This document shows positions 1 through 32,000 of a stretch of 32,000 nt of DNA, one piece after another; positions within the stretch are counted from its first letter, which is position 1, and each line of letters begins with the position of its first letter. The stretch spans positions 6,563 to 38,562 of the forward strand of contig JAUWKS010000030.1 of NCBI GenBank assembly GCA_030614005.1, in the 5' to 3' direction. A program made the translations under genes and the position numbers. The notes below the pieces were generated by a model, which made no database searches, had not been told where the DNA came from, and saw nothing but the letters and a program-made list of their open reading frames with translations. This stretch comes from Candidatus Heimdallarchaeota archaeon. GTDB taxonomy: Archaea; Asgardarchaeota; Heimdallarchaeia; JABLTI01.

Positions 1-1007
1 TCATTTCCCGTTGGTTCCACACCAAAATAGTGTGCGGAAAAACGACTATGCAAAAATGATTTCATTATTCCTTTCTCAATGATAACCGTTTTCTGTGGTT
101 TTACACCGGCATCATCTACTGGCAACCAACCTGAAGCATAATCTTGCTCTCCGGTATCGACCATTGTTACAAGTTCACTTGCAACTTTTTTACCGATGGT
201 GCCTTTCGCAGCACTTCCAGACATAACAAAATCACTCTCTACAGTATGACCAATAGCTTCATGGGATATTATTCCCACTACTTTTGGATCCATTACTACA
301 GTGTGTTTTCCTCCTTTTGCTAAAGGAGCATCTAGTAGTTTTATTGCTGTAGTAACAGCAGTTTCAACCATTTTCTCAGGAGGTGATATTTCAAATATTT
401 CCCAACCACCACATAATCCTCGAGCAACCATAAATGGCATCATTTTTCCTGCATCGTGTGCAATTGCTTGAACATAAAAATCAGGTTTGCTATCGAATAC
501 CTCAGCATTTGACCCATCTGAATTCATAACTATTCTATGATTATGATATTCTCGCAAAAAGATCAGTGAGCCTTTAATTTTCTCATCTGCTTTCAGAACT
601 TTTTGGTCAGTATCTGCAACAAGTTTCACTCGTTCCTCTATACTGTGATTTGCTAATGGATCTTTTCCCAAAGATTTGAAAACACCGATTACTGGTTTTA
701 TTGGTGCCAATTCAATCTTTTCTTTCATACTTGGAGCTAGATTTCTTGCAGCGGCAATAGCATCATTCAGAGTCCCTTTTACTGTGGATTTATCTAATTT
801 GCTTGTGCTTGCAAAACCCCAGGCGCCGTCAACCAGAACTCTTATTCCTATACCAGCAAAATCATCAACAATTGCTTTCTGAAGTTTTCCTTTGTCAGAG
901 CGCACTTCGATCTTTTTCCTTTGATGATATCTTGCTTCTACATGAACGCCATCTGGTCGTTTATCTATTACTGTTTGTAGTAAGTCTTTCAATAAAAAAA
1001 ACACCAT
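1..1007 (-). CDS. tldD: TldD/PmbA-family metalloprotease (TldD-like), 3' end runs off the window
   Basis: Not in the ORF track. Manual translation of the minus strand gives (M)KDLLQTVIDKRPDGVHVEARYHQ...GIGIRVLVDGAWGFAS...VVMDPKVVGIISHEAIGHTVESD...LPVDDAGVKPQKTVIIEKGIMKSFLHS...EPTGN. HExxxH zinc motif at 263-246. Start is ATG 1007 or TTG 992. Confidence 0.92.
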   Translation of the reverse strand, partial: MVFFLLKDLLQTVIDKRPDGVHVEARYHQRKKIEVRSDKGKLQKAIVDDFAGIGIRVLVDGAWGFASTSKLDKSTVKGTLNDAIAAARNLAPSMKEKIELAPIKPVIGVFKSLGKDPLANHSIEERVKLVADTDQKVLKADEKIKGSLIFLREYHNHRIVMNSDGSNAEVFDSKPDFYVQAIAHDAGKMMPFMVARGLCGGWEIFEISPPEKMVETAVTTAIKLLDAPLAKGGKHTVVMDPKVVGIISHEAIGHTVESDFVMSGSAAKGTIGKKVASELVTMVDTGEQDYASGWLPVDDAGVKPQKTVIIEKGIMKSFLHSRFSAHYFGVEPTGN

Positions 1008-1157
1008 TTGAATTAATTTTAATGTTATAATAGAATGTGATTGTTTCTAAGTTTAATATTTTATTGTCATTTTATAGAATTAGAACTTGGGAATTAAAAT
1101 TAAACTCGAAGAATTATTAACAGAAAAATATATGAGAGTAGAATTGGATATGTTCTA

Positions 1158-1412
1158 CTAGTGTTTTCTTCTTTTGTCTGCTTTGTGAATAACACTGTAA
1201 TCTTTTATTTCATATTGTTTTGACGCAACAAGATTTAATCCACAAGAAATGCACAATACATTATTTGGTTCATTTAATGTCTTACAGTTTGAACATTCAA
1301 TTTGCTTTTCTTCTGTTAGTGCTACCTTTTGTTTTTTTAAACTTTCTTTTACTAGATCTTTATCTTTTCTTATATGTTTTTGTGCTTCGTCTATTGGCAT
1401 AATATAATACAA
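1158..1412 (-). CDS. Small zinc-ribbon protein (one CxxC-x10-CxxC), basic C-terminus
   Basis: CSNCKTLNEPNNVLCISC; AGGAGG 8 nt before the TTG start. Confidence 0.8.
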   Translation of the reverse strand: MYYIMPIDEAQKHIRKDKDLVKESLKKQKVALTEEKQIECSNCKTLNEPNNVLCISCGLNLVASKQYEIKDYSVIHKADKRRKH

Positions 1413-1444
1413 TCATTTTTCCTCCTAGTATAAATTGTTCAAAT

Positions 1445-1454
1445 AAGTATTTAA
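1445..1454 (-). promoter_or_regulatory. Partial copy of the shared TATA-like element upstream of zinc-ribbon gene 1
   Basis: AAGTATTTAA on +, matching the core of the 15-mer found before the next two genes; 33 nt upstream of the start. Confidence 0.45.
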
Positions 1455-1543
1455 GGATTAGTTAATTGAAAAAAAGAAAAAGTGAGAAGAGAAATTTTCG
1501 TATATTCCTCTCTTCCTTGTGCCACTCATTACTTTGCTACAAG

Positions 1544-1699
1544 CTATTCAGTCACTAATGCTTTGTCAGAATCTTGCCTACAAATAGCACAAACTTTGTG
1601 ATCTTTTCTGAGAATCTTTCCACAGAGTGGACATCTTCTCCCATCATCCAACCCTTTTTCTACTATTGCTAGTCTCCAATTAAGTAAAAGCTTACTCAT
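1544..1699 (-). CDS. Small zinc-ribbon protein (51 aa)
   Basis: CPLCGKILRKDHKVCAIC. Start reassigned from 1780 to ATG 1699 (MSKLLL) because the shared 15-mer lies at the same distance from this ATG as from the start of the 1783..2118 gene. Confidence 0.7.
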   Translation of the reverse strand: MSKLLLNWRLAIVEKGLDDGRRCPLCGKILRKDHKVCAICRQDSDKALVTE

Positions 1700-1726
1700 C
1701 CTTATTCCGAATAGTTTTGGTGTGAA

Positions 1727-1741
1727 GAAGTATTTAAAACT
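1727..1741 (-). promoter_or_regulatory. TATA-like element, identical to 2146-2160
   Basis: GAAGTATTTAAAACT (+), 28 nt upstream of ATG 1699. Confidence 0.6.
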
Positions 1742-1782
1742 AAGCGAATGAAAATGAATAATTGAAGAGAAAAATCTCATTT

Positions 1783-2118
1783 CTACTGTTGTCTTTTTCT
1801 CTTTCTTAAACTACTCATACCGCTGAGATCAAGTGGTTTAGACATTTCATATTGAACAAAATTTATACCACAAGAAGAACAGATTACGCTATCAAAGGCG
1901 TTCAAGTTTTTGCACTTGGGGCAATCCTTTTCCTTCATAGGAACTACTCTATCTTTTTCCTTTGCCATATTTGGGTCATTTTTACAATAAGAACATAGTT
2001 TTTCTCCGATTTTCAAGGGTTTTCCACAGTGGGGGCAATAACCGACTACATCCTTCGTTTTTTTTCTAATATAAGATCTACCTCTATTAAGTCTACCTCT
2101 GCCTGGAATCATATACAT
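1783..2118 (-). CDS. Double zinc-ribbon protein, RG-rich N-terminus and basic C-terminus
   Basis: CPHC..CSYC and CPKC..CSSC pairs; GAGGT SD upstream. Confidence 0.85.
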   Translation of the reverse strand: MYMIPGRGRLNRGRSYIRKKTKDVVGYCPHCGKPLKIGEKLCSYCKNDPNMAKEKDRVVPMKEKDCPKCKNLNAFDSVICSSCGINFVQYEMSKPLDLSGMSSLRKRKRQQ

Positions 2119-2145
2119 TCATACCTCAACTATTATACATTTGAT

Positions 2146-2160
2146 GAAGTATTTAAAACT
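2146..2160 (-). promoter_or_regulatory. TATA-like element, identical to 1727-1741
   Basis: GAAGTATTTAAAACT (+), 28 nt upstream of ATG 2118. Confidence 0.6.
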
Positions 2161-2265
2161 TAATATTCGAAAAGCACTTAAAAAAAGTTCTACAAAAAAT
2201 TAGTGATTTTTTGGTATAAAAGAAAATTATTTATGCGGTTATTTCTTGGCAACTCTGCTCTTAAA

Positions 2266-2325
2266 ATGGTGATGAAATCCACCTTGACCTCTGTCTGAAC
2301 CGCATATGGCTGATGACTTCTACTT
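2266..2325 (+). ncRNA. Fluoride (crcB) riboswitch
   Basis: GGTGATGAAATCCACC...AACCGC-ATATG-GCTGATGACTTCTAC follows the fluoride riboswitch consensus (P1 GGTG/CACC, pseudoknot GAAAT/ACTTC, AACCGC, GCTGATGAC..CTAC) and lies directly upstream of crcB. Confidence 0.85.
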
Positions 2326-2351
2326 TTAGAACTAAGGTGGAACAAACAAGA

Positions 2352-2734
2352 ATGAATTCAATATTAATAGTTGGTATAGGTGGCTTTGTGGGAGCGATTC
2401 TACGATATCTCCTAAGCACTTGTATGCAAAATGGTGGAGAAACGTTTCCTTATAGACGTTAGCGGTAAATGTTATTGGAAGTTTCCTTTTAAGTTTGGTA
2501 ATGTTTACTTCGGAGTATACAGGCATTTTCCCGGATGATACAAGATTGTTTCTTACAGTAGGACTGCTTGGAGCGTTTACTACTATGTCTACTTTTAGCT
2601 ATGAAACATTCAAATTTTTTGAAATGGGCGAGATGATCATGCTAACCAAATATGTTGTTGGAACAATTGTTTTTACACTCTTAGCAGTTTACCTGAGTAA
2701 AATAATTGTTGTAACAATGATGGGAACAAAATAA
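2352..2734 (+). pseudogene. crcB: Fluoride channel CrcB/FluC, frameshifted (1 nt missing near 2454-2458) or carrying a sequencing error
   Basis: Frame 1: MNSILIVGIGGFVGAILRYLLS...ETFPY then TAG at 2460. Frame 2: LAVNVIGSFLLSLV...FLTVGLLGAFTTMSTFSYET. Both Fluc signatures (GGxxGAxxRY, GxLGxFTTxSTF) are present; the 383 nt span is not a multiple of 3. Confidence 0.9.
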
Positions 2735-3026
2735 GTAGAAAGAGGAAGTAAATGACTACTATTACATTTACTTACAAATTTGTGGCTTAAGATAATTCAC
2801 AGATAATTGACTTGCGAACGATTCAATATCTACTGAATAACAATCAAGATTTGATTATAGATCATGTAATTGAGCGAACGTTTTCTCATCTAACTGATGA
2901 GAATTACAACGAATTTGGAGTAGGATTACAAAAAGATTATTAGAAAAAAAATTAGTTTTAACATTTTAAAAGAAGGGATTAGTCTACGTATAACTAAAAT
3001 ATTCAATTGACTCTATAATTATAAGG

Positions 3027-5048
3027 ATGGATTTATTATTGTATCAAATAAGAAGAAATTGTATCTTGTTATTATCAGTTTTATGTCTAATCCTTCAATT
3101 CCAGCTTACTGTTGTCGGAATTAATTCACAACTACCTGCAGTTGAGATTCAATGGACGTATCAGACAAATAACCCAATTTTTTCATCTCCAGTAGTGGCT
3201 GATTTGACTAATGATGGAAAGTTGGAAATACTGTTTAGTTCAATGGGAAATACATTTACTCTTGATTCAAATGGAAAATTGATTTGGAATAACACAGACA
3301 TAAAGTTTGCCTATTCAGCAGGTGCCATTGCGAACCCTGCAATAGTAGATATAGACGGAAGTAATACTTTAGAAATAGTTGTTGATTCGTATAGTTATGG
3401 GGTTTATTGTATAAATCGCTTCGGAGAGGTAATGTGGTTTTATGAAGAGGATGCTATAGTAACCTCACCGGTGATAGCTGATTTAGATAATAATGGGGAT
3501 ATGGAGATCATTTTTGCCACACAACAGAGAATACTCTGCTTGAATTCTTCCGGACTTGTGAAATGGAACTATACCGTTGAAGTAGCATATTCATTTGGCA
3601 CTCAATTTGCCTTGGCTGACCTTGATGATTCAGGCGATGTTGAAATATTAATCAATACTCAAAGTAGTGAGCTTTTATGTTTGAATACAGATGGTACAAA
3701 AGCTTGGTCTTCAAATTATTCAGGTATGCCAATAACAGCGGATTTAGATGGAGATAACTCAAAAGAGATAATCCTTTCTTCATACGACCAAGTAACATGT
3801 CTAAACAGTACTGGTGGATTTCTATGGGAATACATAGGAGGAAGTGGTTTCACTGTTATTAGCGTTGCAAACATCATTGAAGATGAAAAACTTGAAGTGA
3901 TAGTTTGCAGTGGGGCCGGAAAAAGTGTGATATGCTTAAATTCTCTGGGACAATGGGAGTGGACGTATTTTGCTGATGAAACACCAACTTCACTTTGCAT
4001 TGCAGACCTTACTGGGGATGGAAACTTGGAAATAATCATTGGCACAGAGTATGGTGGCCTATTTTGTTTGAGTGCAAATAAAGCATTGCTCTGGGAAATC
4101 AGCGTCTCGGATGAGTTCTGGGCAGTAACATATCCTTGTATTATAGATTTAAATGGTGATGGAATACATGAAATCGTTTTTGCTCATTTTAAAACAGTGT
4201 ATTGTCTAAAGGTTACTGGTATAAGTAAATCAGGTGTAGCACCGTGGTATTGTAAAGGAGGAACGGTATTTAGAACTGGCACATTGGATTCTGATGGTGA
4301 TTACATAGATGACCTCTCAGAAGAGACTTGGCTCCAAACAGATAGGCTTGTAGCTGATTCGGATTTCGATTATCTCACAGATGGAGAGGAGTTCCTCTAT
4401 TACCATACTGATCCAACAAATCCTGACACAGACGGAGATGGTTTTCTCGATGGGGAAGAAATTGCATCGGGAACCGACCCTTTAAACCCAGATGATAATC
4501 CTGCAATAAGACGAAGATTACTAATCAAAAAAGTCTTGATTATTGTTATTCCAATAATGGCCATTTTGTCTTTTCTATTGATAGTTTCTAAAATTTCTTA
4601 TGTGCTCAAACATCCGAAGAGTATTTTGAGTAGAACCATTGCTCAATTGAAGAATTCAGATAATGAATTCGTTCCTCTTAAAGAGCTCATTAACAAAACA
4701 AACCTCACTCGAGATAAAATATTGAAGCAATTAAAGAAAAATAGTTTCTGTGAAAACAATAATATTATCTTTTTTTCAAATTGTCTCTATTTTAAGGAAA
4801 AAATTGATCTTAAAGCGATGATTACAAATTTGGAGAAAGCTAGTGTAGAAATTCAAGGAAAGGAAATAATAAATAACGATACAATACTTTTGCTTTCTGA
4901 AGGAAAAGAGCAATTAGAAAAAGTTAAGTTCTTTGCTGAAGAACTGAAAAATCAAGAAATCATCAATAAGTGTCATAAAATATCCCATGACTTGACAGAT
5001 GTCATGAATAAAATAGATTTTGACATTTTAGCAAGAGTAAATGGATGA
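3027..5048 (+). CDS. Single-pass membrane protein: signal peptide, 8 FG-GAP/PQQ-like propeller repeats, TSP3-like Ca-binding repeats, TM helix, cytoplasmic helical domain
   Basis: Eight repeats of the type SPVxADLxxDGxxEIxx; DSDGD/DPTNPDTDGDGFLDGEE repeats; hydrophobic VLIIVIPIMAILSFLLIV preceded by RRRLLIKK. Confidence 0.88.
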   Translation: MDLLLYQIRRNCILLLSVLCLILQFQLTVVGINSQLPAVEIQWTYQTNNPIFSSPVVADLTNDGKLEILFSSMGNTFTLDSNGKLIWNNTDIKFAYSAGAIANPAIVDIDGSNTLEIVVDSYSYGVYCINRFGEVMWFYEEDAIVTSPVIADLDNNGDMEIIFATQQRILCLNSSGLVKWNYTVEVAYSFGTQFALADLDDSGDVEILINTQSSELLCLNTDGTKAWSSNYSGMPITADLDGDNSKEIILSSYDQVTCLNSTGGFLWEYIGGSGFTVISVANIIEDEKLEVIVCSGAGKSVICLNSLGQWEWTYFADETPTSLCIADLTGDGNLEIIIGTEYGGLFCLSANKALLWEISVSDEFWAVTYPCIIDLNGDGIHEIVFAHFKTVYCLKVTGISKSGVAPWYCKGGTVFRTGTLDSDGDYIDDLSEETWLQTDRLVADSDFDYLTDGEEFLYYHTDPTNPDTDGDGFLDGEEIASGTDPLNPDDNPAIRRRLLIKKVLIIVIPIMAILSFLLIVSKISYVLKHPKSILSRTIAQLKNSDNEFVPLKELINKTNLTRDKILKQLKKNSFCENNNIIFFSNCLYFKEKIDLKAMITNLEKASVEIQGKEIINNDTILLLSEGKEQLEKVKFFAEELKNQEIINKCHKISHDLTDVMNKIDFDILARVNG

Positions 5049-5094
5049 GTCTTTTAACGAACAATGCGAAGAGAGCAATTGGAGTTATTTTTTT

Positions 5095-5210
5095 AAAAAG
5101 GAAGAGAGAAAGGAAGGAATCGAGGAGAAAAAGAGTTAGCAACACAAGGGAGAAGAAAGGAGAAGAGAAAGGGATACTGATGAGAAGAGGAAAAGAGAAA
5201 AGGAAGAAAA
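5095..5210. repeat. Polypurine/polypyrimidine low-complexity tract
   Basis: 105 of 116 nt are A/G on +, by manual count; forms the 3' trailer of the tRNA on the - strand. Confidence 0.8.
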
Positions 5211-5215
5211 TGGCA

Positions 5216-5299
5216 TACCGGGGACGGGATTTGAACCCGCGAGTGCGGAGGCACAATGGATTAGCAATCCATCTCCCTACCAGGCTAGGAAACCCCGGT
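5216..5299 (-). tRNA. tRNA-Ser(GCT), CCA not encoded at the canonical position
   Basis: Cloverleaf: acceptor ACCGGGG/CCCCGGT, D-arm TCCT..GGGA, anticodon arm ATGGA-TTGCTAA-TCCAT, long variable arm GTGC-CTCC-GCAC, T-arm GCGGG-TTCAAAT-CCCGT. Confidence 0.95.
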
Positions 5300-5424
5300 G
5301 AAAAGTCAGAGATTATTTTTGTTTTTTCGATAATTTGTTCATAAAGATTATGGTTAAATTGTGATTAATGTTTTTATAAGTTTTTTGAAATCAATTTAAT
5401 AGTTATAGTAGACTATTTTTCTAT

Positions 5425-6132
5425 ATGAACACTAAAGATGATTTTGCCATTCCTGAAGAGTATACGGATCTTCTTACTTCAGTGAGGGAGAAACAAATAG
5501 AGCTTGCATTGGGCATTTCCCTTGATAATAGAATCAGTTTCGGGGATATTCGAGTAATTGCTGGATTAGATGTTGCCTTCTCTGAGAAAAATGATTTGGC
5601 TTGTGCTGGCATTGTTATCATCGATTCTCGTTCTTTTGAAGTATTGGATGAACAAGTAGCATTCTTTGAACCGCGAATTCCTTATATCCCTACTTTTCTC
5701 CATTATCGAGAATCCCCTGGGTATCATAAGATTATAACGCAAATAAGTGAAAAACCTGATGTATTAATCTTTGATGGCAACGGTATTATTCACCCTTTTG
5801 AGTTTGGCATTGCAAGTCAGATGGGATTAGAATTTGATATCCCAAGTTTTGGCATTGCTAAAAAGTTACTTCTTGGTGAGTATGATAATCGTTTAAATCG
5901 TGGTGGTTTTTCAGATATCCTACACAATGAAAAAACCCTTGGCATTGCTTTTCAGAGCCTTGCTCCACCTGCAAAACCTATTTTTGCCTCCCCTGGTCAT
6001 TTAATTGATATGAGAACGATAACCAATATCCTTCGTGATTTTAATTTACAGCAGAAATTCCCTTCTAAATTACCTTTGCCTCTTGCTTTAGCAGATAAAC
6101 TAGTGAGAGAGAAATTAGCGATTGGTACGTGA
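5425..6132 (+). CDS. nfi: Endonuclease V
   Basis: IAGLDVAF, PYIPTFLHYRE, DVLIFDGNGIIHP, FGIAKK and PIFASPGH motifs. Confidence 0.95.
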   Translation: MNTKDDFAIPEEYTDLLTSVREKQIELALGISLDNRISFGDIRVIAGLDVAFSEKNDLACAGIVIIDSRSFEVLDEQVAFFEPRIPYIPTFLHYRESPGYHKIITQISEKPDVLIFDGNGIIHPFEFGIASQMGLEFDIPSFGIAKKLLLGEYDNRLNRGGFSDILHNEKTLGIAFQSLAPPAKPIFASPGHLIDMRTITNILRDFNLQQKFPSKLPLPLALADKLVREKLAIGT

Positions 6133-6257
6133 TTTTCTTATATGTTGTAAGTTAATTGGCGTATACCTAACGTACAAGTTATTAAACTTAAAGAAAGATA
6201 TAAAATGAAAATAAGATTTCGCTTAGTAAAAATAAAGCGAAACTCTATTTTAATTGA

Positions 6258-7373
6258 TTATTTTTTTATTGATGCTTGAGCAATTTTTTGGAAACCCATT
6301 GCATTAGCCATTACTGGATCTTCTGGAACGATAACCTCGTCTGGTGTGTGTACGATATTATGTTCTGTAAGAATGGTTTTCATGTTTTTACCAAAAACTT
6401 CAGCGCCACCACCAGTTAGAATTACTTTTTCTATCCATGCATCGGGTGGTAAAGTGCCCAGAAGAGTTGAAACCTCATCTACAATGATATCAGCGATTGT
6501 ATTTACATAATAATCAGTTGTTTCAGAGATATCGTATTGTTCTCCTGCTATCATAACGTTTTTGCGACCAATTTCTATTGCTTTTATCAATTCGAATGGT
6601 CGTAGAATTTTTCCTGTTTGCTTATTGAGATTGTCGGCTATTCTCCCTGCAAGAGTTGTTATCGATTCGTGGACACTTCCACTGGCTGTTCTCATTAATC
6701 TTCCTTCATACACTGTAAGAATATTTGTTGCGCCTGCACCTATATCAATAACTATAGCATCCACAGCTCTATCTTCCCCTGATGTCTTCAAGATTTCATA
6801 ATAAGAACCATAACAGACTGGCATAACTAAACATTGGTCAATCTTTAGTTTGATTTGTTTTTCTTCACCAGAAGCATCATTAGCGACATTAATTGTCATG
6901 GCGCCTTTCATACCAGAGCTAAGTGTTGTCATTTCTTCTTGAGAACTTGCGACAGGTACACCGGTTGCAATCACAAAGTTAGCATAATCTTTTTCCACAA
7001 AATTCGATAAAGCCGCTTGCATTGCTATTATTGCATCCTTCAAGCTTTTCATTTTTCCATCTGCAGCCAGCGGTCGCTTGATTTCACTTTGAAGTCTAGC
7101 TAGTTCACCGACAAAGAATTTCTTTCCTGCATCTGTTGTTAGAACAAGATTATTTATCCACGATTTGTCAGTTCCTAATCCTTTCCATCCTGGGTTTGGA
7201 TCGCCTACAAGGCTAGGAATTTTTATTTCCTTTTTTCCATCGGGACCAACCAGTTTTATTAAACTAGTTCCTAGATCAATGCCAATTGCCATCGGATTGC
7301 CTGTATCTTTAGCTTTCGATTTAGATTTATCTTTTGATTTAGCTTTAGCTTTTTGTTTAGATTTTTTAGACAA
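6258..7373 (-). CDS. ParM/StbA-family (Alp-like) actin-fold ATPase with Lys-rich N-terminal tail
   Basis: Phosphate-1 IGIDLGTSLIK, connect ATGVP, phosphate-2 VIDIGAGATN, adenosine LTGGGA. Start reassigned to TTG 7373 (GGGTG SD 6 nt upstream); the longer ORF to 7562 overlaps the upstream gene. Confidence 0.88.
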   Translation of the reverse strand: MSKKSKQKAKAKSKDKSKSKAKDTGNPMAIGIDLGTSLIKLVGPDGKKEIKIPSLVGDPNPGWKGLGTDKSWINNLVLTTDAGKKFFVGELARLQSEIKRPLAADGKMKSLKDAIIAMQAALSNFVEKDYANFVIATGVPVASSQEEMTTLSSGMKGAMTINVANDASGEEKQIKLKIDQCLVMPVCYGSYYEILKTSGEDRAVDAIVIDIGAGATNILTVYEGRLMRTASGSVHESITTLAGRIADNLNKQTGKILRPFELIKAIEIGRKNVMIAGEQYDISETTDYYVNTIADIIVDEVSTLLGTLPPDAWIEKVILTGGGAEVFGKNMKTILTEHNIVHTPDEVIVPEDPVMANAMGFQKIAQASIKK

Positions 7374-7428
7374 AATTTTCACCCTAGTTTTTAGAAGGAA
7401 TAATTTCCTTATATAGGTATAAAAAAAG

Positions 7429-7447
7429 CATTTTAAATACTTTCTAG
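7429..7447 (-). promoter_or_regulatory. Candidate BRE/TATA promoter for the actin-like gene
   Basis: CTAGAAAGTATTTAAAATG: purine-rich BRE-like segment followed by a TATA-like box, ~60 nt upstream of the TTG. Confidence 0.45.
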
Positions 7448-7464
7448 TCTGGACATGAGAGAGT

Positions 7465-8808
7465 TTATTCCAGTTGCGGACTAGCTCCCGCATGTATATC
7501 AGCATCTGTTTTGTTCTCTTCTTGTGTATCTTCCTTGATTGTGTGGATAACTTTACCCGCATTAGCTCTTTCGCCTATTTTTTTAGCTGCTCTTCTTTGT
7601 ATTGCTTGAACAATTAATCCCATCACCATAAAGAAAATAGCTAATGGAATTAAAACTAGCATTATCATTTCAGGTTGCCCTGCTTCGACGCTGTTTATTA
7701 TTGAATCTGGAAGATTAAGAACTCTCAGTACTGGTACGGGATTTAATGCTAAATAAGACATAAAAAGCAAAGTAACCATTCTGAACAGTGTTCCAGATAG
7801 TACTATCAAGAATAATCTCATTAATGAAGGTGTATAAGCAGATGCCGAGAGAGAGACCGAGATGAATGGATCATTTTCCTCTAATCTCAAATAATAATTC
7901 TTCAGTCGATTGTTCATTTTATCCCAATCTTCTAATGGTGAAATCCTAAAGAGTTTCTGACCAACTAAAGCTCTTATTTGTGAGAATGCAGTAGTTACTT
8001 TCAATAATGATGTTGATGTTTTCTTTCCTTTAACCATTATTGATTCTTCTTCTTCTATTTGCTTCTTCTCTCCAATTGGCATCTTAAAATCCTTAAGTCG
8101 TTTAATGTTGCTTGATATTCTACGATGTCTTTGAACATTTGGTCCAATAACGTTATAGATATAGCTAGCCTGGAAGCTTAACTCAAGTGAGAAATAAATA
8201 AGAAATGCAGTAATAACCATTTTTGAGAAAATCATTTGGAAAAAGTTTCCACTTGAAAAGTCAAGATTTAGTAATAATTTTCCATTCATAGCTGCAATGC
8301 CTAATACTATATTCATCGAGAAAAAGGATATTGCTGATAGTGCTGGATTGCATTCCTTCAAAAATCCCACTCCAGACACAAATGCAATAATGATTGCTAT
8401 CATAATAGTAAATGCAAATGCTGCATCTATGAGGCTTTGTTGTTGCGGAAGCTGTAATGGTTGAGTAACCAATTCTTCGATTGGAATACCTAATACAGTT
8501 TCATTTCCGCCGAAAATTGCAACATGAATTGCACTCATAATTGCTACTGCCCCTGTATCACCATACCCTAGAATTAGGGCAATTCCATACCCTACAAGCA
8601 GGAACAATAGTTCGAATAGAAAGATAAACATCTTCAACCCATACCAAAATGATTGGAATCGCCAAATGGTAGGATCAACTGAAGTCATTACCAAAACAAA
8701 AGCAGCCACTGACACTAGCCCTGCAAATATTCTTGCTGAACCTAACAATGTTCTCATTTTTCGTACTCGTTCATTTTCTACTCGTAAGCTTATAGATTGT
8801 TCAGACAA
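7465..8808 (-). CDS. Uncharacterised multi-pass membrane protein (~7-8 TM, long basic loop)
   Basis: Multiple hydrophobic segments. AGGAGGGG SD lies inside the DUF58 3' end, and TTG 8808 overlaps the DUF58 stop (ORF track start 8835). Confidence 0.8.
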   Translation of the reverse strand: MSEQSISLRVENERVRKMRTLLGSARIFAGLVSVAAFVLVMTSVDPTIWRFQSFWYGLKMFIFLFELLFLLVGYGIALILGYGDTGAVAIMSAIHVAIFGGNETVLGIPIEELVTQPLQLPQQQSLIDAAFAFTIMIAIIIAFVSGVGFLKECNPALSAISFFSMNIVLGIAAMNGKLLLNLDFSSGNFFQMIFSKMVITAFLIYFSLELSFQASYIYNVIGPNVQRHRRISSNIKRLKDFKMPIGEKKQIEEEESIMVKGKKTSTSLLKVTTAFSQIRALVGQKLFRISPLEDWDKMNNRLKNYYLRLEENDPFISVSLSASAYTPSLMRLFLIVLSGTLFRMVTLLFMSYLALNPVPVLRVLNLPDSIINSVEAGQPEMIMLVLIPLAIFFMVMGLIVQAIQRRAAKKIGERANAGKVIHTIKEDTQEENKTDADIHAGASPQLE

Positions 8809-10204
8809 GTCCAATGCCCCTCCTTTTTGCGTCAATATATTCGTTGATAACTGTAACTAAGAAATCATCTGGGCCCACAGAGATCACCCCAGCACGATAT
8901 CTTTGTATATCTTTCCCAAGCCTTCTACGTATTTCATAATACTCTTCAGCGATAGCTTCTCCTAATGCTCTTTCAGTAGGTCCGAGTCGAGTATTTTGTA
9001 TTTCGAAGAATGGACCAAAAGGTGAAATAACTATTACATCGAAACCCACTGCAGATGCTTTTCGAATTCCACTAAGAATATCTTTTACGCTACCTTCAAG
9101 GTCAGAAATAATAATTAGCAATCCTCTACTTCTTGTTCTCATAATCAAATTTTGTACAGCATTTGTGAGATTTGAAGGACCTCTTGGTGTGACATATGCA
9201 AGGTCTTCTAAAATTCTATTTAAATGTGATGAACCTTGTTTAGGAGCTATAAACGTATTTACTTTACTATCATAGGTTGCAATTCCTATCAAATCTTTTC
9301 TTTCAGAAGCCATATGTGCTAATAATACTACGGCTCGAATGCTAAACTCTAGTTTCGTGTTTCGAATTAAGCCTTGTTCCATACTTTGTGATGTATCTAG
9401 TAAAACCATTACTCGAACATTTTTTTCTGTTTCAAATTCCCTAATTTGTAATTTATTTGTTCTACTGAAAGCTTTCCAATCAATATGTCTGAAAGCATCT
9501 TCTGGATAATAATCTCGAATGCCCCAGAAATCCATTCCTGTTCCTTTTAATTTTGTTTTATGGATACCAAAGATTTTCCCTAATTGCCTCTTTGCACCTA
9601 ATGTTTTCAATTTAGCAATATCTTCATATGATGGATAGACTAAGACTTCATCATAATCTTGTTTGACTACCGCTTCTTCATAAAAACCAAGGCGGTCATG
9701 TATAATCACTTTTGTTGGACCTATTTTATATAGTCCTCGAACTGGAGTTCTCACAATATATGAAAAGTCTACTTTTGCGCCGGCATTCAATCTAGTATAA
9801 AGGTAATTTTCTCCAAGAACCAAATCCATTGCCTCGGGGTATGCGTCATATATTTCTAAATGATCTATGGCATTTGGTGCACCATTTTTTACCGTTATTT
9901 TTACGTGAATGTAGTCTCCTGCAAAGCATTTTCGTTTTTCGAGTACTCTATGTACTTGTATTCCTTCGGTGTTTGCTTGGATTCTGAAAATCGGATATCC
10001 AAATGTTGTGCCGATAACCATTAAAATTCCAATTAATAGAAAATAGGTGACAATGACATCTGGAATAGGATAGATTACTTGTTGTAATGTGAAATAGGCT
10101 ATGATATCAAATATAGGACTTATGCCTTCAAAGGCTAGTCCTACTGAAATCATAAACATACCTCCGAAAAGGATAAACGATCCTCGTTTGGAAATCATTT
10201 TCAA
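8801..10204 (-). CDS. DUF58 (vWA-like) MoxR-associated protein with N-terminal TM helices
   Basis: GMDFWGIRDYYPEDAFRHIDWKAFSR, LQIREFETE, VMVLLDTSQSM, LLIIISDL. Confidence 0.93.
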   Translation of the reverse strand: MKMISKRGSFILFGGMFMISVGLAFEGISPIFDIIAYFTLQQVIYPIPDVIVTYFLLIGILMVIGTTFGYPIFRIQANTEGIQVHRVLEKRKCFAGDYIHVKITVKNGAPNAIDHLEIYDAYPEAMDLVLGENYLYTRLNAGAKVDFSYIVRTPVRGLYKIGPTKVIIHDRLGFYEEAVVKQDYDEVLVYPSYEDIAKLKTLGAKRQLGKIFGIHKTKLKGTGMDFWGIRDYYPEDAFRHIDWKAFSRTNKLQIREFETEKNVRVMVLLDTSQSMEQGLIRNTKLEFSIRAVVLLAHMASERKDLIGIATYDSKVNTFIAPKQGSSHLNRILEDLAYVTPRGPSNLTNAVQNLIMRTRSRGLLIIISDLEGSVKDILSGIRKASAVGFDVIVISPFGPFFEIQNTRLGPTERALGEAIAEEYYEIRRRLGKDIQRYRAGVISVGPDDFLVTVINEYIDAKRRGIGLV

Positions 10205-10255
10205 CAGTCCTAAGTATCTATTCTTGAAGCTACTCTTTGTTTTTCGTAGATTGAA

Positions 10256-11290
10256 TTATCTCGTTTCTCTTATTGGAATATCTCTGATAATGTCTTTCAC
10301 AATTGTTTGTGAAGTTATGCCTTCCAAATCTGCTTCAGGTTTTAAGATAAGTCGATGGTAAACAGACCCTACTACTATTCTTTTGATGTCATCTGGTACA
10401 ACGAAATCACGACCGCATATTGCAGCATAAGCTTTCGAAGCGCTCAGCATAGCGATACTTGCTCGAGGACTTCCTCCAAGAATCAATCTCGGATCTGTTC
10501 GTGTTCTCATTGTAACATCACGAATATATTCGATTATTCCTTGATCTACAAAAACACCATCTCTGACTGTCTTCTGTAATCTAACTATTGTTTCAGCAGT
10601 AGTTATCTCTTGTATTTGGCTCTCAACAGGTCGATGTTTTAATTGAATGATTTTTTCTTCTTCAGCTGCATTTGGTAATCCAACTACTGATTTCATCAAA
10701 AATCTATCAAGTTGAGCCTCCGGTAAAGGATACGTTCCTTCTTGTTCGATAGGATTCTGTGTAGCAATAACAATGAAAGGCGAGGAAAGAACATAGGTGT
10801 TTCCTTCTATCGATACTTGTCTTTCAGCCATTGCTTCAAGAAGAGCGCTCTGTGTTTTTGGTGGAGCTCTGTTTATTTCATCAGCTAAGAGGATATTTGT
10901 GAAAATTGGTCCTCTTCTTAATTTAAAAGTACCAGACCTTTGGTCAAAGATATTTGTTCCTAAAACATCAGAAGGAAGTAAATCAGGGGTAAATTGTACT
11001 CTCTTGTACTTGCACCCTAATGTTTTTGCAAACAGTTTTGCTAAAGTAGTTTTAGCAATTCCAGGTACTCCTTCAAGCAAAATGTGTCCATCACATAATA
11101 AACTGATCATTAAGTTTTGAACAACATTTTTCATGCCAATAATGTGTTTCGAAAGTTCGTCTTGAATACTCTTAGATATTCTTTCTACATCGGATATATC
11201 CACTAACCCTCCTGCGGGTCCAGAAACAATTTTTTCTGTAGGGGGAGGGGGTGGTGGTGCAAACTCAGACATTTTTTTTACATACCCCAT
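10256..11290 (-). CDS. moxR: MoxR-family AAA+ ATPase (MoxR proper)
   Basis: Walker A GVPGIAKT, RVQFTPDLLPSD, Walker B LLADEINRAPPKTQSALLEAM, ATQNPIEQEGTYPLPEAQLDRF, GSPRA, DFVVPDDIK. Likely start is ATG 11272. Confidence 0.97.
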   Translation of the reverse strand: MGYVKKMSEFAPPPPPPTEKIVSGPAGGLVDISDVERISKSIQDELSKHIIGMKNVVQNLMISLLCDGHILLEGVPGIAKTTLAKLFAKTLGCKYKRVQFTPDLLPSDVLGTNIFDQRSGTFKLRRGPIFTNILLADEINRAPPKTQSALLEAMAERQVSIEGNTYVLSSPFIVIATQNPIEQEGTYPLPEAQLDRFLMKSVVGLPNAAEEEKIIQLKHRPVESQIQEITTAETIVRLQKTVRDGVFVDQGIIEYIRDVTMRTRTDPRLILGGSPRASIAMLSASKAYAAICGRDFVVPDDIKRIVVGSVYHRLILKPEADLEGITSQTIVKDIIRDIPIRETR

Positions 11291-11307
11291 TGTTTTTTTT
11301 TATTTTT

Positions 11308-12807
11308 TTAATATCGTGATCTAGGTTTAGTTATTATTTCTTCAATATTCTTCATCTCTAATACTAGAGCAAGGAAATCTTCCTCTGTAATCTTCTTTTT
11401 CTTTTCAGTAAATAGTTCTATACTTTTGAGGCTCTTCAAAAGAAGATTATAATTGAATTTCCCAGGATATTGTTCTTCAAGCAAATCCACAATCTGAGTG
11501 AAATTAATATCCAATCCGGAATTAAATTTCTTATCAAGTCTTCTTTTCAAACGTTTATACAGAACATTCAACGCTTTATCATATTGCTCATAATTAACAT
11601 ACCAGGACATTTTTGCTGCAAAGAATGATCGAGATCTTTTTTGTTTAATTTTTGTCATTAATAATGGAGACGCACCTCGACTTTTTGGATAGTTACGTCT
11701 AAGAAAAATTAAAGCTATAATTGGGAAAAATGGTGCTAATAATGGAAACATTGTAAATGAATTGATATAGCGTAAATACATGCTCACATAGCTAAAGGGA
11801 TCCAAAACACTCAAAGCTGCTCGGCCTTTGGAAGGTGAAAGATGCCCTTCATCATAAAAAATAGTTCTTGAACCATTAATATCCAACCAATTAAATAGAT
11901 TACTTGCATATTGAGCATTGTCATATTGTGACATACTCATTAGCTCGTTGATGAAAATACTGGGATCGGCACAAATCAAGATGTTACCCAATCCTACTGC
12001 ACCCAAAGGCAAAGGAACCATAAGAGAGAATGATACTCCTCTCCACTCGTCTTCATCTGGTTGGAACTCACCATTTCTCGCTTTTTCAATATCCTTTTCT
12101 AACCAACTTACTGGAGTGCTATAAGCAATTCCAGAAGGAATTGGTTGCCCGGCAATTGAAAAGGAAGGAATCCATCGAGTCGTACCCCTCTCTGCATCAT
12201 AAGCTAAAAAGCTTACTGCTGATGGATAACTTGTAACTACTTGAGTAACACCAGCGATAGAAGGCAATCCAGGCGCACTAATGAAATTCTTAATTACGGG
12301 CATAGCAGGTGTTTGATGATATGACTCATAGTCCATTAGCAATGATTTGTTTATTTTCACTCCTTGAAGTGGAACACCGCCAATACCTAGTCCTGAAAGG
12401 TCAATATTCTCGAGAAACGGTGCAATTATTACATTAATAAGGCCAAGAATGTCATTCGCACTTCCAAAATCATCTGCTATTAATACACTTCCACCTCTCA
12501 TTATGAAATAAGCTAAAGCTGCTGTTTCTGTTGGGTCGAAAAATATTGTTGGACCCACAAGAGCTAATACACCCAAATTATCTATTCGTGTCAGTGTATT
12601 CAATGTCGAAACAATAGGTTGGAATTCATATCCTTCGCTTTCTAAATTTTCTTTCAGAATACTTGTACCATCCCAGTTAGTATTATAAATCGAAAACTGG
12701 CGAGTTTCTTCTATTCCTAATCTCGTAACTGATAAAACGATTGGCAAACAAAATATGATAAACAATATTGATAACATGAATGCATTTCTATCAAATTTTC
12801 TAGCCAT
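11308..12807 (-). CDS. DUF4350 (GATase/GIFT-like) membrane-anchored protein
   Basis: N-terminal TM, FSIYNTNWDGTS, RGGSVLIADDFGSAN, ADPSIFINELM, DNAQYASNL, IFYDEGH, C-terminal TM; typical position in MoxR operons. Confidence 0.85.
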   Translation of the reverse strand: MARKFDRNAFMLSILFIIFCLPIVLSVTRLGIEETRQFSIYNTNWDGTSILKENLESEGYEFQPIVSTLNTLTRIDNLGVLALVGPTIFFDPTETAALAYFIMRGGSVLIADDFGSANDILGLINVIIAPFLENIDLSGLGIGGVPLQGVKINKSLLMDYESYHQTPAMPVIKNFISAPGLPSIAGVTQVVTSYPSAVSFLAYDAERGTTRWIPSFSIAGQPIPSGIAYSTPVSWLEKDIEKARNGEFQPDEDEWRGVSFSLMVPLPLGAVGLGNILICADPSIFINELMSMSQYDNAQYASNLFNWLDINGSRTIFYDEGHLSPSKGRAALSVLDPFSYVSMYLRYINSFTMFPLLAPFFPIIALIFLRRNYPKSRGASPLLMTKIKQKRSRSFFAAKMSWYVNYEQYDKALNVLYKRLKRRLDKKFNSGLDINFTQIVDLLEEQYPGKFNYNLLLKSLKSIELFTEKKKKITEEDFLALVLEMKNIEEIITKPRSRY

Positions 12808-12845
12808 AGTCTTTTACCTCAGTATACTTTTTCTTGGTTATTGAT

Positions 12846-15326
12846 TTATCTTTGTTCTTGTGGTGCTGGGCCTTTCTCTATTGCAAGCTGAATGTTATGT
12901 AAAGCTTGTCTTGCTTGTGTGTAAGAGTTCTTTGTAATCTTATGATCACTAAATCGAGCTTCTTCAAATCGCATAACAAGCATAGTAACGTCTCTCACAG
13001 GGACTCTGTTAGTTGAAGCAATTATACGTGCAAGCTCTCTGGGAGAAAGTGAAGGTGCATTTATTATACCGAAATTCGACATACAAATTGACTCAAATGC
13101 ACGATAACAAAGAGTTGAAGCTCGTTTGAAATCTTTCGCATTTTCAGATTCATCAATTAGCTTCAATATTGTATTTAGGTCGTATTGATCGACCCCTACA
13201 GCCATTCCAGGTCGTTTCTTTGACTTTCTGAATCGACCGAATGCATAAACAGATGATACTATTATTATTCCAGATACCATAGCTATTAATATTCCAATCA
13301 ATATAGGTCCCAAATTAGTGCCTCCAGGCAGTGATGACGTACTCACACTTGTATCAGTATTAGTAGGTGTAGGATGTACTTGAAAGTTAACTCTAAAACT
13401 AAAGTCGATATTTTCCTTAAAGGTTATCGTTACAGTATAATCAGTATTTGTTAATAAAGTTTCATCCCCAAAGAATAAATAACTAAAATCACCTATGCTT
13501 GATAGAGTTATAGTAGTGATTCCAAGGGATTCAAATGTTATGTTGACAGTTCTATCCGTAATCGGTCTATCAAATTGATCCGTTAAAGTTGCTTGGAGAG
13601 TAAAAGTGGAATTATTATATAGCGGATTGCCACCAATCGAACTATAACCTGCATCTTCAATAACATTTGAAGAATTAATTGTAGCAGCAAAATTGACTGT
13701 TGTGAAAATATCAAGAGTGTAACTTGTATTAGAAGAATCAAAGTAAGTGGTTGCCAATGCTTCTATATTTATTGCCCACTGGCTAACTATAGCTGTAAAT
13801 GAAAGTGGAACTGCCATTAAAATAGTAAATGTACCAGTTGCAGAAGTATTACTATTATATACTGGTCCAGTGACGTCCCATTGAGCTGTTATAGACATCC
13901 CCTCAATTACTCTATTATCATAATTATCTCGCATTGTACCAGTTACTTCAATAGACTCACCAGGCATGACCATAAAAGCTTCTGTAAAAACATCAGTATT
14001 ATTTACTTCTGAATTTAGTACTGTTGAATTTCCAACAACGGTAAGAATTTTGTATTCAGTTACCGCACTTATTCCCTGCCCTGTAGCAACATCCACCCAA
14101 ATAGTATTGTCACCTACTGGAAGATAAGTTCCAGAAACGACGAAAGTCGAATTAAATAGACCAGTACCCCCAGCAGCTATTGTAGTGGCTTGTAATGTTG
14201 TTGCTGTTTGTGTGGTACCTTGATCCACATAAATCTCAAGATCAACATCTGAGACATAGGGATTTCCAAACGAATCTTCTATTAAGCCAGATATTGTAAC
14301 ACTTGTTTCATTGCGGAGAATTACTGGATCCGCTCCAGGACCAGATGTTGCCGGATCGTCGATTGAAAAAGTAATTCCAGCACCAGAAAAGACAGTTATA
14401 TTCACAGTTTCATTTGCCCAATCTGCAGCAGGAGTACCAATTAAAGCCTCATTTCTAATATCACCTACAACGTAGGAAAGTCCTAGAAGACTAACATTAA
14501 ATGACCCTTCTAAAGCATGTTGAGTTAATGGGGTCGCAAGGGGAACGTTAAATGTTGTATTTGTTATTAAACTTACAATTGTATCAGTATATGTAGATCC
14601 TAACCATTCAAAACTAATATCTTCTCCATTAGACTCAGGAACAACAGGCAAAGGATCGCTGTCATAGTATAGCAACCCAGCAATTGCAAAGAAATCCTCT
14701 TGCTCACGTACAAGTGTTGTATTTGTAGACATACCCATGTAGATACTTGCATAACAGTCCACACTTTCTGAGATAGCTTGTCGATTATCTTCGATAGGAC
14801 CTAAGAATGGGTCACCAGGAAAGACAGTATAAACAGTTACTACACCAAAATCTTTTGAGTAATCTATATCACGACAAGTAACTGAAAAATCACCATTGCT
14901 ATCTGTTCGATCTTCACCGATTAGATAGTCATTCTTTAAACCTTCTTGATCTGCTTCATAAGCAGCCCAAGAAAAAGTTGACCAGAAAATCTCAATTGGT
15001 TCATCTGACCACCCTACACCAGTTCCTGGGTCTTCTAAACGACCAGTTACTATAAATGAATTTCCTCTAATAATAACTGTAGGAATTATAGTTTTTGGTG
15101 AAAAATAATTATCTTGGGGTAAGCTTTTTTCTTCAAGTCGAGGATTTATTATCTCTGCATTGAGTGACGTTTCAATCAAGGATGGTTTGTTTATGACAAC
15201 CTGTGAATCGTCTTTAGAATTACCTATATAATTAGCAACTGAATAAGATACGCTCACAATTACAATAAAGATAATTGTAACTACTTTCAAGCTAGCTTTA
15301 TTCCGACTCAAGTTGAACATCACCAA
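12846..15326 (-). CDS. Large surface protein: N-terminal anchor, T/S/V-rich Ig-like beta region, TM helix, C-terminal DUF4129
   Basis: TM LGPILIGILIAMVSGIIIVSSVYAF; DUF4129-like CYRAFE...SLSPRELA...FEEARFSDH; many N-x-S/T sequons. Confidence 0.85.
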   Translation of the reverse strand: MVMFNLSRNKASLKVVTIIFIVIVSVSYSVANYIGNSKDDSQVVINKPSLIETSLNAEIINPRLEEKSLPQDNYFSPKTIIPTVIIRGNSFIVTGRLEDPGTGVGWSDEPIEIFWSTFSWAAYEADQEGLKNDYLIGEDRTDSNGDFSVTCRDIDYSKDFGVVTVYTVFPGDPFLGPIEDNRQAISESVDCYASIYMGMSTNTTLVREQEDFFAIAGLLYYDSDPLPVVPESNGEDISFEWLGSTYTDTIVSLITNTTFNVPLATPLTQHALEGSFNVSLLGLSYVVGDIRNEALIGTPAADWANETVNITVFSGAGITFSIDDPATSGPGADPVILRNETSVTISGLIEDSFGNPYVSDVDLEIYVDQGTTQTATTLQATTIAAGGTGLFNSTFVVSGTYLPVGDNTIWVDVATGQGISAVTEYKILTVVGNSTVLNSEVNNTDVFTEAFMVMPGESIEVTGTMRDNYDNRVIEGMSITAQWDVTGPVYNSNTSATGTFTILMAVPLSFTAIVSQWAINIEALATTYFDSSNTSYTLDIFTTVNFAATINSSNVIEDAGYSSIGGNPLYNNSTFTLQATLTDQFDRPITDRTVNITFESLGITTITLSSIGDFSYLFFGDETLLTNTDYTVTITFKENIDFSFRVNFQVHPTPTNTDTSVSTSSLPGGTNLGPILIGILIAMVSGIIIVSSVYAFGRFRKSKKRPGMAVGVDQYDLNTILKLIDESENAKDFKRASTLCYRAFESICMSNFGIINAPSLSPRELARIIASTNRVPVRDVTMLVMRFEEARFSDHKITKNSYTQARQALHNIQLAIEKGPAPQEQR

Positions 15327-15864
15327 ATAGTTATAGTTAATTTATACACCAGACTATTTTAATTATATCTGAATGAACAATCATACTATTTATTAGTTGT
15401 CAATTACGCATTGATTGTTAATTGCAAAGTTAGTATAAATAGATAGACCAGATAGGTGATCGAGATAAACATCGTAGAAATTTCCGAAGCTTAAACTCGA
15501 CCATCCAATTACACAATAAACATACGGTTTGGCATTCTAGGACTCATCTATTATTGTCTATTGTGTTCCGGTATTTTCAACGTTCTATTACTTTAAGCAC
15601 TATTCTCTTCTCTCGGGCAATCAAGAAGATTTCTCGTTTACTTTGGTGGCTCTATAAACACTCTACCCGCTACATTGAGTATTTATCCATAGTAAATTTG
15701 GAGTGTGCTCTTTGCTAGAACGAGAAGCATGAATTGATAAATTACCATGTTCTCTTCTTAAGAATAACGTTGACAACTCTTCTATTAAAAACTTTACTAG
15801 CGCGCATATCTTTGCGTCTTTTGCAAAGGGATTGTAAGTAAGAAAAAAGGGTATATACACCAAA

Positions 15865-15920
15865 TTGTAATAGAATTACAAACATTTATATACTATTTTC
15901 TGTAATAGTAATACAGAAAA
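15865..15920 (+). promoter_or_regulatory. Two palindromic operator boxes flanking a TATA box
   Basis: TGTAATAGAATTACA (15866-15880) and TGTAATAGTAATACA (15901-15915), both TGTA-N7-TACA; TTTATATA at 15885-15892. Confidence 0.7.
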
Positions 15921-15951
15921 GTGTAAAACTTTTCCTCTGAAGTGAATTAAA

Positions 15952-16041
15952 ATGATTGACAAAAAGAAGAGAATTAAAGAACAAGTCCGAAAAGACATCA
16001 ATAAAATACGAATGAAAATGGCTCTTACAACAGGAGCCTAA
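15952..16041 (+). CDS. Candidate 29-aa basic small protein / leader ORF
   Basis: MIDKKKRIKEQVRKDINKIRMKMALTTGA; SD-like GAAGTGA upstream; first ATG after the TATA box. Confidence 0.5.
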   Translation: MIDKKKRIKEQVRKDINKIRMKMALTTGA

Positions 16042-16064
16042 TATTAATTTTTAAGGTGAAAATA

Positions 16065-17135
16065 ATGTCAAAAGAAAATAGAAAGAAAGAATTAGAAAAA
16101 GAAATCGAAAAACTACAGAGAAAGCTCGGTAGTTTAGATGATGGAAAACAATATGACAACGATGACGAGTTTGATGAAGAAAGAAAGGCTCGTCGTAGAA
16201 AAAGACGCTTGCCCTTACCTCCTATGCCTACACCAGTAGTTATTCCAATTGTAAACAGAAAAGGTAGAAGAGTTGTAAAAGTTAGTGATATCAGTGCTAA
16301 AGAAAAAGAACAATTGCGCAAAGAAGCAGAACAAATAAGACAAGAAAAGCTTCGTTTGAGAGAAGAAACAAAAAGAATGAAAGATTCTCTGAATGCAAAG
16401 AAACGTGAATTTACTGATTTTCGCAGAGAATTAAGAGAACGAGAAAATGAAATTAGAGAAAGAGAACGAGATTTACGAAATAAGCGTGATCATAGCCATA
16501 GCTATTCTTGGGACTCAGATATCGATGAAGATATGGAGACCTTAACTGATGATCTTGAGCTCCAGCTTGGAGATTATACACGTTCAATTCTAGCATCAGT
16601 TGCTCAAAGCTTGAAATCATCAATGGGTGTAGTTGTGAAAGGAGCTGGTGATGTTGGAGTTGAAATGAAGAATGTTGGAGTCGAGCTTGATAAAATTGGC
16701 AAAGAAATTGGTGAAAAGATCTCCAGAGATGTTTATGTGAGTGTTGGAGGAAACATTCCTGAAGATAAGCTTGAAGAATTTTATGAAATTGGGGCAACAA
16801 TCGTAGCTGCGATTGGTGACTCAAATCGTTTGAGAATTCTCAAGGAATTAGAACGCGGGCCAAAGTACCAAAAGGAGCTTAGCGATATTACAAGCCTCCG
16901 TGGTGGCACCTTCAAGCATCACATGGATCGTCTTCTAGATAGAGAAGTAAAATTTGTTACTCAAGAAGTTGTTCGAGGAAGATACTTGATAACTACTCGA
17001 GGTCGAGAAGCTTTGAAACTTGCAGAAATGCAATTTAGGCGTTACCTTCAAGTGAAAGAGCGCGATGATATGTCAGGTTCCCTTAATAAAGACAAACTTG
17101 ACCCCGACGAAGAATTCGATGTGGATATTAAATAA
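16065..17135 (+). CDS. ArsR-type winged-helix regulator with long N-terminal coiled coil
   Basis: C-terminal AIGDSNRLRILKELERGPKYQKELS...TFKHHMDRL...RYLITTRGR; E/K/R-rich helical N-terminal half; AAGGTGA SD before ATG 16065. Confidence 0.85.
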   Translation: MSKENRKKELEKEIEKLQRKLGSLDDGKQYDNDDEFDEERKARRRKRRLPLPPMPTPVVIPIVNRKGRRVVKVSDISAKEKEQLRKEAEQIRQEKLRLREETKRMKDSLNAKKREFTDFRRELRERENEIRERERDLRNKRDHSHSYSWDSDIDEDMETLTDDLELQLGDYTRSILASVAQSLKSSMGVVVKGAGDVGVEMKNVGVELDKIGKEIGEKISRDVYVSVGGNIPEDKLEEFYEIGATIVAAIGDSNRLRILKELERGPKYQKELSDITSLRGGTFKHHMDRLLDREVKFVTQEVVRGRYLITTRGREALKLAEMQFRRYLQVKERDDMSGSLNKDKLDPDEEFDVDIK

Positions 17136-17153
17136 TCTGGAGTGTGCAATGTA

Positions 17154-17870
17154 ATGAAGTTGGAGTTAGTTAACGAACCCTTACGAACAACTCAAAGAGC
17201 GATTATTGCTGATCTTGAAGACACAATGATCACTATCGGCAAGAGAGGACATATTTTTCCAGTAATTAATACACGAACGTATGAAAATATTGGCTATTAT
17301 CTCATAGGAGATATTTACCTTGGTTCTGATACTATTATTAATACTAATAAAGGCGCTATTGGAAGTTCCATTGAAAAGCTTGCTCGAGAAGCTTTCATTA
17401 AGTGTGACACAATTGATTTCTCCAATACTAAAGCAGATAACCTATCTGATAAAGATTTTAGAAAAGTTGAAATCAAAGCATATCGTCATTTTGAAAAAAT
17501 CTACAAAAGGCATTTCAATGGAAAAGGCAACCTTATAATTAACAGCAAACGGTTTGATAATTATAACAAGTTAGAGGATGTGGAATTCTACACCTATTTA
17601 TTCGATCCGGAAGAATTCATCTTGATCAAAGATAATCAAACAATTATCGCAATCTCTAGTTTAGAGAATGAGGTTATTATCTGTGATAAAAAGAAGAATT
17701 CGTATATTGAAGTATCAAAGGATACAGGTGTTCAAATTCATAATAATGATGGTCAAGTTGTCAATGTCGGTTCAACTGGCGGGATTATTATTAACGGAAA
17801 AAATCTCAAAGAAGTAATCTCTGGAGCATTAAAGCCTCTTTCCAATATGTTTGATAAAAACAATTATTAG
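17154..17870 (+). CDS. Uncharacterised beta-rich protein, co-operonic with the ArsR-type gene
   Basis: Long ORF 18 nt after the upstream stop; GGAG SD before ATG 17154 (ORF track GTG 17142). Confidence 0.8.
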   Translation: MKLELVNEPLRTTQRAIIADLEDTMITIGKRGHIFPVINTRTYENIGYYLIGDIYLGSDTIINTNKGAIGSSIEKLAREAFIKCDTIDFSNTKADNLSDKDFRKVEIKAYRHFEKIYKRHFNGKGNLIINSKRFDNYNKLEDVEFYTYLFDPEEFILIKDNQTIIAISSLENEVIICDKKKNSYIEVSKDTGVQIHNNDGQVVNVGSTGGIIINGKNLKEVISGALKPLSNMFDKNNY

Positions 17871-17898
17871 AAAAAGGCAAGATAAGCAAGCCTTTTTC
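17870..17898. terminator. Hairpin between convergent genes, possibly bidirectional terminator
   Basis: GAAAAAGGC-N11-GCCTTTTTC followed by T tracts. Confidence 0.55.
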
Positions 17899-17917
17899 AT
17901 CTGTTTTTTTATTTTTT

Positions 17918-18655
17918 TTACTTAATAGGAGATGTTGCTGCTTTCGTTTCTTTTGCAGCCTTTTTTAATGTAGTAATTTGTCTTTTCATTTTCTTAATTT
18001 CTTTGTCATTTTTAGTTACTTGTTCCACCAGTTTAGTTATTTCATTAGTAAGTGCTGAAACTTTATCGTCTATTGTAATATAGCTCGCAGTTGATCTAAT
18101 TTCTGTTTTAGGTTGAGCAACAACTGGTTCCTTAGTAGTAACAGCAGGCGCTGGAGAAGGTTCAATCATTTTCTCTTTTTGAGGCAACGGTTTTGGTGTT
18201 TTAAGCTGAATTTTACCTATATTTTCTGAAGTTGCATCAAATTTAGATTTCTCTAGAGGGTGATGTTCAATTACTGACTTTTGAACAGCTCGTCCATCTG
18301 AATGAGCAATCAAATTTCGAACATTTATCGATGTGGGAACTAATTTTTTTTCTTCAGCAGCTATCGTTTCCTTTACTTCTAATTGGTCTTCTTGAGGGAT
18401 TTTTTCGAGAAGAATATTCACAACTCTATCAACCACAACTGGTGAGATATAAACTTCTTCAGTATCAAGCATGGATCTCAATCCAATTTCAATTTCTTGA
18501 GGTAATTCGTGGAGTGGAGTTCCTCTTAAAATATTCAATTTCTTGGATTGAATTGCTTGTCTTCCACGTATTAGAAATATAGCGTAATATTTCCCTTCTA
18601 CCCCAAATTGCAATGAATATGTTGTACCAGGAATTTTTGTTATGGTTTCATTCAA
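17918..18655 (-). CDS. Uncharacterised protein: globular N-domain, Pro/Thr-rich linker, C-terminal coiled coil
   Basis: 245-aa ORF; GGAAGGA SD before TTG; heptad pattern VSALTNEITKLVEQVTKNDKEIKKMKRQITTLKK. Confidence 0.8.
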   Translation of the reverse strand: MNETITKIPGTTYSLQFGVEGKYYAIFLIRGRQAIQSKKLNILRGTPLHELPQEIEIGLRSMLDTEEVYISPVVVDRVVNILLEKIPQEDQLEVKETIAAEEKKLVPTSINVRNLIAHSDGRAVQKSVIEHHPLEKSKFDATSENIGKIQLKTPKPLPQKEKMIEPSPAPAVTTKEPVVAQPKTEIRSTASYITIDDKVSALTNEITKLVEQVTKNDKEIKKMKRQITTLKKAAKETKAATSPIK

Positions 18656-18822
18656 AGTAATCCTTCCTCTAGTTGTTATATATAGGAATTTCTTGTATAA
18701 ATCCCTTCTCTTATTGACATGAGAGTTTTTTGTCTTTTTTCCTTAGAAAATTTGATTAGTAAGAGGCAGAATAGATATGAAAGTTACTACATCTTAGGTA
18801 ATGTATCTATTTGGTGAAAAAA

Positions 18823-19623
18823 ATGACAGAAGAGAAAAGTCAACAGAATGATATTTTTAACATAATTAATGACAGACGGTCAATTAGAAAATTTCTTGAT
18901 AAGGATATACCTGATGAAGTTCTTGAAAAAATATTACAAGCGGGTTTTAGAGCGCCCTTTGCTTATCAAATTACGAGTATAGTTTATACCTTAGATAAAG
19001 AAAAAATGAAAAAATTGAAAAGAATGGGTGTTTATCCTTCCACTAAACTTTTTATGGTGTTCTTTTTTGATTTTAATCGAATGGAAAAAATCGTTCAAGC
19101 TAGAAAGTACGAATATAATTTTGATGATAGCTTACTTTTGTGGATAGGGATACAAGATGTTTCACTTGTGGCTGAAAATATCATCCTAGCAGCTGATGCT
19201 TTAGGTTTAGGGTCAGTTCTACTAGGTGGTGCACCATTGATGGTTGATCAAATATCAGAAGTATTTGATGTTCCAACCAAAGTTTTTCCCGTTGTTGGTT
19301 TATGCTTAGGTTACCCAGACCCAGAACACCGGATGGATATTCGACCACGTTTTCCATTAAAACATACAGCTTTTGAGGACAAATACAAAGAACTATCTGA
19401 AAAAGATTTGAAAGAATGTATGCACTCAATGGATGATGGATATATTACTCAGGGTTATTACATAAAACAAAACGCAAAAATTCCTTTAACAAAAGGAGAT
19501 GATAAAATAGATATGAGTCAATATTCTTGGTGTGAGCATATCAGTAGAAAAATTTCCCAAGGGAAGTGGTCTGATAAATCTCTAATTCAACTGCTAAGAG
19601 AGCAAGGATTCAAATTAGATTGA
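18823..19623 (+). CDS. Nitroreductase family (NfsA/NfrA-like) flavoprotein
   Basis: RRSIRKF, AENIILAADALGLGSVLLG, GLCLGYP, RPRFP; GGTGA SD before ATG 18823. Confidence 0.93.
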   Translation: MTEEKSQQNDIFNIINDRRSIRKFLDKDIPDEVLEKILQAGFRAPFAYQITSIVYTLDKEKMKKLKRMGVYPSTKLFMVFFFDFNRMEKIVQARKYEYNFDDSLLLWIGIQDVSLVAENIILAADALGLGSVLLGGAPLMVDQISEVFDVPTKVFPVVGLCLGYPDPEHRMDIRPRFPLKHTAFEDKYKELSEKDLKECMHSMDDGYITQGYYIKQNAKIPLTKGDDKIDMSQYSWCEHISRKISQGKWSDKSLIQLLREQGFKLD

Positions 19624-20247
19624 ATCCAGACTCATTTTTCCAAATAGACAGTCTTTTCTTAAAAAACAGCTGCCACATAATGGGTTATTTTTCCTACAAA
19701 AAGTTCTAGCGTGAATTACAAATAAAGCGTGAAATTCATTATATCTACCAACATTTTTTCCAACTTTTTCCTCGAAAAATTCTTTCCATTTACTGTTAGT
19801 TTGAAAAGAACCAAAACCTATTCGTTCACTAATTCGAATGGTATAGGCATCAATAACAAATTCAGGTGTATTTAACAAATAAAGCAAGATTGAATCTGCT
19901 GTTTCAGCACCAACGCCTTTTACAGCTAACAATTCTTTTCGAGAAGGATTTGAATTTTCAGCCCATAATGCACTCAAATTTTTTAGATATTTAGATTTTT
20001 GATTGAAAAACCCGGAGGGTTTTATTTGCTTCTTCAAAAAATCGTCCTTACATTGTAGAATTGCTTGAGGATTAAGAAGATCTGCTTTTCTCAAATTTTC
20101 CAATGCCTTTTCTACATTGCTCCAAGAAGTATTTTGTGTGAGCACTGCACCAATTGCTATCTCAAAACCTTCTCCTGGCCACCAATCTTGAACACCATAG
20201 AAGCGATGCATTTTTTTGAATAAAGCATTCGGGTCCATAATAATCAA
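19615..20247 (-). CDS. HhH-GPD endonuclease III-related protein (COG2231-like) with 4Fe-4S motif
   Basis: GAVLTQNTSW, HhH LLAVKGVGAETADSILLY, VIDAY, C-x6-C-x2-C-x5-C; likely start is ATG 20238. Confidence 0.9.
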   Translation of the reverse strand: MIIMDPNALFKKMHRFYGVQDWWPGEGFEIAIGAVLTQNTSWSNVEKALENLRKADLLNPQAILQCKDDFLKKQIKPSGFFNQKSKYLKNLSALWAENSNPSRKELLAVKGVGAETADSILLYLLNTPEFVIDAYTIRISERIGFGSFQTNSKWKEFFEEKVGKNVGRYNEFHALFVIHARTFCRKNNPLCGSCFLRKDCLFGKMSLDSI

Positions 20248-20341
20248 TTAAACGTTATAGTAAAATATCTTTAGGAAGAAATTAACAAAACTTTAATCAA
20301 CAGTTTTACCCTTCTATTAAAGAGCAGAAGGCGAGAAAATA

Positions 20342-21019
20342 ATGGGTACAAAAATAACTATTGTTTATGATGATCAAGCTTCTGAAGGATTTATCACAGG
20401 CTGGGGGTTCTCAGCGGTGATAGAAAAAGATGATGATATATTATTATTTGACGCTGGTTGGGATGGAACGGCACTATTAAAAAATCTAGAAACAGCGAAT
20501 TTTGACCCTAAGAAATTTAGCCATATTGTAATCTCCCACAAACACTGGGATCACATTGGAGGTTTGAACACAATTCTATATCAAACAAATAATCCAACAG
20601 TTTATGTCCCTTCATCTATCTCTTCTCGATTAAAAGCAGAAATAACCAAATTTGCTGATTTAAGAGAGGTTGTTGATGTTAAAGCAGAAGTTACATCAGA
20701 AATTTGGACCACACCACAAATGAAAACGGATATTGACGACCTTCAAGAACTCTCCTTATTAATTCAAACAAAAAAAGGAATAGTTATCATTTGTGGATGT
20801 TCACATCCAGGATTAGATAAAATAATTGCAGTTGCTACCAAATTTGGCAAAGTTCATGCAGTAATTGGTGGGTTTCATGGCTTTGATAAACTTGATTATC
20901 TCGAGAATATAGAAGTAATTATTCCTTGTCATTGTACTAAAAAGAAAAGAGAAATTTTAGAAAAATACCCCAATAAAAGCGTAAAATGTTATTCAGGGTT
21001 AGAAGTAACCTTTGAGTGA
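20342..21019 (+). CDS. MBL-fold metallohydrolase (COG1237-like)
   Basis: WGFSAVIE, LLFDAG, ISHKHWDHIGG, GCSHPG, GGFH, PCHCT. Confidence 0.92.
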   Translation: MGTKITIVYDDQASEGFITGWGFSAVIEKDDDILLFDAGWDGTALLKNLETANFDPKKFSHIVISHKHWDHIGGLNTILYQTNNPTVYVPSSISSRLKAEITKFADLREVVDVKAEVTSEIWTTPQMKTDIDDLQELSLLIQTKKGIVIICGCSHPGLDKIIAVATKFGKVHAVIGGFHGFDKLDYLENIEVIIPCHCTKKKREILEKYPNKSVKCYSGLEVTFE

Positions 21020-21115
21020 AACTATTACTGTTTTTTTTACAGAAAAAATTAATTAGATTAGTCCTATAATAGTAATCACAAGTATCTTTTCTTTTATAAT
21101 TTTGGAGACGGAAGA

Positions 21116-21523
21116 ATGAAATCAACAGAAATAGTTAGAATAAACGAAAAAGGCGAATTGACTATTCCTGAAGAGATTCGTGATAGTGTTGGAATAGTTG
21201 AGGGTATGCATGTTATGATGAAAACGGATTTGGAAAGAAGAGAAATCCGAATCATTCCATTTACTACTGCAGAAGTTGATTTAGTTGAATTTACAATAAC
21301 TTTGGCCGATGTCCCAGGGGCATTAGGTAAATGCGCTACATTTCTTGGAGAACATAAAATTAACATGATGGCAAGTGAATCAAAGATCCTTCAAAGTGGT
21401 GAAATTGCTGAATGGATTATCGTTGCAGATATTTCTAAATGTAAAGAAAATATTAGAGATTTATGCAAAAGGATTGTTGATGAAGGATACGCAAAAAATT
21501 CTGTTTGTCGTAGTTTTCAATAA
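21116..21523 (+). CDS. AbrB/SpoVT-like DNA-binding domain fused to an ACT domain
   Basis: RINEKGELTIPEEIRDSVGI (AbrB-like); LADVPGALGKCATFLGEHKINM (ACT). Confidence 0.85.
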   Translation: MKSTEIVRINEKGELTIPEEIRDSVGIVEGMHVMMKTDLERREIRIIPFTTAEVDLVEFTITLADVPGALGKCATFLGEHKINMMASESKILQSGEIAEWIIVADISKCKENIRDLCKRIVDEGYAKNSVCRSFQ

Positions 21524-21537
21524 TTAATCCTATTTTT

Positions 21538-21927
21538 TCATTTTTTTTCAAATTCAGTTTCAGATTCTTCAACAAAATTTGTTATCGGTTCCGCAATAAC
21601 AAGAGGTTCATTTATTATTCTCTTAGCAGAAATTACTAAAATTGATCCAAGACTAATACCAAATCCTGCAAGTATGTATCCTATTATCTGCTCAATTAGC
21701 ATGGCTAATTCATCTGGTTGTCCGGGATGATAAAAATAGGTTACAATTACCAATGGAAGAATAATGGAGCTCAACACTATAAGCAAAATACCAAACAATC
21801 GATAAAAAGTGACAGTAATTTTACGTTCTCTCTTGAGAACTTGTAATTGTTCTGAAGTTATCTCTAGGTCATCTACGTCTTCTTGATTTATACTTTCAAT
21901 GGACAGATGATTGCTTTCTTCCAACAT
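21538..21927 (-). CDS. Small two-TM membrane protein, unknown function
   Basis: Two hydrophobic segments with acidic flanks; AGGTG SD. Confidence 0.75.
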   Translation of the reverse strand: MLEESNHLSIESINQEDVDDLEITSEQLQVLKRERKITVTFYRLFGILLIVLSSIILPLVIVTYFYHPGQPDELAMLIEQIIGYILAGFGISLGSILVISAKRIINEPLVIAEPITNFVEESETEFEKK

Positions 21928-22114
21928 TTAGCACCTATGGTATTCTATCTTGTATTTTCATTGATTATGTCTTAAGAGTCTCATATATCTCTTTTGACAA
22001 TTTGCTATTTTCTGTTAAAGAATACATCGGCGTATTTCCACATTGCACCTTTAAGAGAAAAGGTTTATTTCAACTTATAGCTCTCTTATTGTAGAAATGT
22101 TATGAGGATGTAAA

Positions 22115-23575
22115 ATGTCGGATAAAATTTTAGTTGACTTAGAACCGAAACTTATTTGGGAAATATTCGAAGAAATAACCACCATTCCAAGACCTTCTAA
22201 AAAAGAAGGAAAAATTCGTTCTTGGCTTAAGAAATGGGCTAAACAAAACAATGTCACAATTAAAAATGAAGATAAAGTTGGAAATCTTCTTCTTAGAGTG
22301 GAAGCTTCTGAAGGTTGTGAGAAATTTCCTACACTAGTTATGCAAGCTCATATGGATATGGTTTGCCAAAAGAATGCTGGTGTAGAAATAGATTTTGAGA
22401 ATGATCCTTTAGCTATTGTTGTTAAAGACGATATAGTATTAGCGAATGGTACATCCCTTGGAGCTGATAATGGAATTGGTATGGCATATGGATTGGCAGC
22501 ATTAATTGACAAGGAATTAAAACATGGACCCTTAGAGGTGCTTTTCACAGTTGACGAAGAAACGGGGTTAACCGGTGCTTTTGCTCTCAAACCAGGTTTC
22601 TTTTCAGGAAAGTATCTACTGAATGTTGATAGTGAAGATTTAGGTACAATAACTATAAGCAGTGCAGGTGGAGGAGGAACTGACTTTATTCTTCCTGTTG
22701 AATATAAAGAACTTGAAAATATGCAAGCTATTGAAATCTTTGTTTCAGGTCTACAAGGTGGTCATTCAGGTATTGATATTGATCTTCCGCGTTTAAATGC
22801 AATAAAAGTTGGGATAGATGGATTGCTAGCACTGCAAGATGAGAGTATTCAAATAAAAAACATAAATGCCGGAACAGTGCATAATGCAATTCCAAGAAAT
22901 TTTACCGCCGAAATTGTTTTTCCAAAAGAAAATAAGAAAAACAACAAGAATAAACTTAATGACTGGAAAAAGAAAACACTGACAATCGGAAGAGAAGCTG
23001 AATCAAAGCTAAAAATTGACTTCAAAGATAGTTCAGCATCTAAAGCAATTTCTAAAGAGAAAACAAAGGCTATTCTTGATCTATTAGATGGAATATTTCA
23101 TGGACCAATTTCTTTTAGTAAAGAAATAAGTGGTTTGGTTCAAACATCCAACAATTTAGCAACAGTGAAGCTAACTGAAAAGGAGATAGAAGTACATGTT
23201 AGTACTAGAAGCTCTGTAAATGAAGAGCTTGATGTAACCCGAGAAAAGTTAAAAAAATTAGGCGAAGAGATAGGCTTTACTGTAAAATTGGATGAAGCAT
23301 ATCCGGGTTGGAAACCAGACATTCAGTCACCTTTTCTAAAGCTAGTTAAAGAGAAATACGATGAAGTAACTCAAACTCCAACTAAATTGGTAGCAATTCA
23401 TGCTGGATTGGAGTGTGGTCTTTTTCTTGTGCTAGATTCCAATTTACAAGTAGCATCTATAGGACCAAATATTAAGAATGCCCATAGTCCTGATGAGTAT
23501 GTTGAAATTGCTAGCGTAGGAATAATATGGAATATAATCAAAAAAATAATTGAAAATATGGGTTCCTTAAGCTAA
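22115..23575 (+). CDS. pepD: Aminoacyl-histidine dipeptidase (peptidase M20C)
   Basis: QAHMDMVC, TSLGADNGIG, FTVDEETG, LNVDSED, GGHSGIDI, IHAGLECG, HSPDE. Confidence 0.95.
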   Translation: MSDKILVDLEPKLIWEIFEEITTIPRPSKKEGKIRSWLKKWAKQNNVTIKNEDKVGNLLLRVEASEGCEKFPTLVMQAHMDMVCQKNAGVEIDFENDPLAIVVKDDIVLANGTSLGADNGIGMAYGLAALIDKELKHGPLEVLFTVDEETGLTGAFALKPGFFSGKYLLNVDSEDLGTITISSAGGGGTDFILPVEYKELENMQAIEIFVSGLQGGHSGIDIDLPRLNAIKVGIDGLLALQDESIQIKNINAGTVHNAIPRNFTAEIVFPKENKKNNKNKLNDWKKKTLTIGREAESKLKIDFKDSSASKAISKEKTKAILDLLDGIFHGPISFSKEISGLVQTSNNLATVKLTEKEIEVHVSTRSSVNEELDVTREKLKKLGEEIGFTVKLDEAYPGWKPDIQSPFLKLVKEKYDEVTQTPTKLVAIHAGLECGLFLVLDSNLQVASIGPNIKNAHSPDEYVEIASVGIIWNIIKKIIENMGSLS

Positions 23576-23744
23576 GATTGCTGGACTTTTCAGCATCTTC
23601 TATTTTTTATTTTACGAAGAGATTTTTTTCAAAATAAGTCATTTTTTGCTGCTTTTTTACTAAAAAATTATAACTGCTTTTGATATAATAGTCAGTAATA
23701 CATAGTTAAGAATATAATAACTCCAACAACTGGAGGTTGTTGCT

Positions 23745-24656
23745 ATTAAGAAATTTAAGGGAATCTTTGCTTCCACACTTACTCCATTTAATAAAAATGA
23801 TGAGGTAAATTATCAGTTGTTAGAAAGACAAATTGATTATATTATAACCAAAGGTGTTCACGGGATAGTTGCAGCTGGAATAAATGGTGAATTTTCCAGC
23901 ATGGATTTAGTTGAAAGGAAAAAAGTTATTGAAGTATCTGTAAAAGCAGCTAAAAGTCGTGTGCCAGTAATAGCAGGAGCATATGCAACAAGTTGGAAGG
24001 AATCTCTTGAGCTGGTAAAATTCTCAGAAGAGAAAGGTGCAGCAGCAGCGATTATTACCACACCCTTTTTCTTCAGAAGACCAACAGAGGAGGGATTATA
24101 TCAATATTTTAGCAATATTTTATCTCAAACAAAGAAATTTCCAATTATATTATGCAATGTCCCTATTTATTCATTAATAGAAATGAACCATGGGTTAATT
24201 GAGAGCCTTCTTCTTAAACACAAAAATATTGTCGGAATTAAAGATTTAAGTGGGAAACCCGAAAGTATTACAGCCTATGCTGGAGTATTTGAAGATTTAT
24301 CAGTCCTCATTGGAAGTGACCGATTAGTTTTTCATGGTCTTAATGTTCAATGTGATGGAGCGGTTAGCGCTATCGCAAGCATTTTTCCTGATTTTGTTTT
24401 AAAAATTTATAATGTCTATAAAGAAGGAAATATTGACCAAGCATGGATAGAACAAGAGTCTTTAACAGGAATCCGATCTCTTCTGAAAAGATTTCCTTCA
24501 AGAGCAGCACAAAAATACATTTTTTCAAAAATTGCTGGAGAAGAATCTTACGTTCGTGCTCCATTAAGGAACCTTTCGCAAGAAGATAAAGAAAATTTAC
24601 AGTTTATTCTTGAAGAGCATGGGTTGCTTTCTATGAGTCAAACAGCAACAATGTAA
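23745..24656 (+). CDS. DHDPS/NAL-superfamily aldolase with divergent active site and probable ATT start
   Basis: KKFKGIFASTLTPF, GINGE, PVIAGA, IVGIKD (Schiff-base Lys), GSDR, DGAVSA. The conserved N-terminal strand lies upstream of the first canonical start (TTG 23817). Confidence 0.85.
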   Translation: MKKFKGIFASTLTPFNKNDEVNYQLLERQIDYIITKGVHGIVAAGINGEFSSMDLVERKKVIEVSVKAAKSRVPVIAGAYATSWKESLELVKFSEEKGAAAAIITTPFFFRRPTEEGLYQYFSNILSQTKKFPIILCNVPIYSLIEMNHGLIESLLLKHKNIVGIKDLSGKPESITAYAGVFEDLSVLIGSDRLVFHGLNVQCDGAVSAIASIFPDFVLKIYNVYKEGNIDQAWIEQESLTGIRSLLKRFPSRAAQKYIFSKIAGEESYVRAPLRNLSQEDKENLQFILEEHGLLSMSQTATM

Positions 24657-24783
24657 ACTCTTTTTTCTATTTAGTTCAATATTCGAGTAATAATCTTAAA
24701 CAAAATTATAAGTGAAAGTTTTTTATATCTCAATAACTGCAATTGTTTTAGCTTATATTAACAGAAAAAAAGAGATTATTAAA

Positions 24784-25650
24784 ATGTGTAGAAGAAAAAA
24801 AGAAGACCTTCGTTCTGAAGTAGAAAAAAAAGGTAAAATTACATATTATACAATGTCCGATGGGACAAAGGTAAGAGTACTTGTATTCGATTCAGCCAAA
24901 AATCCACATGAGTATTCGATATTTGTCATACCTGGGTTTCTCACAGTTTTTCAAGGTTGGGAAAAAGCTATGGCATCTCTTTCTAAAGAGTTCAAAGTTT
25001 ATTATTTTGAAACTCGAGAAAAATCTTCAAGTGTAATGTTAAATAGAAGAAAAGAAAGAAATGTTTCATTCCACAGAATGGCTTATGATCTTAAAGAAGT
25101 CATTGAACAGATGAAGTTAGATGATACAAAGTACATTACTTTGTGTAGTTCTTCTGGTGGTACAATAGAAATAGAAGCTCTGATGAATAAATGGATAAAT
25201 CCAAAAGGAGCGGTGATGGTTGGACCAACATTACAGTACAATCTTCATCGAATTGTACCAATTTTGATTTATATGGTTCCAAATTTCGTGAAGGAATTTT
25301 TTATGCCAATCTTTCGATTCTATATGGGAAGATTTCATGTTGACAAAAACAAATATCCGGAACAGTATAGGAAATATGTTCGTGCAGGCGAGGAGTCTAA
25401 CCTTCGTAAGATTCGTAGAGTTATATGGAAAATAGGAAATAAATGCAGCAATTGGGAAATGGTTCCAAAGGTTGAAACAAAAACACTGCTTATTGGTGCC
25501 ACAGAGGATAAAATGCACACAACAGAAATGACTCTACGTGTACATGAAATGCTTCCAAATTCTGAATATGTAGATTTAGGAACAAATAAAGCTGCACATG
25601 AACAACCATTGGTTGATATCATGAAGAAATTCATAAATGAGTTTGAATGA
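24784..25650 (+). CDS. Alpha/beta-hydrolase fold protein
   Basis: FVIPGF oxyanion-like motif, CSSSGG nucleophile elbow, LIGATEDKMH, AAH; ATG 24784 preferred over GTG 24712. Confidence 0.8.
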   Translation: MCRRKKEDLRSEVEKKGKITYYTMSDGTKVRVLVFDSAKNPHEYSIFVIPGFLTVFQGWEKAMASLSKEFKVYYFETREKSSSVMLNRRKERNVSFHRMAYDLKEVIEQMKLDDTKYITLCSSSGGTIEIEALMNKWINPKGAVMVGPTLQYNLHRIVPILIYMVPNFVKEFFMPIFRFYMGRFHVDKNKYPEQYRKYVRAGEESNLRKIRRVIWKIGNKCSNWEMVPKVETKTLLIGATEDKMHTTEMTLRVHEMLPNSEYVDLGTNKAAHEQPLVDIMKKFINEFE

Positions 25651-25715
25651 TCGGTGAAAAAAAATAGTAGAAAAGAAAGAGTGCCAATAGCAACTTTTTC
25701 TATTTCTTTCTTTAT

Positions 25716-26399
25716 TTAGAAATCGTCTTCTTCTGATGGTGGCTTTCTGCAACCTGTAGCTACAGATGAAAATTCAATTATTTTCCATTGGCCATTTTTG
25801 TTTTTACCCACTTGAATAGGAGTTGGATTATCTTTCCCTCCGCTTTGAATAAAGAGCTTGCCGTATTTACCATCTGAATTAAACGTAAGCAGTGACATTG
25901 TAAGTTTCTTTTCATTAAATTTGTAATCCGCTTTATAATTTGCACCAAGATAGGATTTTACTATATTGATATCTTCTGCCATATGCTTGAACAAATAACG
26001 ATTTGTCTTTCCAAGTTTGAGACCAGTGGGTGTCGAGGCATCCTTTTGATTGTGTTTCTTTGATAAAACAACAGTAGCCATAGGATCACCAATTTCTGGA
26101 TTCAAACAATAATTATAAGCAGCAATTAGTAAATGAAATACCGATTGTGCAGGATTAGATGCTGTTTTCTCCCAACTTTTCTGGAATTTTTCAAAATCAG
26201 TTATCATAGTACCAGTAATTTTTTTAGACACTTTCATATCACCATATTGTTCTGCAGAAGCTCTATCCGCATTTTCCTGAGCTTCACGTTCAGCTTTACT
26301 TACAACCTTTCTTGCTTCTCTTTCTGCTGCATCTTCTGCAGCATCACTTGCTACTTTTTTAATAGCTCTCGAAGCTTTTCTACGCATCTTGTCAAACAT
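25716..26399 (-). CDS. DUF6935-like protein with charged helical N-terminal extension
   Basis: KSYLGA, SGGKDNPTPIQV, GQWKIIEFSSVATGCRKP resemble DUF6935 as recalled; not verified by search. Confidence 0.65.
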   Translation of the reverse strand: MFDKMRRKASRAIKKVASDAAEDAAEREARKVVSKAEREAQENADRASAEQYGDMKVSKKITGTMITDFEKFQKSWEKTASNPAQSVFHLLIAAYNYCLNPEIGDPMATVVLSKKHNQKDASTPTGLKLGKTNRYLFKHMAEDINIVKSYLGANYKADYKFNEKKLTMSLLTFNSDGKYGKLFIQSGGKDNPTPIQVGKNKNGQWKIIEFSSVATGCRKPPSEEDDF

Positions 26400-26519
26400 T
26401 TATACCACATCTTTATAAAAAAAATAGAGTTTTAACGTTAGACTCCATATTTCTAACGATAAAGTAGCTCCACTCAAATTATATTTCTTTCTATTTAAGA
26501 TTTATAAGGAATAGGAGAC

Positions 26520-28067
26520 TTATTTGATGTTTGCTAATTCATCGTAGAGATTGTTTTGTTTTATTGTTGTATATAGCTTTTTGTAAACGTTGTAATATTT
26601 TTGGTATTTCTCTGAATTTTCACTGATTGGTTTTCGCTTTTCTTCAATGATTACCATCTCTTCTGCTGCAGTTTCAATGTTTTTGTATAATCCTCCACCC
26701 ACTCCAGCTAAAATTGCTGCTCCCAAAGCAGTTGCTTCTTCTACTTTTCCTTTGATAACAGATACATTGCATATATCTGCTTCAATTTGATTCCATATAG
26801 TATTTCTTGAAGCTCCACCAGTAATTCTTAGTTCATCAATTACAACGCCAAGCTCTTTCATAACTTGCAGATTAGTTTTTATTTCATAACAAGTAGCTTC
26901 CATAATTGCACGAATAATATGACTTCTTTTGTGACCTAAACTTAAACCAAAAATCAATCCTTTTGCTTTGGGATCCCAATGAGGTGCACCTGCTCCAGTA
27001 AAGTGTGGTAATACCATTACTCCTTCTGAACCCGGAGAAATTGATTCTGCTTGCATGCCTAATAAATCGTATGAGTCTAAATTGAGATTTGGGGCGAGAC
27101 TTTTTTCTGCAGAAGAGAAATTATCTCTAAACCACCTTAAAATCGAACCTGTTGTGAAGATACTTGCTTCGTAAACATATTTACCTGGAATTGTATGACA
27201 ACTACATAAGACTCTTCTTTTTGGATCTCGTGTGCTTTCATCCAAAAATGCAAGAAGAAATGTCCCGGTACCAGTAGTAGCTTTTACTCTCCCTTGTTTT
27301 ATAACACCAACACCTAAAGCTGCACATTGTTGATCACCGCCTCCGGCAATAATTGGTAAACCAACAGGCAAATCGGTTTCATCAGCTGCTTTCTTTGTCA
27401 ACCCTCCTACTTTCGTTCCAGATGGTATTGGTTTTGGAAGTTTTTCTTTTGGAATAGCTAAAGCGTTTAAAATTTCATCAGACCAAACTAATTTATTTAT
27501 ATCAAAAAGCATAGTTCGTGATGCATTGCTAAAATCAGTAATACATTCGCTTGTTAGTTTCATTTGAACGTAATCGTGAACTAACAAGTATTTATGAGTC
27601 TTTTGAGAAATTTTAGGGAGATGTTTTTGTATCCATAATATCTTTGGTGCAGAGAAATAGGGGTCAACCGTTAAGCCTGTAATTTCATAAATCTTTTCCG
27701 TACCTATTTTCTCTTCAATCGTTTTGCATTCATCTATTGTTCTCCTATCTTGCCATACAATTGCTCGAGATAGGGAATTTCCTTCAGCATCTATTGGTAC
27801 AATTGTCTCCCTCTGATTAGTTACACTTGCACTAATAATATTTGACTTTTTAATTTTTGATTTGACAAGTACTTCCTTAATAGTATTTTTTGTTACTAAC
27901 CACCAATCCTCGGCATTTTGTTCCACTTCATTTGGAGTTGGAAAAAAGCAATCGTATTCTTGATATGCGCTTTCAATAATTTCTCCTTTCTGATTAAAGA
28001 GAATTGATCTTCCTCCAGTTGTTCCTATATCAATGCTTAAGAGAAATTGGTCTGTTTTTTTACTCAC
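26520..28067 (-). CDS. xylB: FGGY-family carbohydrate kinase, xylulokinase-like
   Basis: SIDIGTTG, TNQRET, IVWQDRR, TDFSNASRTMLFD, GGGDQQ, TTGTG, ITGGASRN, EATALGAA; GGTGA SD before GTG. Substrate cannot be determined from sequence. Confidence 0.88.
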   Translation of the reverse strand: MSKKTDQFLLSIDIGTTGGRSILFNQKGEIIESAYQEYDCFFPTPNEVEQNAEDWWLVTKNTIKEVLVKSKIKKSNIISASVTNQRETIVPIDAEGNSLSRAIVWQDRRTIDECKTIEEKIGTEKIYEITGLTVDPYFSAPKILWIQKHLPKISQKTHKYLLVHDYVQMKLTSECITDFSNASRTMLFDINKLVWSDEILNALAIPKEKLPKPIPSGTKVGGLTKKAADETDLPVGLPIIAGGGDQQCAALGVGVIKQGRVKATTGTGTFLLAFLDESTRDPKRRVLCSCHTIPGKYVYEASIFTTGSILRWFRDNFSSAEKSLAPNLNLDSYDLLGMQAESISPGSEGVMVLPHFTGAGAPHWDPKAKGLIFGLSLGHKRSHIIRAIMEATCYEIKTNLQVMKELGVVIDELRITGGASRNTIWNQIEADICNVSVIKGKVEEATALGAAILAGVGGGLYKNIETAAEEMVIIEEKRKPISENSEKYQKYYNVYKKLYTTIKQNNLYDELANIK

Positions 28068-28141
28068 TTTTTGTCACCATTTTACTGAACATCTTTGCAA
28101 TTATTTTGTTTTTATCGCATAAGTTTCTTACTATAAAAGAT

Positions 28142-28918
28142 TCAATTTTTCTTCGCTAATATGAAAAAACGCTCGCTTGTTGTTTCAAAGTAACCTTTCT
28201 TTTCAATTTCATAATGCATTGCTTTCAATTTATTGAAATATTTATCAACTGTGAAATCAGGCAGCTGCCAAGGAATGGCTTTAAAATAATAGATGATTGC
28301 ACCAATATCATAACTTTTCGTTTTTGGTGAATTTTCCTCTTCTTGAAGAATTGTCAACCCAACATCTCTTAAATCTTTTACAGCACATTTTAGATCCCAG
28401 TCTGGAGACTGAGAATCAATATCTATTGGTGCTTCCAGGAATGCATTAAACTCCAAATCATTCTTTCCACCAACTTGCTGAGTAATAAATAGGCCTCCTT
28501 TCTTTAAGATTCTAAACACCTCATAAGGTGAATAGTATTCGTGCCTATTGATTATTAAATCGAATTTTTCATCTTCAAACGGAAGCTTTTCATCGCTTTC
28601 ATTTATTTCTACAACTTTCACACCTATTGGTTCAAGTTTCTTCCGAGCTATTGGGACATTTGGTTTATACGCTTCTGTAGCAAACGTCACCTTAGGCAAA
28701 GGCTGTAATGAGTATAATAATTCCCCTCCACCGGTTCCCATGTCAAGTAATGAGTCTGAAGATCGAATTAAAGGAATAACTCTACTTCGATAACTCCAAG
28801 TAAGTGGCTCCATTACCATGCGATCCTCAATAAAAGAAAAATCCCAACCAGAAAAGTGATGTTTAGCATCATCTAGAAATAGGTAAAATAGTTCTTCAGA
28901 GGTAAAATTTTCATTCAT
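28142..28918 (-). CDS. Class I SAM-dependent methyltransferase
   Basis: LLDMGTGGGE motif I, FDLIINRH, GGLFITQQVG. Confidence 0.92.
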   Translation of the reverse strand: MNENFTSEELFYLFLDDAKHHFSGWDFSFIEDRMVMEPLTWSYRSRVIPLIRSSDSLLDMGTGGGELLYSLQPLPKVTFATEAYKPNVPIARKKLEPIGVKVVEINESDEKLPFEDEKFDLIINRHEYYSPYEVFRILKKGGLFITQQVGGKNDLEFNAFLEAPIDIDSQSPDWDLKCAVKDLRDVGLTILQEEENSPKTKSYDIGAIIYYFKAIPWQLPDFTVDKYFNKLKAMHYEIEKKGYFETTSERFFILAKKN

Positions 28919-29085
28919 TTTAATTCATTTCCCAAAGAATAATCTTATATCTCTATCTTTTATTGTTTTCTAGAAGTTAAATATACCAGAGAGCTATGCT
29001 TTGTTACTTTACGGATATGCGCTATCCGCAAGGTTCAAAATATAATGTGTCTCATATGTATTAGGATTTACAAACTTAGCAGTGG

Positions 29086-30108
29086 ATGGTTTTAAAATTG
29101 AAGATATTCTTTGACGAAACACAAAAAGAAAGGGGAAAAATAAATACTAATTATTCTATCCTTCGAGATTCTTTAAGGAATGAAGGATTTCAGATTGAAG
29201 TGTATGACGACTTTCCAATTTCAGAGAAATCGTTGAAATGTGATGTATTTGTTTTTGCTTGCCCAGATGGGTCAAAATTAGCGAAAAATGAAATTGATGC
29301 TTTAACCAATTTTGTTGAAAGAGGAGGAGGATTGCTTGTTATTAGCAATGCAGGTGGAGATCGTGGATTAAGGACAAATATGAATGAAGTTTTGAATAGA
29401 TTTGGTATTGAAGTGTTATCAGACCAAGTTAAAGATGAAACTAACAATGAATTCAATATGCCTACTCATCCAGTAATTAAAGATATAAAAAACCACCCGA
29501 TTTGCACTGGGGTATCAGAAGTAGTAGTTGTTGCGGGAAGTTCTATTAGAGGTTCTTCAAATATGAAAGGTTTAGCTTATACATCTCCCACAGCGGAACC
29601 ACCTAATGTACCAATAATTGTTGCTGGAAACTTTAAAAGTGGAAGAGTGGTTGCTGTTGGTTCATACCGATTATTTTCTAATTATGGAGCAGGATTATCT
29701 CTCCGAAATAACAAAACATTTGCTATGAATATTTTTAGATGGTTAGCAGGCGAGTCAACTGGTAAAGGTGCAGCAGTAGCAGCTTCTACTCAAACACCTC
29801 CACCACCACCTACCTCTCAACAAGTTAGTGCAATTGTTCCACCAAAACAAAAATCCACAGACGCTTCAACTAAACCATCACCTATTCCACCCACACCTAT
29901 TAGTTCAGCAACAAGAACTTCCACAAATGCAGCTACAGGACCGGTAAATAATCAAGCAGTAATTCAAGAAATAGAAGGACTGAGAGCCGAAATATCTGAG
30001 ATGCGAGATATTATTGCGCGATTATATTCTGATTCCCTTGGCTATCTTCAAGAGATGAAAGAAGAAGTAAGGTCAATGCTCGATTATATTCGTACTAAAG
30101 AAGGGTAA
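29086..30108 (+). CDS. Cytoplasmic GIFT/GldG/IFT52-like domain protein with Pro/Thr-rich linker and C-terminal coiled coil
   Basis: IFFDETQKE, FVERGGGLLVI, TNMNEVLNRFGIEV, GRVVAVGSYRLFSN, NIFRWL; no signal peptide or TM. Confidence 0.8.
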   Translation: MVLKLKIFFDETQKERGKINTNYSILRDSLRNEGFQIEVYDDFPISEKSLKCDVFVFACPDGSKLAKNEIDALTNFVERGGGLLVISNAGGDRGLRTNMNEVLNRFGIEVLSDQVKDETNNEFNMPTHPVIKDIKNHPICTGVSEVVVVAGSSIRGSSNMKGLAYTSPTAEPPNVPIIVAGNFKSGRVVAVGSYRLFSNYGAGLSLRNNKTFAMNIFRWLAGESTGKGAAVAASTQTPPPPPTSQQVSAIVPPKQKSTDASTKPSPIPPTPISSATRTSTNAATGPVNNQAVIQEIEGLRAEISEMRDIIARLYSDSLGYLQEMKEEVRSMLDYIRTKEG

Positions 30109-30233
30109 TATTTCCCTTTCTTTTGTTTTCTTTCTATTTTTCAATTATAGCTTTAAATTTAAAACATTACATTATTAATGCAGATGTGTATTAAGCAATA
30201 ATACGAACGAATTCAAAATTGACGGTTTAGATC

Positions 30234-32000
30234 ATGAAATACTCCATTTTGTCTAACATATTCAAGAAGCTTGATTCAACCACAAAAAGATTGGAAATGA
30301 TTGAAATATTGATTGAATTATTTGATATTACACCAATCGAAGATTTCCGTCAAGTTATTTACCTAACCTCTGGAAAAATCGGTGCAGATTTTAAAGATCT
30401 TGATTTTGGTTTTGCTGATAAAATGGTTATAAAAGCAATTGCAAAAGCTGTAGGTAAGCCAGTAAATCAAGTTTCAGAGTTATATAAGCAAAAAGGAGAT
30501 TTGGGAGAAGTTGCAGAGTTATTAATTGAAAAAACAGGACAACAACATCTTGGAGCCTTCTTTCAAACATCAGCTTCGGAAGAGAAAAAGTCTCTTACAA
30601 TAGAAGACGTTTGGGACAATTTACATAAAATCGTGAAAATCGAAGGAAAGGGTTCCACCGATAAAAAAACAAATATTTTGTTGGGTATTTTTTCAGAAGC
30701 ATCACCAAATGAAGCTAAATATATTACTAGAACAATTCTAACTCAACTCAGATTAGGAGTAAAAGATCTTACCATCATTGAGGCATTAGCAAGAAAATTT
30801 GGTGATGGAAAAGAAGCTCGAGTTAAGATTGAACGAGCTTATAACGTTACAAGTGATATTGGTGAAGTAGGGGAAATTCTTGTTCGGTATGGGATGAAAG
30901 GTATTGAAAATGTTACCATCCAAGTTGGTCGTCCAATTAGAATGATGGCTGCTCAAAGAATGGCTTCTATTGAAGAAATATTAGAAAAACTTGGTGGGGA
31001 ATGTGCTCTTGAATTTAAATATGATGGAGAAAGAGTACAAGGACACATCCTTAATGATGATGTTTCTCTTTATTCCAGAAATTTGAATGAAATTTCCAAT
31101 ATGTATCCTGATGTAAAAGAGGCATTAAAGAGCAGCCTCAAATCTAAAGATATCATTGTTGAAGGAGAAATCACAGCTTGGGATCCAGTTGGAGAAAAAT
31201 TAAAACCGTTTCAAATTTTAATGTCAAGGAAACGAAAACACGGTATTGAAGAAGCAGTTCAGTCTATACCGGTAAAAGTTTTCCTTTTTGATATTCTCTA
31301 TATAGATGGAGAGAGTTTGTTAGAAAAATCTTACCCTCAGCGAAGGAAAATACTTGAATCGATAATTTCGGATAACGAAATCATTGTCCTATCTTCGAGA
31401 AAAATTGTCTCAACACCAGAATCATTCGAAGAATATTTCGAAAAAGCAATCGAAAATGGTTGCGAGGGAATTATGGCAAAAGACACTCGAGAGGAAACAC
31501 AATATCAAGCAGGGAGCAGAGGATTCCTTTGGATAAAGCATAAATTTGACTATTCAGAATCTTTTGCCGATAGTTATGATTTTGTTGTAGTGGGAGGATT
31601 TTACGGGAAGGGAAGAAGGAAAGGTACTTTAGGAACTTTGTTGATGGCTGCATTTAATTCCGAAGAAGAACGTTTTGAAACTGTTTGTAAATTAGGCTCT
31701 GGTTTCTCAGATGAAGACTTGGCTAAAGTCACTGAAGAATTAATGAAATTAAAAATTGATCAAAGACCTAAGGATGTCATTTCAAAAATGATACCTGATG
31801 TTTGGATTCAACCTACTAAAGTTTACGAAATTCAGGGTGCAGATCTCTCTACAAGTCCTATTCATACTTGTGCTTTGGATGAAATAAAGAAAGATACAGG
31901 TATTGCAATTCGGTTTCCAAGATTTATTAGATTTAGGGATGATAAAAATCCCGAACAAACAACTACAACTAGTGAGATAATTGCAGCATATAAAAATCAA
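30234..32000 (+). CDS. lig: ATP-dependent DNA ligase, archaeal type; runs off the window end
   Basis: Not in the ORF track. Manual translation: MKYSILSNIFKKLDSTTKRLEM..., motif I EFKYDGER (Lys at 31017-31019), EGEI, FDILY, EGIMAK, WIKHK, RFPRF. Confidence 0.97.
   Translation, partial: MKYSILSNIFKKLDSTTKRLEMIEILIELFDITPIEDFRQVIYLTSGKIGADFKDLDFGFADKMVIKAIAKAVGKPVNQVSELYKQKGDLGEVAELLIEKTGQQHLGAFFQTSASEEKKSLTIEDVWDNLHKIVKIEGKGSTDKKTNILLGIFSEASPNEAKYITRTILTQLRLGVKDLTIIEALARKFGDGKEARVKIERAYNVTSDIGEVGEILVRYGMKGIENVTIQVGRPIRMMAAQRMASIEEILEKLGGECALEFKYDGERVQGHILNDDVSLYSRNLNEISNMYPDVKEALKSSLKSKDIIVEGEITAWDPVGEKLKPFQILMSRKRKHGIEEAVQSIPVKVFLFDILYIDGESLLEKSYPQRRKILESIISDNEIIVLSSRKIVSTPESFEEYFEKAIENGCEGIMAKDTREETQYQAGSRGFLWIKHKFDYSESFADSYDFVVVGGFYGKGRRKGTLGTLLMAAFNSEEERFETVCKLGSGFSDEDLAKVTEELMKLKIDQRPKDVISKMIPDVWIQPTKVYEIQGADLSTSPIHTCALDEIKKDTGIAIRFPRFIRFRDDKNPEQTTTTSEIIAAYKNQ

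Follow-up and report, generated by a model that had tools for sequence, protein, structure and literature searches.

Why should a gene for an actin-fold protein lie at the end of a MoxR/DUF58 membrane cassette on the chromosome of a Heimdall-class archaeon? The question was raised by a 32,000-nucleotide stretch of Candidatus Heimdallarchaeota archaeon (contig JAUWKS010000030.1; hereafter the window), in which a first-pass annotation had seen an envelope complex linked to an actin-like filament. Its gene families, translational coupling, chromosomal context, linkage among orthologs and promoter caveat stood up to analysis, whereas its portrayal of the membrane protein as unusual did not, and neither did a general actin link or a dynamic filament. 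The first five genes (DUF4129, DUF4350, MoxR, DUF58/vWA and a protein with eight transmembrane helices, 8-TM) are an ordinary copy of a single-copy module common to nearly all Asgard archaea, and the actin gene is the sole new element at the locus.

Gene content of the locus

ORF coordinates placed the six genes co-directionally on the minus strand, with gaps of 38, 17 and 51 nt, an overlap and a gap of 91 nt, just as first described. Genes 1 to 5 are packed in an operon-like manner, their three gaps being followed by an overlap of 8 nt. The family assignments were borne out by Pfam, with five proteins above the gathering score.

Gene 1 (12846..15326) encodes a type-I membrane protein of 826 aa with a tail of the DUF4129 family (29.8 bits against a cut-off of 24.8), a module found at the C-terminus of TgpA-like proteins; matches to CarboxypepD_reg and Big_1 were weak. 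Hydropathy predicted a signal anchor at residues ∼13–31, an acidic, Ig-like ectodomain of ∼640 aa, a transmembrane (TM) helix at ∼675–693 and a cytoplasmic DUF4129 tail. The gene evolves fast, with 43–47% identity within the genus versus 82–86% for MoxR. Gene 2 (11308..12807; 499 aa) belongs to DUF4350 (47.3 bits, cut-off 30.4), the GldG/GIFT-like family arCOG01314 (described in PMC5898192), and its product was predicted to begin with a signal anchor and an ectodomain, followed by a TM helix at ∼351–369 and a basic tail of 130 aa in the cytoplasm. The product of gene 3 (10256..11290; 344 aa) is a cytoplasmic MoxR-class AAA+ ATPase, matching AAA_3 at 222.3 bits and AAA_lid_2 at 70.7 bits, both above the Pfam gathering score, with the Walker A and B motifs GVPGIAKT and LLADEINR in its translation. 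Gene 4 (8801..10204; 467 aa) lies 51 nt downstream of MoxR and encodes its DUF58/vWA partner (DUF58 109.8 bits against 23.4; VWA_2 44 bits), which carries a MIDAS-type D-T-S-Q-S motif, two N-terminal TM helices and, by hydropathy, a cytoplasmic vWA domain.

The longest ORF of the membrane gene (gene 5) spans 7465–8835 on the minus strand. The most likely start in the sequence is TTG at 8808 (7465..8808), because a GGAGGGG Shine-Dalgarno site lies 8 nt upstream of it and it aligns with the MSE/MSR starts of the orthologs. This start gives the 8-nt overlap with the DUF58 stop that recurs in the gene calls of the orthologs, and it is consistent with the translational coupling suggested earlier. 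The former count of about seven to eight TM helices could be refined to eight, with cytoplasmic N- and C-termini, on which hydropathy and an all-helical AlphaFold2 model (pLDDT 81.9) agreed. The protein also has a helical cytoplasmic loop of ∼120 aa (residues ∼220–340, numbered on the 456-aa ORF starting at 8835), and its C-tail is likewise cytoplasmic. Neither Pfam nor NCBIfam offered a family for it, and Pfam gave only scattered matches (E > 0.005) on 40 members of its family. Structure searches with the model were equally negative: Foldseek found no match in the PDB at E ≤ 0.001, VIA-align wide reached a best Z of 8.8 to BAR and helical bundles, under its stated noise level for helical proteins, and an Atlas shape search yielded TM-scores by query of at most 0.31. 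An Atlas feature search returned unnamed Promethearchaeota clusters only.

The neighboring genes (endonuclease V, a tRNA, PmbA/TldD, a DapA-like gene and an FGGY kinase) indicate a chromosomal context, and the surroundings contained no rep or par genes, as had been claimed. Two divergent genes on the plus strand (16056..17870), syntenic throughout the order, encode a 359-aa protein with a coiled coil and an ArsR-type wHTH domain (HTH_5, E = 1e-4) and a 242-aa protein. They adjoin the cassette in the loci of the order only, and 20 loci from other families lacked them at that position; the two may be regulators and are putative members of the system. A defense or plasmid origin of the locus was considered and rejected on gene context and PADLOC, whose defense models gave a marginal DolB match for MoxR (20 bits) and none for the other five proteins.

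An Asgard-wide module and a separate sixth gene

The 8-TM protein had been taken for an unusual extension of the cassette, yet it proved to be a phylum-wide, single-copy core member. A match to its family occurred in 169 of 200 Asgard genomes, one per genome, and in 81 of the 85 high-quality genomes, again as a single match each. In 29 of 30 loci the gene immediately before it was DUF58 or MoxR, and the order DUF4350-MoxR-DUF58-8TM was maintained in 18 of 20 loci from 15 families. No actin gene or conserved sixth gene was found beside the cassettes of 15 other Asgard families, where the downstream genes encode EF-2, ribosomal protein S7, a class II tRNA synthetase, NTP-transferases, MFS, CheR and others.

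Genes 1 to 5 are this organism's copy of an ancient, single-copy envelope module; few unexplained gene sets are as conserved among Asgard archaea. In this module, the two single-pass proteins (DUF4129 and DUF4350) have large ectodomains, an 8-TM core protein lies in the membrane, and on the cytoplasmic face the MoxR AAA+ ATPase and its membrane-anchored vWA (DUF58) adaptor would presumably assemble or remodel the complex. A cytoplasmic engine fits the hydropathy predictions, since the vWA domain, MoxR and three tails or loops were all predicted to be cytoplasmic.

The actin gene is set apart from the 8-TM gene by a 91-nt spacer (7374..7464, minus strand), which contains a BRE/TATA-like block at 7431–7446 (within 7429–7447) reading TAGAAAGTATTTAAAA and a GGGTG Shine-Dalgarno site at 7380–7384. 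Both elements and the TTG start at 7373 aligned in 12/12 species compared, and the codons following the TTG (S-K-K) were conserved in these 12 species as well. The suspicion that the actin gene has its own promoter was therefore well founded, the element being real and conserved across the order. Across loci the spacer measured 67–145 nt, always short and always between co-directional genes; with its conserved BRE/TATA-like block, it suggests that the actin gene is probably transcribed separately. Elsewhere in the window, a search for a second copy of the motif gave one match with one mismatch (15785–15797) versus 2.8 expected, which is not significant. The stretch was present, in whole or in part, in 12 public DNA runs from marine-sediment and cold-seep metagenomes, with no RNA run among those listed.

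Active site and ancestry of the actin-like protein

Gene 6 (6258..7373, minus strand, TTG start) encodes a ParM/Ta0583-type actin-fold protein of 371 aa. Its Pfam matches were of the ParM/StbA type, with ALP_N (PF17989) at 51.4 bits against 26.3 and MreB-like_C (PF21522) at 55.6 against 27.8. The eukaryote-like actin/lokiactin family (Pfam Actin, PF00022) reached 19.3 bits, under its cut-off of 27, over residues 268–363 only. The AlphaFold2 model had a pLDDT of 88.5, with residues 1–23 below 50, matching a Lys-rich, disordered N-terminal tail (residues 2–24). Foldseek ranked Ta0583 best (E = 3e-20, TM-score 0.8), followed by ParM, Alp7A and CorM.

The ATPase site has been remodeled. Five positions alone separate the clade of gene 6 from 86 other family members, namely E186V (codon 6816–6818), P187C, H213A (6735–6737), D217N (6723–6725) and A237S, and four of these five fixed substitutions fall in hydrolysis motifs, turning PEPYG into PVCYG and DIGHGSTD into DIGAGATN. 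All 26 clade members carry P-V-C-Y-G and D-I-G-A-G-A-T-N, whereas the 86 to 88 other members compared show P-E-P together with a loop that ends in Asp, usually D-x-G-H-G-x-T-D. A catalytic Glu or Gln after the connect-1 Pro and an acidic end of the phosphate-2 loop were thus absent from the 26 members. In an alignment with pCBH ParM, the Pro-Val of gene 6 fell on Pro-Gln, so that the Val sits at a catalytic position. The phosphate-1 residue D33, D210 and the GGG adenosine loop are invariant. Judged from these residues, gene 6 keeps its nucleotide-binding loops and has probably lost hydrolysis. The clade may be viewed as a natural counterpart of mutants of the ParM E148A or MamK E143A type, and its five changes relative to active paralogs in the same cell offer a compact system for how actin-like ATPases become non-catalytic scaffolds.

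The PVCYG clade was monophyletic (SH-aLRT 100), with a stem of 0.6 substitutions per site versus 0.21 in the sister clade. It is confined to one Heimdall-class order, comprising one family and two genera, and was present in 12/12 genomes, each of which carries three actin paralogs. The actin gene directly followed the 8-TM gene in 11/11 loci of GTDB species and in three further loci (L051, L053 and P0024), and the adjacency held in the deepest-branching member, P0025. A survey of neighborhoods hence upheld the proposed linkage for orthologs, which always lie beside the MoxR cassette (at least 13 species-level loci), but not for distant homologs. As a general rule the link failed, because all other family members, including the two paralogs in this genome, are located away from any MoxR cassette.

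Insertions have occurred between the actin gene and endonuclease V in several species, and none was found between the 8-TM gene and the actin gene. Gene 6 is under purifying selection, with 85% identity within the genus versus 45% for gene 1. Stronger conservation than that of its paralogs was considered and rejected, the values being 85–86% versus 93.6% and 86% (window genome against G195). The flanking genes that are unable to be in the operon (the HTH protein, the 242-aa protein and endonuclease V) are likewise syntenic in the order. Since the association is shallow and these non-operonic flanks share the synteny, inheritance alone could explain the adjacency.

Competing explanations and known systems

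From gene order, distribution, motifs and phylogeny, we infer that the product of gene 6 binds ATP, hydrolyzes it poorly and, attached to the module, would serve it as a scaffold or a static filament, a reading that we favor tentatively, with somewhat less than even confidence. Against a link to the module, genomes bearing it in the other families searched have no actin neighbor; complex prediction for the 8-TM protein and the actin, scoring 0.00 in two runs, weighs neither way. It is a distinct, if doubtful, possibility that the PVCYG actin is a neighbor by descent, the duplicate having landed there with too little time to separate and its role being unrelated to the MoxR module (for example, a regulatory or capping partner of the catalytically intact sister paralog or of another filament). 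The actin gene's own conserved promoter-like element and its freedom from translational coupling agree with this, as do the equal synteny of the non-operon genes on both sides, the restriction of the order to two genera, and the sister paralog, which co-occurs in 12/12 genomes and keeps PEPYG and DIGHGSTD. Descent alone sits less easily with zero exceptions in at least 13 species-level loci, with an adjacent actin–endonuclease V junction repeatedly broken over the same span, and with genes that are always co-directional across an always short spacer.

The model of the first-pass annotation can be read as a six-gene operon in which an envelope complex is combined with a dynamic, ATP-driven actin-like filament for cell shape or protrusions. 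Gene order and co-orientation are compatible with it, and so are the actin-fold structural relatives Ta0583, ParM, Alp7A, CorM and MamK, among which the ParM, CorM and MamK matches are solved filaments. Such a filament is nevertheless improbable, because both water-activating residues, the Glu and the Asp, are replaced in every clade member; the ParM E148A and MamK E143A mutants reportedly form static, not dynamic, filaments, and by that behavior static ones would be expected here. The likely separate actin promoter and the occurrence of the module without actin in 15 other families also speak against it. Very improbable indeed is a type II (ParMRC-like) DNA segregation system or the remnant of an integrated plasmid, despite the ParMs being the best sequence matches among solved structures and the name ‘ParM/StbA family’ given to relatives by NCBI annotators. 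The locus holds no ParR-like gene, the adjoining genes being those of the 8-TM protein and endonuclease V, and housekeeping genes of the chromosome surround it; the NCBIfam ParM equivalog (PRK13917), whose cut-off is 417 bits, scored 53.1, the family has passed vertically through the Asgard lineages, and the catalytic residues required for dynamic instability are missing.

Under the favored reading of a poorly hydrolyzing scaffold on the module, a ParM/Ta0583-type actin gene was duplicated within one Heimdall-class order and gave rise to gene 6. Along the long stem branch, the connect-1 Glu and the phosphate-2 Asp/His, activators of the hydrolytic water, were lost and the nucleotide-binding loops kept. 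Ever since, all species of the order have retained the gene immediately after that of the 8-TM protein, with a promoter-like element of its own in front. The protein would bind ATP with slow or no hydrolysis, and may act either as a PilM/FtsA-like scaffold in the cytoplasm or as a static filament, docking on cytoplasmic parts of the module. That it forms a stable, ATP-locked filament or ring with a physical tether to the MoxR/vWA envelope module, by way of either the 8-TM protein or the DUF4129/DUF4350 tails, seems to us rather unlikely. Were the tether true, it would be a transmembrane link from large surface proteins to an internal cytoskeletal element in one Heimdall-class order, a prokaryotic and independently evolved analog of adhesion-to-cytoskeleton coupling. 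Binding between actin and module would tie the latter to the cytoplasmic scaffold system of those archaea that are most closely related to eukaryotes; if the adjacency is inherited synteny only, the locus is ordinary. A lineage with a specialized, apparently non-hydrolyzing actin-fold neighbor provides a handle on the function of the module.

An arCOG01314/MoxR/vWA neighborhood was predicted in 2015 (PMC5898192). The present locus shares with it the combination, within a single predicted operon, of a membrane-anchored DUF4350 ectodomain protein with MoxR (COG0714), a vWA protein, multi-TM membrane proteins and Ig-like proteins of the surface, and corresponds to it by gene content rather than by arCOG number. 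The published description includes no actin-fold component, whereas the locus here has one; the vWA protein here is predicted to be cytoplasmic, not secreted; and the description lists 5-TM arCOGs, whereas the multi-pass partner here has 8 TM, as compared by TM count alone. The MoxR-vWA(DUF58)-YebA/TgpA operon (Zhang and Aravind, 2012; PMC3495828), known in P. aeruginosa as PA2875-PA2874-TgpA (PMC3507681), likewise combines MoxR and DUF58 with a following 8-TM membrane protein, and a predicted eight-TM protein came directly after MoxR and vWA here (29/30 loci). For this operon it has been proposed that the vWA domain recruits clients, which are then processed close to the membrane in an ATP-driven manner (PMC3495828). 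YebA/TgpA contains a transglutaminase-like domain, assigned to a TM7–TM8 loop that was predicted to be cytoplasmic (PMC3495828) and shown to be periplasmic in TgpA (PMC3507681). In contrast, no such domain (Transglut_core, DUF3488) was detected in 40 members of the 8-TM family at E ≤ 0.1, and the large loop of the protein here connects TM6 to TM7 on the predicted cytoplasmic side and was modeled as all-helical. That operon also has no actin, unlike the locus here.

Gene 6 shares its fold and its ALP_N plus MreB-like_C architecture with Ta0583 of Thermoplasma acidophilum and the ParM/Alp family (PDB 2fsj, 6ixw, 5ec0), at 22–23% identity. It differs from them in the Val in place of the catalytic Glu/Gln, the phosphate-2 loop DIGAGATN, the lack of ParR, the Lys-rich tail, and a gene fixed beside a membrane module. 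PilM, FtsA and the cytoplasmic domain of GspL are actin-fold proteins with little or no ATP turnover that dock on the bitopic membrane-protein tails of envelope-spanning machines. Their likeness to gene 6, in which no PilM or FtsA Pfam match was found at E ≤ 0.01, would be a functional analogy only and not membership of a sequence family. For a chromosomal ParM-type protein repurposed from DNA segregation, CorMR of Anabaena is a precedent, as summarized in the preprint (bioRxiv 10.1101/2025.06.27.661541; PDB 9rmi). In that summary, CorM is recruited to the membrane by a partner and forms dynamically unstable filaments with a ParR-derived adaptor, whereas gene 6 has probably lost hydrolysis and its candidate partner would be the MoxR/vWA membrane module.

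Organization of the locus and its surroundings

The locus contained six co-directional ORFs on the minus strand, with intergenic distances of 38, 17 and 51 nt, an overlap, and then 91 nt, as the first-pass annotation had given them. Pfam matches above the gathering scores identified a DUF4129 protein (gene 1, 12846-15326), a DUF4350 protein (gene 2, 11308-12807), MoxR (gene 3, 10256-11290; AAA_3 and AAA_lid_2), a DUF58 protein (gene 4, 8801-10204; DUF58 and VWA_2) and an actin (gene 6, ORF 6258-7562; ALP_N and MreB-like_C), while no family was assigned to the membrane protein of gene 5 (ORF 7465-8835). The start of gene 5 is most likely TTG 8808, which has a GGAGGGG site 8 nt upstream and lines up with the MSE/MSR N-termini of the orthologues; it gives an 8-nt overlap with the DUF58 stop, identical to that in the gene-caller annotation of orthologues.

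The neighborhood was chromosomal: genes for endonuclease V, PmbA/TldD, a DapA-like protein and an FGGY kinase were present together with a tRNA and a fluoride riboswitch, and no rep, par or defence genes were found around the locus. The tRNA, at 5216-5299 (-) with an Rfam score of 52.8 bits, was overlapped by a 99-aa ORF at 5045-5344 (+) that is probably spurious, and the riboswitch aptamer at 2259-2329 (+) scored 48.5 bits (gathering score 34). Also near the locus was a 673-aa FG-GAP/beta-propeller protein with a bacterial TSP3 repeat (3027-5048, +), likely a surface protein. A second GIFT/DUF4350-like protein was encoded outside the cassette at 29086-30108 (+) (IFT52_GIFT, 57.6 bits; DUF4350, 39.2 bits), and in family f21 a similar IFT52_GIFT protein lay two genes downstream of the cassette (L090:7080-8105). 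A 730-nt non-coding gap (15327-16055) separated the cassette from a divergent gene for a 359-aa coiled-coil and wHTH protein; the gap and the gene pair at 16056-17870 were kept in the window's order, did not occur next to the cassettes of other families, and could constitute an order-specific regulator of the module.

The Asgard-wide membrane module

Genes 1-5 form a standard Asgard module. The product of gene 5, an 8-TM protein, had been taken for an unusual element of the locus, a view rejected by its matches in 169 of 200 sampled genomes of the phylum (81 of the 85 of high quality), with a single match per genome in all but two. A HMMER search against 1.8 billion cluster representatives returned 82 relatives, the close ones being titled Heimdallarchaeota, Promethearchaeati or Asgard group at NCBI. 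Of the 30 best loci, 29 had DUF58 or MoxR immediately before the 8-TM gene. Gene order was also compared over 20 wider loci, drawn from 15 families: DUF4350-MoxR-DUF58-8TM was retained in 18, and DUF4129 was detectable upstream in most.

The DUF4129 and DUF4350 proteins were predicted to have type-I topology, each with a large ectodomain and a tail of ~130 aa in the cytoplasm (residues 694-826 and 370-499, respectively), MoxR to be cytoplasmic, and DUF58 to combine an N-terminal TM hairpin with a cytoplasmic part (74-467) containing the vWA domain, in which the DxSxS motif was intact. Both termini of the 8-TM protein, including a C-tail at about 410-456, and a helical loop of ~120 aa (about 220-340) were predicted to be cytoplasmic in the numbering of the 456-aa ORF, and the protein had neither a transglutaminase-like domain nor a recognisable fold relative. 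The family was poorly conserved overall (mean identity 21% in our alignment, numbered from the 456-aa ORF starting at 8835); L311 and E218, the latter where TM6 meets the cytoplasm, were invariant, and the nearly invariant residues included P118, Y225, P232, R236, R310, R352 and, in the outer TM7-TM8 loop, the motif S382-x-E384-x-x-x-P388-E389. Such conservation suggests that the protein is more than an anchor and has a site for binding or catalysis.

An order-specific actin beside the module

What is new at this locus is gene 6, an actin-like paralogue specific to one order, in which the active site has been remodelled and the position next to the cassette is fixed. The gene 6 protein is a ParM/Ta0583-type actin-fold protein: its AlphaFold2 model (pLDDT 88.5) was matched best by Ta0583 in Foldseek (E = 3e-20, TM-score 0.8), with ParM, Alp7A and CorM next, and its profile matches among solved structures were pCBH ParM, Dh-cParM1, CorM and Ta0583. 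The family was scattered over Asgard lineages, being present in 38 of 200 genomes, and the window's genome held three copies, namely gene 6, C34:33389-34417 (61% identity) and C9:11854-12864 (53% identity). The order comprised 12 species-level genomes in two genera of one family, and all three copies occurred in each of them except a 64%-complete genome, which showed two. In a maximum-likelihood tree of 114 sequences, gene 6 fell within a clade of 26 (SH-aLRT support 100). The stem of this clade measured 0.6 substitutions per site and its internal branches were short; the C34-type clade was sister to it (support 98) and had a stem of 0.21. Both of the other copies, which are catalytically intact, adjoined small GTPases. 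Near the C9 paralogue (L088:7138-13000) were three GTPases (Ras/Roc-like, CobW and Arf/Ras-like) and two unknown ORFs; near the C34 paralogue (L087:3135-10466) an Arf-like GTPase stood beside a block encoding a VWA_CoxE-like protein and two unknowns of 520 and 531 aa, and this block was 76-84% conserved and syntenic in a comparison genome of the same genus (G195).

Every member of the gene 6 clade carried M-P-V-C-Y-G and D-I-G-A-G-A-T-N, whereas the other 88 family members in the tree had P-E-P-[YF]-G and a phosphate-2 loop ending in Asp (usually D-x-G-H-G-x-T-D). Only five positions were clade-specific (fixed in ≥95% of the clade and to another residue in ≥85% elsewhere), E186V, P187C, H213A, D217N and A237S, and four of the five belonged to the connect-1 and phosphate-2 motifs. 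Residues that bind the nucleotide were invariant: D33 (phosphate-1), D210, G212 and G214 (phosphate-2) and G321-G323 (adenosine loop). In a pairwise alignment with pCBH ParM, the clade's Pro-Val stood opposite Pro-Gln. In the actin fold the attacking water is positioned by the connect-1 Glu/Gln and the residue ending the phosphate-2 loop, as with Q137 and H161 of actin, E148 of ParM and E143 of MamK, and replacement of the connect-1 Glu gives stable, hydrolysis-deficient filaments. Because of these motif changes and the established work on the fold, we infer that this PVCYG clade binds ATP with slow or absent turnover.

Between the window's genome and G195 the actin was 85-86% identical and gene 1 only 45%; the actin gene is under purifying selection. 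It was not more conserved than its own paralogues, which were 93.6% and 86% identical. The Lys-rich N-terminal tail was modelled as disordered and varied in length within the clade, with a constant S-K-K start. The gene begins at TTG 7373 (codon 7371-7373), and this TTG, the following S-K-K codons and a preceding GGGTG-type Shine-Dalgarno site were kept in all 12 species aligned (L053, L109-L111, L113-L119 and the window). Such a conserved weak start may keep translation of the actin low.

In all clade members with readable context, the actin gene immediately followed the 8-TM gene in the same orientation. The linked loci were the window, 11 GTDB species loci (L109-L119), L051 and L052 (GCA_019058195.1), L053 (GCA_014730365.1), whose actin P0025 was the deepest branch of the clade, and an ENA contig carrying the family member P0024. 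No MoxR, DUF58 or 8-TM gene was found within ~9.5 kb in 18 loci of more distant actin relatives, including both paralogue types of the window's genus, and neither an actin homologue nor a conserved sixth gene stood beside the cassettes of 15 other families. Linkage of actin homologues to the cassette, set as a test by the first-pass annotation, thus held without exception for the orthologues and failed for the wider family.

Possible roles and comparison with known systems

In several species the actin gene and endonuclease V had been separated by the insertion of pirin or unknown genes, and the 8-TM/actin junction was never disturbed in the same comparison, which favors selection for adjacency. 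The spacer at this junction was 67-145 nt long. Within it, the alignment of all 12 species showed a block that matches an archaeal BRE/TATA element (7431-7446 in the window), with the conserved Shine-Dalgarno site and TTG start following ~55-60 nt further on; a separate actin promoter, entered earlier as a caveat, is therefore very likely. Non-operon genes, namely those for the divergent 359-aa HTH protein, a 242-aa protein and endonuclease V, were equally syntenic through the order. Given the likely promoter, the shallow order and these syntenic flanks, a functional link between actin and module remains uncertain.

Our tentative preference is that the actin has a function in the module as a scaffold or static filament that does not hydrolyse ATP, a reading to which the undisturbed junction and the altered connect-1 motif would both be suited. 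The equal synteny of the flanking genes would also suit a neighbor by descent with some other role, for instance with the active sister paralogue, and this we regard as somewhat less likely in view of the same junction. The first-pass annotation had proposed an envelope complex linked to a chromosomal actin-like filament; read as a dynamic filament, this is improbable given the predicted slow or absent turnover. A role in DNA segregation is very improbable even for a ParM-type protein, there being no rep/par genes around the locus, as was said at first reading.

For an actin serving as scaffold of the module, PilM, FtsA and GspL are actin-fold scaffolds of envelope machines, and their likeness to gene 6 is one of functional analogy, not of family assignment. 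CorMR, as outlined in a preprint, is a precedent for a repurposed chromosomal ParM-type protein (bioRxiv 10.1101/2025.06.27.661541). The cassette itself is a system already known as a prediction: it is the arCOG01314/MoxR/vWA neighborhood, for which Makarova and colleagues predicted a complex acting in secretion or membrane remodelling (PMC5898192), and it has a parallel in the MoxR-vWA-8TM(YebA/TgpA) operon described by Zhang and Aravind (PMC3495828).
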